Shown here: positions 1 through 64,000 of the stretch, piece after piece
Numbering within the stretch: position 1 is the stretch's first letter
Layout of the letters: each line of letters opens with the position of its first letter
Assembly (NCBI RefSeq): GCF_044647545.1
Contig: NZ_CP172818.1
Source of the DNA: Escherichia coli
GTDB taxonomy: Bacteria > Pseudomonadota > Gammaproteobacteria > Enterobacterales > Enterobacteriaceae
DNA: 64,000 nucleotides
Strand: one strand, 5' to 3'
Notes under the pieces: generated by a model
The model's input: only the letters and a program-made list of their open reading frames with translations
The model's database searches: none
What the model was told of the DNA's origin: nothing
Translations under genes and position numbers: made by a program

Positions 1-676
1 GCAGGTTGAAACGGCGCAGCATTTCTACCAGCCACTGATGCTGTAAGGTTTCCGGGACGATAATCAGCACACGTTCAGCAGCGCCAGAGAGCAGTTGCTG
101 ATGCAGGATCATCCCGGCTTCAATGGTTTTCCCTAAACCCACTTCGTCAGCCAACAGGACGCGCGGCGCGTGGCGGCGACCAACATCATGAGCGATGTTG
201 AGCTGGTGCGGAATCAGGCTGGTACGCTGACCGCGCAGGCCGCTGTACGGCATACGGAACTGTTCGCTGGAATACTTACGCGCGCGATAACGCAGCGCAA
301 AGCGGTCCATACGGTCAATCTGCCCGGCAAACAGACGGTCCTGCGGTTTGCTGAACACCAGTTTGCTATCAAGGAAAACTTCACGCAGGGCTACGCCGGA
401 CTCTTCAGTATCCAGGCGAGTACCGATATAGGTCAGCAAGCCATTTTCTTCTTTTACTTCTTCGACTTGCATCTGCCAGCCGTCATGGCTGGTAATGGTA
501 TCACCAGGGTTGAACATCACGCGGGTCACGGGGGAATCACTGCGTGCGTACAGACGGTTTTCACCAGTAGATGGGAAAAGTAAAGTGACAGTTCGCGCAT
601 CCACCGCGACAACGGTTCCAAGTCCCAATTCGCTTTCTGTATCGCTGATCCAGCGTTGACCAAGTGTAAAAGGCAT
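1..676 (-). CDS. rapA: RNA polymerase-associated SWI2/SNF2 ATPase RapA (HepA), N-terminal part; gene continues past window start
   Basis: My minus-strand translation from ATG at 676..674 gives [30 protein letters not shown]... with a DEVGLGKT helicase motif; no stop before the window edge; matches remembered RapA N-terminus and its position upstream of polB. Confidence 0.85.
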
Positions 677-839
677 ATGTGTTCGGCTCTATATCTTTAA
701 TTGCAGGCAATAACCACCCGCTACCGTGCTTATGAGGTAGTGGTGTTATTCAGGTCCAGGAATGGAAAGGGCGCTATGGTACTGGATGGCAAAGCATTCG
801 TCACGCATCAAAATGGTATCTGGCGAACTCTTTTTTTGC

Positions 840-3191
840 TCAAAATAGCCCAAGTTGCCCGGTCATAAGTGTAGCAAAATTATCCTCAATAAAAGGGAGT
901 ATTCCCTCCGCCACGGGTTGTAGCTGGCGGGTCAGATAGTGTTCGTAATCCAGCGGTGAACGTTGATAGTCCAGCGGCTCCGGGCCGTTGGTGGTCCATA
1001 CGTACTTAATGGTGCCGCGGTTCTGATATTGCAAGGGGCGACCGCGCTTTTGATTTTCTTCATCGGCAAGGCGAGCGGCGCGTACATGAGGCGGAACATT
1101 ACGCTGATATTCGCTCAGCGGACGGCGAAGGCGTTTTCGGTAAACCAGCCGCGCATCCAGTTCACCCGCCATCAGTTTGTCGATGGTTTCGCGGACGTAC
1201 TCCTGATATGGCTCGTTGCGGAAGATACGCAGGTACAGCTCCTGCTGAAACTGCTGGGCCAGCGGCGTCCAGTCGGTGCGCACGGTTTCCAGCCCTTTAA
1301 ACACCATCCGCTGTTTATCGCCCTCCTGAATCAGCCCGGCATAGCGCTTTTTGCTGCCCGTATCGGCTCCACGAATGGTTGGCATCAGAAAACGGCAGAA
1401 ATGGGTTTCATACTCCAGTTCCAGTGCGCTGGTCAGCCGTTGTTTTTGCAGCGTTTCCGCCCACCAGGCGTTAACGTGCTGCACCAGTGCACGACCAATT
1501 TTCGCCGCTTCTTCTTCCGAATGTGCGCCTTTCAACCAGACAAACGTTGAGTCGGTATCGCCGTAGATCACGTCGTAGCCCTGCGCTTCAATCAACGCTT
1601 TGGTTTGCCGCATGATCTGATGACCACGCATGGTGATCGACGACGCCAGGCGCGGATCGAAGAAGCGGCAGGCGGTGGTGCCAAGCACGCCATAAAAGGC
1701 ATTCATAATGATCTTCAGCGCCTGCGAAAGTGGCTTATTACCCTGACGTTTGGCTTCATCGCGCCCGTGCCAGATGTTAGTCACAATCTCTGGCAGGCAA
1801 TGTTTCTCCCGTGAGAACCAGGCATCGAGAAAACCTTCGGTGCTGTGCTCTGGATCAGGCTGCGCCATGCCTTCCACCAGCCCGACGGGATCAATCAGAA
1901 AGGTGCGGATGATCGACGGGTACAGGCTTTTGTAGTCCAGCACCAGCACCGAATCATAAAGTCCTGGCCGCGAATCCATCACATAGCCGCCAGGGCTGGC
2001 GTGTGGCGGCACTTCGCCGAGATTGGGCGCGACATAACCAGCGCGATGCATACGGGGAAAATAGAGATGACCAAACGCTGCCACCGAACCGCCGTGTCGA
2101 TCTACCGGCAGGCCGTTCACCGTCGCCCGTTCGAGCAAAAACGGCATGATTTCAGTTTTGTGGAAGATCTGCGTCACCAGCTCGCAATCTTTCAGGTTAT
2201 AAGTTGCCAGCGCAGGCTTATCTTCGGCGAAACGGCGGTCAATTTCGTCCATTCGATCCCACGGGTTATCGATAGATTTTCCTTCGCCTAATAACTCCTG
2301 AGCGACGGTTTCCAACGAGAATGAAGAGAAATTCCAGAACGCGGATTTCAGTGCCTCGATACCGTCGATAATTAGCCGACCTTTAACCTGAGCAAAAAAC
2401 ACACCGTTTTTAAAGCCGTGCTCGCGCCACTCCAGCTCGCTGTTATCACGCCCCAGACGCAGCGGAATACGGTAACGCTCGGCATGTTTTTGCAGCATTC
2501 GCAGATCAAACTGCACCACGTTCCAACCGATGATCACATCAGGATCGTAGTTGGCAAACCAGGCGTTAAGTTTTTCCAGTAGCTGCGGGCGGCTGGCGAC
2601 GTATTCCAGTTCGAAATCGAGCGCGGAGGCGTCGCCATTCTCTGGCCCCAGCATATAAACGATGCGCTGCCCGCAACCTTCCAGGCCGATGCAGTACAGC
2701 TCACCGTGGCGGGTGGTTTCAATATCAATAGAAACCCACTTGAGCGGCGGACGATAGTCGGGATGCGGTTTCAGACGGGCATTAACGATAGCGTCATTGC
2801 GTATATCACCCTCGACCCACACCGGTGAGGTGATAAACCGCTCCATCAGATAGCGTTCTGGCGGGCGCACATCGGCTTCGTAGACGGTAACGCCACCTTC
2901 ACGCAGGCGCTTTTCGTAATTCATCAACTGGCGATGGGCGCGACAGTAAAGGCCATACACCGGCTGGCGATGAAAATCCTTTAACGCCAGCGGCGTCAGG
3001 CGAAAGCCTTGCTCACCCTGCAAAATATGCTGGGCGCGGGGAACCTGATCGGCGGGAATAAACGCCACGGACTCTTGCGGCGCAAGCGTAACCTGCAACG
3101 GCCCGTTGTCCGTCGCTAACCAAAAGGAAACTTCGGTTCCTTGCGGGGTATCCCGCCAGTGTCGGGTTAAGATAAAACCTGCCTGCGCCAC
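840..3191 (-). CDS. polB: DNA polymerase II
   Basis: 783-aa [21 protein letters not shown]..., B-family polymerase; length and synteny as in E. coli. Confidence 0.95.
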
Positions 3192-3207
3192 GCTGAAAAT
3201 CCAATAA

Positions 3208-3237
3208 AAAACCAGGCTTGATTATAGCCTGGTTTCG
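3208..3237 (-). terminator. hairpin plus T-run after araD (araBAD terminator), upstream of polB
   Basis: Inverted repeat aaccaggct/agcctggtt followed by a T-run when read on the minus strand. Confidence 0.55.
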
Positions 3238-3265
3238 TTTGATTGGCTGTGGTTTTATACAGTCA

Positions 3266-3961
3266 TTACTGCCCGTAATATGCCTTCGCACCATGCTTAC
3301 GCAGATAGTGTTTATCCAGCAGCGTTTGCTGCATATCCGGTAACTGCGGCGCTAACTGACGGCAGAATATCCCCATATAAGCGACCTCTTCCAGCACGAT
3401 GGCGTTATGCACTGCATCTTCGGCATTTTTGCCCCATGCAAATGGGCCGTGAGAATGGACCAGGACGCCGGGCATTTGCGCCGCATCGATACCCTGTTTT
3501 TCGAAGGTTTCTACGATGACGTTACCGGTTTCCCACTCATATTCACCGTTGATTTCTGCGTCGGTCATTTTGCGGGTGCAGGGAATGGTGCCGTAGAAAT
3601 AGTCGGCGTGGGTGGTACCGGTTGCTGGAATCGACTGACCCGCCTGCGCCCAGATGGTGGCGTGGCGCGAGTGTGTGTGCACAATGCCGCCAATGGACGG
3701 GAATGCCTGATAGAGCAGCCGGTGAGTTGGCGTGTCGGAGGAGGGCTTTTTCGTACCTTCAACCACTTCACCGGTTTCGATACTGACCACGACCATATCG
3801 TCAGCGGTCATGATGCTGTAGTCGACGCCGGAAGGTTTGATCACCAGGACGCCGCGCCCGCGATCAACGGCGCTGACGTTACCCCAGGTGAGCGTGACCA
3901 GGTTGTGTTTTGGCAGCGCCAGGTTGGCTTCTAATACCTGGCGTTTGAGATCTTCTAACAT
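3266..3961 (-). CDS. araD: L-ribulose-5-phosphate 4-epimerase
   Basis: 231-aa ORF, class II aldolase-like; last gene of araBAD. Confidence 0.95.
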
Positions 3962-3974
3962 GTTGACTCCTTCG

Positions 3975-4138
3975 TGCCGGATGCGCTTTGCTTATCCGGC
4001 CTACAAAATCGCAGCGTGTAGGCCTGATAAACTCGAAAATTTATCGGTCAAAATGCATACCGCGCTCGCATCAGGCGGTGAATGCCGGATGCGCTTTGCT
4101 TATCCGGCCTACAAAATCGCAGCGTGTAGGCCTGATAA
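3975..4138. repeat. REP/BIME-type palindromic units in the araA–araD intergenic region, including a 56-bp perfect direct repeat
   Basis: tgccggatgcgctttgcttatccggcctacaaaatcgcagcgtgtaggcctgataa occurs at 3975..4030 and again at 4083..4138; the gccggatgcg...cgcatcaggc motifs are typical REP. Confidence 0.8.
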
Positions 4139-4183
4139 GACGCGTCAGCGTCGCATCAGGCGTTACATACCTGATGCGGCTAC

Positions 4184-5686
4184 TTAGCGACGAAATCCGT
4201 AATACACTTCGTTCCAGCGCAGCGCGTCTTTAAACGCTGGCAGGCGGGTATCGTTATCAATCACTGTGATTTCAATGTCGTGCATCTCGGCGAACTGGCG
4301 CATATCGTTGAGGTTCAGCGCATGGCTGAAAACGGTATGGTGCGCGCCACCAGCGAGGATCCACGCTTCGGAAGCAGTTGGCAGATCCGGTTGCGCTTTC
4401 CACAGCGCATTCGCCACCGGCAGTTTCGGCAGGGAGTGCGGTGTTTTCACCGTGTCGATGCAGTTAACCAGCAGACGGTAACGATCGCCGAGATCAATCA
4501 AGCTGGCGACAATCGCTGGGCCGGTTTGGGTATTGAAGATCAGGCGGGCAGGATCGTCTTTACCGCCAATACCGAGGTGTTGAACGTCGAGGATCGGTTT
4601 CTCTTCTACGGCGATCGACGGACAGACTTCCAGCATATGGGAGCCGAGCACCAGGTCATTACCTTTTTCGAAGTGGTAAGTGTAGTCCTCCATAAAGGAG
4701 GTGCCGCCCTGCAGACCGGTTGACATCACCTTCATGATGCGAAGCAGGGCGGCAGTTTTCCAGTCGCCTTCGCCCGCAAAGCCGTAGCCCTGCTGCATCA
4801 GACGCTGTACGGCCAGACCAGGAAGCTGCTTCAGACCGTGCAAATCTTCAAAGGTGGTGGTGAACGCGTGGAAGCCACCTTGTTCCAGGAAACGCTTCAT
4901 CCCCAGCTCAATACGCGCCGCTTCCAGCACGTTCTGTCGTTTTTCGCCGTGGATTTGTGTCGCAGGCGTCATGGTGTAGCAGCTTTCGTACTCATCGACC
5001 AGCGCGTTAACATCGCCATCGCTGATGGAGTTCACTACCTGCACCAGATCGCCAACCGCCCAGGTATTGACGGAGAAACCGAACTTGATCTGTGCGGCAA
5101 CTTTATCGCCATCGGTGACCGCCACTTCACGCATGTTATCGCCAAAACGGCAGACTTTCAGATGACGGGTATCCTGTTTAGATACCGCCTGACGCATCCA
5201 GGAGCCGATACGCTCATGTGCTTGTTTATCCTGCCAGTGACCGGTAACGACGGCATGTTGCTGACGCATACGCGCGCCGATGAAGCCGAACTCGCGACCG
5301 CCATGCGCGGTCTGGTTCAGGTTCATAAAGTCCATGTCGATGCTGTCCCACGGCAGCGCCGCGTTGAACTGGGTGTGGAATTGCAGCAACGGTTTGTTGA
5401 GCATGGTCAGGCCGTTGATCCACATTTTGGCCGGGGAGAAGGTGTGCAGCCACACCACCAGACCAGCGCAACGATCGTCGTAATTCGCGTCACGGCAAAT
5501 AGCGGTGATTTCATCCGGCGTGGTGCCCAGCGGTTTCAGCACCAGTTTGCAGGGCAGTTTCGCTTCCGTATTCAGCGCATTAACGACGTGCTCGGCATGT
5601 TGGGTGACCTGACGCAGGGTTTCCGGGCCATACAGATGCTGGCTGCCAATTACAAACCACACTTCATAATTATCAAAAATCGTCAT
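4184..5686 (-). CDS. araA: L-arabinose isomerase
   Basis: 500-aa [23 protein letters not shown]... Confidence 0.95.
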
Positions 5687-5696
5687 TGTCGTGTCC

Positions 5697-7735
<2,039 letters not shown>

Positions 7736-8614
7736 ATGGCTGAAGCGCAAAATGATCCCCTGCTGCCGGGATACTCGTTTAACGCCCATCTGGTGGCGGG
7801 TTTAACGCCGATTGAGGCCAACGGTTATCTCGATTTTTTTATCGACCGACCACTGGGAATGAAGGGTTATATTCTCAATCTCACCATACGCGGCCAGGGG
7901 GTGGTGAAAAATCAGGGACGAGAATTTGTCTGCCGACCGGGTGATATTTTGCTGTTCCCGCCAGGAGAGATTCATCACTACGGTCGTCATCCGGAGGCTC
8001 GCGAATGGTATCACCAGTGGGTTTACTTTCGTCCGCGCGCCTACTGGCATGAATGGCTTAACTGGCCGTCAATATTTGCCAATACGGGTTTCTTTCGCCC
8101 GGATGAAGCGCACCAGCCGCATTTCAGCGACCTGTTTGGGCAAATCATTAACGCCGGGCAAGGGGAAGGGCGCTATTCGGAGCTGCTGGCGATAAATCTG
8201 CTTGAGCAATTGTTACTGCGGCGCATGGAAGCGATTAACGAGTCGCTCCATCCACCGATGGATAATCGGGTACGCGAGGCTTGTCAGTACATCAGCGATC
8301 ATCTCGCAGACAGCAATTTTGATATCGCCAGCGTCGCACAGCATGTTTGCTTGTCGCCGTCGCGTCTGTCACATCTTTTCCGCCAGCAGTTAGGGATTAG
8401 CGTCTTAAGCTGGCGCGAGGACCAACGCATTAGTCAGGCGAAGCTGCTTTTGAGCACCACCCGGATGCCTATCGCTACCGTCGGTCGCAATGTTGGTTTT
8501 GACGATCAACTCTATTTCTCGCGAGTATTTAAAAAATGCACCGGGGCCAGCCCAAGTGAATTCCGTGCCGGTTGTGAAGAAAAAGTGAATGATGTAGCCG
8601 TCAAGTTGTCATAA
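7736..8614 (+). CDS. araC: arabinose operon regulator AraC
   Basis: Track ORF 7685..8614; true start taken at [10 protein letters not shown] (292 aa); AraC/XylS HTH at C-terminus. Confidence 0.95.
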
Positions 8615-8699
8615 TTGGTAACGAATCAGACAATTGACGGCTTGACGGAGTAGCATAGGGTTTGCAGAATCCCTGCTTCGTCCATTTGACAGGCACATT

Positions 8700-9464
8700 A
8701 TGCAAGCATTGCTGGAACACTTTATTACCCAATCCACCGTGTATTCATTGATGGCGGTGGTGTTGGTGGCCTTTCTGGAGTCGCTGGCGCTGGTCGGTTT
8801 GATTTTACCCGGTACGGTGCTAATGGCGGGACTGGGGGCGCTGATTGGCAGTGGCGAGTTAAGTTTCGGGCACGCCTGGCTGGCAGGGATCGTCGGTTGC
8901 CTGCTGGGCGACTGGATCTCTTTCTGGCTGGGCTGGCGTTTTAAAAAGCCATTGCATCGCTGGTCATTTCTGAAGAAAAACAAAGCATTACTCGATAAAA
9001 CTGAACATGCGTTGCATCAACACAGCATGTTCACCATTCTGGTCGGTCGCTTTGTTGGCCCGACGCGTCCGCTGGTGCCAATGGTGGCGGGAATGCTGGA
9101 TCTCCCGGTGGCAAAATTTATTACGCCGAATATTATCGGCTGCCTGCTGTGGCCACCGTTTTACTTCCTGCCGGGGATTCTGGCGGGTGCGGCGATCGAT
9201 ATTCCTGCCGGGATGCAGAGTGGTGAGTTTAAATGGTTGCTGCTGGCGACGGCGGTATTTTTGTGGGTTGGGGGCTGGCTGTGCTGGCGGTTATGGCGCA
9301 GCGGTAAAGCGACTGACCGTTTGAGTCATTATTTGTCGCGCGGTCGTTTGTTGTGGCTGACGCCGTTGATTTCTGCCATCGGCGTGGTGGCGCTGGTGGT
9401 GTTAATTCGCCACCCGTTGATGCCGGTGTATATCGATATTTTGCGTAAAGTGGTTGGGGTTTAG
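8700..9464 (+). CDS. yabI: DedA-family inner membrane protein
   Basis: 254-aa hydrophobic ORF at the position of yabI between araC and thiQ. Confidence 0.85.
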   Translation: MQALLEHFITQSTVYSLMAVVLVAFLESLALVGLILPGTVLMAGLGALIGSGELSFGHAWLAGIVGCLLGDWISFWLGWRFKKPLHRWSFLKKNKALLDKTEHALHQHSMFTILVGRFVGPTRPLVPMVAGMLDLPVAKFITPNIIGCLLWPPFYFLPGILAGAAIDIPAGMQSGEFKWLLLATAVFLWVGGWLCWRLWRSGKATDRLSHYLSRGRLLWLTPLISAIGVVALVVLIRHPLMPVYIDILRKVVGV

Positions 9465-9493
9465 GAGATAGTTTGCACCGGCGCTGGTTTGTT

Positions 9494-9533
9494 CCCCTCA
9501 CCCTAACCCTCTCCCCGGAGGGGCGAGGGGGCT
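9494..9533. repeat. GC-rich palindromic intergenic element (cccctcaccctaaccctctccccggaggggcgagggggc)
   Basis: Inverted repeat ccctctcccc/ggggcgaggg in the convergent yabI–thiQ gap; resembles a dispersed E. coli intergenic repeat or bidirectional terminator. Confidence 0.5.
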
Positions 9534-9545
9534 GTCCGTGCGCTT

Positions 9546-10244
9546 TTAACCTGTAATCCCCAACAGCGCCGAAGCACTCGCCTTACCGCTCAACAGCTCA
9601 TCGGTCTTACCCTGCCAGGCGATGCGCCCATCGGCGACCACCACCGAGCGCGTGGCAATCCGCGCAGCATCTTCCACACTGTGCGACACCATCAATAACG
9701 TCATTTTTTGCTGCTGGCAGCTCGTGCTCACCAGCGTCAACATCTCCTGACGTAACGCCGGATCGAGCGCAGAGAACGGTTCATCGAGCAATAAAATCGG
9801 CTGTTCGCGTACCAGACAACGCGCTAACGCCACGCGCTGTCGCTGACCGCCGGAAAGCTCGCCCGGTAACCGCGCTATTAAATTATCAATCCCCATCTGA
9901 CGGGCAATCGCGTGCATTTTCCCCTGCTGTGCCGCGTTCAGTTTCAACCCCGGATTTAGCCCCAGCCCGATGTTCTGCGCGACCGTCAGGTGACTGAACA
10001 GGTTGTTTTCCTGAAACAGCATCGACACCGGACGGCGTGACGGCGGCGTCGTGGTGTGATCAACGCCATCGATAGTCAGCGAACCGCTGGCTGGCGTCAG
10101 AAAACCGGCGATCAAATTCAGCAGGGTACTTTTACCCGCGCCGCTTGGCCCGAGGATCGCCACCTGCTCGCCGCGTTCTACCGTTAAGCTAAAACGCATC
10201 GGCAAATGGTGATAAAGCCAGGTGATATCAGTCAGTTTTAACAT
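9546..10244 (-). CDS. thiQ: thiamine ABC transporter ATP-binding protein
   Basis: Track ORF 9546..10265; start set at [13 protein letters not shown] (232 aa); Walker [10 protein letters not shown]. Confidence 0.9.
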
Positions 10245-11838
10245 TTCGCCCCGGTAGTTTTTCAATCACAGTAAACAGCAGAAAACAGAGTAGCAGCATA
10301 ATTAACGCGGTGACCGCGCCGTCCTGGCTGCGATAGGAGCCAATTTGCTGGTAGAGATAAAACGGCAGGGTACGGAAATCATCGTTACCGAACAACGCCA
10401 CCACGCCAAAATCACCAATCGACAGCACACAAGCAAAAGCCAGCGCCTGCGCCAGCGGGCGTTTCAGGGCGCGCAGCTCCACCACTTTTAAGCGCGACCA
10501 GCCTTCAATGCCCAGCGACTGACATAACATGCTGTAGCGGGCGGTGATATCGCGCATTGGGTTTTCCAGCACTTTCAGCGCATAAGGGATCGCCATTAAC
10601 GCATTGGTGAAAATCACAATGCCGTCAGCAGATTGTGGCAGGCCGATAGTGTTGTTGAGCAGTAAAAAGAAGCCGGTAGCCAGCACAATCCCCGGCATAG
10701 CGAGGATCAACATGCCGCTCATCTCAAGCGCCTGGCCGGCCAGCATTTTCTGCCGCGCCCGAAGTTCGCGACTGCTCCATAGCAGCATCATGGTCAGCAC
10801 TACGCACAATACGCCTGCCGCCAGCGCAATACGCAACGAGGTCCACAGCGCCTGCCACAGCACCGGTTGTGCCAGCACTTCCGGCAACTGGCGATTTACC
10901 CCATCGACGATCACCGCCAGTAACGGTGGCAGCAATAGCAGCAGCGCCAGCACAATTAACACCGTGTCGCAAATGCGGCTATGCAGACGATCGTCCGGGT
11001 CGCGCCAGCCTTGCAGCAGCGTGGTGCCTGGCGCAATGGCCTTACTCAATCGCTGACTCAGCAGCACCAGCCCAAGGCAACACACCATCTGGATCAGCGC
11101 AAGCATCGCCGCGCGGGCAGGATCGTAGTCGTAACTCAGCGCCTGATAAATAGCCAGCTCGATAGTGGTCGCCTGCGGACCGCCCCCCAGCGATAGCACG
11201 GTGGCGAAGCTGGCGAAACAGAGCATAAAGATAAGCGCAGCAACTGGCGGGATTTGTCGACGTAACCACGGCCATTCGACAAAGCGGAAAAAATGCCAGC
11301 CGCGCATCCCAAGTTGTGCGGCAAGTTGACGTTGTTCGCCGGGAATGTTTTCCAGTGCCTGGAGTAATAAACGGCTCGCCATCGGCAGATTAAAAAACAC
11401 ATGGGCCAGCAAAATGCCTTGCAGGCCGTAGGGCGAAAAGGTCCACTCCAGACCAAGTGATTGCCAGAGCGAGGCCAGCCAGCCCTGGCGACCATAGACG
11501 CTAAGAATGCCGAAAACAGCGACCAGCACCGGGAGGATCAAGGTCATTGCGCACAGACGCAACAGCGCCAGCCGACCCGGAAAGCACCTGCGATAGAGGG
11601 CGCGGGCGAGGAATATCGCGGGTACGACAGAGAGCAGCGCCGAGAGAAACGCCTGCCAGAAGGAGAAGCGCACCACATGCCACAGATAGCTGTCCTGCCA
11701 GACTGCCACCCAGTCACCCTGCGGCGCGTTCCACCACAGGGCGAGAAACGCCGCCAGCGCAACCGCCACCACAAGCGTAGCGGCGCTTACACCTGGAATT
11801 AACCAGCCGGGAATTAACGGCTGACGGCGCGTTGCCAT
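10228..11838 (-). CDS. thiP: thiamine ABC transporter permease
   Basis: 536-aa polytopic ORF overlapping thiQ start and thiB stop. Confidence 0.9.
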
Positions 11839-12797
11839 TCGCTAATCCATGCCTGACGTTGTGCCGCCACTTCGGCTGGCGTGAACTCCAGCGTGGTTGC
11901 CGGTTTGGTCAATTGTTCAAACCCGGCAGGCAGCGTGACATTTGCCACCGGATACATCCAGTTGCCGGTTGGGATCGCATTCTGGAAAGCCGGAGAAACC
12001 ATAAACTGGAGAAATTTTTGCGCCAGCTCCGGCTGCTTGCTGGCAGCGGTGCGGGCGGCGACTTCCACCTGCAGATAGTGACCTTCGCTGAAGTTCGCGG
12101 CGGCGTAGTTATCTTTCTTCTCTTCGAGAATGTGATAAGCCGGAGAGGTGGTGTAACTCAGTACCAGATCGCTTTCACCTTTTAAAAACAGGCCGTAGGC
12201 TTCGCTCCAGCCTTTGGTGACCGTGACCGTTTTCTTCGCCAGTTTCTGCCAGGCTTGTGGGGCGTCATCGCCATAGACTTTTTGCATCCACAACAGCAGG
12301 CCCAGCCCCGGCGTACTGGTGCGCGGATCCTGATAAATCACCCGCCAGTTTTGATCGCTCTCAACAAGCTCTTTCAGGCTTTGTGGCGGGTTTTTTAGTT
12401 TGTTCTTGTCATAGACGAAGGCGAAGTAGCCGTAATCAAACGGTACGAAAGTGTCATTATTCCAGCCGCCGGGAACGTTAACGGCTTCCGCTGCCACACC
12501 GCTTTTAGCAAACAGCCCGGTTTTGCTGGCGGCATCTAACAGGTTGTTATCCAGCCCCAGCACCACATCGGCTTTGCTGTTTTTGCCTTCCATCCGTAGA
12601 CGGTTGAGAAGCGAAACGCCATCTTCCAGCGCCACCAGTTTCAGTTCGCAATTACAGTCGACTTCAAAGGCTTTTTTGACCACCGGACCAGGTCCCCAGT
12701 CGGCGGCGAAGGAATCGTAGGTATAAACAGTCAGAACGGGTTTAGCTAAAGCGGGTGCTGTACAGAGCAACAGCAGGGGAAGATATTTTTTTAACAC
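11814..12797 (-). CDS. thiB: thiamine/TPP periplasmic binding protein
   Basis: Track ORF 331 aa; likely 327-aa protein from an internal GTG start (VLKKYLPLLLLCTAPALA signal peptide). Confidence 0.9.
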   Translation of the reverse strand: MLKKYLPLLLLCTAPALAKPVLTVYTYDSFAADWGPGPVVKKAFEVDCNCELKLVALEDGVSLLNRLRMEGKNSKADVVLGLDNNLLDAASKTGLFAKSGVAAEAVNVPGGWNNDTFVPFDYGYFAFVYDKNKLKNPPQSLKELVESDQNWRVIYQDPRTSTPGLGLLLWMQKVYGDDAPQAWQKLAKKTVTVTKGWSEAYGLFLKGESDLVLSYTTSPAYHILEEKKDNYAAANFSEGHYLQVEVAARTAASKQPELAQKFLQFMVSPAFQNAIPTGNWMYPVANVTLPAGFEQLTKPATTLEFTPAEVAAQRQAWISEWQRAVSR

Positions 12798-12842
12798 TTT
12801 GCACCTCAAAGAAGAGTGGCAAAGGACTTGAGAAGGAGCCTC

Positions 12843-12925
12843 AAATCCCTTCGCCGGCGTTATCCGGATCAGGTTCGACGGGTATTTTCTCAGCGCACGC
12901 GGCAGCGTGGCACCCCGTTGAGAAC
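12843..12925 (-). promoter_or_regulatory. TPP (thi-box) riboswitch in the thiBPQ leader
   Basis: Minus-strand reads ...ggggtgcc...gctgagaaaatacccgtcgaacctgatccggataacgccggcgaaggga, the conserved thi-element core, directly upstream of thiB. Confidence 0.85.
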
Positions 12926-13119
12926 GGCGTTAGTGTAGTGATTTTGTTATCAACCAGCAATCATAGAGAAGGCGTATTAAAAAAGCCAATATTCGTTCAG
13001 CTATCAAGGACGTATTTGCATAGCTGGGAAGCTTTGAACCGAAAGAATCCCTTAGCACAGTCAAAATCGGTAATGCAACCTTATTGCGTGAATGACGATT
13101 TTTGACATATTCTTTCAGG

Positions 13120-13712
<593 letters not shown>

Positions 13713-13713
13713 G

Positions 13714-15369
13714 CGATGGATCCGGCGGCGCAAACCACGCTGATTTAAAATCGAACCAGCCGAGGGTGTTCATACGTAGACCGCGCATACTGCGTTGCCC
13801 CTGAATGATCAGCCAGTGGTGGATAAGCGGCACCATTGCTTTGCTGGCGACCAGTTGCTGGCACCAGTTCGCCAGGTTCATTTCGCCATTGCGCCAGCGG
13901 GCGGCGTCGGCTTGCCAGTCGATGGGAAGACAGTGTTGGAGCAGCGGCACCTCGCACAAGTGCGCGAACAGCGAAAAATCCAGCGGCAGCGTAAAGTTGG
14001 CGCTGTTAAGCCAGATATCGCTCTCGATCTCTCCTTCATGCCACTGATCGTAGCTGATCTCTTTGATTTCCAGCGTGACCTGGTGACTTGCCAGAATCTG
14101 CTGCATGATCCCGGCAATCACTCGATGCTCAATATGATCCTGATAAAAGGTCAGGGTGAGGCTTTCCAGCCCGGCGGGTTTTTCGCAATGTGTCGGACGA
14201 GCATGGTGCCAACGGGGGAGCAGTCCATAAGCCGGGAACCACAGTTGCTGGTACTGTTCCTCAGCGAAATAGACCAGATTAGTTGGAGAAAGCACATAGC
14301 TTACCCAGTCCCTGACTTGCTGATTCGCCCCGCGATGGGTGCGGCTGTCGAACAGTAAATAGTAGCAACCTTCCTCCAGGCGGCTTTCAATCTCTTTTTC
14401 CTCGCCCTGTGGCCCTTTTAGCATCAGCCCTCCGGCTGGCTCGTCGGCAATTTCCGGCAGAACCCAGACGTTAACTTCGTCGATTAATGCCCGGTAACCG
14501 AAGAAGTCATCGAATGCCTGAATTTTCAGTTGATTGGTGCTGTTGCGGATCACCGCATACGGACCGGTGCCGATGGGATGGCTGGCAAAGTTACTGAGGG
14601 TTTCCCATTCGCGCGGCAGGATCATCGCCGGAACTTGCCCCAGCAGTAACGGCAACCAGCGATCCGGCTGCGTGAGGTGGATATCCAGCGTCCAGGGCGT
14701 CGGCGATACAATTTCAGCAATATGCGAATAGAGCGGCAGCGTATTGATCCGTTTTAAAGAGGCGATCACATCGTCCATTTCCAGTTCACGACCATGATGA
14801 AAATGGACTCCTGGACGCAAAAAGAAACGCCAGTGAAGCGGTGATATTTGCTGCCAGTGGTGGGCGATGTCTGCTTCCAGTTCCCCATTTTCCTCATTTA
14901 TGCGCGTTAGCGAACTGAAGATTTGCCGGGCGATATGGGTTTCGGAACGACGCAATGCACTGCCGGGCAGCAGATTACGCAACGGACGATAGTAGAGAAC
15001 GCGCAGGATGTGCCGCCCCTGGCGGAAGCTGCGTCCCAGATGAGAAACCAACATTTGCCGCACAGCCGCTTTGTCGCCAACCAGTTGCACCAGTTGATCG
15101 ATACGATCCTGCTCCAGCAGGTCTTCCGCCCGCTGTTGCTGAAGCGCCAGCCCGGTATAGAGGAATGTCAGACGCGAGCGTTTACCGCGCCCGACTTCCG
15201 CTTCCCACGTCAGCCAGCCGCGATCCTGCATGGTGTTGAGCAGGGTGCGCATATGACGACGCGAGCAACTCAGTAACGCTGCCAGTTCGTTGAGCGTGGT
15301 CTCCTGCGATTTACCCTCGCAGCATTGCCACAGGCGGATGAACTGTTGTTGCAGACGAGCAGATGGCAT
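13714..15369 (-). CDS. sgrR: sugar-phosphate stress transcriptional regulator SgrR; 3' end uncertain because the frame runs into the low-complexity tract
   Basis: Track ORF 13660..15390 (576 aa); start set at [15 protein letters not shown]; remembered length 551 aa would place the native stop near 13714, but here the frame continues ...[22 protein letters not shown] into homopolymer sequence. Confidence 0.8.
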
Positions 15370-15436
15370 AAAAGGGGAACTCCTGCGCAAAAGTCAGCAA
15401 TTTTATTTTCCCTATATTAAGTCAATAATTCCTAAC

Positions 15437-15663
15437 GATGAAGCAAGGAGGTGCCCCATGCGTCAGTTTTATCAGCACTATTTTACCGCGACAGCGAAGT
15501 TGTGCTGGTTGCGTTGGTTAAGCGTCCCACAACGATTAACTATGCTGAAGAACTGATGCAGTGGGAGGGGAGTCATTCTGACTACTGATTTGCGGACATC
15601 ATGTGTGACTGAGTATTGGTGCTAATCGCCACGCCAGCAGTGATTATTGCTGGCTTTTTTCTT
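15437..15663 (+). ncRNA. sgrS: small RNA SgrS (glucose-phosphate stress)
   Basis: Starts gatgaagcaagg 67 bp from the divergent sgrR start; conserved seed gtgtgactgagtattggtg at 15602..15620; hairpin ccagcag/ctgctgg plus T-run at 15633..15663. Confidence 0.8.
15458..15556 (+). CDS. sgrT: small protein SgrT encoded within sgrS, 32 codons here
   Basis: ATG after ggagg RBS; MRQFYQHYFTATAKLCWLRWLSVPQRLTMLKN; shorter than the 43 aa I recall for K-12. Confidence 0.6.
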   Translation: MRQFYQHYFTATAKLCWLRWLSVPQRLTMLKN

Positions 15664-15687
15664 TGGCGATTGAGCCGACGGGACAAA

Positions 15688-17704
<2,017 letters not shown>

Positions 17705-17706
17705 GA

Positions 17707-20369
<2,663 letters not shown>

Positions 20370-20410
20370 GGTTTGGGTCCTTGTCTCTTTTTGAGCGCCT
20401 CGCTTCGGGC

Positions 20411-20445
20411 ATAAAAAAACCCGCGCAATGGCGCGGGTTTTTTGT
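20411..20445 (-). terminator. leu operon attenuator terminator
   Basis: GC hairpin cccgcgc/gcgcggg followed by a U-run on the minus strand, between leuL and leuA. Confidence 0.8.
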
Positions 20446-20461
20446 TTGACTGCGTGCTGGC

Positions 20462-20548
20462 TTAATGCTGAATGCCGCTCACTCGTCTACCGCGCAAAGA
20501 AGATGCGTTTAGTAGTAGTAGACCGATAAAGCGAACGATGTGAGTCAT
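20462..20548 (-). CDS. leuL: leu operon leader peptide
   Basis: My translation: [28 protein letters not shown] with four consecutive Leu codons (cta cta cta ctc). Confidence 0.9.
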
Positions 20549-20649
20549 TAAATCAGCTCCAGATGAATACGATATGCTTTTAGAGTTACTGGATACAAAA
20601 ACGGATGTCAACCCTGACGCAACAAAAACGTTCCGCCAGAGTGAGTTCT

Positions 20650-21200
20650 GCATTCGTCAAATTAGCTAATTGTGCTGCGGTGGTTAAAACAAGCGATATT
20701 AATTTCTGCTTAACCACCGACGCTTTTCATCGGTTGACATATTTCAGAATAAATTTTTGCATCTAATCAACGAGGAAAAGGGGGATAAAATGCACGCGTT
20801 ACAAAACCTATCTTGATGATTTGTATTGAATTATATGCTTTGCTAATTTTTTGATATTCATTTGGTGAATATTATTGTTCGATTAATGTTAAGAATTAAT
20901 GCATTAAACATATAAATTAATTATTAAAAAAGCACATTTAATCCATTTTGTGGATGATTGAGTATTCGCGGTAGTTATGATTAGATTGTTTTCGCAACAA
21001 AAACATTATGGATTATTATGCTGCGGTAAATGACGCTTTACTCGGCAATGGGTTCTGTTTTTATAAGAACCCGTATCTTTATGTTTTCCTAATTTTTCTC
21101 ATTTTCCTTTTTCTTATTTTATATGCATGATAAATCATATTCTCGAGGATTATTTCTCTGCATTCCAATAAGGGAAAGGGAGTTAAGTGTGACAGTGGAG
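20650..21200. promoter_or_regulatory. AT-rich leuL–leuO intergenic control region
   Basis: Markedly AT-rich, curved-DNA-like sequence upstream of leuO; this region is known to be H-NS silenced; individual sites not mapped. Confidence 0.5.
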
Positions 21201-21206
21201 TAAAGT

Positions 21207-22151
21207 ATGCCAGAGGTACAAACAGATCAACCAGAGACGGCGGAGTTAAGCAAGCCACAACTACGCATGGTCGATCTCAACTTATTAACCGTTTTCGATG
21301 CCGTGATGCAGGAGCAAAACATCACCCGTGCCGCTCATGTTCTGGGGATGTCGCAACCTGCGGTCAGTAACGCGGTTGCACGCCTGAAGGTGATGTTTAA
21401 TGACGAGCTTTTTGTTCGTTATGGCCGTGGCATTCAACCGACTGCTCGCGCATTTCAACTTTTTGGTTCAGTTCGTCAGGCATTGCAATTAGTACAAAAT
21501 GAATTGCCAGGTTCAGGTTTTGAACCCGCGAGCAGTGAACGTGTATTTCATCTTTGTGTTTGCAGTCCGTTAGACAGCATTCTGACCTCGCAGATTTATA
21601 ATCACATTGAGCAAACTGCGCCAAATATACATGTTATGTTCAAGTCTTCATTAAATCAGAACACTGAACATCAACTGCGTTATCAGGAAACGGAGTTTGT
21701 GATTAGTTATGAAGACTTCCATCGTCCTGAATTTACCAGTGTGCCATTATTTAAAGATGAAATGGTGCTGGTAGCCAGCAAAAATCATCCAACAATTAAA
21801 GGCCCGTTACTGAAACATGATGTTTATAACGAACAACATGCGGCAGTTTCGCTCGATCGTTTCGCGTCATTTAGTCAACCGTGGTATGACACGGTAGATA
21901 AACAAGCCAGTATCGCGTATCAGGGCATGGCAATGATGAGTGTACTGAGCGTGGTGTCGCAAACGCATCTGGTCGCTATTGCGCCGCGTTGGTTGGCTGA
22001 AGAGTTCGCTGAATCCTTAGAGTTACAGGTATTACCGCTGCCGTTAAAACAAAACAGCAGAACCTGTTATCTCTCCTGGCATGAAGCTGCCGGGCGCGAT
22101 AAAGGCCATCAGTGGATGGAAGAGCAATTAGTCTCAATTTGCAAACGCTAA
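21207..22151 (+). CDS. leuO: LysR-family transcriptional regulator LeuO
   Basis: 314-aa ORF with N-terminal HTH ([38 protein letters not shown]). Confidence 0.9.
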
Positions 22152-22154
22152 CTG

Positions 22155-22205
22155 AATGCAGAATAGGTCAGACATCAATGTCTGGTTTATTCTGCATTTT
22201 TTATT
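22155..22205 (+). terminator. leuO terminator hairpin
   Basis: aatgcagaata...tattctgcatttttt inverted repeat plus T-run directly after the leuO stop. Confidence 0.6.
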
Positions 22206-22468
22206 TAATGTAGGATTTTATTCTGAATGTGTGTTCTCTCTATTTTAGGATTAATTAAAAAAATAGAGAAATTGCTGTAAGTTGTAGGATTCAGCCGATT
22301 TATTATCAATTTAATCCTCTGTAATGGAGGATTTTATCGTTTCTTTTCACCTTTCCTCCTGTTTATTCTTATTACACCGTGTTTATGTCTCTGTCTGCCA
22401 ATTGCTTAAGCAAGATCGGACGGTTAATGTGTTTTACACATTTTTTCCGTCAAACAGTGAGGCAGGCC

Positions 22469-24193
22469 ATGGAGATGTTGTCTGGAGCCGAGATGGTCGT
22501 CCGATCGCTTATCGATCAGGGCGTTAAACAAGTATTCGGTTATCCCGGAGGCGCGGTCCTTGATATTTACGATGCATTGCATACCGTGGGTGGTATCGAT
22601 CATGTTTTAGTTCGTCATGAGCAGGCGGCGGTGCATATGGCCGATGGTCTGGCGCGCGCGACCGGGGAAGTCGGCGTCGTGCTGGTAACGTCGGGTCCAG
22701 GGGCGACCAATGCGATTACTGGCATTGCTACCGCTTATATGGATTCCATTCCCTTAGTTGTCCTTTCCGGGCAGGTAGCGACCTCGTTGATAGGCTACGA
22801 TGCCTTTCAGGAGTGCGACATGGTGGGGATTTCTCGCCCGGTGGTTAAACACAGTTTTCTGGTTAAGCAAACGGAAGACATTCCGCAGGTGCTGAAAAAG
22901 GCTTTCTGGCTGGCGGCAAGTGGTCGCCCTGGGCCCGTGGTCGTTGATTTACCCAAAGATATTCTTAATCCGGCGAACAAATTACCCTACGTCTGGCCGG
23001 AGTCGGTCAGTATGCGATCTTACAATCCCACGACCTCCGGGCATAAAGGGCAAATTAAGCGCGCTCTGCAAACGCTGGTGGCGGCAAAAAAACCGGTTGT
23101 CTATGTAGGCGGTGGGGCAATCACGGCGGGCTGTCATCAGCAGCTAAAAGAAACGGTGGAGGCGTTGAATCTGCCCGTTGTTTCCTCATTAATGGGGCTG
23201 GGGGCGTTTCCGGCAACGCATCGTCAGGCACTGGGCATGCTGGGAATGCACGGCACCTACGAAGCCAATATGACGATGCATAACGCGGATGTGATTTTTG
23301 CCGTCGGGGTGCGTTTTGATGACCGAACGACGAACAATCTGGCGAAGTACTGCCCAAATGCCACGGTTCTGCATATCGACATTGATCCTACTTCCATTTC
23401 TAAAACCGTGACTGCTGATATCCCGATTGTGGGGGATGCTCGCCAGGTCCTTGAACAAATGCTTGAACTCCTGTCGCAAGAATCCGTCCATCAACCGCTG
23501 GATGAGATCCGCGACTGGTGGCAACAGATTGAACAGTGGCGCGCTCGTCAGTGCCTGAAATATGACTCTCACAGTGAAAAGATTAAACCGCAGGCGGTGA
23601 TCGAGACTCTTTGGCGGTTGACGAAGGGAGACGCTTACGTGACGTCCGATGTCGGGCAGCACCAGATGTTTGCTGCGCTTTATTATCCATTCGACAAACC
23701 GCGTCGCTGGATCAACTCTGGCGGCCTCGGCACGATGGGGTTTGGTTTGCCTGCGGCACTGGGCGTCAAAATGGCGTTGCCAGAAGAAACCGTGGTTTGC
23801 GTCACTGGCGACGGCAGTATTCAGATGAACATCCAGGAACTGTCTACCGCCTTGCAATACGAGTTGCCGGTACTGGTGGTGAATCTCAATAACCGCTATC
23901 TGGGGATGGTGAAACAGTGGCAGGACATGATCTATTCCGGCCGTCATTCACAATCTTATATGCAATCGCTACCCGATTTCGTTCGTCTGGCGGAAGCCTA
24001 TGGTCACGTCGGGATCCAGATTTCTCATCCGCAAGAACTGGAAAGCAAACTTAGCGAGGCGCTGGAACAGGTGCGCAATAATCGCCTAGTGTTTGTTGAT
24101 GTCACCGTCGATGGCAGTGAGCACGTCTACCCGATGCAGATTCGCGGGGGCGGAATGGATGAAATGTGGTTAAGCAAAACGGAGAGAACCTGA
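22469..24193 (+). CDS. ilvI: acetolactate synthase III large subunit
   Basis: Track ORF 22379..24193; start set at [14 protein letters not shown] (574 aa); TPP-dependent enzyme. Confidence 0.9.
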
Positions 24194-24195
24194 TT

Positions 24196-24687
24196 ATGCG
24201 CCGGATATTATCAGTCTTACTCGAAAATGAATCAGGCGCGTTATCCCGCGTGATTGGCCTTTTTTCCCAGCGTGGCTACAACATTGAAAGCCTGACCGTT
24301 GCGCCAACCGACGATCCGACATTATCGCGTATGACCATCCAGACCGTGGGCGATGAAAAAGTGCTTGAGCAGATCGAAAAGCAATTACACAAGCTGGTCG
24401 ATGTATTACGCGTGAGCGAGTTGGGGCAGGGGGCGCATGTTGAGCGGGAAATCATGCTGGTGAAAATTCAGGCCAGCGGCTACGGGCGTGACGAAGTGAA
24501 ACGTAATACGGAAATATTCCGTGGGCAAATTATCGATGTCACACCCTCGCTTTATACCGTTCAATTAGCAGGTACCAGCGATAAGCTTGATGCATTTTTA
24601 GCATCGATTCGCGATGTGGCGAAAATTGTGGAAGTTGCTCGCTCTGGTGTGGTCGGACTTTCGCGCGGCGAAAAAATAATGCGTTGA
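24196..24687 (+). CDS. ilvH: acetolactate synthase III small (regulatory) subunit
   Basis: Start set at [19 protein letters not shown] (163 aa), ACT domain. Confidence 0.9.
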
Positions 24688-24710
24688 GAATGATCTCAAT
24701 GCGCAATTTG

Positions 24711-24740
24711 CAGCCCAACATGTCACGTTGGGCTTTTTTT
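24711..24740 (+). terminator. ilvIH terminator
   Basis: cagcccaac...gttgggc hairpin followed by ttttttt. Confidence 0.6.
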
Positions 24741-24866
24741 GCGAAATCAGTGGGAACCTGGAATAAAAGCAGTTGCCGCAGTTAATTTTCTGCGCTTAGA
24801 TGTTAATGAATTTAACCCATACCAGTACAATGGCTATGGTTTTTACATTTTACGCAAGGGGCAATT

Positions 24867-25871
24867 GTGAAACTGGATGAAATCGCTCGGCTGGCGGGAG
24901 TGTCGCGGACCACTGCAAGCTATGTTATTAACGGCAAAGCGAAGCAATACCGTGTGAGCGACAAAACCGTTGAAAAAGTCATGGCTGTGGTGCGTGAGCA
25001 CAATTACCACCCGAACGCCGTGGCAGCTGGGCTTCGTGCTGGACGCACACGTTCTATTGGTCTTGTGATCCCCGATCTGGAGAACACCAGCTATACCCGC
25101 ATCGCTAACTATCTTGAACGCCAGGCGCGGCAAAGGGGTTATCAACTGCTGATTGCCTGCTCGGAAGATCAGCCCGACAACGAAATGCGTTGTATCGAGC
25201 ATCTTTTGCAGCGTCAGGTTGATGCCATTATTGTTTCGACGTCGTTGCCACCTGAGCATCCTTTTTATCAACGCTGGGCTAACGACCCGTTCCCGATTGT
25301 CGCGCTGGACCGCGCCCTCGATCGTGAACATTTCACCAGCGTGGTTGGTGCCGATCAGGATGATGCCGAAATGCTGGCGGAAGAGTTACGTAAGTTTCCC
25401 GCCGAGACGGTACTTTATCTTGGCGCGCTGCCGGAGCTTTCTGTCAGCTTCCTGCGTGAACAAGGTTTCCGTACTGCCTGGAAAGATGATCCGCGCGAAG
25501 TGCATTTCCTTTATGCCAACAGCTATGAGCGGGAGGCGGCTGCCCAGTTATTCGAAAAATGGCTGGAAACGCATCCGATGCCGCAGGCACTGTTCACAAC
25601 GTCGTTTGCGTTGTTGCAAGGGGTGATGGATGTCACGCTACGTCGTGACGGCAAACTGCCTTCTGACCTGGCAATTGCCACCTTTGGCGATAACGAACTG
25701 CTCGACTTCTTACAGTGCCCGGTGCTGGCAGTGGCTCAACGTCACCGCGATGTCGCAGAGCGTGTGCTGGAGATTGTCCTGGCAAGCCTGGACGAACCGC
25801 GTAAGCCAAAACCTGGTTTAACGCGCATTAAACGTAATCTCTATCGCCGCGGCGTGCTCAGCCGTAGCTAA
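24867..25871 (+). CDS. cra: catabolite repressor/activator Cra (FruR), LacI family
   Basis: 334-aa ORF from a GTG start, [23 protein letters not shown]... Confidence 0.9.
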
Positions 25872-26472
25872 GCCGCGAACAAAAATACGCGCCAGGTGAA
25901 TTTCTCTCTGGCGCGTTGAGTACGGGAATGGACATCAATATCCTTAAAGTAAATAAGACTATTCCTGGCTATTATTGATAAATGCTTTTAAACCTGCCCG
26001 TTAATTACCTCACCAGCTGAAATTCACAATAATTAAGTGATATCGATAGCGCGTTTTTGCATTATTTTGTTACATGCAGAGATGAATTGCCGATTTAACA
26101 AACACTTTTCTTTGCTTTTGCGCAAACCCGCTGGCATCAAGCGCCACACAGACGCAACAGGGACTGTTAACCGGGGAAGATATGTCCTAAAATGCCGCTC
26201 GCGTCGCAAACTGACACTTTATATTTGCTGTGGAAAATAGTGAGTCATTTTAAAACGGTGATGACGATGAGGGATTTTTTCTTACAGCTATTCATAACGT
26301 TAATTTGCTTCGCACGTTGGACGTAAAATAAACAACGCTGATATTAGCCGTAAACATCGGGTTTTTTACCTCGGTATGCCTTGTGACTGGCTTGACAAGC
26401 TTTTCCTCCGCTCCGTAAACTCCTTTCAGTGGGAAATTGTGGGGCAAAGTGGGAATAAGGGGTGAGGCTGGC

Positions 26473-26931
26473 ATGTTCCGGGGAGCAACGTTAGTCAATC
26501 TCGACAGCAAAGGGCGCTTATCAGTGCCTACCCGTTATCGGGAACAGCTGCTTGAGAACGCTGCCGGTCAAATGGTTTGCACCATTGACATTCATCACCC
26601 GTGCCTGCTGCTTTACCCCCTGCCTGAATGGGAAATTATCGAGCAAAAATTATCGCGTCTGTCGAGCATGAACCCGGTTGAGCGCCGTGTGCAGCGCCTA
26701 CTGTTAGGTCATGCCAGCGAATGTCAGATGGATGGCGCAGGTCGATTGTTAATCGCGCCAGTACTGCGGCAACATGCCGGGCTGACAAAAGAAGTGATGC
26801 TGGTTGGACAGTTCAACAAGTTTGAGCTGTGGGATGAAACAACCTGGCATCAACAGGTCAAGGAAGATATCGACGCAGAGCAGTTGGCTACTGGAGACTT
26901 ATCGGAGCGACTGCAGGACTTGTCTCTATAA
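26473..26931 (+). CDS. mraZ: transcriptional regulator MraZ
   Basis: Start set at [19 protein letters not shown] (152 aa); first gene of the dcw cluster. Confidence 0.9.
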
Positions 26932-26932
26932 A

Positions 26933-27874
26933 ATGATGGAAAACTATAAACATACTACGGTGCTGCTGGATGAAGCCGTTAATGGCCTCAATATCCGTCC
27001 TGATGGCATCTACATTGATGGGACTTTTGGTCGCGGTGGTCACTCACGTCTGATCCTCTCGCAGCTTGGCGAAGAGGGGCGTTTGCTGGCGATCGATCGC
27101 GACCCGCAGGCTATCGCCGTTGCGAAGACTATTGATGATCCGCGCTTCTCCATCATCCACGGACCTTTCTCCGCGCTGGGCGAATACGTTGCCGAGCGCG
27201 ATCTTATCGGCAAGATCGACGGCATTCTCCTCGATCTTGGCGTCTCTTCACCGCAACTTGATGATGCTGAACGCGGCTTTTCCTTTATGCGCGATGGTCC
27301 GCTGGACATGCGTATGGACCCAACCCGTGGGCAGTCAGCCGCTGAATGGCTACAAACCGCAGAAGAAGCCGATATCGCCTGGGTATTGAAAACCTATGGT
27401 GAAGAGCGTTTTGCCAAACGCATTGCCCGCGCCATTGTCGAGCGTAACCGCGAACAGCCGATGACCCGCACCAAAGAACTGGCGGAAGTCGTGGCTGCTG
27501 CAACGCCGGTGAAAGATAAGTTTAAACATCCCGCGACCCGTACCTTCCAGGCGGTGCGCATTTGGGTAAACAGTGAACTGGAGGAGATAGAGCAGGCGCT
27601 AAAAAGCTCGCTCAACGTGCTGGCCCCGGGTGGGCGGCTTTCGATCATCAGCTTCCACTCGCTGGAAGACCGTATTGTGAAACGTTTTATGCGTGAAAAC
27701 AGCCGCGGTCCGCAAGTTCCGGCAGGGTTACCGATGACTGAAGAGCAGCTCAAAAAACTGGGTGGCCGTCAGCTGCGAGCACTAGGCAAGTTAATGCCGG
27801 GTGAAGAAGAGGTGGCTGAGAACCCTCGTGCCCGTAGTTCAGTTCTGCGTATTGCAGAGAGGACGAACGCATGA
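26933..27874 (+). CDS. rsmH: 16S rRNA m4C1402 methyltransferase RsmH (MraW)
   Basis: Start set at [16 protein letters not shown] (313 aa). Confidence 0.9.
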
Positions 27875-28236
27875 TCAGCAGAGTGACAGAAGCTCTAAGC
27901 AAAGTTAAAGGATCGATGGGAAGCCACGAGCGCCATGCATTGCCTGGTGTTATCGGTGATGATCTTTTGCGATTTGGGAAGCTGCCACTCTGCCTGTTCA
28001 TTTGCATTATTTTGACGGCGGTGACCGTGGTAACCACGGCGCACCATACCCGTTTACTGACCGCTCAGCGCGAACAACTGGTGCTGGAGCGAGATGCTTT
28101 AGACATTGAATGGCGCAACCTGATCCTTGAAGAGAATGCGCTCGGCGACCATAGCCGGGTGGAAAGGATCGCCACGGAAAAGCTGCAAATGCAGCATGTT
28201 GATCCGTCACAAGAAAATATCGTAGTGCAAAAATAA
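27871..28236 (+). CDS. ftsL: cell division protein FtsL
   Basis: 121-aa ORF with a single transmembrane segment and coiled coil; 4-bp overlap with rsmH. Confidence 0.9.
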
Positions 28237-28251
28237 GGATAAACGCGACGC

Positions 28252-30018
28252 ATGAAAGCAGCGGCGAAAACGCAGAAACCAAAACGTCAGGAAGAACATG
28301 CCAACTTTATCAGTTGGCGTTTTGCGTTGTTATGCGGCTGTATTCTCCTGGCGCTGGCTTTTCTGCTCGGACGCGTAGCGTGGTTACAAGTTATCTCCCC
28401 GGATATGCTGGTAAAAGAGGGCGACATGCGTTCTCTTCGCGTTCAGCAAGTTTCCACCTCCCGCGGCATGATTACTGACCGTTCTGGTCGCCCGTTAGCG
28501 GTGAGCGTGCCGGTAAAAGCGATTTGGGCTGACCCGAAAGAAGTGCATGACGCTGGCGGTATCAGCGTCGGTGATCGCTGGAAGGCGCTGGCTAACGCAC
28601 TCAATATTCCGCTGGATCAGCTTTCAGCCCGCATTAACGCCAACCCGAAAGGGCGCTTTATTTATCTGGCGCGTCAGGTAAACCCTGACATGGCAGAGTA
28701 CATCAAAAAACTGAAACTGCCGGGGATTCATCTGCGTGAAGAATCTCGCCGTTATTATCCATCCGGCGAAGTGACCGCTCACCTCATCGGCTTTACTAAC
28801 GTCGATAGTCAGGGGATTGAGGGCGTCGAGAAGAGTTTCGATAAATGGCTTACCGGGCAGCCGGGTGAGCGCATTGTGCGTAAAGACCGCTATGGTCGCG
28901 TAATTGAAGATATCTCTTCCACCGACAGTCAGGCGGCGCACAACCTGGCGCTGAGTATTGATGAACGCCTGCAGGCGCTGGTTTATCGCGAACTGAACAA
29001 CGCGGTGGCCTTTAACAAAGCTGAATCTGGTAGCGCCGTGCTGGTGGATGTCAACACCGGTGAAGTGCTGGCGATGGCTAACAGCCCGTCATACAACCCA
29101 AACAATCTGAGTGGCACGCCGAAAGAGGCGATGCGTAACCGTACCATCACTGACGTGTTTGAACCGGGTTCAACGGTTAAACCGATGGTGGTGATGACCG
29201 CGTTGCAACGTGGCGTAGTGCGGGAAAACTCGGTACTGAATACCGTTCCTTATCGAATTAACGGCCACGAAATCAAAGACGTGGCACGCTACAGCGAATT
29301 AACCCTGACCGGGGTATTACAGAAGTCGAGTAACGTCGGTGTTTCCAAGCTGGCGTTAGCGATGCCGTCCTCAGCGTTAGTAGATACTTACTCACGTTTT
29401 GGACTGGGAAAAGCGACCAATTTGGGGTTGGTCGGAGAACGCAGTGGCTTATATCCTCAAAAACAACGGTGGTCTGACATAGAGAGGGCCACCTTCTCTT
29501 TCGGCTACGGGCTAATGGTAACACCGTTACAGTTAGCGCGAGTCTACGCAACTATCGGCAGCTACGGCATTTATCGCCCACTGTCGATTACCAAAGTTGA
29601 CCCCCCGGTTCCCGGTGAACGAGTCTTCCCGGAATCCATTGTTCGCACCGTGGTGCATATGATGGAAAGCGTGGCGCTACCGGGCGGCGGCGGCGTGAAG
29701 GCGGCGATTAAAGGCTATCGTATCGCCATTAAAACCGGTACCGCGAAAAAGGTCGGGCCGGACGGTCGCTACATCAATAAATATATTGCTTATACCGCAG
29801 GCGTTGCGCCTGCGAGTCAGCCGCGCTTCGCGCTGGTTGTTGTTATCAACGATCCGCAGGCGGGTAAATACTACGGCGGCGCCGTTTCCGCGCCGGTCTT
29901 TGGTGCCATCATGGGCGGCGTATTGCGTACCATGAACATCGAACCGGATGCGCTGACAACGGGCGATAAAAATGAATTTGTGATTAATCAAGGCGAGGGG
30001 ACAGGTGGCAGATCGTAA
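28252..30018 (+). CDS. ftsI: peptidoglycan D,D-transpeptidase FtsI (PBP3)
   Basis: 588-aa ORF with STVK, SSN and KTGT motifs. Confidence 0.95.
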
Positions 30019-31492
30019 TTTGCGCGACCTTCTTGCTCCGTGGGTGCCAGACGCACCTTCGCGAGCACTGCGAGAGATGACACTCGACAGCCGTGTGGCT
30101 GCGGCGGGCGATCTCTTTGTAGCTGTAGTAGGTCATCAGGCGGACGGGCGTCGATATATCCCGCAGGCGATAGCGCAAGGTGTGGCTGCCATTATTGCAG
30201 AGGCGAAAGATGAGGCGACCGACGGTGAAATCCGTGAAATGCACGGCGTACCGGTCATCTATCTCAGCCAGCTCAACGAGCGTTTATCTGCACTGGCGGG
30301 CCGCTTTTACCATGAACCCTCTGACAATTTACGTCTCGTGGGCGTAACGGGCACCAACGGCAAAACCACGACGACCCAGCTGCTGGCGCAGTGGAGCCAA
30401 CTGCTTGGCGAAACCAGCGCGGTAATGGGCACCGTTGGTAACGGCCTGCTGGGGAAAGTGATCCCGACAGAAAATACAACCGGTTCGGCAGTCGATGTTC
30501 AGCATGAGCTGGCGGGGCTGGTGGATCAGGGCGCGACTTTTTGCGCAATGGAAGTTTCCTCCCACGGACTGGTACAGCACCGTGTGACGGCATTGAAATT
30601 TGCGGCGTCGGTCTTTACCAACTTAAGCCGCGATCACCTTGATTATCATGGTGATATGGAACACTACGAAGCCGCGAAATGGCTGCTTTATTCTGAGCAT
30701 CATTGCGGTCAGGCGATTATTAACGCCGACGATGAAGTGGGCCGCCGCTGGCTGGCAAAACTGCCGGACGCGGTTGCGGTATCAATGGAAGATCATATCA
30801 ATCCGAACTGTCACGGACGCTGGTTGAAAGCGACAGAAGTGAACTATCACGACAGCGGTGCGACGATTCGCTTTAGCTCAAGCTGGGGCGATGGCGAAAT
30901 TGAAAGCCATCTGATGGGCGCTTTTAACGTCAGCAACTTGCTGCTGGCGCTGGCGACGCTGCTGGCGCTGGGCTATCCGTTGGCTGACCTGCTGAAAACT
31001 GCCGCACGCCTGCAGCCGGTTTGTGGACGTATGGAAGTGTTCACTGCGCCAGGCAAACCGACGGTAGTGGTGGATTACGCGCATACACCGGATGCACTGG
31101 AAAAAGCCTTACAGGCGGCGCGCCTGCACTGTGCGGGCAAGCTGTGGTGCGTCTTTGGCTGTGGTGGCGATCGTGATAAAGGCAAACGTCCACTGATGGG
31201 CGCAATTGCTGAAGAGTTCGCTGACGTGGCGGTGGTGACGGACGATAACCCGCGTACCGAAGAACCGCGTGCCATCATCAACGATATTCTGGCGGGAATG
31301 TTAGATGCCGGACATGCCAAAGTGATGGAAGGCCGTGCTGAAGCGGTGACTTGCGCCGTTATGCAGGCTAAAGAGAATGATGTGGTACTGGTCGCGGGCA
31401 AAGGTCATGAGGATTACCAGATTGTTGGCAATCAGCGTCTGGACTACTCCGATCGCGTCACGGTGGCGCGTCTGCTGGGGGTGATTGCATGA
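30005..31492 (+). CDS. murE: UDP-MurNAc-tripeptide synthetase (meso-DAP adding enzyme)
   Basis: 495-aa Mur ligase, GTNGKTT P-loop. Confidence 0.95.
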
Positions 31493-32847
31493 TTAGCGTA
31501 ACCCTTAGCCAACTTACCGATATTCTCAACGGTGAACTAAAAGGGGCAGATATCACCCTTGATGCTGTAACCACAGACACACGAAAACTGACGCCGGGTT
31601 GCCTGTTTGTTGCCCTGAAAGGCGAACGTTTCGATGCCCATGATTTTGCTGACCAGGCGAAAGCTGGCGGAGCGGGTGCACTACTGGTTAACCGTCCGCT
31701 GGATATCGATCTGCCGCAGGTAATCGTCAAGGATACTCGTCTGGCGTTTGGTGAACTGGCTGCATGGGTTCGCCAGCAAGTTCCGGCGCGCGTGGTTGCT
31801 CTGACCGGTTCCTCCGGCAAAACCTCCGTTAAAGAGATGACGGCAGCGATTTTAAGCCAGTGTGGCAACACGCTTTATACGGCAGGCAATCTCAACAACG
31901 ACATCGGTGTACCGATGACGCTGTTGCGCTTAACGCCAGAGTACGATTACGCAGTAATTGAACTTGGCGCGAACCATCAGGGCGAAATTGCCTGGACTGT
32001 GAGTCTGACTCGCCCGGAAGCGGCGCTGGTCAACAACCTGGCAGCGGCGCATCTGGAAGGTTTTGGCTCGCTTGCGGGTGTCGCGAAAGCGAAAGGTGAA
32101 ATCTTTAGCGGCCTGCCGGAAAACGGTATCGCCATTATGAACGCCGACAACAACGACTGGCTGAACTGGCAGAGCGTAATTGGCTCACGCAAAGTGTGGC
32201 GTTTCTCACCTAATGCCGCCAACAGCGATTTCACCGCCACCAACATCCATGTGACTTCGCACGGTACGGAATTTACCCTGCAAACCCCAACCGGTAGCGT
32301 GGATGTTCTGCTGCCGTTGCCGGGGCGTCACAATATTGCGAATGCGCTGGCAGCCGCTGCGCTCTCCATGTCCGTGGGCGCAACGCTTGATGCTATCAAA
32401 GCGGGGCTGGCAAATCTGAAAGCTGTTCCAGGCCGTCTGTTCCCCATCCAACTGGCGGAAAACCAGTTGCTGCTCGACGACTCCTATAACGCCAATGTCG
32501 GTTCAATGACCGCAGCAGTCCAGGTACTGGCTGAAATGCCGGGCTACCGCGTGCTGGTGGTGGGCGATATGGCGGAACTGGGCGCTGAAAGCGAAGCCTG
32601 CCATATACAGGTGGGCGAAGCGGCAAAAGCAGCTGGTATTGACCGCGTGTTAAGCGTGGGCAAACAAAGCCATGCTATCAGCACTGCCAGCGGTGTTGGC
32701 GAACATTTTTCCGATAAAACTGCGCTTATCGCGCGTCTTAAATCACTGATTGCTGAGCAACAGGTAATTACGATTTTAGTTAAGGGTTCACGTAGTGCTG
32801 CCATGGAAGAGGTAGTACGCGCTTTACAGGAGAATGGGACATGTTAG
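31489..32847 (+). CDS. murF: UDP-MurNAc-pentapeptide synthetase (D-Ala-D-Ala adding enzyme)
   Basis: 452-aa Mur ligase, GSSGKTS motif. Confidence 0.95.
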
Positions 32848-33923
32848 TTTGGCTGGCCGAACATTTGGTCAAATATTATTCCGGCTTTAACGTCTTTTCC
32901 TATCTGACGTTTCGCGCCATCGTCAGCCTGCTGACTGCGCTGTTCATCTCATTGTGGATGGGCCCGCGCATGATTGCTCATTTGCAAAAACTTTCCTTTG
33001 GTCAGGTGGTGCGTAACGACGGTCCTGAATCACACTTCAGCAAGCGCGGTACGCCGACCATGGGCGGGATTATGATCCTGACAGCGATTGTGATCTCCGT
33101 ACTGCTGTGGGCTTACCCGTCCAATCCGTACGTCTGGTGCGTGTTGGTAGTGCTGGTAGGTTACGGTGTTATTGGCTTTGTTGATGATTATCGCAAAGTA
33201 GTGCGTAAAGACACCAAAGGGTTGATCGCTCGTTGGAAGTATTTCTGGATGTCGGTCATTGCGCTGGGTGTCGCCTTCGCGCTGTACCTTGTTGGCAAAG
33301 ACACGCCCGCAACGCAGCTGGTGGTCCCATTTTTTAAAGATGTGATGCCGCAACTGGGGCTGTTCTACATTCTGCTGGCTTACTTCGTCATTGTGGGTAC
33401 TGGCAACGCGGTAAACCTGACCGATGGTCTTGACGGTCTGGCAATTATGCCGACCGTATTTGTCGCCGGTGGTTTTGCGCTGGTGGCGTGGGCGACCGGC
33501 AACATGAACTTTGCCAGCTATTTACACATACCGTATCTGCGACACGCCGGGGAACTGGTTATTGTCTGTACCGCGATAGTCGGGGCAGGACTGGGCTTCC
33601 TGTGGTTTAACACCTATCCGGCGCAGGTCTTTATGGGCGATGTCGGTTCGCTGGCGTTAGGTGGTGCGTTAGGCATTATCGCCGTACTGCTACGTCAGGA
33701 ATTCCTGCTGGTGATTATGGGGGGCGTGTTCGTGGTAGAAACGCTTTCTGTCATCCTGCAGGTCGGCTCCTTTAAACTGCGCGGACAACGTATTTTCCGC
33801 ATGGCACCGATTCATCACCACTATGAACTGAAAGGCTGGCCGGAACCGCGCGTCATTGTACGTTTCTGGATTATTTCGCTGATGCTGGTCCTGATTGGTC
33901 TGGCAACGCTGAAGGTACGTTAA
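32841..33923 (+). CDS. mraY: phospho-MurNAc-pentapeptide translocase
   Basis: 360-aa polytopic membrane ORF. Confidence 0.95.
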
Positions 33924-33925
33924 TC

Positions 33926-35242
33926 ATGGCTGATTACCAGGGTAAAAATGTCGTCATTATCGGCCTGGGCCTCACCGGGCTTTCTTGCGTGGACTTTTTC
34001 CTCGCTCGCGGTGTGACGCCGCGCGTTATGGATACGCGTATGACACCGCCTGGCCTGGATAAATTACCCGAAGCTGTAGAACGCCACACGGGCGGTCTGA
34101 ATGATGAATGGCTGATGGCGGCCGATCTGATTGTCGCCAGTCCCGGTATTGCACTGGCGCATCCATCCTTAAGCGCTGCCGCTGATGCCGGAATCGAAAT
34201 CGTTGGCGATATCGAGCTGTTCTGTCGTGAAGCACAAGCACCGATTGTGGCGATCACCGGTTCTAACGGCAAAAGCACGGTCACCACGCTAGTGGGTGAA
34301 ATGGCGAAAGCGGCGGGGGTTAACGTTGGTGTGGGTGGCAATATTGGCCTGCCTGCGTTGATGCTGCTGGATGATGAGTGCGAACTGTACGTGCTGGAGC
34401 TGTCGAGCTTCCAGCTTGAAACCACCTCCAGTTTACAGGCGGTAGCAGCGACCATTCTGAACGTGACTGAAGATCATATGGATCGCTATCCGTTTGGTTT
34501 ACAACAGTATCGTGCAGCAAAACTGCGCATTTACGAAAACGCAAAAATTTGCGTGGTTAATGCTGATGATGCCTTAACAATGCCGATTCGCGGTGCGGAT
34601 GAACGCTGCGTCAGCTTTGGCGTCAACATGGGTGACTATCACCTGAATCATCAGCAGGGTGAAACCTGGCTGCGGGTGAAAGGCGAGAAAGTGCTGAACG
34701 TGAAAGAAATGAAACTTTCCGGGCAGCATAACTACACCAATGCACTGGCAGCTCTGGCACTGGCAGATGCCGCTGGTTTGCCGCGAGCCAGCAGCCTGAA
34801 AGCATTAACCACATTCACTGGTCTGCCGCATCGCTTTGAAGTTGTGCTGGAGCATAACGGTGTGCGCTGGATTAACGATTCAAAAGCGACCAACGTCGGC
34901 AGTACGGAAGCGGCACTGAATGGCCTGCACGTAGACGGCACGCTGCATTTGTTGCTGGGCGGCGATGGTAAATCGGCAGATTTTAGCCCACTGGCGCGTT
35001 ACCTGAATGGCGATAACGTACGTCTGTATTGTTTCGGTCGGGACGGCGCGCAGCTGGCGGCGCTACGCCCGGAAGTGGCAGAACAAACCGAAACCATGGA
35101 ACAGGCGATGCGCTTGCTGGCTCCGCGTGTTCAGCCGGGCGATATGGTTCTGCTCTCCCCGGCCTGTGCCAGCCTTGATCAGTTCAAGAACTTTGAACAA
35201 CGAGGCAATGAGTTTGCCCGTCTGGCGAAGGAGTTAGGTTGA
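33926..35242 (+). CDS. murD: UDP-MurNAc-L-Ala–D-Glu ligase
   Basis: 438-aa Mur ligase, GSNGKST motif. Confidence 0.95.
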
Positions 35243-36486
35243 TGCGTTTATCTCTCCCTCGCCTGAAAATGCCGCGCCTGCCAGGATTCAGTATTCTGGT
35301 CTGGATCTCCACGGCGCTAAAGGGCTGGGTGATGGGCTCGCGGGAAAAAGATACCGACAGCCTGATCATGTACGATCGCACCTTACTGTGGCTGACCTTC
35401 GGCCTCGCGGCGATTGGCTTTATCATGGTGACCTCGGCGTCAATGCCCATAGGGCAACGCTTAACCAACGATCCGTTCTTCTTCGCGAAGCGTGATGGCG
35501 TCTATCTGATCCTGGCATTCATTCTGGCGATCATTACGCTGCGTCTGCCGATGGAGTTCTGGCAACGCTACAGTGCCACGATGCTGCTCGGATCTATCAT
35601 CCTGCTGATGATCGTTCTGGTAGTGGGTAGCTCGGTTAAAGGGGCATCGCGTTGGATCGATCTCGGTTTGCTGCGTATTCAGCCTGCGGAGCTGACAAAA
35701 CTGTCGCTGTTTTGCTATATCGCCAACTATCTGGTGCGTAAAGGCGACGAAGTACGTAATAACCTGCGCGGCTTTCTGAAACCGATGGGCGTAATTCTGG
35801 TGTTGGCAGTGTTACTGCTGGCACAGCCAGACCTTGGTACGGTGGTGGTGTTGTTTGTGACTACGCTGGCGATGTTGTTCCTGGCGGGAGCGAAATTGTG
35901 GCAGTTCATTGCCATTATCGGTATGGGCATTTCAGCGGTTGTGTTGCTGATCCTCGCCGAACCGTACCGTATCCGCCGTGTTACCGCATTCTGGAATCCG
36001 TGGGAAGATCCCTTTGGCAGCGGCTATCAGTTAACGCAATCGTTGATGGCGTTTGGTCGCGGTGAACTGTGGGGACAAGGTTTAGGTAACTCGGTACAAA
36101 AACTGGAGTATCTGCCGGAAGCGCACACTGACTTTATTTTCGCCATTATCGGCGAAGAACTGGGGTATGTCGGTGTGGTGCTGGCACTTTTAATGGTATT
36201 CTTCGTCGCTTTTCGCGCGATGTCGATTGGCCGCAAAGCATTAGAAATTGACCACCGTTTTTCCGGTTTTCTCGCCTGTTCTATTGGTATCTGGTTTAGT
36301 TTCCAGGCGCTGGTTAACGTAGGCGCGGCGGCGGGGATGTTACCGACCAAAGGTCTGACATTGCCGCTGATCAGTTACGGTGGTTCGAGCTTACTGATTA
36401 TGTCGACAGCCATCATGATGCTGTTGCGTATTGATTATGAAACGCGTCTGGAGAAAGCGCAGGCGTTTGTACGAGGTTCACGATGA
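35239..36486 (+). CDS. ftsW: peptidoglycan glycosyltransferase / lipid II flippase FtsW (SEDS family)
   Basis: 414/415-aa polytopic [19 protein letters not shown]...; start within 3 nt. Confidence 0.95.
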
Positions 36487-37550
36487 GTGGTCAAGGAAAG
36501 CGATTAATGGTGATGGCAGGCGGAACCGGTGGACATGTATTCCCGGGACTGGCGGTTGCGCACCATCTAATGGCTCAGGGTTGGCAAGTTCGCTGGCTGG
36601 GGACTGCCGACCGTATGGAAGCGGACTTAGTGCCAAAACATGGCATCGAAATTGATTTCATTCGTATCTCTGGTCTGCGTGGAAAAGGTATAAAAGCACT
36701 GATAGCTGCGCCGCTGCGTATCTTCAACGCCTGGCGTCAGGCGCGGGCGATTATGAAAGCGTACAAACCTGACGTGGTGCTCGGTATGGGCGGCTATGTA
36801 TCAGGTCCAGGTGGTCTGGCTGCGTGGTCGTTAGGCATTCCGGTTGTACTTCATGAACAAAACGGTATTGCGGGCTTAACCAATAAATGGCTGGCTAAGA
36901 TTGCCACCAAAGTGATGCAGGCGTTTCCAGGCGCTTTCCCTAATGCGGAAGTGGTGGGTAACCCGGTGCGTACCGATGTGCTGGCGCTGCCGTTGCCGCA
37001 GCAACGTTTGGCTGGACGTGAAGGTCCGGTTCGTGTGTTGGTAGTGGGTGGTTCCCAGGGCGCACGCATTCTTAATCAGACAATGCCGCAGGTTGCTGCA
37101 AAACTGGGTGATTCAGTCACTATCTGGCATCAGAGCGGCAAAGGTTCGCAACAATCCGTTGAACAGGCGTATGCCGAAGCGGGACAACCGCAGCATAAAG
37201 TGACGGAATTTATTGATGATATGGCGGCGGCGTATGCGTGGGCGGATGTCGTTGTTTGCCGCTCCGGTGCGTTAACGGTGAGTGAAATCGCCGCGGCAGG
37301 ACTTCCGGCGTTGTTTGTGCCGTTTCAACATAAAGACCGTCAGCAATACTGGAATGCGCTACCGCTGGAAAAAGCGGGCGCAGCCAAAATTATCGAGCAG
37401 TCACAGCTTAGCGTGGATGCTGTCGCCAACACCCTGGCCGGGTGGTCGCGAGAAACCTTATTAACCATGGCAGAACGCGCCCGGGCTGCATCCATTCCGG
37501 ATGCCACCGAGCGAGTGGCAAATGAAGTGAGCCGGGCTGCCCGGGCGTAA
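36483..37550 (+). CDS. murG: UDP-GlcNAc:lipid I GlcNAc transferase
   Basis: 355-aa [17 protein letters not shown] motif. Confidence 0.95.
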
Positions 37551-37603
37551 TTGTAGCGATGCCTTTTGCATCGTATGAATTTAAGAAGTTAATGGCGTAA
37601 AGA

Positions 37604-39992
<2,389 letters not shown>

Positions 39993-39993
39993 T

Positions 39994-40824
39994 ATGTCGC
40001 AGGCTGCTCTGAACACGCGAAACAGCGAAGAAGAGGTTTCTTCTCGCCGCAATAATGGAACGCGTCTGGCGGGGATCCTTTTCCTGCTGACCGTTTTAAC
40101 GACAGTGTTGGTGAGCGGCTGGGTCGTGTTGGGCTGGATGGAAGATGCGCAACGCCTGCCGCTCTCAAAGCTGGTGTTGACCGGTGAACGCCATTACACG
40201 CGTAATGACGATATCCGGCAGTCGATCCTGGCATTGGGTGAGCCAGGTACCTTTATGACCCAGGATGTCAACATCATCCAGACGCAAATAGAACAACGCC
40301 TGCCGTGGATTAAGCAGGTGAGCGTCAGAAAGCAGTGGCCTGATGAATTGAAGATTCATCTGGTTGAATATGTGCCGATTGCGCGGTGGAATGATCAACA
40401 TATGGTAGACGCGGAAGGAAACACTTTCAGCGTGCCGCCAGATCGCACCAGCAAGCAGGTGCTTCCAATGCTGTATGGCCCGGAAGGCAGCGCCAATGAA
40501 GTGTTGCAGGGCTATCGCGAAATGGGGCAGATGCTGGCAAAGGACAGATTTACTCTGAAGGAAGCGGCGATGACCGCGCGGCGTTCCTGGCAGTTGACGC
40601 TGAATAACGATATTAAGCTCAATCTTGGCCGGGGCGATACGATGAAACGTTTGGCTCGCTTTGTAGAACTTTATCCGGTTTTACAGCAGCAGGCGCAAAC
40701 CGATGGCAAACGGATTAGCTACGTTGATTTGCGTTATGACTCTGGAGCGGCAGTAGGCTGGGCGCCCTTGCCGCCAGAGGAATCTACTCAGCAACAAAAT
40801 CAGGCACAGGCAGAACAACAATGA
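39994..40824 (+). CDS. ftsQ: cell division protein FtsQ
   Basis: 276-aa ORF with a single transmembrane segment. Confidence 0.95.
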
Positions 40825-42083
40825 TCAAGGCGACGGACAGAAAACTGGTAGTAGGACTGGAGATTGGTACCGCGAAGGTTGCCGCTTTAGTAGGGGAAGT
40901 TCTGCCCGACGGTATGGTCAATATCATTGGCGTGGGCAGCTGCCCGTCGCGTGGTATGGATAAAGGCGGGGTGAACGACCTCGAATCCGTGGTCAAGTGC
41001 GTACAACGCGCCATTGACCAGGCAGAATTGATGGCAGATTGTCAGATCTCTTCGGTATATCTGGCGCTTTCTGGTAAGCACATCAGCTGCCAGAATGAAA
41101 TTGGTATGGTGCCTATTTCTGAAGAAGAAGTGACGCAAGAAGATGTGGAAAACGTCGTCCATACCGCGAAATCGGTGCGTGTGCGCGATGAGCATCGTGT
41201 GCTGCATGTGATCCCGCAAGAGTATGCGATTGACTATCAGGAAGGGATCAAGAATCCGGTAGGACTTTCGGGCGTGCGGATGCAGGCAAAAGTGCACCTG
41301 ATCACATGTCACAACGATATGGCGAAAAACATCGTCAAAGCGGTTGAACGTTGTGGGCTGAAAGTTGACCAACTGATATTTGCCGGACTGGCATCAAGTT
41401 ATTCGGTATTGACGGAAGATGAACGTGAACTGGGTGTCTGCGTTGTCGATATCGGTGGTGGTACAATGGATATCGCCGTTTATACCGGTGGGGCATTGCG
41501 CCACACGAAGGTAATTCCTTATGCTGGCAATGTCGTGACCAGTGATATCGCTTACGCCTTTGGCACACCGCCAAGTGACGCCGAAGCGATTAAAGTTCGC
41601 CACGGTTGTGCGCTGGGTTCCATCGTTGGAAAAGATGAGAGCGTGGAAGTGCCGAGCGTAGGCGGTCGTCCACCGCGGAGTCTGCAACGTCAGACCCTGG
41701 CAGAGGTGATCGAGCCGCGCTATACCGAGCTGCTCAATCTGGTCAACGAAGAGATATTGCAGTTGCAGGAAAAGCTTCGCCAACAAGGGGTTAAACATCA
41801 CCTGGCGGCAGGCATTGTATTAACCGGTGGCGCAGCGCAGATTGAAGGTCTTGCAGCCTGTGCTCAGCGCGTGTTTCATACGCAGGTGCGTATCGGCGCG
41901 CCGCTGAACATTACCGGTTTAACGGATTATGCTCAGGAGCCGTATTATTCGACGGCGGTGGGATTGCTTCATTACGGGAAAGAGTCACATCTTAACGGTG
42001 AAGCTGAAGTAGAAAAACGTGTTACAGCATCAGTTGGCTCGTGGATCAAGCGACTCAATAGTTGGCTGCGAAAAGAGTTTTAA
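40821..42083 (+). CDS. ftsA: cell division protein FtsA (actin-like ATPase)
   Basis: 420-aa [23 protein letters not shown]... Confidence 0.95.
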
Positions 42084-42143
42084 TTTTTATGAGGCCGACG
42101 ATGATTACGGCCTCAGGCGACAGGCACAAATCGGAGAGAAACT

Positions 42144-43295
42144 ATGTTTGAACCAATGGAACTTACCAATGACGCGGTGATTAAAGTCATCGGCGTCGGC
42201 GGCGGCGGCGGTAATGCTGTTGAACACATGGTGCGCGAGCGCATTGAAGGTGTTGAATTCTTCGCGGTAAATACCGATGCACAAGCGCTGCGTAAAACAG
42301 CGGTTGGACAGACGATTCAAATCGGTAGCGGTATCACCAAAGGACTGGGAGCTGGCGCTAATCCAGAAGTTGGCCGCAATGCGGCTGATGAGGATCGCGA
42401 TGCACTGCGTGCGGCGCTGGAAGGTGCAGACATGGTCTTTATTGCTGCGGGTATGGGTGGTGGTACCGGTACAGGTGCAGCACCAGTCGTCGCTGAAGTG
42501 GCAAAAGATTTGGGTATCCTGACCGTTGCTGTCGTCACTAAGCCCTTCAACTTTGAAGGCAAGAAGCGTATGGCATTCGCGGAGCAGGGGATCACTGAAC
42601 TGTCCAAGCATGTGGACTCTTTGATCACTATCCCGAACGACAAACTGCTGAAAGTTCTGGGCCGCGGTATCTCCCTGCTGGATGCGTTTGGCGCAGCGAA
42701 CGATGTACTGAAAGGTGCTGTACAAGGTATCGCCGAACTGATTACTCGTCCGGGTTTGATGAACGTGGACTTTGCAGACGTTCGCACCGTAATGTCTGAA
42801 ATGGGCTACGCAATGATGGGTTCTGGCGTGGCGAGCGGTGAAGACCGTGCGGAAGAAGCTGCTGAAATGGCTATCTCTTCTCCGCTGCTGGAAGATATCG
42901 ACCTGTCTGGCGCGCGCGGCGTGCTGGTTAACATCACAGCGGGCTTCGACCTGCGTCTGGATGAGTTCGAAACGGTAGGTAACACCATCCGTGCATTTGC
43001 TTCCGACAACGCGACTGTGGTTATCGGTACTTCTCTTGACCCGGATATGAATGACGAGCTGCGCGTAACTGTTGTTGCGACAGGTATCGGCATGGACAAA
43101 CGTCCTGAAATCACTCTGGTGACCAATAAGCAGGTTCAGCAGCCAGTGATGGATCGCTACCAGCAGCACGGGATGGCTCCGCTGACCCAGGAGCAGAAGC
43201 CGGTTGCTAAAGTCGTGAATGACAATGCGCCGCAAACTGCGAAAGAGCCGGATTATCTGGATATCCCAGCATTCCTGCGTAAGCAAGCTGATTAA
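42144..43295 (+). CDS. ftsZ: cell division GTPase FtsZ
   Basis: 383-aa ORF with tubulin signature GGGTGTG. Confidence 0.97.
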
Positions 43296-43374
43296 GAATT
43301 GACTGGAATTTGGGTTTCGAGGCTCTTTGTGCTAAACTGGCCCGCCGAATGTATAGTACACTTCGGTTGGATAG

Positions 43375-44313
<939 letters not shown>

Positions 44314-44335
44314 CGACATTTATACTGTCGTATAA

Positions 44336-45055
<720 letters not shown>

Positions 45056-45116
45056 CAACAATAAACCTTTACTTCATTTTATTAACTCCGCAACGCGGGG
45101 CGTTTGAGATTTTATT

Positions 45117-47822
45117 ATGCTAATCAAATTATTAACTAAAGTTTTCGGTAGTCGTAACGATCGCACCCTGCGCCGGATGCGCAAAGTGGTCAACATCATC
45201 AATGCCATGGAACCGGAGATGGAAAAACTCTCCGACGAAGAACTGAAAGGGAAAACCGCAGAGTTTCGTGCGCGTCTGGAAAAAGGCGAAGTGCTGGAAA
45301 ACTTGATCCCGGAAGCCTTCGCTGTGGTGCGTGAAGCCAGTAAGCGTGTTTTTGGTATGCGTCACTTCGACGTTCAGTTACTCGGCGGTATGGTTCTTAA
45401 CGAACGCTGCATCGCCGAAATGCGTACCGGTGAAGGTAAAACCCTGACCGCAACGCTGCCTGCTTACCTGAACGCACTAACCGGTAAAGGCGTGCATGTA
45501 GTTACCGTCAACGACTACCTGGCGCAACGTGACGCCGAAAACAACCGTCCGCTGTTTGAATTCCTTGGCCTGACTGTTGGTATCAACCTGCCGGGCATGC
45601 CAGCACCGGCAAAGCGTGAAGCTTACGCAGCTGACATCACTTACGGTACGAACAACGAATACGGCTTTGACTACCTGCGCGACAACATGGCGTTCAGTCC
45701 TGAAGAACGTGTACAGCGTAAACTGCACTATGCGCTGGTGGACGAAGTGGACTCCATCCTGATCGATGAAGCGCGTACACCGCTGATCATTTCCGGCCCG
45801 GCAGAAGACAGCTCGGAAATGTATAAACGCGTGAATAAAATTATTCCGCACCTGATCCGTCAGGAAAAAGAAGACTCCGAAACCTTCCAGGGCGAAGGCC
45901 ACTTCTCGGTGGACGAAAAATCTCGCCAGGTGAACCTGACCGAACGTGGTCTGGTGCTGATTGAAGAACTGCTGGTGAAAGAAGGCATCATGGATGAAGG
46001 GGAGTCTCTGTACTCTCCGGCCAACATCATGCTGATGCACCACGTAACGGCGGCGCTGCGCGCTCATGCGCTGTTTACCCGAGACGTCGACTACATCGTT
46101 AAAGATGGTGAAGTTATCATCGTTGACGAACACACCGGTCGTACCATGCAGGGACGTCGTTGGTCCGATGGCCTGCATCAGGCAGTGGAAGCGAAAGAAG
46201 GTGTACAGATCCAGAACGAAAACCAGACGCTGGCGTCGATCACCTTCCAGAACTACTTCCGTCTGTATGAAAAACTGGCGGGGATGACTGGTACTGCTGA
46301 TACCGAAGCTTTCGAATTCAGCTCCATCTACAAGCTGGATACCGTCGTTGTTCCGACCAACCGTCCAATGATTCGTAAAGATCTGCCGGACCTGGTCTAC
46401 ATGACTGAAGCGGAAAAAATTCAGGCGATCATTGAAGATATCAAAGAACGTACTGCGAAAGGCCAACCGGTGCTGGTGGGTACTATCTCCATCGAAAAAT
46501 CGGAGCTGGTATCAAACGAACTGACCAAAGCCGGTATTAAGCACAACGTCCTGAACGCCAAATTCCACGCCAACGAAGCGGCGATTGTTGCTCAGGCAGG
46601 TTATCCGGCTGCGGTGACTATCGCGACCAACATGGCGGGTCGTGGTACAGATATTGTGCTCGGTGGTAGCTGGCAGGCAGAAGTTGCCGCGCTGGAAAAT
46701 CCGACCGCAGAGCAAATTGAAAAAATTAAAGCCGACTGGCAGGTACGTCACGATGCGGTACTGGCAGCAGGTGGCCTGCATATCATCGGTACTGAACGTC
46801 ACGAATCCCGTCGTATCGATAACCAGTTGCGCGGTCGTTCTGGTCGTCAGGGGGATGCTGGTTCTTCCCGTTTCTACCTGTCGATGGAAGATGCGCTGAT
46901 GCGTATTTTTGCTTCCGACCGAGTATCCGGCATGATGCGTAAACTGGGTATGAAGCCAGGCGAAGCCATTGAGCACCCGTGGGTGACCAAAGCGATTGCC
47001 AACGCCCAGCGTAAAGTTGAAAGCCGTAACTTCGACATTCGTAAGCAACTGCTGGAATATGATGACGTGGCTAACGATCAGCGTCGCGCCATTTACTCCC
47101 AGCGTAACGAACTGCTGGATGTCAGCGATGTGAGCGAAACCATCAACAGCATTCGTGAAGATGTGTTCAAAGCCACCATTGATGCCTACATTCCGCCACA
47201 GTCGCTGGAAGAAATGTGGGATATTCCGGGACTGCAGGAACGTCTGAAGAACGATTTCGACCTCGATTTGCCAATTGCCGAGTGGCTGGATAAAGAACCA
47301 GAACTGCATGAAGAGACGCTGCGTGAGCGCATTCTGGCGCAGTCCATCGAAGTGTATCAGCGTAAAGAAGAAGTGGTTGGTGCTGAGATGATGCGTCACT
47401 TCGAAAAAGGCGTCATGCTGCAAACTCTCGACTCTCTGTGGAAAGAGCACCTGGCGGCGATGGACTATCTGCGTCAGGGTATCCACCTGCGTGGCTATGC
47501 ACAGAAAGATCCGAAGCAGGAATACAAACGTGAATCGTTCTCCATGTTTGCAGCGATGCTGGAGTCGTTGAAATATGAAGTTATCAGCACGCTGAGCAAA
47601 GTTCAGGTACGTATGCCTGAAGAGGTTGAGGAGCTGGAACAACAGCGTCGTATGGAAGCCGAGCGTTTAGCGCAAATGCAGCAGCTTAGCCATCAGGATG
47701 ACGACTCTGCAGCTGCAGCTGCACTGGCGGCGCAAACCGGTGAGCGCAAAGTAGGACGTAACGATCCTTGCCCGTGCGGTTCTGGTAAAAAATACAAGCA
47801 GTGCCATGGTCGCCTGCAATAA
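45117..47822 (+). CDS. secA: preprotein translocase ATPase SecA
   Basis: 901-aa ORF; C-terminal zinc-binding [14 protein letters not shown]. Confidence 0.97.
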
Positions 47823-47839
47823 AAGCTAACAGTTGAAGT

Positions 47840-47869
47840 AAAAGGCGCAGGATTCTGCGCCTTTTTTAT
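47840..47869 (+). terminator. secA terminator hairpin
   Basis: aaaaggcgcag gattc tgcgcctttttt. Confidence 0.65.
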
Positions 47870-47881
47870 AGGTTTAAGACA

Positions 47882-48271
47882 ATGAAAAAGCTGCAAATTG
47901 CGGTAGGTATTATTCGCAACGAGAACAATGAAATCTTTATAACCCGTCGCGCAGCAGATGCGCACATGGCGAATAAACTGGAGTTTCCCGGCGGTAAAAT
48001 TGAAATGAGCGAAACGCCGGAACAGGCGGTGGTGCGTGAACTTCAGGAAGAGGTCGGGATTACCCCACAACATTTTTCGCTATTTGAAAAACTGGAATAT
48101 GAATTCCCGGACAGGCATATAACTCTGTGGTTCTGGCTGGTCGAAAGCTGGGAAGGGGAGCCGTGGGGTAAAGAAGGGCAACCCGGTGAGTGGATGTCGC
48201 TGGTCGGTCTGAATGCCGATGATTTTCCGCCAGCCAATGAACCGGTACTTGCGAAGCTTAAGCGTCTGTAG
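47882..48271 (+). CDS. mutT: 8-oxo-dGTP diphosphatase (Nudix)
   Basis: 129-aa ORF with Nudix box GGKIEMSETPEQAVVRELQEEVGI. Confidence 0.95.
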   Translation: MKKLQIAVGIIRNENNEIFITRRAADAHMANKLEFPGGKIEMSETPEQAVVRELQEEVGITPQHFSLFEKLEYEFPDRHITLWFWLVESWEGEPWGKEGQPGEWMSLVGLNADDFPPANEPVLAKLKRL

Positions 48272-48277
48272 GTCAGA

Positions 48278-48365
48278 TAAGACGTTTTCGCCGCATCCGA
48301 CATTCGCACACGATGCCTGATGCGACGCTCCGCCCGCGTCTTATCAGGCCAGCGTCGCATCAGAC
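48278..48365. repeat. REP palindromic unit(s) in the mutT–yacG intergenic region
   Basis: Inverted motifs gcctgatgcgacgct / agcgtcgcatcaga and ggtcagataagacg / cgtcttatcaggcc. Confidence 0.75.
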
Positions 48366-48371
48366 AAAATG

Positions 48372-48569
48372 TCACTGCTTTGGCTCTTCGCTCCAGTCAT
48401 CGCTTTCGGAAAGATCGCCACTGCTGGGGATTCGTTTTTCTTCAGCAGCCCATTCTCCGAGGTCGATCAGCTGACAACGTTTGGAGCAAAATGGCCGAAA
48501 CGGGCTGATTTCACCCCACACCACCGTTTTCCCGCAGGTTGGGCAATTCACCGTAATAGTTTCTGACAT
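48372..48569 (-). CDS. yacG: DNA gyrase inhibitor YacG (zinc ribbon)
   Basis: 65-aa [43 protein letters not shown]... Confidence 0.9.
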
Positions 48570-48578
48570 TTTTACTCC

Positions 48579-49322
48579 TTAGCAACAGGCCAGTTCGAAA
48601 TCCAGACGTTCCGGTACCTGTCCGTTTTCACTGTCCAGCGGCATAAAACGAATGGCAAAACGGCTCTTATGACCGGAAATTTGCGGATAAAGCTGTGAAT
48701 CGAGTGACAGATTCAGGCGCAGCAAGTCGGCATCGCCACCGTTATCCTGATAAAAACCATTCAGGCTGGTTTGTTTACGGAAGGGGGCCGACTGGCGAAT
48801 TAAATCCAGCACCATGGTAAGTGCCTGGGTGAGCGGGTTCAGGCTGGCAATCCAGGTTTCTACCTGGCTGTCGCGCTGCGCCTGGGGTAGATGCAGCCAA
48901 ATGTGCAATGTAGGTAAATCAAAGCTACAACAGCCGCCTGGGATGCTCAGTCGCTGACGCACCAGAGCAATCAAACGATCTTCACGCAGAAATTGCCCGA
49001 TACGCGGCGCGGAAATTAATACGCTCCCCGCCGCTTTTAACTGCTGAATTAATGCTTCAATACGGCTCTGGTCCACGCCGGGCACGCCAATCCAGGTCTG
49101 GAGTTTACGTTGCTGCCGGTCAAGTTCTTTCAACAGCTCAGTGCGGACTTCGCCGCGCTCGAAAACATCCAGTAATTCACTGACATTACGGAAGAAATGC
49201 AGCGCGCCAGCGTGGTCAACGATGGGTAAATTAACGGTAAGTTGCTGAATCAAAAACTCAATGCGCAGCCATGTACGCATTTTTTCATTTAGTGGATGTT
49301 CAAAAAGGACCTGGGTCTGCAT
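48579..49322 (-). CDS. zapD: cell division factor ZapD
   Basis: 247-aa [27 protein letters not shown]... Confidence 0.9.
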
Positions 49323-49942
49323 TACGGTTTTTCCTGTGAGACAAACTGCGACGCAAGCTGCAAATAGTGTGCGTGCAGGCGGGCAACATCCGATGCGATA
49401 GCATCCGGTGCGCCGTTATTATCAATGACGTCATCTGCCACGGCAAGGCGAGCTTCGCGCGGTGCCTGGGCAGCAAGGATTTGTTCGACATGCTCGCGAG
49501 TTACATCATCGCGCTGCATGGTGCGCTTAAGTTGCGTTTCTGGGCTGACATCCACCACCAGCACTCGATTCGCTTTTTTATACAGTGAGTTTTCTACCAG
49601 CAATGGCACAACCCACAGTACATAGGGGGAAGTTGCTTGCTGGATCTGGTGTTGCGTCTCTTGCTGAATCAGCGGATGCAGCAGGGCGTTAAGCCAGTTT
49701 TTCTCTTCCGGGTTGGCGAAAATCCGCTCGCGCAAGGCCCGGCGCTGCAATGTTCCATCAGCAGCAATTATGTTAGCGCCAAAGTGATCAGCAATGGCAT
49801 GTAGCGCAGGTGCACCTGGTTCAACCACCTGACGCGCAATAATATCGGCATCAATGACGTTAATTCCGAGATCAGCAAACGCATTGGCAACGGTACTCTT
49901 GCCACTGCCAATGCCTCCCGTTAAGGCAACTATATACCTCAT
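49322..49942 (-). CDS. coaE: dephospho-CoA kinase
   Basis: 206-aa ORF with P-loop GGIGSGKST. Confidence 0.95.
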
Positions 49943-50166
49943 AATTTATATTCCCGGGAATTCATCATGATTATCAAAACGTTAAAAATGAGCGCACGAA
50001 AGCGAAATTGATGAAACGTTCGCTCACTATTTACCAGGTAAATTTATGGGATTGTAGCGTAAAAAAAGACAATTTCGCAGTCTTGCGCCGCATTGATTAG
50101 TGCGTATGATAGCGTCACTGGAGTTGCGCTCTTACCCTTATAGCCATTAACCCCAGGAATCCGCAC

Positions 50167-51210
50167 ATGCGTATTGAAGAAGATCTGAAGTTAGGTTTTA
50201 AAGACGTTCTCATCCGCCCTAAACGCTCCACTCTTAAAAGCCGTTCCGATGTTGAACTGGAACGTCAATTCACCTTCAAACATTCAGGTCAGAGCTGGTC
50301 CGGCGTGCCGATTATCGCCGCAAATATGGACACCGTAGGCACATTTTCTATGGCCTCTGCGCTGGCTTCTTTTGATATTTTGACTGCTGTGCATAAACAC
50401 TATTCTGTCGAAGAGTGGCAAGCGTTTATCAACAATTCTTCCGCTGATGTGCTGAAACATGTGATGGTTTCTACCGGCACGTCTGATGCGGATTTCGAAA
50501 AAACTAAACAGATTCTCGACCTGAACCCGGCATTAAACTTCGTTTGTATTGATGTGGCGAATGGTTATTCCGAACACTTCGTGCAGTTCGTTGCGAAAGC
50601 GCGTGAAGCGTGGCCGACCAAAACCATTTGTGCTGGCAACGTAGTGACTGGTGAAATGTGTGAGGAGCTTATCCTCTCCGGTGCCGATATCGTTAAAGTT
50701 GGCATTGGCCCAGGTTCTGTTTGTACAACTCGCGTCAAAACAGGCGTCGGTTATCCGCAACTTTCTGCGGTGATCGAATGCGCCGATGCTGCGCACGGTC
50801 TGGGCGGAATGATCGTCAGCGATGGCGGCTGCACCACGCCGGGCGATGTCGCGAAAGCCTTTGGCGGCGGTGCCGATTTCGTCATGCTTGGCGGCATGCT
50901 GGCGGGCCACGAAGAGAGCGGCGGTCGCATCGTTGAGGAGAACGGCGAGAAATTTATGCTGTTCTACGGCATGAGCTCCGAGTCTGCGATGAAACGTCAC
51001 GTTGGCGGCGTTGCGGAATATCGCGCAGCAGAAGGTAAAACCGTTAAGCTGCCGCTGCGAGGCCCGGTTGAAAATACCGCGCGTGATATTTTGGGCGGCC
51101 TGCGTTCAGCTTGTACATACGTTGGGGCTTCACGCCTGAAAGAGCTGACCAAGCGCACCACATTTATCCGTGTGCTGGAACAAGAAAACCGCATCTTCAA
51201 CAACCTGTAA
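50167..51210 (+). CDS. guaC: GMP reductase
   Basis: 347-aa IMPDH/GMPR-family ORF. Confidence 0.95.
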
Positions 51211-51214
51211 TCTC

Positions 51215-51244
51215 CCAACGCTGGCGTGGAGCAACACGCCAGCG
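51215..51244. terminator. hairpin between convergent guaC and hofC
   Basis: aacgctggcgtg ... cacgccagcgtt inverted repeat. Confidence 0.5.
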
Positions 51245-52447
51245 TTATCCCATTCCACTCATCGCATCGCCTAAATGGAAAATTGGCAGATACATTGCCA
51301 CCACCAGCGTACCGATAATTCCTCCCGTTATGATCAGCAACGCCGGTTCCAGTAAGGCTGCGAGGTTATCCGCCAGCGCCAGTGTGTTATCCCGATGATG
51401 ATGGGCGAGGTTGTCTAACATGAGATCCAGCGAGCCGGATGCCTCTCCTGTTCTCACTAATTGCAAACAGAGCGGGCTAAACTCACCGGTATTTTTTAGC
51501 GCCAGCCAGATGGGGTGACCGTTACTGATATCGTGCTGGATTTGTGTCAGAAGTTGCACCCAGTACGGGCAGCGCATTGTTTCTCTGACGCTCTCAACGC
51601 CCTGTAAAAAAGTAATGCCTGCACTTTGTGTCAGCGCCAGAATCGTAAAGATCTGTGTGAGTTTTTGTCCCCGCATCAGTGAACCCATAATCGGGATGCG
51701 TAACAGCAATTTCTGCCGTGCGATAAGCCTGGTTGGGTGGCGCATCAGCAGCTTATTGGCTATCGCCAGCAGAAAGCCGAATAGCACCAGCAACCAACCC
51801 CATTCGCCACTAAAGCTTGCCAGCGTCATGATCCCCTGCGTTAGCGCCGGTAGCGGAGTGTTAAAGGTCTTATAGATAGCGGCAAACTCCGGCAGCACAA
51901 AATGCAGCATTGCCACAACCACCATGATTGCCATCGCTAAAATGATGATGGGATAACGCAACGCTGATTTCACTTTATCGGCTAACTGGCGCTGGGCTTT
52001 TTGCTGACGCGCCAGTTCAAAGCAGCATTCATCCAGCTTACCGGTTAGTTCACCCGTGCGGATCATCGCCTGATAGAGCGGCGGAAATACCTCTGACCAG
52101 GGTAATAAGGCATTGGAAAAAGCAATGCCCTGTTCGAGATCGAGCGCCAGTGATTGCAGCAACGCTTGCCATTGCTTACTGGGATGCTGTTCCGCCAGCA
52201 GTGCCAGCCCTTCAGAAAGCGTTAACCCGGCTTTGAGTAGCGTCGCCAGTTGATGAATGACTTCCGCGCTTTTATCTCCTCGCCACTGCGCAGAATTGAT
52301 GGCGATTCGCTTCAGGCTAAGTGGGGTAACCATCTGTTGCTGTAGTGCTATGAGCAGCAAAGCACGGCTCTCAGCCCATAGCATCCCATCTTGCGCATTG
52401 CCGTCGCCGGTTATGCCATGCCAGCGCCAGAGTTGCTTACTCGCCAT
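51245..52447 (-). CDS. hofC: type IV pilus / T2SS inner-membrane platform protein (GspF/PilC family)
   Basis: 400-aa ORF; synteny hofC–hofB–ppdD. Confidence 0.9.
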   Translation of the reverse strand: MASKQLWRWHGITGDGNAQDGMLWAESRALLLIALQQQMVTPLSLKRIAINSAQWRGDKSAEVIHQLATLLKAGLTLSEGLALLAEQHPSKQWQALLQSLALDLEQGIAFSNALLPWSEVFPPLYQAMIRTGELTGKLDECCFELARQQKAQRQLADKVKSALRYPIIILAMAIMVVVAMLHFVLPEFAAIYKTFNTPLPALTQGIMTLASFSGEWGWLLVLFGFLLAIANKLLMRHPTRLIARQKLLLRIPIMGSLMRGQKLTQIFTILALTQSAGITFLQGVESVRETMRCPYWVQLLTQIQHDISNGHPIWLALKNTGEFSPLCLQLVRTGEASGSLDLMLDNLAHHHRDNTLALADNLAALLEPALLIITGGIIGTLVVAMYLPIFHLGDAMSGMG

Positions 52448-53822
52448 GCGGCATCCCCAATACGCGGATTAACTCTTCAAAGGTGGTTAAGCCTTGCTCC
52501 ACGGCCAGGCAGCCGTTTTCAAAAAGCGTACGCATACCCGCCTGTCGGGCGTGTGTTTCCAGCGATTCAACGTCGGTATTAGCGGAAATAAGCTGGCGTA
52601 TGATCGGTGTTATGGGTAGAACTTCAAATAAGGCCGTACGACCATAAAAACCGTGGTAGCAATGTACACAACCGGGTGCTTGCCAGTGGGGCAGCGGCGA
52701 CGGCCATACATTGTCTGGAATATGGATGGGCTCCTCTTGCTGTCGGCGACAATGTGGGCAAAGTTTACGTACCAGACGCTGGGCTATTACCAGCGTAAGT
52801 GCCGATGAGAGCATCCAGCGAGCAACGCCCATTTGCTGTAAACGCACCAGCGTTTCGCAGGTGGAATTGGTGTGTAGCGTGGACAACACCAGGTGACCGG
52901 TTTGCGCGGCTTTTATGGCAATTTCTGCCGTTTCGCCATCGCGGATCTCTCCGATCATGATGACGTCAGGGTCCTGGCGCAATAACGCACGCAAAACGCC
53001 CTGAAAGGTAAGACCGGCACGCGAATGGATTTGCGTCTGGTTTAGTCCGGCTATGGGGATCTCAACCGGATCTTCGACGCTACAAATATTAATGTCAGCG
53101 GTATTCAGCGTTTGCAGGGCACTATAAAGCGTGACCGTTTTGCCGCTGCCTGTAGGGCCAGTTACCAGCACCAGTCCCTGTGGTTGTTGCAAGGCATGAG
53201 CAAAGTCCGCCAGTTGTAACGGCTGCATCCCCAGCTTGTTGACATCCAGTGCCTGGCTCACCTGCTGTAACAACCTTAATACCACCTTTTCACCACCCCG
53301 GCATGGTAAGGTCGCAATACGAAATGAGACGGCGTTTCCTGCCAGTTCGACAGTGAATTGCCCGTCCTGCGGCAGGCGATGTTCCGCAATATCCAGATTT
53401 CCCAGCACTTTTAATCTGGCGGTTAATGCGACTCCGGCATCCGGTGAAACGTCCGGTAAAGGATGCAATACGCCGTCGATACGCAAGCGGATGCGGTAGG
53501 CATTGTCCGCTGGTTCGATATGAATATCAGACGCGCGTTGTTCCAGCGCAGACTGTAACGTTCGAGTCAGCAACTCTGCTTTGGGCTGATGCTTCTCCTG
53601 AACAGCTACGGGCAATGTCTGTTGTGTGCGACTGGCGTGACCTTCCATTTGTTGGCGCGTCCAGCAGGTGATCTCAATACGTTTGGTGGTAGCGAAATGC
53701 AATGCGTCCAGTAGCTCATGCGAAGGTGCATCGACTACCGCAACATGAACCACCTCTTCGCTGGCATCCAGCAAGACTCCCTGATAACGCAGACACAGGG
53801 CGGTGAGCTGTGGAATATTCAT
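52437..53822 (-). CDS. hofB: type IV pilus assembly ATPase (GspE/PilB family)
   Basis: 461-aa ORF with Walker A GPTGSGKT and a C-terminal Cys cluster. Confidence 0.9.
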   Translation of the reverse strand: MNIPQLTALCLRYQGVLLDASEEVVHVAVVDAPSHELLDALHFATTKRIEITCWTRQQMEGHASRTQQTLPVAVQEKHQPKAELLTRTLQSALEQRASDIHIEPADNAYRIRLRIDGVLHPLPDVSPDAGVALTARLKVLGNLDIAEHRLPQDGQFTVELAGNAVSFRIATLPCRGGEKVVLRLLQQVSQALDVNKLGMQPLQLADFAHALQQPQGLVLVTGPTGSGKTVTLYSALQTLNTADINICSVEDPVEIPIAGLNQTQIHSRAGLTFQGVLRALLRQDPDVIMIGEIRDGETAEIAIKAAQTGHLVLSTLHTNSTCETLVRLQQMGVARWMLSSALTLVIAQRLVRKLCPHCRRQQEEPIHIPDNVWPSPLPHWQAPGCVHCYHGFYGRTALFEVLPITPIIRQLISANTDVESLETHARQAGMRTLFENGCLAVEQGLTTFEELIRVLGMPHGE

Positions 53823-53831
53823 TGCCGCTCC

Positions 53832-54272
53832 TTAGTTGGCGTCATCAAAGCGGAAGACATCTTCGCAGGCTTGCTGCAATGCGCTGTCACTTTGAATATT
53901 GCAGTTGCGCGTCCAGCCGGTGACGCCGTTTGCGTTATCCCAACCCGGCGTCATGACGACGCTTAGCCCATTGAGACTTTCTTGCCCGGTCAGCGACACC
54001 ACGCCCTTTGCCACACTCATGGCTGAAACATAGCGGGTGGTGGTAGGCGAAGGAATGCCATTGCTGCCACCGTCGCAGGTATTTAATCCACCATGTTCCA
54101 GCGCGCACAACTCTACGGCGGTACGGTAAGGCACAAAGGTTTGTAGCATGTCGGTGAGTGCGGCTTTGCGCAGGTAGTTTTGATAAGCGGGAATACCAAT
54201 GGCGCTTAAAATGGCAATGATGCCAATAACCACCATCAGTTCGATAAGTGTAAAACCGCGTTGCTTGTCCAT
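53832..54272 (-). CDS. ppdD: prepilin-peptidase-dependent type IV pilin
   Basis: 146-aa ORF, MDKQRGFTLIELMVVIGIIAILSAIGIP (class III signal peptide). Confidence 0.9.
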   Translation of the reverse strand: MDKQRGFTLIELMVVIGIIAILSAIGIPAYQNYLRKAALTDMLQTFVPYRTAVELCALEHGGLNTCDGGSNGIPSPTTTRYVSAMSVAKGVVSLTGQESLNGLSVVMTPGWDNANGVTGWTRNCNIQSDSALQQACEDVFRFDDAN

Positions 54273-54474
54273 TTGTTTCGCTCCTTGATTTGGTTGGCGC
54301 TACTTTGGCAAACGCCATCAGCACAAGCGAGGGGCAAAAAACGAAACGGGAAAGCAGCTTCCGGAGTTTTTTATTACGTTGCAGCGAAAGACAAGAAATT
54401 TGCGAGGCGTTACGAAGAAAGTTGGGAAAGGGGAGATTATCCGCCCGCGATGGAGCGGATAAATCTGTCAGCAA

Positions 54475-55428
<954 letters not shown>

Positions 55429-55455
55429 TTAGCACCACATATAAGGAGATCCTGC

Positions 55456-56007
55456 ATGTTGTTAGAACAGGGGTGGCTGGCTGGCGCGCGCCGCGTTCCC
55501 TCACCACATTACGATTGCCGCCCGGATGACGAAACACCCACCCTGCTGGTGGTGCACAATATTAGCCTGCCGCCAGGCGAGTTTGGCGGTCCGTGGATCG
55601 ACGCATTATTCACTGGAACTATTGATCCGCAGGCACATCCTTTCTTTGCTGAGATCGCCCATTTGCGCGTCTCCGCTCACTGTTTGATTCGCCGCGATGG
55701 TGAAATAGTCCAGTATGTTCCTTTCGATAAACGTGCCTGGCATGCCGGAGTCTCTCAGTATCAGGGGCGCGAACGCTGCAATGATTTTTCTATTGGGATT
55801 GAGCTGGAAGGCACCGATACGCTGGCGTATACCGATGCGCAGTATCAACAGCTTGCGGCGGTTACGCGGGCACTGATTGATCGCTATCCGGATATCGCTA
55901 ATAACATGACGGGCCATTGTGATATTGCGCCGGATCGGAAAACCGATCCCGGTCCTGCATTTGATTGGGCACGGTTTCGTGCACTGATCAGCAAGGAGAC
56001 AACATGA
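55456..56007 (+). CDS. ampD: 1,6-anhydro-N-acetylmuramyl-L-alanine amidase
   Basis: 183-aa ORF, amidase_2 fold. Confidence 0.9.
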
Positions 56008-56858
56008 CGCTATTTACAACCTTACTGGTGTTAATTTTCGAGCGCCTGTTTAAGTTGGGCGAGCACTGGCAGCTTGATCATCGTCTTGAAGCGTTCTTTC
56101 GGCGGGTGAAACATTTTTCTCTCGGGCGCACATTAGGCATGACCATTATTGCGATGGGCGTGACTTTTTTACTGTTACGCACATTGCAGGGAGTATTATT
56201 CAACGTTCCCACGCTGCTGGTGTGGCTGCTGATTGGTTTGCTGTGTATTGGCGCAGGTAAAGTTCGTCTTCATTATCATGCTTATCTGACAGCTGCTTCA
56301 CGTAATGATAGCCATGCCCGTGCCACGATGGCTGGCGAACTCACCATGATTCACGGCGTCCCGGCAGGCTGCGATGAACGTGAGTATTTGCGTGAGCTGC
56401 AAAATGCATTGCTGTGGATTAACTTTCGTTTTTATCTTGCACCGCTGTTCTGGCTGATTGTGGGGGGAACCTGGGGACCCGTTACGCTGATGGGGTATGC
56501 GTTTTTGCGTGCATGGCAATACTGGCTGGCGCGTTACCAGACGCCGCATCATCGTTTACAGTCCGGCATTGATGCCGTGCTTCATGTACTGGATTGGGTG
56601 CCGGTTCGTCTTGCGGGTGTGGTATATGCCTTGATCGGTCATGGGGAGAAAGCGTTACCGGCCTGGTTTGCTTCGCTGGGTGATTTCCATACTTCGCAAT
56701 ATCAGGTATTAACGCGTCTGGCGCAGTTCTCTCTGGCGCGTGAACCGCATGTCGATAAGGTGGAGACGCCGAAGGCAGCGGTTTCCATGGCGAAGAAAAC
56801 CTCGTTCGTGGTCGTGGTGGTAATTGCGCTACTGACGATTTACGGGGCGTTGGTGTAA
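56004..56858 (+). CDS. ampE: AmpE inner membrane protein
   Basis: Start set at [15 protein letters not shown] (284 aa), overlapping the ampD stop. Confidence 0.9.
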
Positions 56859-56867
56859 AGATTATTG

Positions 56868-56891
56868 CCCTCACCCTGCACGGGTGAGGGC
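56868..56891. terminator. hairpin between convergent ampE and aroP
   Basis: ccctcaccc tgcacg ggtgaggg inverted repeat. Confidence 0.5.
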
Positions 56892-56900
56892 GTAGAGAGA

Positions 56901-58274
56901 TTAATGCGCTTTTACGGCTTTGGCGGTTTTCTCTTTAAACAGATAGCCGATACCTAACACGATCAGCCATACCGGGATCAGGTATACCGAAATCGCCATT
57001 CCTGGGGTCATCAGCATAATCACCAATACCGCCGCCATAAACAGCAGGCAGATCCAGTTACCCAGCGGATAAAGCAGAGCAGGGAAGCGAGTTACCACGC
57101 CTTGTTCCTGCTTGGCGCGACGGAATTTCATATGCGCCAGGCTAATCATCGCCCAGTTGATGACCAGTGCAGATACCACCAGCGCCATTAACAGGCCGAA
57201 TGCGGATTCCGGTGCAAGGTAGTTAATCAGCACGCACAATGCCGTAACCAGCGCAGACACCAGAATAGTATTAACCGGTACACCGCGTTTGTCGACAGAC
57301 GCCAGCGCTTTTGGCGCGTTGCCCTGTTGTGCCAGACCAAACAGCATACGGCTGTTGCAATATACGCAGCTGTTGTACACGGAGAGCGCCGCAGTCAGTA
57401 CCACGATGTTCAGCGCATTTGCCACAAAGGTATCGCCTAACTCGTGGAAGATCAGCACAAACGGGCTGGTGTCAGCGGTAACGCGTGTCCACGGCATCAG
57501 TGAGAGCAGAACGGCTAACGAACCAATGTAGAAAATCAGGATGCGGTAGATAACCTGGTTAGTCGCTTTTGGAATACTTTGCTCCGGGTTATCTGCTTCT
57601 GCTGCGGTGATGCCCACCAGTTCCAGACCACCGAAAGAGAACATGATAATCGCCATCATCATCACCAGCCCGGTGAAGCCGTGCGGCAGGAAACCACCCT
57701 GATCCCACAGGTTGCTAACGGTCGCCTGCGGGCCGCCGTTGCCACTGAATAGCAGCCAGCCGCCGAAGATGATCATCGCTACCACCGCGATAACTTTGAT
57801 AATGGCAAACCAGAACTCCATCTCGCCAAACACTTTTACGTTTGTCAGGTTGATGGCGTTGATCACCACAAAGAACACGGCGGCAGAAACCCAGGTGGGG
57901 ATTTCCGGATACCAGAACTGAATGTATTTACCCACGGCAGTCAGCTCTGCCATGGCAACTAAAACGTACAGTACCCAGTAGTTCCAGCCAGAGGCGAAAC
58001 CGGCAAAACTGCCCCAGTATTTATAAGCAAAGTGGCTAAAGGAGCCTGCGACAGGTTCTTCGACCACCATTTCACCTAGCTGACGCATGATCAGAAAGGC
58101 GATAAAACCAGCAATGGCGTAACCCAGGATAATCCCTGGCCCTGCAGACTGTATTACGGAGGCGCTACCCAGGAATAGCCCGGTCCCTATCGCGCCACCC
58201 AGCGCGATAAGCTGAATATGGCGGTTTTTAAGGCCGCGCTTTAGCTGCTCGCCGTGCTGTTGACCTTCCATCAT
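56901..58274 (-). CDS. aroP: aromatic amino acid:H+ symporter (APC family)
   Basis: 457-aa polytopic ORF, MMEGQQHGEQLKRGLKNRHIQLIALGGAIGTGLF. Confidence 0.95.
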   Translation of the reverse strand: MMEGQQHGEQLKRGLKNRHIQLIALGGAIGTGLFLGSASVIQSAGPGIILGYAIAGFIAFLIMRQLGEMVVEEPVAGSFSHFAYKYWGSFAGFASGWNYWVLYVLVAMAELTAVGKYIQFWYPEIPTWVSAAVFFVVINAINLTNVKVFGEMEFWFAIIKVIAVVAMIIFGGWLLFSGNGGPQATVSNLWDQGGFLPHGFTGLVMMMAIIMFSFGGLELVGITAAEADNPEQSIPKATNQVIYRILIFYIGSLAVLLSLMPWTRVTADTSPFVLIFHELGDTFVANALNIVVLTAALSVYNSCVYCNSRMLFGLAQQGNAPKALASVDKRGVPVNTILVSALVTALCVLINYLAPESAFGLLMALVVSALVINWAMISLAHMKFRRAKQEQGVVTRFPALLYPLGNWICLLFMAAVLVIMLMTPGMAISVYLIPVWLIVLGIGYLFKEKTAKAVKAH

Positions 58275-58766
58275 GAAACCTCGTGCGGTGATTGTTTTTT
58301 TGATCTACGCAGTGATGCGTGTGTAAGTTTGCAATTCCGTTTGTTGTATTAATTTGTTTACATCAAAGAAGTTTGAATTGTTACAAAAAGACTTCCGTCA
58401 GATCAAGAATAATGGTATGTGACAGCGAATGCACCCGCTTTATGCATGGTTGAAGATGAGTTGCTTAAAAAGAAACCGTTTGTAAAGCTCAGCCTCAACC
58501 CCTCTCAATATGCAGAATGAATTTAAATTCGTTTTAATTGAATTAAAAATCACAAAATTGGTAAGTGAATCGGTTCAATTCGGATTTTTATAGTTTAATA
58601 ATCGTTAAAAAATCCCTTTCCTACGTAAAGTCTACATTTGTGCATAGTTACAACTTTGAAACGTTATATATGTCAAGTTGTTAAAATGTGCACAGTTTCA
58701 TGATTTCAATCAAAACCTGTATGGACATAAGGTGAATACTTTGTTACTTTAGCGTCACAGACATGA

Positions 58767-58783
58767 AATTGGTAAGACCAATT
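58767..58783. promoter_or_regulatory. PdhR operator palindrome (aattggtaagaccaatt) at the pdhR promoter
   Basis: Perfect inverted repeat ATTGGT-nnn-ACCAAT about 30 bp upstream of the pdhR start. Confidence 0.8.
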
Positions 58784-58814
58784 GACTTCGGCAAGTGGCT
58801 TAAGACAGGAACTC

Positions 58815-59579
58815 ATGGCCTACAGCAAAATCCGCCAACCAAAACTCTCCGATGTGATTGAGCAGCAACTGGAGTTTTTGATCCTCGAAGGCACTCTCCG
58901 CCCGGGCGAAAAACTCCCACCGGAACGCGAACTGGCAAAACAGTTTGACGTCTCCCGTCCCTCATTGCGTGAGGCGATTCAACGTCTCGAAGCGAAGGGC
59001 TTGTTGCTTCGTCGCCAGGGTGGCGGCACTTTTGTCCAGAGCAGCCTATGGCAAAGCTTCAGCGATCCGCTGGTGGAGCTGCTCTCCGACCATCCTGAAT
59101 CACAGTATGACTTGCTCGAAACACGACACGCCCTGGAAGGTATCGCCGCTTATTACGCCGCGCTGCGTAGTACCGATGAAGACAAGGAACGCATCCGTGA
59201 ACTCCACCACGCTATAGAGCTGGCGCAGCAGTCTGGCGATCTGGACGCGGAATCAAACGCCGTACTCCAGTATCAGATTGCCGTCACCGAAGCGGCCCAC
59301 AATGTGGTTCTGCTTCATCTGCTAAGGTGTATGGAGCCGATGTTGGCCCAGAATGTCCGCCAGAACTTCGAATTGCTCTATTCGCGTCGCGAGATGCTGC
59401 CGCTGGTGAGTAGTCACCGCACCCGCATATTTGAAGCGATTATGGCCGGTAAGCCGGAAGAAGCGCGCGAAGCATCGCATCGCCATCTGGCCTTTATCGA
59501 AGAAATTTTGCTCGACAGAAGCCGTGAAGAGAGCCGCCGTGAGCGTTCTCTGCGTCGTCTGGAGCAACGAAAGAATTAG
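58815..59579 (+). CDS. pdhR: pyruvate dehydrogenase complex repressor (GntR family)
   Basis: Track ORF 58782..59579; start set at [14 protein letters not shown] (254 aa). Confidence 0.9.
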
Positions 59580-59739
59580 TGATTTTTCTGGTAAAAATTA
59601 TCCAGAAGATGTTGTAAATCAAGCGCATATAAAAGCGCGGCAACTAAACGTAGAACCTGTCTTATTGAGCTTTCCGGCGAGAGTTCAATGGGACAGGTTC
59701 CAGAAAACTCAACGTTATTAGATAGATAAGGAATAACCC

Positions 59740-62403
59740 ATGTCAGAACGTTTCCCAAATGACGTGGATCCGATCGAAACTCGCGACTGGCTCCAGGCGA
59801 TCGAATCGGTCATCCGTGAAGAAGGTGTTGAGCGTGCTCAGTATCTGATCGACCAACTGCTTGCTGAAGCCCGCAAAGGCGGTGTCAACGTAGCCGCAGG
59901 CACCGGTATCAGCAACTACATCAACACCATCCCCGTTGAAGAACAACCGGAGTATCCGGGTAATCTGGAACTGGAACGCCGTATTCGTTCAGCTATCCGC
60001 TGGAACGCCATCATGACGGTTCTGCGTGCGTCGAAAAAAGACCTCGAACTGGGCGGCCACATGGCGTCCTTCCAGTCTTCCGCAACCATTTATGATGTGT
60101 GCTTTAACCACTTCTTCCGTGCACGCAACGAGCAGGATGGCGGCGACCTGGTTTACTTCCAGGGCCACATCTCCCCGGGCGTTTACGCTCGTGCTTTCCT
60201 GGAAGGTCGTCTGACTCAGGAGCAGCTGGATAACTTCCGTCAGGAAGTTCACGGCAATGGCCTCTCTTCCTATCCGCACCCGAAACTGATGCCGGAATTC
60301 TGGCAGTTCCCGACCGTATCTATGGGTCTGGGTCCGATTGGTGCTATTTACCAGGCTAAATTCCTGAAATATCTGGAACACCGTGGCCTGAAAGATACCT
60401 CTAAACAGACCGTTTACGCGTTCCTCGGCGACGGTGAAATGGACGAACCGGAATCCAAAGGTGCGATCACCATCGCTACTCGTGAAAAACTGGATAACCT
60501 GGTCTTCGTTATCAACTGTAACCTGCAGCGTCTTGACGGCCCGGTCACCGGTAACGGCAAGATCATCAACGAACTGGAAGGCATCTTCGAAGGTGCTGGC
60601 TGGAACGTGATCAAAGTGATGTGGGGTAGCCGTTGGGATGAACTGCTGCGTAAAGATACCAGCGGTAAACTGATCCAGCTGATGAACGAAACCGTTGACG
60701 GCGACTACCAGACCTTCAAATCGAAAGATGGTGCGTACGTTCGTGAACACTTCTTCGGTAAATATCCTGAAACCGCAGCACTGGTTGCAGACTGGACTGA
60801 CGAGCAGATCTGGGCACTGAACCGTGGTGGTCACGATCCGAAGAAAATCTACGCTGCATTCAAGAAAGCGCAGGAAACCAAAGGCAAAGCGACAGTAATC
60901 CTTGCTCATACCATTAAAGGTTACGGCATGGGCGACGCGGCTGAAGGTAAAAACATCGCGCACCAGGTTAAGAAAATGAACATGGACGGCGTGCGTCACA
61001 TCCGCGACCGTTTCAATGTGCCGGTGTCTGATGCAGATATCGAAAAACTGCCGTACATCACCTTCCCGGAAGGTTCTGAAGAGCATACCTATCTGCACGC
61101 TCAGCGTCAGAAACTGCACGGTTATCTGCCAAGCCGTCAGCCGAACTTCACCGAGAAGCTTGAGCTGCCGAGCCTGCAAGACTTCGGCGCGCTGCTGGAA
61201 GAGCAGAGCAAAGAGATCTCTACCACTATCGCTTTCGTTCGTGCCCTGAACGTAATGCTGAAGAACAAGTCGATCAAAGACCGACTGGTGCCGATCATCG
61301 CCGACGAAGCGCGTACTTTCGGTATGGAAGGTCTGTTCCGTCAGATTGGTATTTACAGCCCGAACGGTCAGCAGTACACCCCGCAGGACCGCGAGCAGGT
61401 TGCTTACTATAAAGAAGACGAGAAAGGTCAGATTCTGCAGGAAGGGATCAACGAGCTGGGCGCTGGGTGTTCCTGGCTGGCAGCGGCGACCTCTTACAGC
61501 ACCAACAATCTGCCGATGATTCCGTTCTACATCTATTACTCGATGTTCGGCTTCCAGCGTATCGGCGATCTGTGCTGGGCGGCTGGTGACCAGCAAGCGC
61601 GTGGCTTCCTGATCGGCGGTACTTCCGGTCGTACCACCCTGAACGGCGAAGGTCTGCAGCACGAAGATGGTCACAGCCACATTCAGTCGCTGACTATCCC
61701 GAACTGTATCTCTTACGACCCGGCTTACGCTTACGAAGTTGCTGTCATCATGCATGACGGTCTGGAGCGTATGTACGGTGAAAAACAAGAGAACGTTTAC
61801 TACTACATCACTACGCTGAACGAAAACTACCACATGCCGGCAATGCCGGAAGGTGCTGAGGAAGGTATCCGTAAAGGTATCTACAAACTCGAAACCATTG
61901 AAGGTAGCAAAGGTAAAGTTCAGCTGCTGGGCTCCGGTTCTATCCTGCGTCACGTCCGTGAAGCGGCAGAGATCCTGGCGAAAGACTACGGCGTAGGTTC
62001 TGACGTTTATAGCGTGACCTCATTCACCGAACTGGCGCGTGATGGTCAGGATTGTGAACGCTGGAACATGCTGCACCCGCTGGAAACTCCGCGCGTTCCG
62101 TATATCGCTCAGGTGATGAATGACGCTCCGGCAGTGGCATCTACCGACTATATGAAACTGTTCGCTGAGCAGGTCCGTACTTACGTACCGGCTGACGACT
62201 ACCGCGTACTGGGTACTGATGGCTTCGGTCGTTCCGACAGCCGTGAGAACCTGCGTCACCACTTCGAAGTTGATGCTTCTTATGTCGTGGTTGCGGCGCT
62301 GGGCGAACTGGCTAAACGTGGCGAAATCGATAAGAAAGTGGTTGCTGACGCAATCGCCAAATTCAACATCGATGCAGATAAAGTTAACCCGCGTCTGGCG
62401 TAA
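59740..62403 (+). CDS. aceE: pyruvate dehydrogenase E1 component
   Basis: 887-aa [27 protein letters not shown]... Confidence 0.97.
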
Positions 62404-62417
62404 GAGGTAAAAGAATA

Positions 62418-63250
62418 ATGGCTATCGAAATCAAAGTACCGGACATCGGGGCTGATGAAGTTGAAATCACCGAGATCCTGGTCAAAGTGGGCGACAAAGT
62501 TGAAGCCGAACAGTCGCTGATCACCGTAGAAGGCGACAAAGCCTCTATGGAAGTTCCGTCTCCGCAGGCGGGTATCGTTAAAGAGATCAAAGTCTCTGTT
62601 GGCGATAAAACCCAGACCGGCGCACTGATTATGATTTTCGATTCCGCCGACGGTGCAGCAGACGCTGCACCTGCTCAGGCAGAAGAGAAGAAAGAAGCAG
62701 CTCCGGCAGCAGCACCAGCGGCTGCCGCGGCAAAAGACGTTAACGTTCCGGATATCGGCAGCGACGAAGTTGAAGTGACCGAAATCCTGGTGAAAGTTGG
62801 CGATAAAGTTGAAGCTGAACAGTCGCTGATCACCGTAGAAGGCGACAAGGCTTCTATGGAAGTTCCGGCTCCGTTTGCTGGCACCGTGAAAGAGATCAAA
62901 GTGAACGTGGGTGACAAAGTGTCTACCGGCTCGCTGATTATGGTCTTCGAAGTCGCGGGTGAAGCAGGCGCGGCAGCTCCGGCGGCTAAACAGGAAGCAG
63001 CTCCGGCAGCGGCCTCTGCATCAGCAGCTGGCGTGAAAGAAGTTAACGTTCCGGATATCGGCGGTGACGAAGTTGAAGTGACCGAAGTGATGGTGAAAGT
63101 GGGCGACAAAGTTGCCGCTGAACAGTCACTGATCACCGTAGAAGGCGATAAAGCTTCTATGGAAGTTCCGGCTCCGTTTGCAGGCGTCGTGAAGGAACTG
63201 AAAGTCAACGTTGGCGATAAAGTGAAAACTGGCTCGCTGATTATGATCTT
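62418..63250 (+). repeat. three tandem ~300-bp lipoyl-domain repeats with Ala/Pro-rich linkers inside aceF
   Basis: Near-identical segments ...gatcaccgtagaaggcgacaa(a/g)gc(c/t)tctatggaagttccg... at about 62500, 62800 and 63100, each carrying the lipoyl-lysine DKASME motif. Confidence 0.9.
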
Positions 63251-64000
63251 CGAAGTTGAAGGCGCAGCGCCTGCGGCAGCTCCTGCGAAACAGGAAGCGG
63301 CAGCGCCGGCTCCGGCAGCAAAAGCTGAAGCTCCGGCAGCAGCTCCGGCTGCGAAAGCGGAAGGCAAATCTGAATTTGCTGAAAACGACGCTTACGTTCA
63401 CGCGACTCCGCTGATCCGCCGTCTGGCACGCGAGTTTGGCGTTAACCTGGCGAAAGTGAAGGGCACTGGCCGTAAAGGTCGTATCCTGCGCGAAGACGTT
63501 CAGGCTTACGTGAAAGAAGCTATCAAACGTGCAGAAGCGGCTCCGGCGGTGACTGGCGGCGGTATCCCAGGCATGCTGCCGTGGCCGAAAGTGGACTTCA
63601 GCAAGTTTGGTGAAATCGAAGAAGTGGAACTGGGCCGTATCCAGAAAATTTCTGGTGCGAACCTGAGCCGTAACTGGGTGATGATCCCGCATGTTACCCA
63701 CTTCGACAAAACCGATATCACCGAGCTGGAAGCGTTCCGTAAACAGCAGAACGAAGAAGCGGCGAAACGTAAGCTGGATGTGAAGATAACCCCAGTTGTC
63801 TTCATCATGAAAGCCGTTGCTGCAGCTCTTGAGCAGATGCCTCGCTTCAACAGTTCGCTGTCGGAAGACGGTCAGCGTCTGACCCTGAAGAAATACATCA
63901 ACATCGGTGTGGCGGTGGATACCCCGAACGGTCTGGTTGTTCCGGTATTCAAAGACGTCAACAAGAAAGGCATCATCGAGCTGTCTCGCGAGCTGATGAC
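62418..64000 (+). CDS. aceF: dihydrolipoyllysine acetyltransferase (PDH E2), 5' portion; continues past window end
   Basis: My translation [46 protein letters not shown]...; three lipoyl domains, then the E3-binding domain and the start of the catalytic domain. Confidence 0.95.

What the first reader, a model, noticed from the sequence alone, without database searches (positions are those of the whole stretch)
3975..4138. Perfect 56-bp direct repeat within a REP/BIME cluster between araA and araD
Two identical 56-bp units (3975..4030 and 4083..4138), each containing REP-like palindromes, lie in the araA–araD spacer. This intergenic region is about 222 bp here, which seems about 60 bp shorter than I recall for MG1655, consistent with REP copy-number variation between strains.
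Basis: partly seen in the sequence, partly recalled or inferred. Interest (0 to 1): 0.2.

Follow-up and report, generated by a model that had tools for sequence, protein, structure and literature searches.

The report
Known REP/BIME array between araA and araD
The 56-bp repeat is the intact part of two neighbouring units of a well-known E. coli palindromic-repeat array whose copy number differs between strains, and the one unusual feature of this copy is most likely a sequence-quality defect.

Summary
Two identical 56-nt copies (3975-4030, 4083-4138) lie in the 222-bp araD-araA spacer.

They belong to a canonical BIME-2-type array. Its 85-bp unit is a REP, a 13-nt linker, an inverted REP and a short linker. 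The array is laddered across Escherichia: 1 unit (114 bp), 2 (199), 3 (284, MG1655) or 4 (369).

This is already known. The MG1655 araD-A BIME was used as a TnpA_REP substrate, and the same paper states that BIME-2 copy number varies between strains (PMC3333891).

The new point is that 222 bp is off the ladder. Compared with near-identical genomes, which carry the 199-bp spacer, 12 nt at the apex of the first unit's second REP is replaced by 35 nt (4031-4065). That segment was found in no other sequence searched.

The window has other private, non-biological patches. The largest is about 590 nt of homopolymer junk at ~13.1-13.7 kb, a degraded copy of espY2. The 35-nt patch is therefore probably an artefact.

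Interest is low.

The parts
3266..3961 (-). araD (L-ribulose-5-phosphate 4-epimerase), the gene downstream of the spacer in the araBAD transcript
   Evidence: ORF; TIGR00760 araD, 445 bits against a cut-off of 389
3962..3974 (-). 13-nt leader shared by the 114/199/284/369-bp alleles. It carries the araD Shine-Dalgarno sequence (mRNA CGAAGGAGUCAAC-AUG), with AGGAG starting 4 nt after the last REP.
   Evidence: the same 13 nt in all those alleles; SD identified by reading the sequence
3975..4030 (.). Copy 1 of the 56-nt perfect direct repeat (the start of BIME unit 1)
   Evidence: family D1
3976..4004 (+). REP of the GCCGGAT type (y-like by my recollection of the consensus), ending in CTAC on the + strand
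   Evidence: foot motif at 3992-4004; hairpin -8.3 kcal/mol, z -3.2
4005..4017 (.). 13-nt tail-to-tail linker AAAATCGCAGCGT (short 'S'-type linker)
4018..4076 (+). Second REP of unit 1 (GCCTGAT type, z2-like), disrupted. The GTAG foot and 7-bp outer stem are kept, but the upper stem and loop are replaced.
   Evidence: foot at 4018-4030; fold z -0.7, against z -5.0 for the intact version in relatives (L002:757-792)
4031..4065 (.). Private 35-nt segment ACTCGAAAATTTATCGGTCAAAATGCATACCGCGC, replacing GACGCGTCGGCG of the closest relatives. Probably a sequence artefact.
   Evidence: replacement; not found in E. coli genomes, species representatives or metagenomes; unique in the window
4077..4082 (.). 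Head-to-head linker GGTGAA between unit 1 and unit 2
4083..4138 (.). Copy 2 of the 56-nt perfect direct repeat (the start of the terminal 101-nt unit)
   Evidence: family D1
4084..4112 (+). REP, GCCGGAT type, identical to 3976-4004
4113..4125 (.). 13-nt tail-to-tail linker, second copy
4126..4161 (+). Intact REP of the GCCTGAT type (z2-like), with GTAG foot
   Evidence: hairpin -12.8 kcal/mol, z -5.8
4152..4178 (.). Terminal hairpin (9-bp stem) formed by the head of the last REP and a truncated REP head. On the mRNA it begins 5 nt after the araA stop codon.
   Evidence: D2/I1; -9.4 kcal/mol, z -5.3; in other Escherichia species this position reads TGCCGGATGCGGCTAA, a truncated REP head
4184..5686 (-). 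araA (L-arabinose isomerase), the gene upstream of the spacer in the transcript
   Evidence: ORF; NF002795, 898 bits against a cut-off of 622

Best explanation
The 56-bp repeat is the undisturbed part of two adjacent units of a BIME-2-type tandem array of REP palindromes in the araA-araD intercistronic spacer.

Anatomy: a 13-nt leader with the araD ribosome-binding site, then n internal 85-bp units (a GCCGGAT-type REP, a 13-nt linker, an inverted GCCTGAT-type REP and a 6-7-nt linker), then a 101-bp terminal unit. This strain's lineage has n = 1, i.e. 2 units and 4 REPs. MG1655 has 3 units and 6 REPs.

Shown here: copy number changes in whole 85-bp steps.

Inferred: these changes arise by unequal recombination or slippage between the near-identical units, and/or by TnpA_REP-mediated strand transfer. 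The latter was demonstrated in vitro on the MG1655 version of this very BIME.

Function, inferred from established knowledge of REPs and not tested here: in the araBAD mRNA the REP stem-loops act as barriers to 3'-5' exonucleases. This stabilises the upstream araB-araA segment and sets the araBA:araD expression ratio. On DNA, BIME-2 arrays are gyrase binding and cleavage sites.

The only thing that makes this copy differ from its near-identical relatives is a 12-nt to 35-nt replacement at the apex of one REP (4031-4065). This is most likely a local sequence-quality artefact rather than biology (about 0.8 for this sub-claim).
For: Repeat and gene context.

Modular 85-bp ladder: MG1655 284 bp, FDAARGOS_497 199 bp, NRG 857C 114 bp. 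E. albertii has 114 bp, Escherichia sp. MOD1-EC7003 has 284 bp, and the record titled 'Escherichia coli strain SCPM-O-B-8794' has 369 bp.

Survey of 59 evenly spread complete genomes: 284 bp x22, 199 x14, 168/167 x17, 114 x5, 280 x1, and none at 222.

REP features: GTAG/CTAC feet at 4 sites, with 0.12 expected by chance, and significant hairpins. The mRNA-strand fold of the whole spacer is -95.5 kcal/mol, z -5.1.

Literature: BIME-2 is defined as z2 + y in tandem copies whose number at a locus varies between strains, and the MG1655 araD-A BIME is cleaved and recombined by TnpA_REP (PMC3333891).

Artefact sub-claim: the window is base-for-base identical to FDAARGOS_497 over 64 kb except for a few patches. 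The 30 best-listed genomes give the same two-piece, 97%-coverage pattern as FDAARGOS_497, 29 of them with an identical record span of 20,241 bp. The 35-nt segment is not found in 5,426 E. coli genomes, in 100,044 species-representative genomes, or in 241 M metagenome records. The window holds about 590 nt of homopolymer junk at ~13,129-13,716, which is a collinear degraded copy of the real espY2 region: alignment score 139, against a shuffle maximum of 94.5, a block-shuffle maximum of 46.5 and 9 for the reversed sequence; runs reach 30 nt, against at most 8 elsewhere in the window. A further cluster of eight deleted bases at 15,648-15,683 matches no genome better than the relatives' version, 95.0%.
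Against: The function in mRNA stability, gyrase binding and the mechanism of copy-number change were not tested here. They rest on literature about REPs in general and on in-vitro work with the MG1655 allele.

The y/z2 typing rests on my recollection of the consensus sequences, because the paper's figure is not held as text.

For the artefact sub-claim, the other bad patches are deletion-biased whereas this one is a net +23-nt gain. Its resemblance to a degraded piece of the BIME unit is only suggestive (63 of 2,000 shuffles score as well). Neither the raw reads nor the source record could be traced. A real private mutation is not excluded.
Confidence: 0.9

Rival explanations
1. The 35-nt segment is a genuine strain-specific mutation. 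In this reading it is an insertion or replacement at the apex of a z2-type REP, produced for example by aberrant TnpA_REP cleavage and rejoining, by template switching during hairpin replication, or as the remnant of a REP-targeting insertion sequence. The result would be a 'split' REP and a real 222-bp allele.
For: The change sits exactly at the top of a REP hairpin and leaves the 7-bp outer stem and GTAG foot intact. REPs are known targets of TnpA_REP and of several IS elements (PMC3333891 introduction). The window's only private SNP (YabI W57G) also occurs on one independent short Logan contig, so not every private difference need be an error.
Against: The segment has no match anywhere: E. 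coli genomes, species representatives or metagenomes. This argues against an IS remnant or gene conversion from another locus. The best-matching genomes all carry the plain 199-bp allele. The window demonstrably contains non-biological patches. The segment's best resemblance is to the unit's own sequence with five single-base deletions, which is not what a one-step natural event would produce.
Confidence: 0.12
2. The 56-bp repeat is a recent tandem duplication private to this strain, not an old repeat family.
For: The two copies are 100% identical.
Against: The same two-unit allele occurs in 14 of 59 sampled genomes, including O157:H7 strains. Arrays of 1-4 units occur at the same locus in E. 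albertii and two other Escherichia representative genomes. The units carry dispersed REP motifs.
Confidence: 0.02
3. The array encodes a stand-alone small RNA of the naRNA4 (REP325) kind, or acts as an internal terminator or promoter of the operon.
For: Weak Rfam matches to naRNA4 at 4129-4202 (35.7 bits) and 4021-4109 (31.8 bits).
Against: Both scores are far below the family's gathering score of 59.5. The similarity is explained by shared REP content. No sigma-70-like promoter and no intrinsic-terminator-like site is found on either strand in 3800-4350.
Confidence: 0.03

Closest known systems
araD-araA BIME of E. coli K-12 MG1655 (source of substrates B315/B316 in Ton-Hoang et al. 2012, NAR 40:3596, PMC3333891)
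   Same: It is the orthologous locus. The 13-nt leader, the 85-bp unit architecture and the 101-bp terminal unit are the same, and the units differ by only a few substitutions.
   Different: MG1655 has 3 units (284 bp, 6 REPs) and the window has 2 (4 REPs). The window also carries the private 12-nt to 35-nt replacement in the second REP.
BIME-2 family (y + z2 REPs in tandem copies; Bachellier et al. 1994 and 1997, as summarised in PMC3333891)
   Same: Two REP types alternate in inverse orientation. Linkers are short. Copies are tandem, well conserved within a locus, and vary in number between strains.
   Different: Nothing essential differs. The GCCGGAT-type REP here has a short upper stem (29 nt). 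The y/z2 assignment is from memory of the consensus sequences.
199-bp araD-araA allele of E. coli FDAARGOS_497, strain 'ST648', IMT16316, ECONIH1 and relatives
   Same: Flanking genes are 100% identical (3,217 bp of araA-araB). The spacer is identical apart from the patch.
   Different: These strains have an intact second REP (GACGCGTCGGCG apex) and an on-ladder length of 199 bp.
naRNA4 / REP325 (Rfam RF02564)
   Same: It is also built from REP hairpins, hence the weak covariance-model matches.
   Different: The scores of 35.7 and 31.8 bits are well below the gathering score of 59.5. It is a different locus, and there is no evidence of a separate transcript here.

Membership tests
REP (palindromic unit) | Imperfect palindrome of 30-40 nt able to form a hairpin | tested here: met
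   3975-4004 and 4083-4112 fold at -8.3 kcal/mol (z -3.2), and 4126-4161 at -12.8 kcal/mol (z -5.8). The fourth REP (4018-4076) is disrupted (z -0.7), while its intact counterpart in relatives gives z -5.0.
REP (palindromic unit) | Conserved GTAG tetranucleotide 5' of the hairpin foot (CTAC on the other strand) | tested here: met
   TTATCMGGCCTAC found at 3992-4004(+), 4018-4030(-), 4100-4112(+) and 4126-4138(-); 4 found against 0.12 expected. Definition taken from PMC3333891.
REP (palindromic unit) | Extragenic, inside a transcription unit or at its 3' end | tested here: met
   All four lie in the 222-bp spacer between the araA stop and the araD start, within the same-strand araBAD cluster.
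REP (palindromic unit) | Dispersed, high-copy family in the genome | tested here: met
   the 422-nt query hits a median of 9 places per E. coli genome by megablast (up to 19). A second REP cluster lies in the window at ~48,268-48,366.
BIME-2 | Two REP types (y and z2) alternating in inverse orientation with short linkers, and no long L linker | tested here: met
   decomposition: GCCGGAT-type and GCCTGAT-type REPs alternate, with a tail-to-tail linker of 13 nt and a head-to-head linker of 6-7 nt. Naming them y and z2 rests on my memory of the consensus sequences.
BIME-2 | Tandem copies, well conserved within a locus, with copy number variable between strains | tested here: met
   1, 2, 3 and 4 units found, i.e. 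114, 199, 284 and 369 bp. Units within one array share linker variants that differ between species.
BIME-2 | Bound and cleaved by DNA gyrase in vivo | not testable with these tools
   Known for BIME-2 in general (Espeli & Boccard 1997, cited in PMC3333891).
TnpA_REP (RAYT) substrate | Cleavage at CT sites in iREP and linker, and strand transfer by TnpA_REP | not testable with these tools
   Shown in vitro for the MG1655 araD-A BIME. Not testable for this allele, and no tnpA_REP gene lies in the window.
naRNA4 (Rfam RF02564) | Covariance-model score at or above the gathering threshold (59.5 bits) | tested here: not met
   best scores are 35.7 and 31.8 bits.
Intrinsic terminator | G+C-rich hairpin followed by a T run | tested here: not met
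   0 terminator-like sites in 3800-4350 on either strand.

The most novel reading that the evidence does not exclude
The 35-nt segment at 4031-4065 is real: a de novo sequence inserted at the apex of a z2-type REP in one E. coli strain. It would leave a split REP with only its outer stem. That would be a natural example of REP hairpin tips acting as sites of untemplated or aberrantly templated DNA gain, for instance through TnpA_REP or hairpin processing.
Probability: 0.1. Interest if true: 0.25.

Novelty: already known. Interest (0 to 1): 0.07.

Why it matters
As biology it matters little. BIME-2 copy-number polymorphism is textbook knowledge for E. coli, and this exact locus has served as a model substrate for the REP-associated transposase.

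Two points have practical value. First, the araA-araD spacer gives a clean 85-bp length ladder (114, 199, 284, 369 bp, plus a 168-bp class that carries a second dispersed repeat), which tracks lineage and could serve as a simple typing marker. Second, the check exposed stretches of degraded, non-biological sequence in this window. Any other first-stage finding in this window that rests on a private difference from related genomes should be treated with suspicion.

Tried and rejected
1. Origin of the 35-nt segment. I ran blastn against 5,426 E. coli genomes, an exact scan of species-representative genomes with a 52-nt pattern, an exact scan of metagenome contigs with the 30-nt core, and a search of the window itself with up to 3 mismatches. 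Nothing was found, so gene conversion from another BIME or an IS remnant is not supported.

2. Is the segment a degraded copy of the BIME unit? The local alignment gives TTATCGGTCAAAATGCA = TTATCCGGCCTACAAAATCGCA with 5 deletions, but 63 of 2,000 shuffles score as well. This is suggestive only. I could not decide whether the true allele is 2 units or a collapsed 3 units.

3. Independent confirmation through the private YabI W57G variant. It is carried by only one 1.2-kb Logan contig, which does not reach the spacer.

4. Tracing the source record through the chimeric SgrR-junk protein. It is not on record.

5. Bachellier et al. 1997 (PMC1207841) is not held. Supplementary files of PMC3333891 are not held, so the B315/B316 oligo sequences could not be mapped onto the unit.

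6. Literature searches for REP effects on araBAD mRNA or on translation returned nothing specific.

7. Tandem Repeats Finder reports nothing, because fewer than two full copies exist at period 108.

8. Small-RNA, promoter and terminator readings were rejected.

Full report
OBSERVATION

The 56-nt sequence TGCCGGATGCGCTTTGCTTATCCGGCCTACAAAATCGCAGCGTGTAGGCCTGATAA occurs at 3975-4030 and at 4083-4138, 100% identical, 108 nt apart start to start. The flanking ORFs are araD (3266-3961) and araA (4184-5686), both on the minus strand. polB lies beyond araD and araB beyond araA; all four were identified with NCBIfam equivalog models above their cut-offs. A perfect 56-nt repeat is far beyond chance in 64 kb.

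WHAT THE REPEAT IS

Comparison with complete E. coli genomes shows that the spacer is modular. It consists of:
- a 13-nt leader, GTTGACTCCTTCG, which on the transcribed strand reads CGAAGGAGUCAAC-AUG and carries the araD ribosome-binding site;
- n internal units of 85 bp;
- a terminal unit of 101 bp.

Each unit contains a 29-nt REP of the GCCGGAT type ending in CTAC, a 13-nt linker (AAAATCGCAGCGT), an inverted 36-nt REP of the GCCTGAT type beginning with GTAG, and a 6-7-nt linker.

Copy number in individual strains:
- NRG 857C has 1 unit (114 bp, 2 REP feet).
- FDAARGOS_497 has 2 units (199 bp, 4 feet).
- MG1655 has 3 units (284 bp, 6 feet).

The REP foot motif occurs four times in the window's spacer, against 0.12 expected by chance. 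The individual REPs fold into significant hairpins. The whole spacer folds strongly as RNA on the transcribed strand (-95.5 kcal/mol, z -5.1). The 56-nt 'unit' of the finding is simply the first 56 nt of the real 85-nt unit.

POPULATION AND SPECIES CONTEXT

A flank-only query (150 nt of araD joined to 150 nt of araA) was sampled at even steps through 5,398 matching genomes. It gave the following spacer lengths.

| Spacer length (bp) | Genomes of 59 |
|---|---|
| 284 | 22 |
| 199 | 14 |
| 168 or 167 | 17 |
| 114 | 5 |
| 280 | 1 |
| 222 | 0 |

The 168-bp class is one unit plus a 57-nt G/C-rich element next to the araD start. That element is itself a dispersed repeat, with a median of 12 places per genome.

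At the same locus, E. albertii has 1 unit (114 bp), Escherichia sp. MOD1-EC7003 has 3 units (284 bp), and the species-representative record titled 'Escherichia coli strain SCPM-O-B-8794' has 4 units (369 bp). The array is therefore older than E. coli, and its length follows 114 + 85n. Linker variants are shared among the units of one genome but differ between species, which indicates homogenisation within arrays.

COMPARISON WITH WHAT IS KNOWN

Ton-Hoang et al. 2012 (PMC3333891) define REPs as 30-40-nt imperfect palindromes with a conserved GTAG at the foot. They define BIME-2 as tandem copies of z2 and y REPs with short linkers. They state that the copies at one locus are well conserved and that their number at a given locus varies between strains, citing Bachellier et al. 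1997.

They also used the MG1655 araD-A BIME as their in-vitro substrate (B315, B316). TnpA_REP cleaves it at an iREP site and a linker site and recombines it into longer products.

Every defining feature I could test is met here. The phenomenon, at this very locus, is already described. The Rfam matches to naRNA4 (35.7 and 31.8 bits against a gathering score of 59.5) only reflect shared REP content. No promoter-like or intrinsic-terminator-like site is present.

THE ONE ODDITY

A length of 222 bp is off the ladder. The window's araA-araB region is 100.0% identical over 3,217 bp to a group of genomes that includes FDAARGOS_497, strain 'ST648', IMT16316 and ECONIH1. These carry the 199-bp allele.

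A base-by-base comparison of the whole window with FDAARGOS_497 shows no difference in the spacer except one. At the apex of the second REP of unit 1, GACGCGTCGGCG (12 nt) is replaced by ACTCGAAAATTTATCGGTCAAAATGCATACCGCGC (35 nt, 4031-4065). This single change:
- cuts the repeat identity at 56 nt (in the relatives it runs 64 nt perfect and about 85 nt overall);
- lengthens the period from 85 to 108;
- abolishes the upper stem of that REP (z -0.7 against -5.0).

The 35-nt segment was found nowhere else. It is missing from 5,426 complete E. coli genomes, from 100,044 species-representative genomes, from 241 million metagenome records, and from the rest of the window.

WHY I THINK THE ODDITY IS AN ARTEFACT

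The window is identical to its relatives over about 50 kb with zero substitutions. Its few differences are clustered and odd.
- A single-base deletion at 12,962 is followed by a trail of 1-2-nt deletions at 13,080-13,128.
- About 590 nt of A/G/C homopolymer runs then follow (runs up to 30 nt, against a maximum of 8 elsewhere). They stand in place of the 835 bp that carry espY2 and the 3' end of sgrR in the relatives. Register with the real genome is regained at ~13,717.
- This junk aligns collinearly to the real sequence far better than any control: score 139, against a shuffle maximum of 94.5, a block-shuffle maximum of 46.5 and 9 for the reversed sequence. It is therefore a degraded rendition of the true sequence, not foreign DNA.
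- A further cluster of eight deleted bases within 40 nt at 15,648-15,683 is also private. The best of 2,157 matching genomes is 95.0% identical, which is just the relatives' version.
- The 30 best-listed relatives give the same two-piece, 97%-coverage pattern as FDAARGOS_497, 29 of them with an identical record span.

Natural divergence produces scattered substitutions, not multi-indel patches in otherwise identical DNA. The 35-nt patch is a third such private patch. Part of it resembles the unit's own sequence with five single-base deletions, although only at p of about 0.03.

I put about 0.8 on artefact and about 0.1 on a real private mutation. I could not trace the raw data or the source record, so this remains an inference. 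I also cannot tell whether the true allele has 2 units, as in all the relatives, or a collapsed third unit.

HOW IT MOST LIKELY WORKS

Shown here:
- the anatomy of the array;
- its strong hairpin potential on the mRNA strand;
- its position, with the first hairpin starting 5 nt after the araA stop codon and the last REP ending 4 nt before the araD Shine-Dalgarno sequence;
- gain and loss in whole 85-bp units.

Inferred from established knowledge of REPs and BIMEs (my own knowledge, plus the introduction of PMC3333891):
- In the polycistronic araBAD mRNA the stem-loops impede 3'-5' exonucleases. They thereby stabilise the upstream araB-araA segment relative to araD.
- Their closeness to the araA stop and the araD ribosome-binding site could also modulate translation.
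- On DNA, BIME-2 arrays bind DNA gyrase.
- Copy-number change probably arises by unequal recombination or replication slippage between near-identical units, and/or by TnpA_REP strand transfer, as demonstrated in vitro for the MG1655 allele.

None of these functions was tested here.

VERDICT

The feature is an already-known kind at an already-studied locus, so interest is low. The most useful outcome is the warning that this window contains degraded sequence patches.

Noticed in passing
window 13,080-13,717 (core 13,129-13,716): About 590 nt of homopolymer-rich junk (55% A; runs up to 30 nt, against at most 8 elsewhere) stands where near-identical genomes have 835 bp carrying espY2 (T3SS effector) and the 3' end of sgrR. 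It is a collinear, degraded rendition of the real sequence and is preceded by a trail of 1-2-nt deletions starting at 12,962. It is non-biological or very low-quality sequence. sgrR gains a spurious C-terminus (...[13 protein letters not shown]).
   Followed up: yes
window 15,648-15,683: A cluster of eight deleted bases within about 40 nt, lying between sgrT and the leuD 3' end, relative to the near-identical genomes. No E. coli genome matches the window's version better than 95.0%, so it is private to the window. It is probably another low-quality patch.
   Followed up: partly
window 48,268-48,366 (private change at 48,330-48,331): A second REP cluster lies in the mutT-yacG spacer. Its central REP has a private CC insertion in the loop (GACGCTCCGCCCGCGTC against GACGCTGCCCGCGTC in the relatives).
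   Followed up: no
window 8868 (yabI, 8700-9464, + strand): This is the only private substitution in 64 kb, G against T, giving YabI W57G. That exact protein is on record on only one 1.2-kb Logan contig (ERR13956037; L012), so it is either a very rare real variant or an error.
   Followed up: partly
L004:711-767 (E. coli GE3 and roughly 29% of E. coli genomes): The 168-bp araD-araA allele has one BIME unit plus a 57-nt G/C-rich element (…CCCTCACCCCGGCCCTCTCCCCAAAGGGGCGAGGGG…) inserted between the araD ribosome-binding site and the first REP. The element is a dispersed repeat, with a median of 12 places per genome. From memory it resembles the 'BoxC' family; I did not verify this.
   Followed up: partly
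L009, L010, L011 (araD-araA spacers of E. albertii, the record titled 'E. coli SCPM-O-B-8794', and Escherichia sp. MOD1-EC7003): Within each genome all units share the same linker variant (for example AACATCGGAACG, AAAACCGGAACG, or AAAATCGCAGCG in E. coli), while the variants differ between species. The tandem units are being homogenised or re-amplified within lineages (concerted evolution).
   Followed up: partly
H103 (NZ_CP031215.1), araD-araA spacer: A rare 280-bp spacer, 4 bp short of the 3-unit ladder step, seen in 1 of 59 sampled genomes.
   Followed up: no
window 62,433-63,298: Internal direct repeats of about 570 bp at about 80% identity inside aceF. From background knowledge these are the repeated lipoyl domains of the E2 subunit, which is ordinary.
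   Followed up: no
(population level): 67 of the 5,426 complete E. coli genomes give no megablast match to the araA-araB region, so a small minority may lack these genes or carry disrupted copies.
   Followed up: no

Follow-up and report, generated by a model that had tools for sequence, protein, structure and literature searches.

Among the short repeats described from Escherichia coli, the closest to the element treated here is a family known under three names: BoxC for a palindromic repeat seen in the 1990s, PIT (potential intrastrand triplex) after Hoyne and Maher, and TMECO after Holder et al. (PMC4666352), who cite prior BoxC and PIT work by Bergler, by Bachellier and by Hoyne and Maher. 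In an earlier survey of E. coli, BoxC was 50-56 bp long and present in 22-32 copies. Holder et al. (2015, PMC4666352) assign subtypes by the second loop, which is TTA in type A and CCG in type B, with "mm" standing for one mismatched triplet; type A mm prevails in K-12, where 13 of the 23 copies belong to it. The same study describes five inverted BoxC pairs for K-12 and reports the motif from more than 260 genomes. As summarised there, an earlier functional study found neither promoter nor terminator activity for PIT elements; the constructs it tested (Hoyne and Maher 2002) may have contained the core only, without the arms and the T run. Dar and Sorek (2018, PMC6061677) described Rho-dependent transcripts that end just past stable stem-loops lacking a U-tract, which protect them against PNPase and RNase II.

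A BoxC copy in the yabI-thiQ spacer

The window, by which we mean the whole stretch of 64,000 nt of E. coli DNA analysed (contig NZ_CP172818.1), carries yabI on the plus strand with its stop codon at 9462-9464 and thiQ on the minus strand with its stop codon at 9546-9548, leaving a spacer of 81 nt according to the ORF list. Both gene calls are backed by the RefSeq annotation of E. coli FDAARGOS_497, a record 100% identical to the window at this locus, and the convergent arrangement described in an earlier note on this DNA agrees with the ORFs and with that annotation. The note placed a GC-rich palindrome at 9494-9533; the start is correct, but the 39-nt string quoted there ends one base earlier, at 9532. 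The copy lies wholly inside the stop-to-stop interval, in keeping with TMECO elements being always intergenic.

Read on the minus strand from 9529 to 9494, the element is identical at 36 of 36 positions to K-12 TMECO no. 23 between fimH and gntP, which is given as "type A mm" in Table 1 of Holder et al. (PMC4666352). The TMECO consensus, CCCTCNCCC N3-6 GGGNGAGGG N3 GGGNGAGGG, searched as the pattern CCCTCNCCCN3-6GGGNGAGGGN3GGGNGAGGG, has a single match in the 64 kb of the window (minus strand, 9529-9495) and none in 100 shuffles. The element is not a simple palindrome but consists of three 10-nt blocks, CCCCTCACCC-TAA-CCCTCTCCCC-GGA-GGGGCGAGGG on the plus strand, which read CCCTCGCCCC-TCC-GGGGAGAGGG-TTA-GGGTGAGGGG on the minus strand, the G-rich one (Table 1). 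By inspection the blocks give eight C-G·G triplets, one T-A·T triplet and one triplet with a Watson-Crick mismatch (G/A), which with the TTA loop corresponds to type A mm; the three blocks obey the purine-motif (class II) triplet rules and so fall within the TMECO definition. The G block pairs with C block 2 with one mismatch, from which the subtype takes its suffix. We have hardly any doubt that the element is one copy of BoxC (PIT, TMECO), of type A with one mismatch. As such it is already known, an ordinary copy of a long-described repeat, and no curated RNA family lies over it: an Rfam scan of 9300-9700 at E ≤ 10 returned noise only, for example from miRNA and frameshift-element models, with hits well under the gathering scores.

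Table 1. Features of the yabI-thiQ element in the window, and reported RNA 3' ends at BoxC copies of K-12 (K-12 coordinates)
Feature	Position	Strand	Remark
Polymorphic cassette	9473..9545		73 nt here versus 105 nt with two REPs in K-12
Left arm of BoxC unit, GTTTGCACCGGCGCTGGTTTGTT	9471..9493	+	Kept in other copies
C block 1, CCCCTCACCC	9494..9503	+	Complement GGGTGAGGGG is the third (Hoogsteen) strand in the published triplex model
Loop TAA (TTA on G-rich strand)	9504..9506	+	Sets TMECO type A
C block 2, CCCTCTCCCC	9507..9516	+	Complement GGGGAGAGGG is the central purine strand in the triplex model
Hairpin loop GGA (TCC on G-rich strand)	9517..9519	+	
G block, GGGGCGAGGG	9520..9529	+	Complement CCCTCGCCCC is the pyrimidine strand in the triplex model
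Core fitting the published TMECO consensus	9495..9529	-	Pattern match
Right arm, GGCTGTCCGTGCGC	9530..9543	+	From comparison with other BoxC copies
Short T run after right arm	9544..9547	+	Overlaps thiQ stop codon 9546-9548
K-12 copy 2, hrpB, 3' end	164636	+	4-5 nt past perfect inner hairpin
K-12 copy 17, lldD, 3' end	3781065	+	4-5 nt past perfect inner hairpin
K-12 copy 20, ppiC, 3' end	3959467	-	4-5 nt past perfect inner hairpin
K-12 copy 7 (type A mm), fepB leader, 3' end	624567	-	11 nt past 36-nt core, ...GUGC / GCUUUG

To delimit the unit, 14 K-12 BoxC sites were compared with all copies turned to one orientation, which gave a conserved left arm GCACCGGYGCTGGTYTGTTC, the core and a conserved right arm GRCYGTYCGNGCNC. 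The left arm in the window has its best match in another BoxC left arm (21 of 24 positions identical, score 18; shuffles had a mean of 7.6 and a maximum of 13, and none of 2000 reached the score), and CTGTCCGTGCGC from the right arm is present exactly in the adk-hemH copy (12/12, a score likewise reached by 0 of 2000 shuffles). Since these conserved arms match those of other copies, the full unit extends beyond the core to approximately 9471-9543, about 70 bp and thus almost all of the 81-nt spacer. A run of at least three T follows the right arm in roughly 10 of 16 BoxC copies, the flanks being judged by eye.

The inverted repeat that had been called strong does exist, but it is modest, and the adjective claims too much. 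The repeat finder reports 10-nt arms with 90% complementarity, 9494-9503 pairing with 9521-9530 at 9 of 10 positions, and the single G block 9520-9529 can pair with either 9507-9516 or 9494-9503, with one mismatch each. Whichever strand is read, 9-10 bp can pair into a stem that includes one mismatch. The minimum free energies of the 81-nt spacer RNA are -33.7 and -33.8 kcal/mol for the two senses, and neither core, unit nor spacer folds ever beat dinucleotide shuffles (RNA z = -0.9 and -1.7, DNA z = 0.0 to -0.6) with programs that handle Watson-Crick and GU pairs only. We therefore dropped an unusually stable palindrome as an argument. What exceeds chance, and far beyond it, is the exact sequence and not the stability of the hairpin; CCCTCTCCCC, for instance, occurs once in the window against an expectation of 0.01.

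The suggestion that the palindrome resembles a dispersed E. coli intergenic repeat family was borne out by the consensus match and by copies elsewhere. A megablast search with the spacer against 5426 complete E. coli genomes returned near-identical matches of 55-80 nt at unrelated loci, among them K-12 fimH-gntP, bacA-cca and a site downstream of soxR with alignments over approximately 70 nt. The unit also aligns with 11 further K-12 sites. A sensitive BLAST search found the BoxC unit in 5418 of the 5426 genomes, the median per genome being 16 places (range 1-27); practically all E. coli genomes have near-identical copies at further loci. NZ_CP033850.1, a record identical to the window at yabI-thiQ, has the unit at 9 places. 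The copies at bacA-cca in S40 (L002, 1435-1500) and downstream of soxR in KE40 (L003, 1440-1500) adjoin a second, degenerate BoxC-like segment in inverted orientation, e.g. TTTTCTCCCTCGCTCTGTAGGGAGAGGGCCGGGGTGGGGGTGA. These arrangements are A+B inverted pairs resembling the five known from K-12, and the published table has no BoxC at either locus in K-12.

A second BoxC in the window at 13495/13530 was considered and rejected, the G-rich near-matches there belonging to a low-complexity stretch. This stretch, 12963-13716 (754 nt), consists largely of long homopolymer runs, e.g. "ggggaaaaaaaaaaaaaacgggggggggtgggccgggggggagggaaaaaag", with 54% A in 13111-13710 and 23 runs of at least 7 bases in 13000-13999. 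The otherwise identical NZ_CP033850.1 has 1010 nt of normal sequence at this place, including the T3SS effector gene espY2, between the thiB TPP riboswitch and sgrR. The stretch gives the impression of sequence corrupted or degraded by an artefact of assembly or sequencing, or by masking, and not of biology.

Spacer alleles and distribution of the family

The yabI-thiQ spacer is polymorphic in E. coli. Counting alleles at ≥80% coverage of each allele's spacer in the 5426 complete genomes, we found the BoxC allele in 233 (about 4%), an allele with two REP elements in 4442 and one with a single REP in 384; REP elements occupy the spacer in approximately 89% of the genomes. In K-12 the spacer is 113 nt long and contains two inverted REPs and no BoxC. 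The flanks GGAGATAGT and TAACC are common to the BoxC allele and the K-12 REP allele. At least four alleles of the spacer exist, one of them a 12-bp-deletion variant, and in strain THO-008 a single base is missing from block 1 of the BoxC copy, which also carries three substitutions. The names yabI and thiQ do not appear in the accessible part of the supplementary loci of Holder et al. (PMC4666352). We regard the alternation of REP and BoxC at this locus, with its allele frequencies, as mildly new. A BoxC remnant within the K-12 REP allele was considered and rejected, a 10-mer shared with the adk-hemH arm (CTTGTGCGGG) not being significant (p = 0.06 on the left, 0.82 on the right).

Of the 14 K-12 sites examined, 3 have REP-like words at a distance of approximately 55-70 nt from the core, namely fimH-gntP (L001, 1450), frlR-yhfS (L136, 91) and pstA-pstB (L139, 89). 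On this count REP and BoxC would often share a spacer, and at yabI-thiQ they alternate.

The variation of the spacer fits the published view of TMECO loci as unusually variable: in a comparison of 56 strains their variation exceeded that of control spacers (Holder et al. 2015, PMC4666352). One could accordingly suppose that the element acts at the DNA level, a transient triplex or hairpin of the G-rich strand stalling polymerases during replication or repair and making the spacer a hotspot of deletion and replacement, with any effect on RNA incidental. In vitro the G-rich strand indeed adopts an intrastrand purine-motif triplex of very high stability (CD and NMR; Tm 74 °C for type A mm) that stops polymerase in primer extension, and the number of alleles at yabI-thiQ, as well as the damage to the THO-008 copy itself, would suit such a hotspot. 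However, the triplex was detected neither in vivo (no DMS protection) nor in duplex DNA (Holder et al. 2015, PMC4666352), and REP spacers are polymorphic too: the loss of one REP and the 12-bp deletion both fall within REP alleles, and therefore the instability need not come from BoxC. Between transient triplexes and spacer variability we see an association, not causation, and action at the DNA level appears distinctly unlikely to us as the main explanation of the element.

Outside E. coli, a contig search with the consensus pattern found at least 120 stretches in diverse genomes; the hosts among the matches listed include alpha-, beta-, gamma- and delta-proteobacteria, Verrucomicrobiales, a cyanobacterium and single MAGs of other groups. 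Among the 147 copies in the matches listed, the three variable positions read almost only T/A/T (77) or G/A/T (60), and the variable pyrimidine position is T or G only in 146 of 147, across about 16 unrelated genomes. As the mismatch variant (G opposite A) makes up 60 of the 147 listed copies, it represents a conserved state and not decay. In the mismatch variant, block I can also pair with block III through a G-T/G-U wobble. The flanks are lineage-specific and the core is nearly invariant across distant phyla in the matches listed (L011-L130), and Pseudomonas copies carry the E. coli right arm GRCTGWCCGWG.

A mobile element as vector was looked for and none was identified: 3 phage records and 215 "plasmid" records matched, the latter mostly megaplasmids of rhizobia and Azospirillum or E. 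coli records whose length ranges from about 0.1 Mb to that of a chromosome. BoxC is essentially absent from phages. Two Campylobacter jejuni phage records, MG065686.1 and MG065691.1, each have two places approximately 90% identical to 52 nt of the BoxC unit; this is unexpected in an AT-rich phage, and contamination or chimeric assembly could account for it.

The near-invariance of the core across phyla suggests a sequence-specific constraint, which a generic hairpin role does not explain. It would be accommodated if BoxC were a second REP-like, interchangeable 3'-UTR cassette, in which selection keeps an exonuclease-blocking hairpin, be it BoxC or REP, at convergent junctions such as yabI-thiQ and the invariance of the core reflects recognition by a conserved protein. 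The putative protein would then be a mobilising enzyme or an RNA- or DNA-binding factor, and triplex chemistry would not be what is conserved. We hold this to be an unlikely account of the family.

Transcript 3' ends and the terminator question

The palindrome had also been taken as a probable bidirectional terminator for the two convergent genes, a reading that our results do not support. On the thiQ-sense strand the sequence past the hairpin is AACAAACCAGCGCCGGUGCAAACUAUCUCC, without a U-tract, and the minus-strand tail past the stem, AACAAACC, shows that a U-tract is not present on both strands. In the yabI sense there is UUUU only, 12 nt past the core and overlapping the thiQ stop codon. 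A terminator consensus scan gave no hit at the element. Judged by its sequence, the element would be no terminator for thiQ and marginal at best for yabI.

Since the K-12 reference has REPs at yabI-thiQ, its transcript maps cannot be transferred to this strain at the locus itself. We compared every K-12 BoxC coordinate with the tables of Term-seq ends and Rho termination given by Adams et al. 2021 (PMC7815308), whose 3'-end coordinate we verified to correspond to base 51 of each printed 61-mer. Four of the 23 K-12 copies have a Term-seq 3' end (Table 1), and one of these four is among the 13 copies of the type A mm subtype. The other 12 type A mm copies are without a curated 3' end in these tables, which is weak evidence either way, as several of them lie beside genes poorly expressed in the conditions used. 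The end at lldD has an intrinsic-terminator score of 1.32, where a score above 3.0 suggests an intrinsic terminator, and it is flagged as lying within a Rho-termination region. Rho-termination peaks are found 80-165 nt past copies 5 and 15, both of type A mm. Transcripts of adk cross a type A mm copy oriented as for thiQ here and end 61 nt further on, at the canonical terminator 497939, and ilvC transcripts pass copy 20, ending after the ppiC terminator hairpin. The cross-check suggests that BoxC copies with a perfect hairpin mark RNA 3' ends, a small and mildly new addition to what is known of the family.

In the divergent fepB-entC region (NC_000913.3, 624400-624900) the inverted BoxC pair of the fepB leader lies between two abundant Term-seq 3' ends: 624680(-) precedes copy 8 by 4 nt, and 624567(-) follows copy 7 by 11 nt and is 57 nt upstream of the fepB ORF. 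The fepB 5' UTR may undergo premature termination or processing linked to the pair.

The placement of the copies bears on the same question. Of 18 K-12 BoxC sites, 7 lie between convergent, 9 between tandem and 2 between divergent genes, one of the tandem sites being internal to the pst operon. As a circular chromosome has as many convergent as divergent junctions, the excess of 7 over 2 is only suggestive (one-sided binomial approximately 0.09). An orientation rule drawn from the first four copies, according to which the C-rich strand would be the sense strand of the upstream gene, was rejected, as the full K-12 list shows no consistent orientation.

A bidirectional intrinsic (Rho-independent) terminator common to yabI and thiQ could draw on this excess of convergent sites, on the presence of a GC-rich hairpin between convergent genes and on the few BoxC copies that coincide with Term-seq 3' ends. 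Against it stand the lack of a minus-strand U-tract past the hairpin and of a plus-strand A-tract before it, the empty scan, the low intrinsic score at the BoxC-associated lldD end, the absence of reported activity for PIT elements as summarised in PMC4666352, and the position of one copy inside the pstA-pstB operon while others are read through by adk and ilvC transcripts. We consider such a terminator very improbable.

A leaky intrinsic terminator working one way, for yabI only, with the whole unit in the C-rich orientation and the thiQ side unaffected, has somewhat more in its favour. In the yabI-sense fold an outer 8-bp stem, GGCGCUGG/CCG(U)GCGCU, closes at 9544 and is followed by UUU; the short T run past the right arm recurs in the C-rich orientation in about 10 of 16 copies; of the four K-12 3' ends, three likewise have this orientation; and the type A mm end at 624567, which falls between ...GUGC and GCUUUG, is equivalent to about position 9541 of the window. 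Here, however, the T run has only 4 nt, two of which belong to the thiQ stop codon, a codon that the REP allele has as well. The hrpB and lldD 3' ends lie 4-5 nt past the inner hairpin and not at a U-tract, Rho-termination peaks lie beyond two copies in the C-rich orientation, and ilvC reads through a copy in that orientation. One-way termination of this kind therefore seems rather unlikely.

The best explanation in our opinion, and a fairly probable one, is that the element is a BoxC copy without a dedicated terminator function for either yabI or thiQ, which would act as a weak exonuclease barrier at most. A 3' end shortly past a U-tract-less hairpin, with Rho acting downstream, is the pattern of the protective stem-loops of Dar and Sorek, from which the reading as an exonuclease barrier is taken. 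In this mechanism the transcribed element would form a GC-rich hairpin in the 3' UTRs of both yabI and thiQ, RNA polymerase would mostly pass it and terminate beyond, at Rho-dependent or other sites, and the hairpin would stop 3'-to-5' exonucleases, so that some transcripts would end a few nt past it. The element would thereby mark 3' ends as REP elements do, as is seen at four K-12 BoxC copies. The proposed behaviour of the yabI-thiQ copy at the RNA level is extrapolated from K-12 copies at other loci, and we favour it only slightly. Against it speak the predicted hairpin energies, no better than those of shuffles, and the near-invariance of the core. Because the subtype is mismatched, any effect here is probably weak; it would be stronger, and is likelier, in the yabI direction, in which the outer 8-bp stem and the UUUU lie. 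A lesser role of the hairpin in setting or protecting RNA 3' ends, chiefly in this direction, is possible.

Comparison with known repeats and stem-loops

For annotation it follows that the appropriate label for the spacer is BoxC/TMECO repeat and not terminator. As BoxC, two-REP and one-REP alleles occur naturally at yabI-thiQ in contexts that are otherwise alike, the locus is a convenient system in which to test the effect of such repeats on convergent transcription and mRNA decay.

From the published BoxC/PIT/TMECO family (PMC4666352) the copy differs in no feature of its sequence: the 36-nt core is identical, the TTA loop, the single G/A mismatch and the arms are the same, and it shares the intergenic and dispersed occurrence as well as presence/absence variation between strains. 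The difference is one of locus only, K-12 being without BoxC at yabI-thiQ.

REP/BIME elements resemble BoxC as short, GC-rich extragenic hairpin repeats that lie mostly at gene 3' ends, vary between strains and can serve, within a transcript, to mark or protect the 3' end of the RNA. Their sequence is unrelated, however, and BoxC is made of three blocks with mirror and inverted symmetry, not of a simple stem-loop; the REP consensus stem-loop (GCCKGATGCGRCG...CGYCTTATCMGGCCTAC) was not found in the spacer of the window and is present twice in the K-12 allele. REP/BIME are also far more numerous, with 301-485 PU-BIME copies versus 22-32 BoxC copies in E. coli in the earlier survey. We know of no dedicated transposase for BoxC.

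With intrinsic terminators the copy has in common a GC-rich stem-loop just past two stop codons, but it differs from them in lacking a U-tract on the thiQ side, that on the yabI side being only marginal, in the low intrinsic score at a BoxC-associated end and in the read-through at other BoxC copies. The protective 3' stem-loops of Dar and Sorek (PMC6061677) correspond more closely, as stable hairpins without a U-tract and with 3' ends a few nt downstream, as at BoxC copies 2, 17 and 20; that class is defined by function and not by sequence, and the yabI-thiQ copy is a candidate member only.

Follow-up and report, generated by a model that had tools for sequence, protein, structure and literature searches.

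A described counterpart of the locus considered here is the sgrS–setA operon of E. coli K-12, in which sgrR is divergent from sgrS, the 1,179-bp setA gene (77621-78799, plus strand) follows sgrS, and leuD is convergent downstream. Passages of PMC4509938 and PMC4021124, citing Sun and Vanderpool (2011), describe the expression of K-12 setA through read-through of the sgrS terminator, and the co-transcription of sgrS with setA, assumed in the preliminary description of this DNA, is documented in the former. In Horler and Vanderpool (2009; PMC2760817), setA is drawn in a synteny figure, the SgrS of K-12 is reported to be only 88% identical to those of CFT073 and O157, and an ATT in place of the sgrT start codon is described for O157:H7. 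González-Alba et al. (2019; PMC6896753) present SetA as specific to the A/B1 sublineage, where setA is called 'acquired'.

The present analysis concerns a stretch of 64,000 nucleotides (the window), whose locus is most like that of CFT073, O157:H7, 042 and IAI39. These strains share with it the arrangement (espY2)-sgrR-sgrS/sgrT-leuD without setA, and their junction sequence, sgrS allele and LeuD C-terminus match those of the window. The window departs from them in 8 single-base deletions affecting the terminator loop and the spacer, in a corrupted espY2 region, and in a frameshifted sgrT that is common only to ST648-like relatives. The CFT073 spacer in turn carries an IS200C transposase gene (2078-2536 of the extracted locus) that the window does not have, and the setA-less junction has therefore itself been a target for insertion, in a separate, later event. 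K-12 and the window agree in the divergent sgrR, the convergent leuD, and a conserved SgrS base-pairing region and Rho-independent terminator, whereas K-12 differs in possessing setA, in a LeuD that ends in MN* rather than MR*, in having no espY2, and in an sgrS 3' half that is only 74% identical. In the sgrR–sgrS–setA synteny of other Enterobacteriaceae (PMC2760817), among them Citrobacter, Salmonella, Enterobacter, Klebsiella and Kluyvera, the sgrR–sgrS pair and the sequences flanking setA also match the window, but setA is kept in every locus sampled.

The sgrS–leuD junction of the window

In the window, setA is absent between sgrS (15437-15661, plus strand) and leuD (15688-16293, minus strand). 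BLASTN homology to K-12 stops at 15660 (K-12 77592, the end of sgrS) and resumes at 15694 (K-12 78854), and by these breakpoints 33 bp occupy the place of a setA-bearing stretch of 1,261 bp. This junction segment without a K-12 counterpart (15661-15693, no strand assigned) consists of the spacer at 15661-15687 together with the leuD stop and last codon; the leuD stop lies at most about 35 bp past the sgrS terminator, and the interval is free of ORFs, as is expected of the setA-less haplotype. TBLASTN with K-12 SetA as the query returned no SetA-like ORF in the 64-kb window, the best match having E = 0.5 over 35 aa. Together, the Rfam, BLASTN and TBLASTN results uphold the claims of the preliminary description that setA is missing here and that no SetA-like ORF occurs in the window, and the K-12 locus agrees with the order sgrS–setA–leuD that it had given. 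Its coordinates and its spacing of about 25 bp were also accurate; in all complete E. coli genomes searched the spacer is 8 bases longer. Aligned with other setA-less genomes, the junction is homologous throughout (…CTTTTTTCTTTTTGGCGATTGAG…CGGACGG.GTACAAACTAACGCAT…) and exact except for the 8 deleted bases. No IS element or remnant was found at the junction, whose 33 bp match the sequences that natively flank setA, and an IS-mediated deletion was rejected because the spacer holds no such remnant.

The gene sgrR (13717-15369, minus strand), whose product activates transcription of sgrS, has an intact body and is 95% identical to K-12 sgrR by BLASTN. The SgrR translation agrees with that of E. 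coli FDAARGOS_497 through ...FAPPDP and is junk thereafter, and the ORF extends to 13660 because the last codons and the stop run into a degraded stretch described below. Rfam recovers sgrS at full length (RF00534, model positions 1-232, 212.4 bits against a threshold of 37). Its intrinsic terminator (15633-15664, plus strand), also found by a terminator scan, consists of a hairpin (15633-15654) and, directly after it, TTTTTTCTTT (15655-15664), with an RNA fold of -21.4 kcal/mol. A role for this terminator in ending the leu operon as well was considered and is not proposed: the hairpin also forms on the reverse strand, where no U-run follows it and the z-score is not significant. In the setA-less haplotype, AUCGCCA, located ahead of the terminator stem (15625-15631), is the complement of UGGCGAU, which comes right after the T-run (15664-15670); the predicted outer helix would surround the terminator and would be restricted to read-through transcripts, and the K-12 allele lacks it.

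The leuD gene is intact, with a TAG stop at 15688-15690, and its product of 201 aa ends in ...PAFMR*, as is usual in Citrobacter and in Escherichia without setA, whereas that of K-12 ends in ...PAFMN*. Within sgrS, the sgrT frame (15458-15556, plus strand) is cut from the normal 43 aa to 32 aa by a 1-nt deletion (CTT GAA to CT- GAA), and its product ends in …TMLKN*. The identical frameshift is present in FDAARGOS_497, where sgrT is annotated as a pseudogene, and it therefore seems to be a real trait of the lineage. The O157-like strains inactivate sgrT another way, by a change of ATG to ATT.

Distribution of setA in Escherichia and other genera

E. coli FDAARGOS_497, IMT16316, MS6198, ECONIH1 and others, which are ST648-like strains of phylogroup F, share 99.9% identity with the window along 14 kb. 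Across 13717-64000 the window has zero mismatches to FDAARGOS_497, whose annotation reads espY2-sgrR-sgrT(pseudo)-leuD without setA; this was the one annotation inspected among the nearest relatives, the others being covered by a junction count. For that count, a 601-bp query across the sgrS–leuD junction was compared with 5,426 complete E. coli genomes. It matched contiguously in 2,159 of them and was split into two places in the rest. Full-length K-12 setA is carried by 3,239 complete genomes, and among the 3,241 that match it at all, 3,228 do so at 99% identity or more. The two classes are complementary, with 2,159 and 3,239 genomes against 5,399 that match the locus. In 2,182 setA-less records a sensitive blastn search found only the paralog setB (148 nt at 73% identity, 13% of the query), as exemplified by F690, which has the contiguous junction and only setB; no record among the complete E. 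coli genomes fell into the 80-95% identity band. The setA-less locus is a widespread presence/absence polymorphism, found in about 40% of E. coli, which the window has inherited and which has been described before.

Representative strains show the same split. The gene is absent from CFT073 (B2), in which IS200C is inserted in the spacer, from 042 (D), from IAI39 (F) and from the O157-like ERL06-2497 (E), in which the sgrT start is mutated to ATT, and it is present in K-12 (A) and IAI1 (B1); these phylogroups are the established ones for the strains. The presence of espY2 tracks the absence of setA in E. coli, the gene being found in the O157-like strain, 042, IAI39 and FDAARGOS_497 (at 533-1102, 4759-5328 and 8289-8858 in three extracted E. 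coli loci) and missing from K-12 and IAI1; the loci of E. albertii, Escherichia sp. E1V33 and Escherichia sp. MOD1-EC7003 have no espY2 either. Its site lies between the thiB leader (a TPP riboswitch, 12828-12927 of the window) and sgrR, so that, with the setA pattern, both flanks of sgrR differ between two E. coli haplogroups.

Beyond E. coli, a scan with SgrR of one genome per species returned 80 loci, 76 of them from non-Escherichia Enterobacteriaceae; E. fergusonii, E. marmotae, E. ruysiae, S. enterica subsp. enterica and E. coli had no representative among those returned. By TBLASTN, setA adjoins sgrR in all 76 (76/76), which include Citrobacter, Salmonella arizonae and diarizonae, Enterobacter, Klebsiella, Raoultella, Kluyvera, Leclercia, Buttiauxella, Atlantibacter and others, and it does so in Escherichia sp. 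MOD1-EC7003 too. It is absent from the locus in E. albertii, E. whittamii and Escherichia sp. E1V33, whose junctions equal that of the window base for base barring a few substitutions. The remark that this lineage lacks setA 'as some other enterics do' is not upheld by the 76 loci sampled outside Escherichia. Since these loci uniformly keep setA, setA beside sgrS is the ancestral enterobacterial state, and the junction common to the setA-less Escherichia probably goes back to one event within the genus.

Origin of the setA-less haplotype

The window very probably represents a non-A/B1 lineage of E. coli with an inherited setA-less haplotype that goes back to an old deletion within Escherichia. 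Both halves of the alternative offered in the preliminary description, a lineage that lacks setA or a clean deletion of it, appear in this light to have been essentially right. For this haplotype a single origin early in the history of Escherichia is most likely, through a deletion of about 1.2 kb that would have taken out the ribosome-binding site and ORF of setA, from about 10 nt beyond the T-run of the sgrS terminator to the setA stop codon, and would have left sgrS and leuD convergent, tail to tail. The left part of the spacer aligns to the outer flank of Citrobacter setA through CTTTTTTC(G/T)TTTTGGC, the right part aligns with Citrobacter from just past the setA stop (…TGCCGGA…) to the leuD stop, and LeuD ends in …FMR* in both, against …FMN* in K-12. 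These alignments, only a few tens of bases long at either endpoint, agree with a clean removal of the setA ORF together with its ribosome-binding site. The distribution of setA speaks against a single loss in its simplest form, as MOD1-EC7003 and E. coli A/B1 keep the gene and lineages between them lack it; a long-lived polymorphism or later recombination must therefore be invoked to reconcile the old deletion with the species tree.

One possibility, to which we give somewhat less than an even chance, is that the setA-less state is ancestral within E. coli and that A/B1(/C) regained setA by homologous recombination from another Escherichia lineage, the imported cassette running from mid-sgrS through setA. 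The window would then show the original E. coli arrangement and K-12 a derived one, a scenario that complements the old deletion and does not exclude it. It draws on the sgrS 3' half, a short comparison region of 117 nt, in which the window, CFT073, O157, E1V33, E. whittamii and E. albertii, from four Escherichia species, are 95-98% identical to one another (the window 96.6-98.3% to CFT073 and O157, against 74.4% to K-12), and the setA-less type is 82-86% identical to Citrobacter. The type found in K-12, IAI1 and MOD1-EC7003 is 99-100% identical internally, 74-79% identical to the setA-less type and only 70-72% identical to Citrobacter. Moreover, the tract that begins in mid-sgrS and closes with the end of setA is 98-99% identical between K-12 and MOD1-EC7003 (2400-3850 of the extracted K-12 locus, compared with the MOD1-EC7003 locus), against 84-95% in sgrR and leuDC on either side, a pattern that indicates the lateral exchange of a setA-bearing tract between species by homologous recombination. 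The near-uniformity of setA among its E. coli carriers (at least 99% identity in 3,228/3,241) and the term 'acquired' used for the AB1 sublineage in PMC6896753 point the same way.

Other observations temper the idea of a regained setA. The setA of K-12 is 77-80% identical at the nucleotide level to those of Citrobacter and Salmonella, and sgrR likewise is 77-80% identical; because the two genes are equally diverged, K-12 setA appears to be of Escherichia-level ancestry, an origin in Citrobacter or Salmonella was rejected, and a vertical Escherichia origin is equally possible. The exchange between K-12 and MOD1-EC7003 could have run in either direction, and the K-12-type terminator resembles that of Salmonella, which would fit a retained old allele. 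Tentatively, and with a probability a little below one half, the locus may be viewed as a cross-species Escherichia polymorphism of two old haplotypes, in which the setA cassette has moved by recombination and the K-12 arrangement represents a re-acquisition. One old haplotype would have setA deleted and a Citrobacter-like sgrS 3' end, and the other would have setA present and an sgrS 3' half about 25% divergent.

A recent, clean deletion of setA specific to the sampled organism is very improbable. The window junction does carry 8 private single-base deletions relative to all relatives, located at 15648-15683 in the terminator loop and spacer when compared with FDAARGOS_497; they occur in no complete E. 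coli genome searched, the best match being 98.7% identical with differences that are all gaps. However, the gap-free version of the junction occurs in the 2,159 contiguous matches among complete E. coli genomes, as well as in three further Escherichia species, and the sgrS 3' half and LeuD C-terminus of the window are of the old setA-less type.

That the missing gene is an artefact of assembly or sequencing is likewise highly improbable, although the window does hold damaged sequence 2 kb away. The region at 13129-13716 (no strand assigned) measures 588 bp, against 835 bp in relatives, where the sgrR stop codon and espY2, a gene for a T3SS effector, are located, and consists of A, G and C homopolymer runs of up to A30 and G17. 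By global alignment it is still colinear with the real sequence (score 291, against 180 ± 10.5 for shuffled and 54 for reversed sequence), and its degraded state seems to be technical in origin, from sequencing, assembly or synthesis, rather than biological. Single-base deletions relative to FDAARGOS_497 are more frequent from 12962 on, the differences from this nearest genome around the junction are all deletions, and the 8 at the junction are probably an artefact of the same kind. They are the only differences in the roughly 50 kb of 13717-64000, which has no substitution, besides a CC insertion at 48330; this insertion (48330-48331) falls inside a naRNA4/REP element (Rfam, 48271-48350). Elsewhere in the window, about 24 bases are extra relative to FDAARGOS_497 at 4031-4065, in the araD–araA intergenic repeat region. 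Eight missing bases cannot hide 1.26 kb, and high-quality complete genomes that otherwise match the window also have no setA at this junction; the deletions alter the length of the spacer, which is 25 bp instead of 33 bp, and not the conclusion on setA. Fine-scale features near 13129-13716 and the indels of the junction should accordingly not be over-read.

Relocation of setA to another part of the genome, a possibility raised in the preliminary description, has a negligible probability, since the complementary genome counts leave little room for it and the sensitive blastn search, with setB as the only match in setA-less genomes, excludes both relocation and a diverged second copy for this haplotype. 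For the source genome of the window, its near-identical relatives suggest that setA is missing outside the window as well.

Implications for the SgrS response

Intact SgrR, SgrS base-pairing region and terminator suggest that the regulatory-RNA side of the glucose-phosphate stress response has been preserved in the setA-less haplotype of the window. Judged from gene content, SgrR-dependent read-through expression of the efflux pump would be absent from such strains, with the paralog setB kept elsewhere in their genomes, and transcripts that escape the sgrS terminator would run antisense into leuD.

About 40% of complete E. coli genomes are without setA; the representatives checked from B2, D, E and F belong to this group, the uropathogenic CFT073 and an O157-like strain among them. 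As such strains lack setA and also differ in the sgrS 3' end, findings on the function of SetA or on read-through of sgrS are not transferable to them. The sgrS–setA operon of K-12, a model for sRNA terminator read-through and glucose-phosphate stress, is therefore not universal in E. coli.

Follow-up and report, generated by a model that had tools for sequence, protein, structure and literature searches.

Probable loss of the SgrT peptide and retention of the SgrS small RNA in an Escherichia coli clade that includes a strain named ST648

Introduction

What remains of a dual-function small RNA when the reading frame of its peptide is found to stop after 32 codons? SgrS is the well-known sugar-stress small RNA of Escherichia coli, and its gene is activated by the product of sgrR. 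A 64,000-nucleotide stretch of E. coli DNA (contig NZ_CP172818.1 of RefSeq assembly GCF_044647545.1, hereafter the window) carries an sgrS gene whose embedded sgrT frame had been described, in an earlier note made from the sequence alone, as only 32 codons long. The same note suggested that the riboregulator was probably preserved and that SgrT might be truncated or non-functional. With alignments, covariance and protein family models, fold predictions and a survey of 5426 complete E. coli genomes, we asked which half of the locus is broken, how widely the lesion is shared and whether it could be explained otherwise. We consider it very likely that, in the clade concerned, SgrT is truncated with loss of the peptide function while the RNA regulator is retained.

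The SgrS locus in the window

The RNA is recognised without difficulty by the Rfam family RF00534, scoring 212.4 bits where the gathering threshold is 37 (E = 2.4e-59), and the covariance model is matched end to end (positions 1-232 of 232). The surroundings are those of the family: sgrS stands divergent from sgrR behind a conserved intergenic promoter region, which is the same as in strain ST648 and differs from K-12 by two substitutions, and leuD follows just downstream of SgrS. From window position 13717 onward, sgrR is 99.96% identical to its counterpart in strain ST648, where the annotation (L005) places it at 13921-15579. It is complete apart from the last two codons or so and the stop, which are lost in homopolymer garbage. 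The features of the locus are collected in Table 1.

Table 1. Features of the sgrR-sgrS locus, in window coordinates
Feature	Position	Strand	Basis or remark
sgrR	13711..15369	-	divergent from sgrS; ORF list and comparison with ST648
sgrR-sgrS intergenic region, with sgrS promoter and SgrR operator	15370..15436	+	alignment A4
SgrS RNA, full length, non-K-12 (CFT073/O157-type) allele	15437..15661	+	RF00534
sgrT Shine-Dalgarno sequence AAGGAGG and inverted repeat GGAGGTGCCCC	15445..15457	+	alignments A1 and A4
truncated sgrT frame, 32 codons and TGA	15458..15556	+	translation, alignment A1, Pfam PF15894
3' end of sgrT, out of frame since the deletion	15557..15588	+	other frame reads EELMQWEGSHSDY-stop
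base-pairing seed for ptsG and other SgrS targets	15603..15621	+	conservation in A1
small hairpin UGGUG/CGCCA, first of the Hfq-binding 3' module	15617..15631	+	fold prediction
intrinsic terminator (stem GCCAGCA/UGCUGGC, then six U)	15633..15660	+	Rfam and fold prediction

A single missing nucleotide in sgrT

Translation from the ATG at 15458 to the TGA at 15554-15556 gives MRQFYQHYFTATAKLCWLRWLSVPQRLTMLKN-stop, a product of 32 residues that bears out the length first reported; the same reading also forms the tail of an open reading frame listed at 15290..15556. The K-12 derivative BW25113 encodes MRQFYQHYFTATAKLCWLRWLSVPQRLTMLEGLMQWDDRNSES-stop, that is the 43 residues ending in TMLEGLMQWDDRNSES that the earlier note had given for K-12. 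In the pairwise alignment with K-12 sgrS which that note had proposed, the MG1655-type sgrT differs from the 32-codon version, and the predicted one-nucleotide frame difference near codon 30 proved to be a single deletion: one T of GCTTGAAG is missing between window positions 15545 and 15546, in sgrT codon 30. The missing T (GC[T]TGAAG) is visible against both O157:H7 and K-12 in alignment A1. By its loss, CTT-GAA-GAA-CTG-ATG is recast as CTG-AAG-AAC-TGA, so that Leu30 is retained and is followed by Lys, Asn and the stop. Residues 1-30 are those of K-12 SgrT. The lost C-terminus can still be read in another frame as EELMQWEGSHSDY, with a stop at 15586-15588, and the listed open reading frame 15451..15588 accordingly terminates in ...AEELMQWEGSHSDY.

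Distribution and annotation of the frameshift

A 40-mer centred on the deletion was matched exactly in 57 of the 5426 complete E. coli genomes, and the same number of genomes, 57, are at least 99% identical to the window over positions 13000-19000. Genomes with the frameshift include the strain named ST648, MS6198, IMT16316, ECONIH1 and FDAARGOS_497. IMT16316 and MS6198 are probably ST648 as well; the label is used here on the strength of the strain name 'ST648' and of this attribution. Over 36 kb the window and strain ST648 are 99.96% identical. The identical 32-residue product is further encoded on a contig of the Logan read assemblies (L010), itself 99.96% identical to ST648, and on an ENA metagenome contig (L009). 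Judging from these matches, the frameshift marks a small clade of E. coli to which the strain named ST648 belongs. In this clade the pseudogene is on record in RefSeq annotation: sgrT was labelled a "frameshifted" pseudogene by NCBI PGAP in all three carriers that were opened (NZ_CP033850.1, NZ_CP008697.1 and NZ_CP023815.1). In the collection of papers searched, none mentions ST648 together with sgrT.

The metagenome contig L009 has an unusual composition. In a comparison of its positions 2980-3250 with window 15437-15700, the middle part of sgrS is of the non-K-12 type and has the frameshift, the terminator is of the K-12 type, and the contig carries setA. Either natural mosaicism or a chimera made in assembly could account for this; unless the contig is chimeric, the breakpoint between the alleles would lie at or just past the seed.

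The allelic background

The earlier note had also pointed to roughly 40 nucleotides downstream of the frame change that looked different from K-12. The difference is real and corresponds to a published allele. K-12 SgrS and its homologues in CFT073 and O157:H7 share 88% identity (Horler & Vanderpool 2009, PMC2760817), and both types are abundant: of the 5399 complete genomes in which sgrS was matched, about 2157 fall in the class 95-100% identical to the window sgrS, with actual values of 97-99.6%, and 3242 are of the K-12 type, in the class of 80-90% identity with actual values of 83-88%. The intact form of the window allele encodes ...TMLEELMQWEGSHSDY. On this comparison of alleles, the divergence, which begins at sgrT codon 32 and extends to the terminator, is a matter separate from the frameshift, and belongs to the common non-K-12 allele.

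With the K-12 SgrS/SgrT system (Wadler & Vanderpool 2007; RF00534; PF15894), the window shares the site, divergent from sgrR and between thiB and leuD, a near-identical promoter region, SgrT residues 1-30, the seed, and the two 3' hairpins with their U-tail. Its sequence differences from K-12 are concentrated between SgrT codon 32 and the terminator; it differs further by GGAGG in place of GGGGG in the Shine-Dalgarno hairpin, by the absence of setA downstream of sgrS, by the presence in the clade of espY2 upstream of sgrR, and by its SgrT of 32 residues. The CFT073/O157:H7-type sgrS (PMC2760817) is the same allele as that of the window, with 97-99% identity, and O157:H7 likewise lacks setA. 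[quoted passage not shown] The SgrS RNAs of Yersinia and Photorhabdus have no sgrT and act as riboregulators only (PMC2760817, PMC2760806); the sgrT region is wholly absent there, while in the window it is present and broken by a recent one-nucleotide lesion.

On another aspect of the background, the type of sgrS terminator tracks the presence or absence of setA. The idea that sgrT lesions track the absence of setA was contradicted by two contigs which carry setA: L009, with the frameshift, and L007, with an amber codon in sgrT.

Effect on the SgrT peptide

Relatives of SgrT were collected by an exhaustive phmmer search and aligned (family alignment A3). The best conserved block of the C-terminal half is ML[E/D]xLMQW; LMQW is found in 14 of 16 full-length sequences, and its W is at least 90% conserved. 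This motif lies downstream of the break, and all SgrT sequence past Leu30 is lost through the frameshift. The product ends in ...MLKN at residue 32, and is thus not a full-length SgrT, which measures 40-57 residues and carries the ML[ED]xLMQW block. The retained residues 1-30 account for the greater part of the invariant positions (F4, Y8, F9, W17, L18 and L27). The product is still recognised by the Pfam family PF15894, with 36.5 bits against a threshold of 27, on profile positions 1-30 of 46 only; the intact protein is covered over positions 1-36, with 50 bits. Among NCBIfam models, none matched either the full-length or the truncated SgrT.

Translation of the shortened frame is probable. 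In K-12 the hairpin GGGGGTGCCCC inhibits sgrT translation (PMC2760806), and the corresponding repeat of the window, GGAGGTGCCCC, differs from it by an A for a G in column 13 of the alignments (A1/A4). Since the truncation removes ML[E/D]xLMQW, the peptide so produced is probably inactive, and the PtsG-inhibiting function of SgrT has most likely been lost. The published work on the interaction (Kosfeld & Jahreis 2012) mapped only its PtsG side (KTPGRED), and our literature search found no experiment in which an SgrT lacking its C-terminus was studied.

Conservation of the RNA regulator

The seed and the terminator, which the earlier note had described as intact, are confirmed as such, with the reservation that the terminator loop is one nucleotide short in the window only. 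The seed GTGTGACTGAGTATTGGTG is that of K-12 and is invariant in the aligned sequences having this region (A1). A 15-nucleotide deletion in EBJ001 takes away its leading GTG, and the seed is invariant from TGACTGAG on. It is complementary to the ribosome-binding region of ptsG, as expected from a member of RF00534. The ptsG gene of the source genome lies outside the window. Among the complete E. coli genomes, 61 nucleotides of ptsG leader and start, with a query following the published sequence, are at least 99% identical in 5420 of 5426.

The 3' module is likewise present. The terminator stem pairs 15633-15639 with 15648-15654 and is followed by the U-run at 15655-15660; fold prediction gives two hairpins and six U (z-score -3.0). 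The K-12 and O157 alleles are predicted to fold into two adjacent 3' hairpins as the window does, despite the divergence of the sequences, with GGUG/CACC in K-12. The promoter, the seed, the double 3' hairpin, the U-tail and the conserved ptsG target site all point to an RNA whose function should be retained. In K-12, cells recover from stress even when the sgrS allele that they carry has no sgrT (PMC2760806).

Fold prediction also pairs the 5' and 3' parts of the sgrT coding region in a long helix (15458-15565). This helix is predicted at -48.8 kcal/mol in the window, at -46.8 kcal/mol with the T restored and at -48.7 kcal/mol in K-12, which has the T; the whole SgrS is predicted at -83.3 kcal/mol, and at -81.3 kcal/mol with the T restored. 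The deletion thus turns the predicted helix into a more regular stem, steadier by about 2 kcal/mol than the T-restored form.

Sequence quality of the window

Outside one cluster of deletions, the 36-kb alignment with strain ST648 shows four substitutions and one insertion. The cluster, at 15647-15682, holds six events amounting to 8 nucleotides, with no substitution relative to strain ST648 and all close relatives, and it spans the terminator loop of SgrS and the sgrS-leuD spacer. One of its deletions, between 15647 and 15648, shortens the terminator loop by one nucleotide; it is unique to the window, a 40-mer drawn over it being found in none of the 5426 complete genomes. The short loop is probably a sequence artefact, and the terminator stem is unaffected by it. 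A second suspect stretch, the sole one of its kind in the window, consists of about 600 nucleotides of homopolymer-rich nonsense at 13115-13716. It replaces 843 nucleotides of ST648, among them the stop codon of sgrR and espY2, a gene for a type III secretion effector, and is preceded from 12961 by progressively denser deletions of 1-2 nucleotides. A pattern made of deletions only is unlike natural divergence, and both stretches are probably local artefacts of assembly or base calling. Single-base oddities in the window should therefore be verified against related genomes before they are interpreted.

Two other differences from strain ST648 or within repeats were noticed, an insertion of about 24 nucleotides at 4034-4065 in the araD-araA spacer and a CC insertion at 48331 inside an Rfam match to naRNA4, a REP-type element (48271-48350). 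Both are probably ordinary variation of repeat elements.

Alternative explanations

With such stretches nearby, the missing T could be suspected of being an error of the source record, sgrT being really intact: the nonsense at 13115-13716 has every appearance of an artefact, and the deletion cluster lies only about 100 nucleotides past the frameshift. Yet 57 complete genomes, sequenced independently, have the very same deletion, as have contigs L010 and L009, and its site is a TT dinucleotide with no long homopolymer. An intact sgrT hidden by an error is extremely improbable, and as the cause of the frameshift a sequencing error was ruled out by the junction 40-mer that 57 of 5426 genomes share. 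It is scarcely conceivable that ribosomes would produce full-length SgrT all the same through a programmed -1 frameshift where the T is missing. The only support for such a recoding is the downstream frame, which is open to EELMQWEGSHSDY-stop, and the site (ACT ATG CTG AAG AAC TGA) holds no slippery X-XXY-YYZ heptamer. The deletion could also have been selected at the RNA level for a steadier helix between the ends of sgrT, the loss of the peptide being a side effect. The predicted weakening of the helix and of the whole SgrS on restoration of the T would agree with this, but a difference of 2 kcal/mol is inside the noise of prediction, and K-12 attains practically the same helix energy with the T present. 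To our knowledge, the helix has no function besides limiting sgrT translation. Selection of this kind seems very unlikely, and we regard the predicted stabilisation as incidental.

A more substantial question is whether the 32-residue peptide could still be a working, or partly working, inhibitor of PtsG, which would preserve the dual function of the locus. It keeps 30 of 43 native residues with the six invariant positions named above, scores above the Pfam threshold for SgrT, and would be translated from a GGAGG free of the translation-blocking hairpin of K-12 and better exposed than there. Against these points, the lost ExLMQW is the part of the C-terminal half that the collected homologues conserve best, and the gene is annotated as a pseudogene by NCBI. 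Residual activity has some chance on this balance, and we judge it unlikely. A truncated peptide that has lost its activity beside a retained RNA regulator is the reading we prefer.

Discussion

The locus is the SgrR-controlled dual-function small RNA SgrS, in the form of a common non-K-12 allele that has lost one T in sgrT codon 30, a deletion fixed in the E. coli clade to which the strain named ST648 belongs. Under our preferred reading, translation from the strong AAGGAGG would end after 32 residues (...TMLKN), without the conserved ExLMQW segment. The RNA side would be kept, and under glucose-phosphate stress the seed would still undergo Hfq-dependent pairing with ptsG and further targets. 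The probable support given to the riboregulator by the earlier note, and its doubt about SgrT, thus agree with the seed, the terminator stem and the frameshift described above.

There is precedent for such a division, as O157:H7 has lost its sgrT start codon and the K-12 sgrS without sgrT remains able to rescue cells (PMC2760817, PMC2760806). After O157:H7, the present clade would be a second clonal E. coli lineage with the peptide half broken and the RNA half kept. [quoted passage not shown] If the reading is true, a multidrug-resistant extraintestinal clone would stop glucose uptake under sugar-phosphate stress by base pairing alone.

One could go further and propose that certain niches select against SgrT, for instance because it relieves inducer exclusion, and that it does not simply drift away. 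This suggestion derives from the independent loss of sgrT in at least two pathogenic clones, by ATG to ATT in O157:H7 and by the frameshift in the ST648-containing clade, and from other truncations in read assemblies; we find it quite unlikely.

Among these other truncations, an SgrT of 34 residues ending in ...MLEELM, with CAG changed to TAG at codon 35 (Q35), was seen on Logan contigs L006, L007 and L008 (1501-1605; P0051), in three different sgrS haplotypes. The variant is listed in 212 blocks of the collection searched and is found in none of the 5426 complete genomes on either allele background, for which reason it was not counted in support of repeated loss. Either a mutation that recurs or an error made systematically in assembly could explain it.

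A last variant occurs on a single NCBI contig of 1,163,547 bp (P0004), whose SgrT reads ...WLSVPTTINYAEELMQWEGSHSDY. It corresponds to the frameshifted allele of the window clade with, we infer, an insertion of one C at codon 24 (CCC to CCCC). Such an insertion would bring the LMQW tail back into frame, at the cost of six changed residues. Were SgrT indeed selected against in some niches, this restoring change, from a single genome, would point to fluctuating selection.

Follow-up and report, generated by a model that had tools for sequence, protein, structure and literature searches.

Between the convergent genes mutT and yacG, the window analysed here (a 64,000-nucleotide stretch of the Escherichia coli contig NZ_CP172818.1, RefSeq assembly GCF_044647545.1) carries a short spacer with a pair of REP palindromes. 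An initial annotation of the sequence had expected the spacer of the K-12 reference MG1655 to be about 115 bp longer, with more REP units, and had read the difference as strain variation without functional novelty. The questions raised by the locus are what kind of element fills this spacer, how its short form relates to the longer one of K-12, and whether the difference is likely to matter to the two flanking genes.

According to the ORF list and RefSeq annotations (for mutT, those of FDAARGOS_497 and MG1655), mutT (8-oxo-dGTP diphosphatase, 129 aa) occupies 47882..48271 on the + strand and yacG (DNA gyrase inhibitor YacG, 65 aa) occupies 48372..48569 on the − strand. By ORF list and sequence the spacer, at 48272..48371, is exactly 100 bp long, as had been claimed, and the gene set around the locus comprises secA, mutT, yacG, zapD and coaE. 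We consider it very likely (probability about 0.88) that the spacer is a one-copy allele of a composite REP/BIME, made up of a Y REP, a 13-nt linker, a Z2 REP and a half-REP, and that the element is a generic one. That E. coli strains differ in the copy number of their REP/BIME elements has been on record since the 1990s; PMC3333891 repeats this, setting out the BIME classes and noting that copy number at a single locus differs between strains. Both the element and its polymorphism are here of an already known type, and the reading of the one-unit allele as strain variation rather than functional novelty stands.

Anatomy of the mutT–yacG spacer

The REP pair first noticed in the spacer was resolved by blastn-short, pattern search and Rfam into a Y-type REP and a Z2-type REP in inverse orientation. 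The Y REP lies at 48268..48301 on the + strand, where it matches the Y consensus at 84% over 32 nt (36 bits, blastn-short). Its stem arms (48272-48284 and 48289-48301) enclose a TTTT loop, and directly 5′ of the stem stands a GTAG tetranucleotide (48268-48271). A GTAG 5′ to the palindrome foot is needed for TnpA-REP binding (PMC3333891). The mutT stop codon TAG (48269-48271) lies inside this tetranucleotide, leaving 0 nt between the stop and the REP. In O157:H7, O145, EcN and other strains, GTAT replaces GTAG at the end of mutT; there, the gene runs three codons into the REP and ends at the TAA in GGATAAGG, giving a product of 132 aa vs 129 aa.

The heads of the two REPs are separated by the 13-nt linker ATTCGCACACGAT (48302..48314), which is the same as the linker of MG1655 unit 1 and, being short and head-to-head, has the typical BIME-2 form. 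The Z2-type inverted REP (iREP) follows at 48315..48349 on the + strand and reads GCCTGATGCGACGCT-CCGCC-CGCGTCTTATCAGGC, as identified by exact pattern, fold and alignment. It matches the Z2 consensus with 33 bits (blastn-short), and the exact Z2 pattern GCCTGATGCGACGC-N-GCGTCTTATCAGGC, which fits 48315-48349, occurs twice in the window against 0.00 occurrences expected from 100 shuffles. The CTAC expected to flank a Z2 iREP is absent from the window, where the tetranucleotide after Z2 is CAGC (48350-48353); MG1655 and IAI1 read GGC-CTAC at the end of Z2, whereas the window reads GGC-CAGC. Next comes a 16-nt half-REP remnant, AGCGTCGCATCAGACA (48351..48366, + strand), which had gone unmentioned in the initial annotation. 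This remnant forms an inverted repeat (94% complementary) with the Z2 head arm (48314-48329), with which it pairs in a longer alternative hairpin spanning 48314-48366. Five bases beyond the end of the half-REP is the yacG stop codon, placing the outer stem 5 nt from that stop. A ...GCATCAGAC remnant is retained at the half-REP position in all Escherichia alleles examined.

RNA folding gave the Y hairpin -5.9 kcal/mol on the + strand (z -0.65) and -14.3 kcal/mol on the − strand (z -4.4). The + strand fold is weak because of two A.C mismatches, the same positions forming G.U pairs on the − strand; the counterpart in MG1655 unit 1 reaches -13.1 kcal/mol on the + strand. Z2 folds at -21 kcal/mol on both strands (z about -5), and the outer hairpin of Z2 with the half-REP at -28.2 kcal/mol on the + strand (z -5.2) and -38.6 kcal/mol on the − strand (z -7.2).

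The arrangement, with a Y REP carrying a 5′ GTAG (48268-48301), a short linker of 13 nt and an inverse Z2 (48315-48349), is that of BIME-2 (Bachellier/Gilson classes; Ton-Hoang et al. 2012, PMC3333891), and like BIME-2 the window element is extragenic and located at gene 3′ ends. Moreover, it belongs to a highly repeated family, the MG1655 spacer as query matching at 19 places in the median E. coli genome. However, BIME-2 elements are typically found in multiple tandem copies, and the window spacer holds one unit, whose Z2 has no CTAC and which is followed by a half-REP. In MG1655, in E. albertii and in the remaining divergent Escherichia genomes sampled, the spacer holds an atypical BIME, or RIP-RIB (REP - IHF site - REP). 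The window shares with it the locus and the Y-s-Z2 unit but lacks the long linker and the IHF consensus: a search for the long L linker of BIME-1/RIP-RIB with the IHF consensus WATCAANNNNTTR found none, and the spacer contains neither TTGAT nor ATCAA. Judged by sequence, with no long linker and no IHF consensus, the window spacer cannot be an IHF-binding RIP element.

Strain background and comparison with MG1655

The window aligns to positions 62589..127277 of MG1655 at 94-98% identity, whereas it is ~100% identical over 16 kb to FDAARGOS_497, IMT16316, MS6198, ECONIH1 and others; the earlier suggestion of an E. coli strain other than MG1655 holds. A second query (window 12500-14300) had a record named 'strain ST648' among its best matches. 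ST648 belongs to phylogroup F (PMC12736214), and IMT16316 has been discussed together with ST648 (PMC6003029). At the sequence level, the window strain matches the ST648 lineage (phylogroup F).

In MG1655 (NC_000913.3), mutT lies at 111044..111433 and yacG at 111649..111846, giving a spacer of 215 bp, exactly 115 bp more than in the window, with four REPs against two. The expectation of a spacer about 115 bp longer with more REP units was correct, and MG1655 does not share the 100-bp form. Alignment gave the MG1655 order as a first Y-s-Z2 unit, a linker of ~37 bp containing TAACTCATTGATA, a second Y-s-Z2 unit and the half-REP; TAACTCATTGATA fits the IHF consensus in reverse complement. The surplus in MG1655 is one whole 115-bp unit, including the linker with the IHF consensus, and not merely extra REPs. 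Relative to K-12, the window allele lacks one Y/Z2 pair together with the IHF site. Where the spacer meets the two coding regions nothing has changed, and the Y REP and linker of the window are identical to those of MG1655 unit 1 at 41 of 42 positions.

A census of REPs (blastn-short against the Y, Z1 and Z2 consensus, matches >30 bits) counted 5 in the window against 12 in MG1655 over the homologous 64 kb. The araD–araA spacer contributes 3 and 6 of these, respectively, the yabI–thiQ spacer 0 and 2, and the mutT–yacG spacer 2 and 4, which bears out the earlier remark that REP copies are fewer here, the araA–araD and yabI–thiQ spacers included. The araD–araA spacer of the window (3976-4161) contains a further Z2-like copy at about 4019-4077, apparently split by an AT-rich insert of ~30 bp. 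The yabI–thiQ spacer (9476-9546) contains another GC-rich palindromic repeat (CCCTCACCCTAACCCTCTCCCCGGAGGGGCGAGGGGG) and no Y or Z REP; the MG1655 spacer holds a Z2 and Y pair. Further along, setA (sugar exporter, ~1.26 kb), which lies between sgrS/sgrT and leuD in MG1655 (77592-78854), is missing at window 15660-15694.

All 25 of the 25 nearest complete genomes have a 98-bp one-unit spacer. The window has a CC in addition in the Z2 loop, at 48330-48331 (GCTCCGCCCGCG vs GCTGCCCGCG), which in the alignment with these 25 genomes is private to it. Elsewhere in the window, between the thiB/sroA region and sgrR, 13115-13705 is ~600 bp of homopolymer-rich, low-complexity sequence with A runs of at least 30 and G runs of ~19, and the C-terminus of sgrR is corrupted. 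The nearest ST648-lineage genomes have 2,057 bp in this place, with the T3SS effector gene espY2 annotated, against 1,801 bp in the window. This stretch has the look of masking, or of an artefact of assembly or consensus, and not of biology. The 2-bp CC difference may itself be a sequencing error, since the same window holds such an artefact.

A variable-number repeat across Escherichia

Alleles were counted in 5,426 complete E. coli genomes, using junction-specific queries for the two-unit alleles. The K-12-type two-unit allele was found in 1,868 of the 5,426 (34%) and a second two-unit allele, with a different linker, in 267, so that the two together make up ~39% of the genomes, K-12 included. 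An uninterrupted mutT–yacG stretch was found in 5,115 genomes, which leaves by subtraction about 2,980 (~55%) with one unit; in an evenly spaced sample, 33 of 60 genomes had the one-unit allele, in agreement with this figure. Coverage of at least 80% of the whole MG1655 spacer does not discriminate between alleles, one-unit alleles reaching ~90%, and record span was used in the sample instead. With the caveat that the genome collection is clonally biased, the one-unit allele is the majority form in E. coli and the K-12 reference carries a minority allele.

The one-unit alleles are not all alike. Those of IAI1 and O157:H7 are identical to K-12 unit 2. In a second type, shared by the window with FDAARGOS_497 and TUM12368, a Y and linker resembling unit 1 are joined to another Z2 loop and right flank, and these resemble unit 2 of the second two-unit allele. 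In B1.H1.1 the single unit matches the first unit of the second two-unit allele up to and including the Z2 loop. The second two-unit allele, exemplified by E. coli 2020CK-00188 and shared by 266 other genomes, has an IHF-like linker (TAACACGTTGATA). Its inter-unit sequence ATCTACAATTTTAACACGTTGATATGTAAGGTCTT is largely unlike the K-12 linker and still fits the IHF consensus, which suggests independent acquisition or conversion from another BIME.

Outgroups were sought by scanning species-representative genomes with a degenerate pattern for the YacG C-terminus, cutting the spacers between the yacG stop and the MutT tblastn match, and counting units. The outgroup set comprises four Escherichia genomes, E. 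fergusonii and the E. coli species representative not being among those that the scan recovered. Spacers are 561 bp with 5 units in E. albertii NBRC 107761, 562 bp with 5 units in Escherichia sp. E1V33, 331 bp with 3 units in 'E. coli' SCPM-O-B-8794 (MutT 88% identical) and 216 bp with 2 units in Escherichia sp. MOD1-EC7003. The repeat period is 115-116 bp in all four arrays. A strict IHF consensus is present in every inter-unit linker of three of the four genomes, occurring four times each in E. albertii and E1V33, while both linkers of SCPM-O-B-8794 match only the relaxed consensus. Beyond Escherichia, REPs are arranged differently in the 87-173 bp spacers of Citrobacter species, the spacers of the two Salmonella subspecies (314-340 bp) do not contain the Escherichia array, and in most other Enterobacteriaceae the mutT–yacG spacer is 0-60 bp. 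The locus is an Escherichia-wide variable-number repeat, a composite BIME of one to five copies, of which the window has the minimal form.

Across the genus, the array is a tandem repeat of [Y - short linker - Z2 - long linker with IHF consensus], with a unit of 115-116 bp. The window allele has most likely arisen by recombination or slippage between tandem units that removed the IHF linker, and the short form is probably a contraction because the sister species carry two to five units.

The spacer is interrupted in about 309 genomes (~6%), two of which were examined. In STEC17-183 (retrieved locus 3468-4758) IS621, of the IS110 family, is inserted at ...TTATCAGGCCT^ACGTGCGG, a point in the Z2 tail reading GGCCT^ACG, i.e. 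...ATCAGGCCT^ACG. At the corresponding site the window, which has no insertion sequence, reads GGCCAGCG vs GGCCTACG in the target. In EcN (EcN_Sk; retrieved locus 3449-4879) IS1397, of the IS3 family, lies in the Z2 loop with a TGGC duplication. REPs are known targets of both IS1397 and IS621 (PMC1525189). A repeat of one to five copies with a recurrent site for REP-specific insertion could serve as a typing marker.

Alternative readings and possible effects

Two other accounts of the short spacer concern its history. The opposite direction of change, in which a one-unit ancestor was followed by separate gains of units in MG1655 and in the other Escherichia species (TnpA(REP)-mediated amplification being one conceivable route), draws on the fact that all sampled strains of B2, F, B1 and E have one unit, the basal E. 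coli groups sampled (B2 and F) included, and on the quite different linkers of the two long E. coli alleles, which suggest more than one gain or conversion. However, all four non-coli Escherichia representatives carry two to five units with the same architecture and period, and each kind of one-unit allele corresponds to another part of the two-unit alleles, as deletions with varying crossover points would give. We therefore regard independent gain as unlikely, and take the retention of different parts of the array by one-unit alleles as a sign of contraction. An ancestral array of several units, shortened repeatedly by crossovers at differing points, appears the more parsimonious reading of the sequences, a direction based on four outgroup genomes and the similarity of units, which concerted evolution could make misleading. 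The short spacer could also be an assembly artefact, a two-unit repeat collapsed to one, a thought encouraged by the ~600 bp of homopolymer sequence at 13115-13705, where relatives encode espY2, and by the private 2-bp difference in the Z2 loop. Yet none of the 25 nearest complete genomes departs from the one-unit 98-bp spacer, a single unit is what ~55% of complete E. coli genomes carry, and a 115-bp repeat is well inside read length. Collapse was rejected, near-identical closed genomes having the one-unit spacer too, and we hold it to be extremely improbable.

Two further readings would give the one-unit BIME a dedicated function. One is that it is the gene for a naRNA4-like nucleoid-associated sRNA which, with HU, bridges cruciform DNA and condenses the nucleoid. 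The naRNA4 model (Rfam RF02564) matches 48271-48350 on the + strand with 62.0 bits (E = 2e-10), above its gathering score of 59.5, and ~80% of annotated REPs are reportedly transcribed (PMC4550694). Moreover, naRNA4, 77 bp long in Rfam, is defined as a Y–l–Z2 unit with two hairpins, and the ~77-80 bp Y-linker-Z2 unit of REP325 (Qian et al. 2015, PMC4550694) has the same composition as the window element. However, the Rfam model represents one REP325 unit (PMC4550694), which is a BIME unit of the general Y-Z2 kind, and every unit of that kind will score. Even the − strand reaches 49 bits. No promoter-like site was found in the spacer, and the Y hairpin on the + strand, at -5.9 kcal/mol, is no better than shuffles where two hairpins are said to be required. 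REP325 itself has six units and a demonstrated HU-dependent role, and condensation activity has been shown for REP325 RNA only, whereas the window has one unit with a Y hairpin that is weak on the matching strand. The match is a family-level resemblance and not evidence for a functional sRNA, and we consider such a gene very unlikely. The other reading takes the REP pair for a bidirectional intrinsic (Rho-independent) terminator of mutT and yacG. Strong GC-rich hairpins between two convergent genes would suit this role, and REPs have been reported as transcription terminators (PMC3333891). However, a consensus scan found no GC-rich stem followed by a T-run on either strand of 48272-48371, its sole match within 47750-48650 being inside mutT, and what follows the stems is ATTCGC and AAAATG on the + strand and CATCGTG and CTACAGA on the − strand. 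There is accordingly very little chance, in our estimate, that the pair acts as an intrinsic terminator. Scans and folds gave no support for an intrinsic terminator, a promoter or an independent sRNA gene in the spacer.

For the generic one-unit BIME that we favour, possible effects can be proposed from what is known of the family. The hairpins would lie in the 3′-UTRs of the two converging mRNAs, where they could block 3′-to-5′ exonucleases and dampen read-through. According to Liang 2015, as cited in PMC12306157, translation is lowered when a REP stands no more than 15 nt from a stop codon. Since both lie within 15 nt of stop codons, the hairpins here may lower translation of the upstream genes. 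Such an effect would be more plausible for yacG, where a stem of -38.6 kcal/mol begins 5 nt after the stop, and less so for mutT, where the adjacent Y hairpin has -5.9 kcal/mol on the mutT strand. As DNA, the element is a potential site for gyrase, HU or TnpA(REP), and a potential target for REP-specific insertion sequences. Equally, the unit is partly decayed, its Y hairpin being weak on the mutT-sense strand and its Z2 without CTAC, and it may be functionally inert.

MutT is an antimutator and YacG a gyrase inhibitor. If the number of units (one to five, with or without the IHF site), together with the REP-encoded mutT stop, tuned the expression of MutT and/or YacG, the locus would act as an inherited but reversible control over mutation rate or supercoiling, differing from one E. 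coli lineage to the next. An effect of copy number on either protein would be modestly interesting if true; nothing here suggests it, and we consider such tuning very doubtful.

A further Rfam match was found just upstream of mutT, at 47800-47867 on the + strand, to the Salmonella sRNA STnc40 (73.5 bits vs a gathering score of 45). The match covers the end of secA and the secA–mutT spacer, and includes the hairpin GGCGCAGGATTCTGCGCC followed by a T-run.

Follow-up and report, generated by a model that had tools for sequence, protein, structure and literature searches.

An intact ppdD-hofB-hofC operon in Escherichia coli, very probably encoding the core of a chromosomal type IVa pilus

Do the three minus-strand genes that lie between guaC and nadC in this E. 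coli genome encode the core of a pilus machine that could still be built, or one that has been silenced for good? The region belongs to a stretch of 64,000 nucleotides, hereafter the window, and we consider it very likely that these genes form an undamaged ppdD-hofB-hofC (hcpABC) operon, which supplies the core of the type IVa pilus encoded on the E. coli chromosome. As such it is an ordinary feature, already known, and adds little that is new. The original prediction described a compact minus-strand operon adjoining nadC, and its exact limits are borne out by the list of open reading frames (Table 1). That this is the known E. coli pilus locus also holds: gene order, strand, lengths, start and stop codons, junctions and position between guaC and nadC are those of b0108, b0107 and b0106 in K-12 MG1655, as are the hairpin beyond hofC and the candidate CRP-S site ahead of ppdD.

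Table 1. Features of the ppdD-hofB-hofC locus, in window coordinates.
Feature	Position	Strand	Size	Description
ppdD (hcpA)	53832-54272	minus	146 aa, 441 nt	open reading frame starts MDKQRGFTLIELMVVIG; type IVa major prepilin
hofB (hcpB)	52437-53822	minus	461 aa, 1386 nt	PilB/GspE-family hexameric assembly (extension) ATPase
hofC (hcpC)	51245-52447	minus	400 aa, 1203 nt	PilC/GspF-family polytopic inner-membrane platform protein
nadC-ppdD intergenic region	54273-54474	minus	202 nt	holds the ppdD promoter
Candidate CRP-S (Sxy-dependent CRP) site	54401-54416	minus		TTCGTAACGCCTCGCA; from motif match and position
Hairpin	51216-51247	undefined	13-bp stem	guaC/hofC convergent spacer; overlaps the hofC stop codon

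The genes are tightly packed. The Shine-Dalgarno sequence of ppdD (AAGGAG) lies 8 nt 5' of the ATG. A gap of 9 nt separates ppdD from hofB, whose own Shine-Dalgarno sequence overlaps the ppdD stop codon (TAAGGAG), and the last 11 nt of hofB are shared with hofC; such junctions suggest translational coupling. Upstream, nadC (54475-55368, on the minus strand like the operon) stands 202 nt from ppdD, and a single promoter in this spacer would drive all three genes. At the other end guaC converges on hofC and stops at position 51210, leaving a spacer of 34 nt.

The three products had been read as a prepilin, a GspE-family ATPase and a GspF-family platform protein, and both their Pfam domains and their NCBIfam equivalogs, all above cut-offs and far beyond chance, agree. 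PpdD reaches 269.1 bits on the NF007862 equivalog (cut-off 138; residues 1-145 aligned in the NCBIfam profile search) and carries the Pfam N_methyl and Pilin domains, the former (PF07963) at 39.9 bits (cut-off 21.2). Its proposed class III signal peptide is complete, with a six-residue leader, MDKQRG, followed by FTLIELMVVIGIIAILSAIGI, Gly at -1, Phe at +1, Glu at +5, a mature start of FTLIELMVV and a hydrophobic segment at residues 9-27. Indeed, chain A of PDB 6GV9, the solved type IV pilus of EHEC, begins at F7, and from there the alignment runs with 138 of 140 residues identical. Cysteines at mature positions 50, 60, 118 and 130 provide both of the disulfide pairs described in bioRxiv 10.1101/2021.04.14.439816, including that of the C-terminal loop, C50-C60 being the extra enterobacterial pair, and all of the reported interface and calcium-site residues are kept (K30, D35, E53, H54, E92, E131, D132, R135 and D137). 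Both disulfides recur in the pilin of EHEC O157:H7 hcpABC (PDB 6GV9/6GMS), as do the residues of the interface and the calcium site; what sets the two pilins apart is a pair of surface substitutions, D58N and A115T (mature numbering). Compared with K-12 there is a single substitution, D64N, and Asn64 recurs in two of the six other E. coli genomes sampled (631 and Ecol_AZ146). By analogy, PpdD would be cleaved and N-methylated by a prepilin peptidase and polymerised into a filament, as has been demonstrated for near-identical proteins; sxy induction yields a processed PpdD of 15 kDa and makes DNA uptake detectable (PMC3330819).

HofB matches the NF007755 equivalog of NCBIfam at 824.3 bits (cut-off 617) and the Pfam domain PF00437 (T2SSE) at 488.9 bits (cut-off 24.9). 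It carries a Walker A motif (GPTGSGKT, 222), an Asp box (EDPVE, 250), a Walker B motif (VIMIGEIRD, 287), a His box (GHLVLSTLH, 309) and a tetracysteine zinc motif made of two CxxC pairs (CPHC at 355, CVHC at 385). The solved structures nearest to it are the PilB ATPases 5ZFR, 5TSG and 3JC8 (E about 1e-106), with GspE/EpsE slightly behind. Compared with canonical PilB, some 100-160 residues are missing from the N-terminal end of HofB: the protein stays below the cut-off of the PilB equivalog TIGR02538 (488.8 bits against 675.65), matching that profile at positions 163-561 only, and residues 8-69 give a weak, partial match to MshEN. Judged by these profiles, HofB is a shorter, separate subfamily predicted to work like PilB. 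HofC, in turn, matches the NF007861 equivalog of NCBIfam at 651.7 bits (cut-off 401) and Pfam PF00482 (T2SSF) twice (191 bits), and its hydrophobic segments, at 167-185, 212-230 and about 355-393 (the last being two adjacent peaks), fit a protein with three membrane spans. Its best solved relative is the PilC of Myxococcus xanthus in 3JC8 (E 4e-44).

RefSeq names hofB 'gspE' ('type II secretion system protein GspE'), a misleading pointer to type II secretion. Could the three genes nonetheless be what this name implies, components of a type II secretion system that exports folded proteins? GspE and GspF profiles do match well (HofB on TIGR02533 at 458.5 bits, HofC on TIGR02120 at 260.7 bits), and the Pul secretion system of Klebsiella can assemble PpdD (PMC2649431). 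However, both proteins miss the equivalog cut-offs, which stand at 630.25 and 424, and PpdD scores 29.3 bits on the GspG model TIGR01710, for which 88.85 are required. Moreover, a type IV pilus built of PpdD has been solved, the structures nearest to HofB are those of PilB rather than GspE, and the operon is adjoined by guaC and nadC and not by gspC, gspD or gspG-M. On these sub-cut-off scores and non-gsp neighbours we reject the secretion reading, to which we give next to no credence.

With the PilA-PilB-PilC proteins of Pseudomonas aeruginosa, M. xanthus and Geobacter the operon shares the functions of pilin, extension ATPase and platform, along with the ATPase motifs; it departs from these canonical systems in the C50-C60 disulfide, typical of enterobacteria, in the union of the three genes in one operon, and in control by Sxy and CRP-S rather than by PilSR. 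The competence pilus operons pilABCD of Haemophilus influenzae and Vibrio cholerae are orthologous pilin-ATPase-platform operons under Sxy (TfoX) and cAMP-CRP at CRP-S sites (PMC1635313). Unlike these, the operon described here has no prepilin peptidase gene (pilD), and DNA uptake in E. coli is very low, with no natural inducing condition known (PMC3330819).

How, then, might these parts work together? The promoter would stay silent unless Sxy (TfoX), the competence regulator, aids cAMP-CRP at a non-canonical CRP-S site. Once made, the prepilin would enter the inner membrane, where a prepilin peptidase encoded elsewhere would cut after Gly6, and a HofB hexamer docked on the HofC platform would polymerise PpdD into a filament. 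The unlinked genes hofMNOPQ (alignment complex and secretin) and ppdAB-ygdB-ppdC (minor pilins) would complete the machine, and the filament may serve to take up DNA at a low level and, in certain pathotypes, to adhere. For this scheme our analysis supplies gene identity, intactness, motifs, purifying selection, species-wide conservation and conservation of the promoter with K-12, and the literature supplies the dependence on Sxy and CRP, the assembly of pili and the uptake of DNA; for this particular strain, pilus function is what we infer. The operon is not self-sufficient. A set of 13 genes that includes ppdD, hofB and hofC suffices for pili (bioRxiv 10.1101/856302), and three of the 13 are found here, the remainder lying outside the window. 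The annotation of the nearest complete genome lists hofMNOPQ, ppdAB-ygdB-ppdC, yggR and a Peptidase_A24 gene as intact; that genome lacks a gsp operon of the K-12 type, and the peptidase gene at this place, next to bfr, encodes only 155 aa. We did not locate pppA in that genome, where a pheV-linked island interrupts the expected region, and these points speak against taking the processing of PpdD in this lineage for granted.

The operon had also been predicted to be intact, a claim to be checked against the reference proteins, and in that comparison it has no frameshifts, truncations or internal stops. Nucleotide identity to K-12 is 99.3% for ppdD, 96.4% for hofB and 96.3% for hofC; HofB carries seven substitutions and no stop, and HofC twelve and no frameshift. 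Some residues are unlike those of every other panel genome, namely K196 and E363 in HofB and L102 and A156 in HofC, the lineage-specific changes being T196K, G363E, H102L and T156A, respectively. Elsewhere, stretches of the window are visibly badly assembled. At the locus itself, assembly error is ruled out as the source of the state of the reading frames by the complete identity (100%) of a 3.6 kb stretch to an independent complete genome, that of E. coli FDAARGOS_497. The nearest genomes are those of ST648-type human and animal isolates of the extraintestinal type.

Intactness is a real result here, because hofB and/or hofC are damaged in two of the six other E. coli genomes sampled. Should the operon then be seen as a decaying relic, still open-reading, contributing nothing to fitness and on its way to pseudogenes? 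Inactivated alleles do exist: of 5426 complete genomes, at least 363 carry a hofB nonsense allele, W380*, detected as an exact 61-mer. In strain SMN152SH1, from cattle, a 12-nt deletion takes the residues IRDG out of the Walker B motif of HofB, and hofC is frameshifted as well. The operon is also without expression under laboratory conditions, and dN of hofB and hofC is 2-6 times that of the nearby housekeeping genes guaC, nadC, coaE and ampE. Against this, dN/dS is far from neutrality (0.05-0.17), whether measured against K-12 (ppdD 0.15, hofB 0.05, hofC 0.13) or on a seven-genome panel (0.17, 0.07 and 0.12, respectively). Of the 5426 complete E. coli genomes, 5423 contain 80% or more of the 3.6 kb stretch, with gene lengths conserved, and all catalytic motifs are intact in the window. 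Furthermore, the induced genes give pili and DNA uptake (PMC3330819; bioRxiv 10.1101/856302), and a UPEC mutant in hofQ, a gene of the same system, is defective in kidney colonisation (PMC2649431). We regard decay as very unlikely, and keep to an intact operon under purifying selection.

Within the operon, the genes differ in dS: on the small panel ppdD, at 0.03, shows the same degree of conservation as the housekeeping genes around it, and hofB and hofC, at about 0.10, are 2-3 times higher. It seems unlikely, though worth stating, that the pilin gene and the assembly genes (hofB, hofC) are under different evolutionary regimes. If they were, PpdD might function without HofB and HofC, for example if a type II secretion machine assembled it, or perhaps loss of pilus extension has been selected in some clones, in which case the allele in the window would represent the 'competent' state of a polymorphism.

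The locus had been called cryptic and poorly expressed in the laboratory, and the latter fits the literature. In K-12, the ppdD transcript is undetectable without Sxy and rises 90-fold with it, in strict dependence on CRP and cAMP (PMC1635313), and none of 72 ECOR strains produced PpdD in culture (PMC3330819). The qPCR amplicon of PMC1635313 lies inside hofB (window 53393-53501), so the Sxy-induced transcript covers hofB. 'Cryptic' is apt in the sense of silent unless Sxy and cAMP-CRP are present; in the sense of dead or defunct it is not, for pili form in EHEC and from the 13-gene set.

Does the promoter of this strain keep what that regulation needs? The nadC-ppdD spacers of this strain and K-12 are equally long, and 7 of the 202 bases differ, all of them outside the candidate CRP-S site. 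This site combines a core matching at three of five positions (TTCGT) with a perfect one (TCGCA) and is the sole sequence in the intergenic region with two or fewer mismatches to TGCGA-N6-TCGCA, the cores of the 22-bp CRP-S site; it has two. Across the window the motif is not enriched (27 matches against a shuffle mean of 48), and the motif alone is no evidence. The site is, however, identical in K-12 and falls within the fragment bound by CRP in a band-shift (PMC1635313), which corresponds to approximately 54357-54486 in the window when placed via the primers of that study and an ungapped alignment to K-12. It is by its position and its identity in K-12 that it stands as a candidate. A promoter scan of the locus detected no sigma-70 consensus promoter (-10/-35), which fits an activator-dependent promoter but also counts against the proposed scheme.

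At the far end of the operon, the hairpin in the guaC/hofC spacer folds as RNA at -25.2 kcal/mol (z = -3.3), none of 200 shuffles being as stable, and its sequence is identical in K-12; it is probably a transcript end shared by both converging genes. A terminator scan of the locus returned only weak intragenic matches and missed this hairpin, which is without a clear U-tract, and an Rfam scan of 49000-57000 (E <= 1) found no RNA family.

Once assembled, what would the filament be for? Perhaps the same machine serves this lineage chiefly in adherence and virulence, as the 'hemorrhagic coli pilus', and not in DNA uptake. In EHEC O157:H7, PpdD (HcpA) pili allow the cells to adhere and invade and induce cytokines (PMC2920817; PMC2649431), the two pilins differ at just 2 of 140 residues, and the closest genomes are those of human and animal extraintestinal-type isolates. 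The demonstration of pili on minimal casein medium (PMC2649431) concerns EHEC. On the other hand, Sxy, an activator of competence, is the only regulator that has been defined (PMC1635313), and no pili were observed in UPEC under many conditions (PMC2649431). The sequence cannot discriminate between the two roles, which are not mutually exclusive, and adherence as the main role strikes us as possible but rather doubtful.

Whichever role prevails, the strain carries an undamaged type IVa pilus core, the prerequisite both for Sxy-induced DNA uptake and for adherence by PpdD pili. Nearly every E. coli genome has the operon, and purifying selection acts on it, yet a good number of sequenced genomes share a fixed nonsense allele of hofB, so that its intactness in any strain needs to be checked and not assumed.

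Judged by curated profiles, the identity of PpdD, HofB and HofC is beyond doubt. Each scores above the cut-off of its own NCBIfam equivalog (table below), and the Pfam matches (N_methyl and Pilin in PpdD; T2SSE at 489 bits and, weakly and only in part, MshEN in HofB; two T2SSF repeats in HofC) confirm the prepilin, GspE-family ATPase and GspF-family platform protein of the original prediction. The prepilin signal proposed for PpdD is there, with G-1, F+1 and E+5, and cysteines lie at mature positions 50, 60, 118 and 130. PpdD is identical at 138 of 140 positions to the solved EHEC type IV pilus subunit 6GV9, whose chain starts at PpdD F7, and keeps all of the residues reported for the subunit interface and the calcium site (bioRxiv 10.1101/2021.04.14.439816). 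HofB carries Walker A GPTGSGKT (222), Asp box EDPVE (250), Walker B VIMIGEIRD (287) and His box GHLVLSTLH (309), followed by CPHC (355) and CVHC (385); its nearest solved structures are the PilB ATPases 5ZFR, 5TSG and 3JC8, with GspE just behind, and that of HofC, which has three hydrophobic regions, is Myxococcus PilC.

The locus is already known: it is the ppdD-hofBC of K-12 and the hcpABC of EHEC, and works like both the type IVa PilA-PilB-PilC core and the competence pilus operon controlled by Sxy (TfoX) in Haemophilus and Vibrio. Lacking the PilB N-terminal region, HofB falls short of the canonical PilB equivalog (489 bits where 676 are needed, matching from profile position 163), and is therefore placed in a separate HofB subfamily. 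Type II secretion, to which the RefSeq label 'gspE' for hofB would point, is rejected on the profile scores and the gene neighbourhood.

An ORF listing of 49500-56500 returned exactly the limits first given for the three consecutive genes. The compact operon described beside nadC is also upheld: 9 nt separate ppdD from hofB, whose ribosome-binding site shares bases with the ppdD stop (TAAGGAG), and hofB has 11 nt in common with hofC. GC is 0.52-0.54 across the locus, and with so unremarkable a base composition there is no sign of foreign DNA. The mechanical nadC ORF (54475-55410) is 311 aa long, 14 codons more at its 5' end than the annotated 297 aa, and nadC stops at TGA in the window and TAA in K-12; both differences are without consequence.

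Features of the pilus locus and of the window (profile scores in bits, cut-off in brackets; changes and dN/dS relative to K-12)
Feature	Position	Strand	Description	NCBIfam equivalog	Score	aa changes	dN/dS
ppdD	53832-54272	minus	146 aa ORF, begins MDKQRGFTLIELMVVIG	NF007862 'prepilin peptidase-dependent pilin'	269 (138)	1 (D64N)	0.15
hofB	52437-53822	minus	461 aa ORF	NF007755	824 (617)	7	0.05
hofC	51245-52447	minus	400 aa ORF	NF007861 'protein transport protein HofC'	652 (401)	12	0.13
nadC	54475-55368	minus, as ppdD	202 nt upstream of ppdD
guaC	50167-51210	convergent with hofC	34-nt spacer to hofC
qPCR amplicon	53393-53501		within hofB
Band-shift fragment	~54357-54486
Candidate CRP-S site	54401-54416		TTCGTAACGCCTCGCA
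Homopolymer-rich stretch	13115-13740 (+ 13079-13124)		~600 nt, long A and G runs
Deletion cluster	15647-15682		eight 1-2-nt deletions
Insertion	48330-48331		2 nt

Frameshifts or truncations would have spoken against an intact locus, and a codon-by-codon comparison with K-12 MG1655 (b0106-b0108, the same genes at identical lengths) showed that all three match in length, start codon and stop codon, with no stop inside any of them and every diagnostic motif present. By megablast, at least 80% of 51000-54600 occurs in 5423 of 5426 complete E. coli genomes, the matches always being annotated guaC, hofC, gspE (=hofB), ppdD and nadC; the region is 100% identical in the nearest complete genome, FDAARGOS_497.

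The genomes that match the window best are FDAARGOS_497 and ST648-type strains. FDAARGOS_497 differs from it in places, and outside the pilus locus the window clearly has corrupted stretches. Where the homopolymer-rich stretch lies, the closest genomes have espY2, which encodes a T3SS effector, and the 3' end of sgrR, and the window's sgrR ORF runs out into a poly-Phe/Lys tail; low-quality assembly seems to be the source, not biology. From 13717 to 64000 identity to FDAARGOS_497 is otherwise 99.98%, and the deletions relative to that genome that cluster in the sgrS/sgrT area, right after sgrR, and the insertion between mutT and yacG are probably sequencing or assembly errors.

What might such an operon do? 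The poor laboratory expression first ascribed to it agrees with the literature: PpdD was found in 0 of 72 uninduced ECOR strains, and sxy induction yields processed PpdD and detectable DNA uptake (Sinha and Redfield, PMC3330819). EHEC makes PpdD (HcpA) pili on minimal casein medium, and EHEC hcpABC expressed in K-12 brings PpdD to the cell surface (PMC2649431). The three genes are necessary parts, not a complete machine, and no pilus partner genes lie within the 64,000-nt window. The annotation of FDAARGOS_497 has hofMNOPQ, ppdAB-ygdB-ppdC and the PilT-like yggR intact; between rpsJ and bfr this genome lacks the K-12-type gsp operon (gspA-N), and all that remains there is a 155-aa gene (22578-23045 of locus L013) with a complete Peptidase_A24 domain (GYGD motif). 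A search for pppA in this genome did not locate it; PpdD processing in the lineage may fall to the 155-aa gene or to pppA.

A scan of the locus found no sigma-70 consensus promoter, as expected of an activator-dependent one. In K-12, binding of CRP to the fragment upstream of ppdD is weak but specific, and Sxy raises the transcript 90-fold with a strict requirement for CRP and cAMP (Cameron and Redfield, PMC1635313). The 'ppdD' qPCR primers of that paper are its hofB primers, so the Sxy-induced RNA extends over hofB, in favour of one operon. The band-shift fragment holds only one CRP-S-like sequence (an Sxy-dependent CRP site), identical in K-12, which we put forward as a candidate because of its two mismatches. 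At the other end, a 13-bp hairpin in the guaC/hofC spacer (-25.2 kcal/mol, z = -3.3), also identical in K-12, probably ends both convergent transcripts.

We fetched six E. coli genomes spread over the identity ranking. With the window, they gave mean dN/dS values of 0.17 (ppdD), 0.07 (hofB) and 0.12 (hofC), so all three are under purifying selection. In the same panel dS is ~0.10 in hofB and hofC against 0.03-0.05 in ppdD, guaC, nadC, coaE, ampD and ampE, a synonymous diversity ~2-3x that of ppdD and the flanking genes; this is most simply read as weak selection on codon usage in genes that are seldom expressed. The machine is damaged in other strains. In SMN152SH1, from cattle, a 12-nt in-frame deletion takes IRDG out of Walker B in HofB, and hofC has a +1 frameshift at nt 218; these lesions inactivate the pilus machine independently of the hofB stop that follows. 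In Ecol_AZ146 hofB carries the internal stop W380* (TGG to TGA; position 4185 of locus L004, window 52684) and is annotated a pseudogene; ppdD is intact in this one carrier examined. The 61-mer with the W380* codon has exact matches in 363 of 5426 complete genomes, and a sizeable sequenced group therefore has an inactivated pilus ATPase: intact hofB and hofC are not a trivial result in E. coli.

What the first reader, a model, noticed from the sequence alone, without database searches (positions are those of the whole stretch)
58556..58783. 11-bp motif aaattggtaag from the PdhR operator recurs about 210 bp upstream
The canonical PdhR palindrome (aattggtaagaccaatt, 58767..58783) sits at the pdhR promoter. 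The same left half plus spacer (aaattggtaag) occurs at 58556..58566, followed by ...ttcaatt, which gives an imperfect, wider-spaced inverted repeat. This could be a weak auxiliary PdhR half-site in the long aroP–pdhR intergenic region, or chance in AT-rich DNA.
Basis: seen in the sequence. Interest (0 to 1): 0.25.

Follow-up and report, generated by a model that had tools for sequence, protein, structure and literature searches.

The report
Chance PdhR half-site beside Cra box
The second copy of the PdhR operator's left half upstream of pdhR is real, but it is a young sequence found only in Escherichia and does not look like a working PdhR site; the conserved element at that spot is the sequence right next to it, which fits the binding motif of the carbon regulator Cra.

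Summary
The window is the E. coli aroP–pdhR spacer.

The upstream copy is only a left half-site:
- It has no partner half (8 of 14 consensus positions; GGTnnnACC core broken).
- It scores 3.6 bits against 25.0 for the operator and at least 16.6 for validated sites.
- Across 80 Enterobacterales pdhR loci the operator is kept in all 80, but the 11-mer is exact only in Escherichia.
- It is absent from both sampled E. coli genomes that carry the usp island in this spacer.

The 12 bases immediately 3' of it, TGAATCGGTTCA (58566..58577), are 93% conserved. They lie 199–202 bp from the PdhR box in 70 loci and fit the Cra/FruR motif.

Best reading: the 11-mer is a lineage-specific coincidence beside a conserved Cra-type operator.

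One caveat remains. The grcA (yfiD) PdhR operator also has an Escherichia-only 11-nt copy of its own half-site plus spacer, 146 bp away (replicate P≈0.03). A weak, genus-specific auxiliary role is therefore not excluded. Interest is low.

The parts
58555..58565 (+). Upstream copy of AAATTGGTAAG: an isolated PdhR-type left half-site (AATTGGT, 58556..58562) plus the 'AAG' spacer. It has no right half-site.
   Evidence: Exact match. The 17-mer starting at 58556 scores 3.6 bits against 25.0 for the operator. Identity among 77 non-Escherichia loci is 33%. It is exact only in Escherichia.
58566..58577 (.). Conserved Cra/FruR-type operator core TGAATCGGTTCA (TGAA-N4-TTCA with central CG), directly abutting the 11-mer. 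Its centre is about -185.5 from the pdhR transcription start.
   Evidence: It is the only zero-mismatch match to TGAAWCGNTTCA in the window. It occurs once per locus in 70 of 80 pdhR loci, on the same strand, 199-202 bp from the PdhR box. Identity is 93%. The motif is taken from PMC5888115.
58574..58580 (+). Its first four bases (TTCA) are the right arm of the Cra-type box.
   Evidence: Read directly from the sequence and the alignment.
58767..58783 (.). Canonical PdhR operator AATTGGTAAGACCAATT, at +11..+27 relative to the pdhR transcription start.
   Evidence: Top weight-matrix hit in the window. Present in all 80 loci with invariant half-sites. Listed as the single PdhR box of this spacer in PMC7660256.
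58719..58757 (+). pdhR promoter (pdhRP1-P2). The transcription start is the A at 58757, 58 nt before the ATG.
   Evidence: Promoter sequence and start site from PMC2759082, mapped onto. The block is nearly invariant in 77 loci.
58815..59579 (+). pdhR coding sequence (254 aa plus stop).
   Evidence: ORF; annotation; homologues 87-100% identical in 80 loci.
56901..58274 (-). aroP coding sequence, transcribed divergently from pdhR.
   Evidence: ORF; annotation.
58413..58418 (+). -10 hexamer TGGTAT of the divergent aroP P3 promoter, which points toward pdhR. The 11-mer and the Cra-type box lie about 130-150 bp downstream of it.
   Evidence: Hexamer from PMC7142922. It lies in the conserved ATAATGGTATG block.
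58657..58668 (+). Second, weaker Cra-consensus match TGAAACGTTATA (good left half, poor right half). Its centre is about -94.5 from the transcription start.
   Evidence: Matches TGAAWCSNTHHW. Identity among 77 loci is 82%.

Best explanation
The upstream AAATTGGTAAG is a sequence specific to the Escherichia lineage that happens to reproduce the left half and spacer of the pdhR operator. It is most likely not a functional PdhR site.

PdhR is a GntR/FadR-family dimer and needs two half-sites 3 bp apart (AATTGGTnnnACCAATT, core GGTnnnACC). Here only the left half exists. The homologous Citrobacter sequence (AAATAGGCAGG) already matches 8 of the 11 bases, so three point substitutions in a fast-evolving AT-rich stretch are enough to create it (inferred).

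The functional element at this position is the adjoining, deeply conserved 12-mer TGAATCGGTTCA. It fits the Cra (FruR) operator and sits a fixed ~200 bp upstream of the PdhR operator. Cra is reported to bind and repress pdhR-aceEF-lpd in vivo. That this particular box is the bound site is inferred, not shown.

Autoregulation by PdhR works through the single operator at +11..+27, which blocks transcription from the start at 58757.
For: (1) There is no right half-site. The 17-mer at 58556 is AATTGGTAAGTGAATCG, which matches 8 of 14 consensus positions and has the GGTnnnACC core broken. PMC7660256 states that this core is needed for tight binding.

(2) With a weight matrix built from published sites it scores 3.6 bits (7 strong sites) or 1.4 bits (all 28 sites). 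The operator scores 25.0 and 22.0, and the weakest strong site scores 16.6. The site ranks 103rd and 387th in the window and only 4th in its own spacer.

(3) In 80 Enterobacterales pdhR loci the operator is present in all 80. The 11-mer is exact only in E. coli and Escherichia sp. E1V33, and reads AAGTTGGTAAG in E. albertii. Its columns are 33% identical in the 77 other loci, against 66% for the spacer as a whole.

(4) Extra half-sites elsewhere upstream of pdhR occur in only 4 of the 77 loci, at scattered positions.

(5) Within E. coli, 1,062 of 5,426 genomes lack this allele. Both sampled genomes of that class (CFT073 and ST131) read gttgcttggTGAATCGGTTCA, so the 11-mer is gone and the Cra-type box is kept.

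(6) The Cra-type box is unique in the 64 kb. It is present in 70 of 80 loci at 199-202 bp from the PdhR box, varying only at two positions, T/A at the 5th base and G/C at the 8th.

(7) Cra ChIP-exo and RNA-seq place pdhR-aceEF-lpd in the Cra regulon (PMC5888115).

(8) The gSELEX table lists one PdhR box in this spacer. Its 86-bp peak offset is typical for that dataset (median 79.5 bp).
Against: - The recurrence is nominally unlikely (P about 0.005).
- All seven sampled island-free E. coli alleles keep the 11-mer although the ~35 bp to its 5' side vary.
- The 211-bp spacing is close to 20 helical turns.
- Independently, the grcA/yfiD PdhR operator has an isolated 11-nt copy of its own half-site plus spacer (AATTGGTAAAA) 146 bp upstream. 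That copy is also restricted to Escherichia. The chance that at least one of six other strong operators shows this is 0.028, and that two or more of seven show it is 0.0005.
- No experiment with enough resolution to show PdhR absent from the site was available.
- The coordinates of the Cra ChIP-exo peak could not be retrieved. Kim et al. describe it as 'downstream of two promoters', which fits the box at -185 only if promoters further upstream (such as aroP P3) are meant.
Confidence: 0.78

Rival explanations
1. It is an auxiliary PdhR half-site specific to Escherichia. A second PdhR dimer is held weakly at 58556..58572 and cooperates with the dimer on the main operator 211 bp away, by looping or by raising local concentration. 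It might also compete with Cra, because a 17-bp PdhR footprint there would cover the left half of the Cra-type box.
For: - Nominal P is about 0.005.
- The 211-bp spacing is about 20 helical turns.
- The motif is kept in all seven sampled island-free E. coli alleles and in a cryptic Escherichia clade.
- There is a parallel isolated copy of half-site plus own spacer at grcA, with replicate P of 0.028.
- A-rich spacers are common among strong PdhR sites.
- lldP carries a second, fuller box 126 bp from its first. From memory, these are the two LldR operators for which looping was proposed.
Against: - There is no second half-site, and the weight-matrix score is at background.
- The motif is not conserved outside Escherichia at either pdhR or grcA, although every other regulatory block in those promoters is conserved.
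- It is absent from the usp-island allele, which accounts for up to about 20% of E. coli genomes.
- In CFT073 an IS3 element separates this whole region from pdhR.
- cyoA, lldP, glcD and ppsA have no isolated half-site.
- With the pdhR case that prompted the test excluded, extra exact half-sites occur at 2 of 6 operators (P about 0.17, computed by hand).
- PdhR is not known to form tetramers or to loop DNA.
Confidence: 0.1
2. It is a non-functional by-product of mutation. A templated event (template switching or short-patch conversion) copied from the nearby operator turned an already similar sequence into an exact 11-nt copy. The same happened independently at grcA.
For: - Both copies reproduce the spacer of their own local operator (AAG at pdhR, AAAA at grcA), which selection for PdhR binding does not require.
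- Both are young and restricted to Escherichia.
- The Citrobacter homologue is already an 8-of-11 quasi-repeat.
- Chance alone gives two or more of seven operators with P of 0.0005.
Against: - There is no direct evidence for the mechanism.
- The distances (146 and 211 bp) are long for the template-switch events I know of (from memory).
- E. albertii carries a one-base variant at pdhR, so a single clean conversion is not required.
- Ordinary substitutions explain the data equally well.
Confidence: 0.08
3. The conserved 12-mer, and with it the flank that overlaps the 11-mer, belongs to a regulator other than Cra. PlaR (YiaJ) is the obvious candidate, since it gave a gSELEX peak in the aroP/pdhR spacer.
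For: PMC6958661 lists AroP, PdhR and aceEF-lpd among PlaR gSELEX targets after five selection cycles. Its reported box, ATnTGAAACnnnGTTCAnTT, shares the TGAA/TTCA arms.
Against: - The spacing differs. PlaR has 6 bases between TGAA and TTCA, whereas the conserved box has 4, as in Cra.
- The best PlaR-core match in the spacer has 2 mismatches, and 21 sites in the window match equally well. The Cra core matches with 0 mismatches and is unique.
- The spacer was not among the 12 PlaR probes verified by gel shift.
Confidence: 0.04

Closest known systems
PdhR operator of the pdhR-aceEF-lpd promoter (PdhR box AATTGGTnnnACCAATT; GntR/FadR-family repressor released by pyruvate)
   Same: The upstream copy has an exact left half-site (AATTGGT), the same three spacer bases and one flanking A as the real operator 211 bp downstream.
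   Different: It has no right half-site (1 of 7 bases) and the GGTnnnACC core is broken. Its weight-matrix score is at background, it is not conserved outside Escherichia, and it lies at -202..-192 rather than +11..+27.
Cra (FruR) operator, motif gcTGAAtCGaTTCAgc (LacI family; released by fructose 1-phosphate and fructose 1,6-bisphosphate)
   Same: The adjoining 12-mer TGAATCGGTTCA matches all ten strongly specified positions and has the correct TGAA-N4-TTCA geometry. Its variation across genera falls mainly at the two weakly specified positions. The adjacent operon is a reported Cra target.
   Different: The outer 'gc' flanks are not matched in E. coli (AG...AT). Its position near -185 is unusual for a repressor site. 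Binding of Cra to this exact box was not verified here.
Two-operator arrangement at lldPRD (two boxes about 126 bp apart, bound by the PdhR paralogue LldR; looping model recalled from memory, Aguilera et al. 2008)
   Same: A strong GntR-family box is paired with a second related sequence 100-200 bp away in the same promoter region.
   Different: At lldP the second site is a near-complete palindrome (AATTGGCAGTGCCACTT, 13 bits). At pdhR it is a bare half-site.
Isolated half-site copy at the grcA (yfiD) promoter of E. coli
   Same: A main PdhR box lies just upstream of the gene. An 11-nt copy of its left half plus its own spacer (AATTGGTAAAA) lies 146 bp further upstream and is restricted to E. 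coli and E. albertii.
   Different: The copy is inverted relative to the box rather than direct. No Cra-type box adjoins it.

Membership tests
PdhR operator (PdhR box) | Two inverted half-sites AATTGGT / ACCAATT separated by 3 bp | tested here: not met
   The sequence at 58556..58572 is AATTGGTAAGTGAATCG. The left half matches 7 of 7 and the right half 1 of 7. The nearest ACCAATT-like sequence (TTCAATT, 5 of 7) is 11 bp from the left half instead of 3.
PdhR operator (PdhR box) | Palindromic core GGTnnnACC, stated in PMC7660256 to be needed for tight binding | tested here: not met
   The sequence reads GGTAAGTGA, so the ACC half of the core scores 0 of 3.
PdhR operator (PdhR box) | Weight-matrix score in the range of experimentally supported sites | tested here: not met
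   It scores 3.6 bits, against 16.6-25.0 for the seven strong sites, and ranks 103rd of 63,984 positions in the window.
PdhR operator (PdhR box) | Conservation in genomes that keep PdhR and its operator | tested here: not met
   None of the 77 non-Escherichia loci has it at the homologous position, while the operator is present in all 80 loci. It is absent from both sampled usp-island E. coli genomes, CFT073 and ST131.
PdhR operator (PdhR box) | PdhR occupancy that is released by pyruvate | not testable with these tools
   gSELEX-chip reports one peak and one box for the spacer. Peak-to-box offsets have a median of 79.5 bp, so two sites 211 bp apart are not resolved. The footprinting papers are not held.
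Cra/FruR operator (for the adjoining 12-mer, 58566..58577) | Motif TGAA-N4-TTCA with central CG (gcTGAAtCGaTTCAgc) | tested here: met
   There are zero mismatches to TGAAWCGNTTCA, and it is the only such site in 64 kb. The motif is quoted from PMC5888115.
Cra/FruR operator (for the adjoining 12-mer, 58566..58577) | Purifying selection that fits the motif's information content | tested here: met
   70 of 80 loci match. The four variants among them differ only at the 5th base (T/A) and the 8th base (G/C). The box lies 199-202 bp from the PdhR box in every case.
Cra/FruR operator (for the adjoining 12-mer, 58566..58577) | Cra binds this site and regulates the adjacent operon | tested here: inconclusive
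   PMC5888115 reports Cra ChIP-exo binding and repression of pdhR-aceEF-lpd. No coordinates are held, and the phrase 'downstream of two promoters' is ambiguous. A one-mismatch site also exists inside pdhR at 58970..58981.
PlaR (YiaJ) box | ATnTGAAACnnnGTTCAnTT, with 6 bases between TGAA and TTCA | tested here: not met
   The conserved box has 4 bases between the arms. The best PlaR-core match in the spacer has 2 mismatches, a level reached by 21 sites in the window.
Dual-operator looping repressor systems | Two operators, each able to bind the repressor, plus a repressor that forms higher-order oligomers | tested here: not met
   The second site is only a half-site. PdhR oligomerisation beyond a dimer was not tested and is not known to me.

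The most novel reading that the evidence does not exclude
In the genus Escherichia only, the two PdhR operators with the highest published gSELEX intensities (pdhR and grcA/yfiD) have each acquired an isolated copy of their own left half-site plus spacer, 146-211 bp upstream. These copies would act as low-affinity auxiliary PdhR sites that sharpen or bias the pyruvate response. At pdhR such a site would also let PdhR and Cra compete for overlapping DNA (58556..58572 against 58564..58579), coupling the pyruvate and fructose-phosphate signals.
Probability: 0.1. Interest if true: 0.45.

Novelty: not a real feature. Interest (0 to 1): 0.17.

Why it matters
If the main reading holds, nothing new is added to pdhR regulation. 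PdhR acts through its single known operator, and the long aroP–pdhR spacer is organised by known kinds of sites (TyrR/P3, a Cra-type box, FNR/CRP, PdhR).

Three practical points come out of it:
1. A shared 11-mer in AT-rich DNA is not evidence of a second operator.
2. The well-conserved, position-locked Cra-type box at about -185 is the element worth annotating at these coordinates.
3. The usp island and an IS3 element naturally separate or replace this region in many uropathogenic strains, which makes ready-made test strains.

If the minority reading were true, it would be an example of regulatory fine-tuning that arose recently, within one genus, by gain of half-sites.

Tried and rejected
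- **Upstream copy as a full PdhR site.** Weight-matrix scan; rejected.
- **Wider-spaced inverted repeat.** It has only 5-bp arms, and the right arm overlaps the Cra-type box; rejected.
- **Duplication of the operator region.** There is no similarity beyond the 11 bases; rejected.
- **A small RNA in the spacer.** No Rfam match at E up to 1.
- **A promoter or terminator at the motif.** None found.
- **PlaR as owner of the conserved box.** The half-site spacing does not fit.
- **The gSELEX peak lying 86 bp upstream of the box as a hint of a second site.** That offset is typical for the dataset.
- **A general PdhR architecture of isolated half-sites.** cyoA, lldP, glcD and ppsA have none. The extra half-site at ndh is fairly conserved but lies inside a different palindrome, TTAAC-N5-GTTAA, next to the start codon. 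The grcA copy is restricted to Escherichia.
- **Literature that led nowhere.** No supplements are held for Kim 2018. Shimada 2011, Ogasawara 2007, Wyborn 2002 and Quail & Guest 1995 are not held. The 12-mer is not printed in any held bacterial paper. No PdhR ChIP-exo dataset was found.

Full report
**Locus and observation.** The window is E. coli DNA. aroP lies at 56901..58274 on the minus strand and pdhR starts at 58815 on the plus strand, leaving a 540-bp spacer. AAATTGGTAAG occurs exactly twice in the 64 kb, at 58555..58565 and 58766..58776, which is 211 bp apart. The palindrome AATTGGTAAGACCAATT is at 58767..58783 as stated. With an offset of +63277, the K-12 coordinates are 121832..121842 for the upstream copy and 122044..122060 for the operator. 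The operator's centre, 122052, is the position given for the single PdhR box of this spacer in the gSELEX study PMC7660256. The pdhR transcription start is an A 58 nt before the ATG (PMC2759082), which is window 58757. The operator therefore lies at +11..+27 and the upstream copy at about -202..-192.

**Is it more than chance?** The specific 11-mer is expected 0.04 times per shuffled window. In dinucleotide shuffles of the spacer, a word of at least 11 nt that overlaps the operator by at least 7 nt recurs in about 0.5% of trials. Against that, a shuffled 64-kb window contains about 10.6 exact 11-mer pairs within 541 bp of each other. The real window has about 17 in ordinary sequence, not counting a low-complexity block, REP-like repeats and the aceF lipoyl-domain repeats. 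The pair was also noticed after the fact. Statistics alone are suggestive but not decisive.

**Is it a PdhR site?** The 17-mer starting at 58556 is AATTGGTAAGTGAATCG. Its left half matches 7 of 7 and its right half 1 of 7. The GGTnnnACC core, which PMC7660256 considers necessary for tight binding, is broken. I built symmetric weight matrices from the 28 box sequences in that paper's Table 1. The site scores 3.6 bits with the seven strongest sites, where the operator scores 25.0 and the weakest training site 16.6. It scores 1.4 bits with all 28 sites. It ranks 103rd and 387th in the window and only 4th in its own spacer. The 'wider-spaced inverted repeat' is AATTG…CAATT, with 5-bp arms. The nearest ACCAATT-like sequence (TTCAATT) is separated from the left half by 11 bp rather than 3.

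**Conservation.** A scan of one genome per species returned 80 Enterobacterales loci that encode PdhR at 87–100% identity.
- The operator is present in all 80, 47–65 bp before the ATG, with both half-sites invariant. Only the 3-bp spacer varies, in nine loci.
- The upstream 11-mer is exact only in an E. coli locus and in Escherichia sp. E1V33. E. albertii has AAGTTGGTAAG. Salmonella, Citrobacter, Kluyvera, Klebsiella, Enterobacter and the rest have unrelated bases at the homologous position.
- Identity to the window among the 77 non-Escherichia loci is 33% for the 11-mer columns. It is 66% for the whole spacer, 99% for the operator and 93% for the 12 bases that follow the 11-mer.
- Extra exact half-sites anywhere within 900 bp upstream of pdhR occur in only 4 of the 77 loci, at scattered positions. 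That is about what chance predicts (0.11 per spacer).
- The homologous Citrobacter sequence, AAATAGGCAGG, already matches 8 of 11 bases. Three substitutions are enough to produce the E. coli sequence (inference).

**Within E. coli.** The 51-mer around the motif is found in 4,364 of 5,426 complete genomes and is exact in about 3,540.
- All seven island-free alleles I sampled keep the 11-mer, including the most divergent ones, although the ~35 bp to its 5' side vary.
- That invariance extends equally through the next ~20 bp beyond the conserved box, which are not conserved between genera. Within-species invariance is therefore not informative here.
- The remaining ~1,060 genomes lack the allele. 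Both that I sampled (CFT073 and an ST131 strain) carry the usp pathogenicity island in the spacer, as described in PMC7142922.
- Both of those genomes read gttgcttggTGAATCGGTTCA at the homologous place. The 11-mer is absent and the following 12-mer is intact, still 202 bp from the operator in ST131.
- In CFT073 an IS3-family element additionally leaves only 143 bp of native sequence upstream of pdhR.

**What is really there.** TGAATCGGTTCA (58566..58577) has the geometry TGAA-N4-TTCA with a central CG. It matches every strongly specified position of the Cra/FruR motif quoted in PMC5888115 (ctgaAtCGaTtcag; gcTGAAtCGaTTCAgc).
- It is the only zero-mismatch match to TGAAWCGNTTCA in the window.
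- It occurs exactly once per locus in 70 of the 80 loci, always on the same strand.
- It lies 199–202 bp upstream of the PdhR box in every one of those loci.
- The four variants among the 70 matching loci differ only at the 5th base (T/A) and the 8th base (G/C), which are the weakly specified positions of the motif.

Kim et al. report Cra ChIP-exo binding at pdhR-aceEF-lpd and repression of the operon, so Cra control of the operon is known. I could not retrieve their coordinates. Their wording, 'downstream of two promoters', fits this box only if promoters further upstream are meant. The divergent aroP P3 promoter is one candidate: its -10 hexamer TGGTAT lies at 58413..58418 and it points toward pdhR. 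A one-mismatch Cra-like site inside pdhR (58970..58981) is an alternative for their peak. PlaR also gave a gSELEX peak in this spacer (PMC6958661). Its box has six bases between the TGAA and TTCA arms, nothing in the spacer fits it better than background, and the spacer was not among its gel-shift-verified targets. I therefore assign the conserved box to Cra. The motif fit and the conservation are shown. The binding itself is inferred.

**A complication followed up.** I asked whether isolated half-sites accompany other strong PdhR operators, using a K-12-like genome.
- Extra exact half-sites within ±300 bp occur at 3 of 7 operators (pdhR, ndh and grcA). P is 0.048 under shuffles. It is about 0.17 by my own calculation from the per-operator probabilities once the pdhR case that prompted the test is excluded.
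- The grcA (yfiD) case closely resembles pdhR. The main box AATTGGTAAAACCATTG lies just upstream of the gene, and an isolated, inverted AATTGGTAAAA lies 146 bp further upstream. That is again 11 nt made of the left half plus the operator's own spacer.
- The chance that at least one of the six other operators shows a self-copy of at least 11 nt is 0.028. The chance of two or more among seven is 0.0005.
- I fetched grcA loci from eight further species. The main box is invariant in all nine, but the isolated copy exists only in E. coli and E. albertii.
- The extra AATTGGT at ndh is fairly conserved (exact in 3 of 5 species). However, it sits inside a different palindrome, TTAAC-N5-GTTAA, next to the start codon, so it cannot be credited to PdhR.
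- lldP has a second, near-complete box 126 bp from the first. From memory, this is the second LldR operator.

There is thus no architecture of isolated PdhR half-sites conserved across genera. There are, however, two Escherichia-only copies at the two operators with the highest published gSELEX intensities. Three readings remain: coincidence, a templated mutational origin (which would explain why each copy carries its own operator's spacer), or a young auxiliary function. I rank them in that order.

**Mechanism, with status.**
- *Shown in the literature, consistent here:* PdhR represses its own operon through the single operator at +11..+27 and is released by pyruvate.
- *Shown here:* the upstream copy lacks the features of a PdhR site and is not conserved. 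The adjoining box has the sequence, the conservation and the fixed position expected of a Cra operator.
- *Inferred:* Cra binds that box and modulates transcription that enters or starts at pdhR. The 11-mer itself does nothing.

**Verdict.** The 'auxiliary half-site' reading is not supported. Interest is low (0.17).

Noticed in passing
window 13129..13716: About 590 bp of homopolymer-rich sequence (56% A, mean run length 3.6) between the thiB/TPP-riboswitch side and sgrR. Both flanks match E. coli FDAARGOS_497 at 98.6-100%, but that genome has a 570-bp gene annotated espY2 there. It looks like an assembly or consensus artefact, or deliberately corrupted sequence, rather than biology.
   Followed up: partly
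window 58657..58668: A second match to the Cra consensus (TGAAACGTTATA), with a good left half and a poor right half. It is 82% conserved in 77 loci and centred about -94.5 from the pdhR transcription start, 91 bp from the first Cra-type box.
   Followed up: partly
window 58970..58981: A one-mismatch Cra-like sequence (TGAGGCGATTCA on the + strand) inside the pdhR coding region. It could be the Cra ChIP-exo site that Kim et al. describe as 'downstream of two promoters'.
   Followed up: no
aroP-pdhR spacer, window ~58480..58680; L081 (CFT073) and L082 (ST131): About 20% of complete E. coli genomes lack the K-12-type allele of this part of the spacer. The two sampled carry the usp/imu pathogenicity island, inserted between the aroP P3 promoter and the Cra-type box. 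CFT073 also has an IS3-family element only 143 bp upstream of pdhR, which displaces both Cra-type boxes.
   Followed up: partly
L093:11636..11652 (E. coli 3FA, upstream of grcA/yfiD): An isolated inverted copy AATTGGTAAAA of the grcA PdhR box's left half plus spacer, 146 bp from the box. It is present only in E. coli and E. albertii among nine species.
   Followed up: yes
L092:4046..4066 (E. coli 3FA, just upstream of the ndh start codon): A conserved near-palindrome TTAACAATTGGTTAA (TTAAC-N5-GTTAA) about 20-35 bp before the ndh start codon. It contains an AATTGGT that is not part of a PdhR box. The regulator is unknown to me.
   Followed up: partly
window 58700..58713: ATGATTTCAATCAA, an FNR/CRP-type TTGAT-N4-ATCAA-like site centred about -50.5 from the pdhR transcription start. 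It is invariant in the 77 non-Escherichia loci.
   Followed up: no
window 58639..58652 and 58687..58700: A direct repeat, TGTGCATAGTTACA and TGTGCACAGTTTCA, 48 bp apart. Both copies lie in blocks that are strongly conserved across genera, and no regulator has been assigned.
   Followed up: no
window 39958..39974 and 29513..29529: PdhR weight-matrix hits outside the spacer. AGTTGGTAGTACGAATT scores 16.5 bits with the strong-site matrix. TAATGGTAACACCGTTA scores 13.4 bits and equals the ftsI-internal gSELEX site of PMC7660256 with one substitution. By K-12 coordinate offset both lie in the dcw cell-division cluster; the gene assignment was not verified.
   Followed up: no

Follow-up and report, generated by a model that had tools for sequence, protein, structure and literature searches.

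The window, a 64,000-nt stretch of Escherichia coli DNA, closes inside aceF, the gene for the dihydrolipoyllysine-residue acetyltransferase E2p, the E2 chain of pyruvate dehydrogenase (Table 1). Upstream lies aceE, an 887-codon open reading frame at 59740-62403 that ends 14 nt before aceF. This is preceded by pdhR (58782/58815-59579), and aroP is also among the surrounding genes. In matching genomes, the next gene after aceF is lpdA, which completes the pdhR-aceE-aceF-lpdA context. The locus is the canonical E. coli pdhR-aceEF-lpdA. A match to the tp2 sRNA family (RF02030) was also found on the minus strand at 59624-59737, scoring 103.4 bits (gathering score 50). It lies between pdhR and aceE and runs antisense to the operon.

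Table 1. Features of the aceF locus in the window. Positions are those of the window; aa, residues of AceF.
Feature	Position	Strand	Details
aceF CDS (dihydrolipoyllysine-residue acetyltransferase, E2p)	62418..64000	+	5' 527 codons; runs past window end
Lipoyl domain 1 (LD1) core	62424..62645	+	aa 3-76; PF00364; K41 codon AAA 62538-62540
Longest exact LD1/LD2 run, 32 nt	62508..62539; second copy 62817-62848	+	candidate crossover/graph-collapse point
Linker 1	62646..62732	+	aa 77-105; 29 residues; 69% Ala+Pro
Lipoyl domain 2 (LD2) core	62733..62954	+	aa 106-179; PF00364; K144 codon AAG 62847-62849
Longest exact LD2/LD3 run, 29 nt	62850..62878; second copy 63153-63181	+	candidate crossover/graph-collapse point
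Linker 2	62955..63035	+	aa 180-206; 27 residues; 63% Ala+Pro
Lipoyl domain 3 (LD3) core, innermost	63036..63257	+	aa 207-280; PF00364; K245 codon AAA 63150-63152
Linker 3	63258..63365	+	aa 281-316; 36 residues; 72% Ala+Pro
Peripheral subunit (E1/E3) binding domain (PSBD)	63396..63503	+	aa 327-362; PF02817, 60.9 bits
Acetyltransferase catalytic (core-forming) domain, N-terminal half	63612..63998	+	about aa 399-527; PF00198

On translation, the aceF frame remains open from 62418 through all three repeat units to the end of the window. The full-length gene has 630 codons in the identical allele of the complete genome FDAARGOS_497, and RefSeq annotates the matching allele as aceF (WP_022645180.1). 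The truncated 527-residue product scores 875.6 bits with the NCBIfam equivalog model NF008814 (cut-off 722) and 809 bits with TIGR01348 (cut-off 552), while the identical full-length allele reaches 1098 and 1040 bits, respectively. In a phmmer comparison, residues 1-630 of the full-length allele matched all 630 residues of E. coli E2p in PDB 7B9K (E=0, 1314 bits). E. coli SucB, the E2o of 2-oxoglutarate dehydrogenase, is a homologous acyltransferase that also combines a lipoyl domain, a PSBD and a catalytic core, but SucB models fall far below their cut-offs on the AceF found here (NF004309, 243 bits against 449). SucB has a single lipoyl domain.

Biotin_lipoyl (PF00364) is matched by three stretches of AceF, with 224.7 bits in total, and the motif GDKASMEV occurs three times, each time placing a lipoyl-lysine (K41, K144 and K245) in a DKA turn. 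The three linkers range from 63 to 72% Ala+Pro. The first-pass annotation had read the repeats as the lipoyl domains of AceF/E2p, three in number as expected and accompanied by Ala/Pro-rich linkers, a reading borne out by Pfam, NCBIfam, PDB 7B9K and published work (PMC8421416). LD3 is matched by PDB 1QJO (aa 206-284) and 2K7V, which together cover aa 206-293, and the PSBD by PDB 4QOY chain E and 8OQJ. For the catalytic domain, the match is PDB 4N72, over aa 382-630 of the full-length allele. Within the window, the PF00198 match covers profile positions 3-128 of 232, as the domain is cut by the window end. Because the window stops at codon 527, the DHRxxDG active-site motif (DHRVIDG) is visible only in the identical allele of FDAARGOS_497. 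Compared with E. coli K-12 AceF/E2p (7B9K, 1QJO, 4N72), the gene here is the same, follows aceE in the same way, has the same LD1-LD2-LD3-PSBD-catalytic order and carries its lipoyl-lysines at positions 41, 144 and 245. No structure was predicted for AceF, since solved structures of the same protein exist.

At the nucleotide level, these domains appear as a tandem array. Tandem Repeats Finder (TRF) placed it at 62439-63256, with a period of 303, 2.7 copies, 80% matches and a score of 992. A gap-free repeat finder returned three copies of 300 nt, the second starting 309 nt after the first and the third 303 nt after the second. When the window was compared with a matching genome by Megablast, the array also aligned to itself out of register over 571 nt (79.9% identity, E=1e-111), far beyond chance. 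Tandem repeats of about 300 bp in three units, reported by the first-pass annotation at 62418-63250, are therefore present at that place. The first of these bounds is exactly the ATG of aceF, and the second lies 7 nt before the end of the LD3 core at 63257.

The units had also been described as near-identical at the DNA level, which overstates their likeness. Alignment by codon of the 74-codon (222-nt) cores listed in Table 1 gave 78% amino-acid and 77.5% DNA identity for LD1/LD2, 76% and 77.0% for LD1/LD3, and 88% and 86.5% for LD2/LD3. The linkers, low-complexity stretches coding for Ala and Pro, are mutually only loosely similar (61-76%). Besides the two longest exact runs, of 32 and 29 nt, the units share further exact runs of 21, 21 and 20 nt, and a 20-nt LD2/LD3 run (62826/63129) precedes the 29-nt one. 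The copies thus lack the long exact homology that would characterise a recombination-prone, near-identical repeat. Since the longest exact repeat is only 32 nt, reads of at least 100 nt, or any k above 32, separate the units in this strain.

Codon choice provides a further view of how the units are related. It was examined at positions where two domains carry the same amino acid, with the expectation derived from codon frequencies in aceE and in the core of aceF. The excess of identical codons is clear for LD2/LD3 (51 observed, 34.9 expected; z=4.35) and modest for LD1/LD2 (40 observed, 32.2 expected; z=2.2) and LD1/LD3 (39 observed, 30.7 expected; z=2.4). This excess indicates common descent of the units, and LD2 and LD3 have probably undergone some later exchange with each other. 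A recent duplication of the units was also considered and rejected, the codon excess being read as an old duplication followed by occasional exchange between units.

Comparison with complete genomes bears directly on copy number, which the first-pass annotation had held to be worth confirming. Positions 62300-63500 are 100% identical to FDAARGOS_497 (1201 against 1201 nt), and window 39001-64000 has matches of equal score and equal record span (24,998 against 25,000 bases) in at least 12 independent complete genomes. Across 37501-64000, FDAARGOS_497 shows 0 mismatches and a single 2-bp gap, an intergenic CC insertion at 48330 that lies 14 kb from aceF. The same genome also matches window 20001-45000 perfectly. 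More broadly, 5,422 of 5,426 complete E. coli genomes carry at least 80% of 62300-63500 in one place. Because the aceF region is identical to many independently finished genomes, a correct three-copy state is supported here.

This agreement in both sequence and length makes it very improbable that the array was mis-assembled, with a true copy number of two or four or with domain halves swapped, even though the window does contain a real assembly or consensus failure at 13129-13716. The first-pass annotation had referred to assembly trouble elsewhere in the window, and this stretch, homopolymer junk without a match in complete E. coli genomes, confirms it. Public short-read and metagenome assemblies also hold four-domain forms of aceF whose duplicated blocks start at or beside the shared runs, and these include the inter-species chimeras P0002, P0014 and P0025 and a scrambled Salmonella record. 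In the window, however, the domain order and signature residues are canonical (PDB 7B9K), the frame is open across the three units, and the longest exact repeat is of a length that such reads or k-mers resolve. The repeat that an assembler would most readily collapse or expand is intact here, which matters for this window as quality control only. Despite the failure at 13.1-13.7 kb, aceF can therefore be used as it stands.

Coverage is blind to expansion, and synthetic hybrid units were therefore used as queries. These copied the units found in the observed four-domain alleles, one joining the N-terminal part of LD3 to the C-terminal part of LD2 and linker 2, the other joining the N-terminal part of LD2 to the C-terminal part of LD1 and linker 1. 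Neither an LD3N/LD2C nor an LD2N/LD1C hybrid unit was found in the 5,426 complete E. coli genomes: no match reached 99%, and the best, at 95.7%, has the value given by an ordinary three-copy array. For the frequency of such aceF expansions in complete E. coli genomes, the 95% upper bound is about 0.055%. Clean collapse by one domain was likewise not seen, as only one of 5,423 matching complete genomes had less than 80% coverage (strain 463), and this is not a unit collapse.

Two structural variants of aceF were seen in complete genomes. Strain 463 (L001, NZ_CP183105.1, 2619-4319), as assembled, encodes a 566-residue AceF with an in-frame, out-of-register 192-bp deletion that removes aa 164-227, corresponding approximately to window 62907-63098. 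The C-terminal VGDKV turn of LD2 is thereby fused to the N-terminal VGDKV turn of LD3, with a GTGGG(T/C)GACAAAGT microhomology at the joint, and this is the sole such case in the 5,426 complete genomes. The other variant is a 4-residue deletion in linker 3 of strain L37 (L002, NZ_CP034589.1). TRF identified a 12-nt mini-repeat within linker 3 at 63264-63287, and L37 shows a natural 12-bp (4-residue, AAPA) length polymorphism at this mini-repeat, at about 63264-63275. The same short linker 3 recurs in the four-domain entry P0016. Where both strains have AAAPAPAAG in linker 2 and A378, the window allele has AAASASAAG and V378. These two differences lie outside the domain cores and are common to the window allele and FDAARGOS_497, and the L37 and 463 forms are presumably the K-12 forms as well.

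Among relatives, then, no clean change in copy number was found in complete E. coli genomes, and four-domain versions occur in draft and metagenome assemblies. The proneness to collapse, expansion and mis-assembly that the first-pass annotation had ascribed to the array applies to other public assemblies, which hold four-domain variants, but not to this window, where three copies match complete genomes. In a large protein collection, the top-scoring AceF relatives included around 40 clusters with a single member each, 723-738 residues long and carrying four lipoyl domains, and the sequences of thirteen of the longer ones were inspected. The E. coli variants P0001, P0007, P0012, P0016 and P0020 are 727-738 aa long (loci L006-L010). 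P0001 has the order LD1-[LD2N/LD1C]-LD2-LD3, and the other four have LD1-LD2-[LD3N/LD2C]-LD3 on differing allelic backgrounds. Four-domain versions of AceF are also present in Salmonella and Citrobacter.

Four of five four-domain contigs have duplicated blocks that repeat exactly over 308-356 nt, with a period of 303 or 309. The block begins at the 20-nt LD2/LD3 run in L006 and L008, ending with the 29-nt run in L008. In L009 it begins with the 32-nt LD1/LD2 run, and in L010 upstream of that run. In the fifth contig, L007, the copies are not identical to each other and share exact sequence over at most 83 nt. Junctions at shared runs fit unequal crossing-over, and we reason that an assembler taking a wrong path through a shared k-mer in its de Bruijn graph would produce them equally well. 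Assemblies GCA_000358395.2 and GCA_019368795.1 encode the same P0001 protein through different DNA junctions, and in some strains longer runs are found, as in L008, where LD2 and LD3 have a 53-nt exact run in common.

The four-domain forms come from draft assemblies and from metagenome contigs built with SPAdes or MEGAHIT. In P0002, P0014 and P0025 (ENA), the extra domain differs in sequence from E. coli domains, and these entries are read as probable inter-species chimeras. Two finished Salmonella enterica chromosomes also carry a four-domain aceF. In one (L011, CP075029.1), an exact duplication of LD3 is joined in the linker, and in the other (L012, CP006575.1), the array is scrambled, with LD2N/LD3C followed by LD3N/LD2C. 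The order in CP006575.1 would need several recombination events and looks like a wrong graph traversal. Taken together, the draft and metagenome sources, the chimeric extra domains, the unequal copies in L007, the scramble in CP006575.1 and the absence from 5,426 complete E. coli genomes indicate that the four-domain AceF entries are at least partly assembly artefacts. Two further E. coli entries have smaller internal duplications: P0036 (680 aa) repeats about 50 residues comprising most of the PSBD and the next linker, and P0039 (668 aa) repeats the C-terminal half of LD2. These are probably also assembly artefacts.

It is possible, though doubtful, that some four-domain alleles are real and represent recurrent products of unequal crossing-over at short shared runs. 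If this were true, aceF would be naturally variable in copy number in Enterobacteriaceae, beyond being a mis-assembly hotspot. The literature searched yielded no report of naturally duplicated lipoyl domains in E. coli aceF, only engineered variants and domain loss in Serratia symbiotica. In general, the aceF array is a genuine spot for mis-assembly or unequal crossing-over, but not in this window. Because the four-domain forms, some of them chimeric, are absent from 5,426 complete E. coli genomes, AceF length variants in databases should not be taken as biology without read-level support.

The periodicity almost certainly does not stem, in whole or in part, from a structured RNA, a regulatory DNA repeat or an overlapping antisense gene within aceF. 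The mechanical minus-strand ORFs of 230 and 191 aa that run across the array have no Pfam match and were rejected as genes, and their low-complexity, Ala/Gly/Ser/Thr-rich translations look like a by-product of a sense strand rich in Ala codons. Within aceF, no match to an Rfam family attained the gathering score. The similarity of the units follows codons, with differences largely at synonymous positions and at known domain-specific residues. The Rfam scan of 58000-64000 had the tp2 match in the pdhR-aceE spacer as its only result. Within 62300-63500, no promoter-like sites were detected, and terminator-like sites were no commoner than in shuffled controls.

Positions 62418-63365 are thus almost certainly the three-lipoyl-domain N-terminal region of AceF, present in its normal three copies and assembled correctly. 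This is a textbook feature, and no evidence against this reading turned up. In the catalytic cycle, lipoyl-lysine is reductively acetylated at E1p (AceE) and then delivers the acetyl group to CoA at the active site of E2. The lipoyl-lysine is then re-oxidised at E3, and the three domains are redundant in this role. Engineered variants, attributed to Guest et al. 1985 and Dave et al. 1995, reportedly showed that one domain is enough for activity, and fewer than three lipoyl domains are said to lower growth rate and yield, as later papers cite this work.

The region in the window is the 'swinging-arm' part of AceF, in which three lipoyl domains, each some 74 residues long, follow one another and K41, K144 and K245 each stand in a DKA turn where, according to the literature, they would be lipoylated. 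The 303/309-bp periodicity of the DNA is the nucleotide image of an old internal triplication whose copies are now 77-87% identical. Lipoylation of the three lysines, as well as acetyl-transfer activity, may be expected because AceF here is identical to the E. coli protein that has been studied experimentally (PMC8421416). In E. coli E2p, each chain bears three N-terminal lipoyl domains, amounting to 72 per 24-mer core, which are around 73% identical and act as redundant swinging arms (PMC8421416; PMC10849603; PMC6270654). E2 chains carry between one and three lipoyl domains joined by flexible linkers (PMC10849603; PMC6270654), and the flexibility of these linkers is described in the literature (PMC6270654).

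The triplication itself is old. Salmonella enterica AceF shares the three positional domains and their signature residues, and its LD1 shares 93% DNA identity with that of E. coli and is plainly orthologous, which places the triplication before the E. coli/Salmonella split. In this comparison, which used two Salmonella records that are both atypical four-domain versions, LD2 and LD3 showed about the same identity inside one species (86.5% for E. coli, 89.2% for Salmonella) as across the two (89.6% and 86.0%). This suggests patchy exchange between LD2 and LD3 since the two genera separated.

Beyond these genera, other bacterial E2p chains use the same domain types and linker logic but differ in copy number. 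Among the best 150 representatives at 50% identity, 45 had one lipoyl domain, 96 had two, seven had three and one had four. In most multi-domain proteins, the domains were each other's closest relatives rather than positional orthologues. Given this within-protein clustering and the LD2/LD3 codon excess, exchange between units occurs on evolutionary time scales. Lipoyl-domain copy number clearly changes over evolutionary time, and Serratia symbiotica lineages, for example, have lost one or two lipoyl domains (PMC5013485).

Several anomalies were found elsewhere in the window. At 13129-13716, approximately 590 nt consist of long A, G and C homopolymer runs, and the flank at 13080-13128 is degraded too. 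The stretch stands in place of the espY2 region, which occupies the thiB-sgrR interval in the closest genomes. It had no match in any complete E. coli genome, the best coverage of 12800-14000 being 51% and limited to the flanks, and it looks like a consensus or base-calling failure, not biology. The 2-bp CC insertion at 48330-48331 falls in a REP-like palindrome in the mutT-yacG spacer. No complete genome matched the surrounding 201 nt at 100% (best 99.0%), and the span of the at least 12 genomes that match 39001-64000 at the same score is 2 bases shorter than that of the window. Finally, two clusters of small indels were seen relative to strain IMT16316, reflecting either local strain variation or further low-quality consensus. 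One, at 4031-4065 in the araD-araA spacer, gives the window about 24 extra bases, and the other, at 15648-15683 around sgrT, leaves it 8 bases short.
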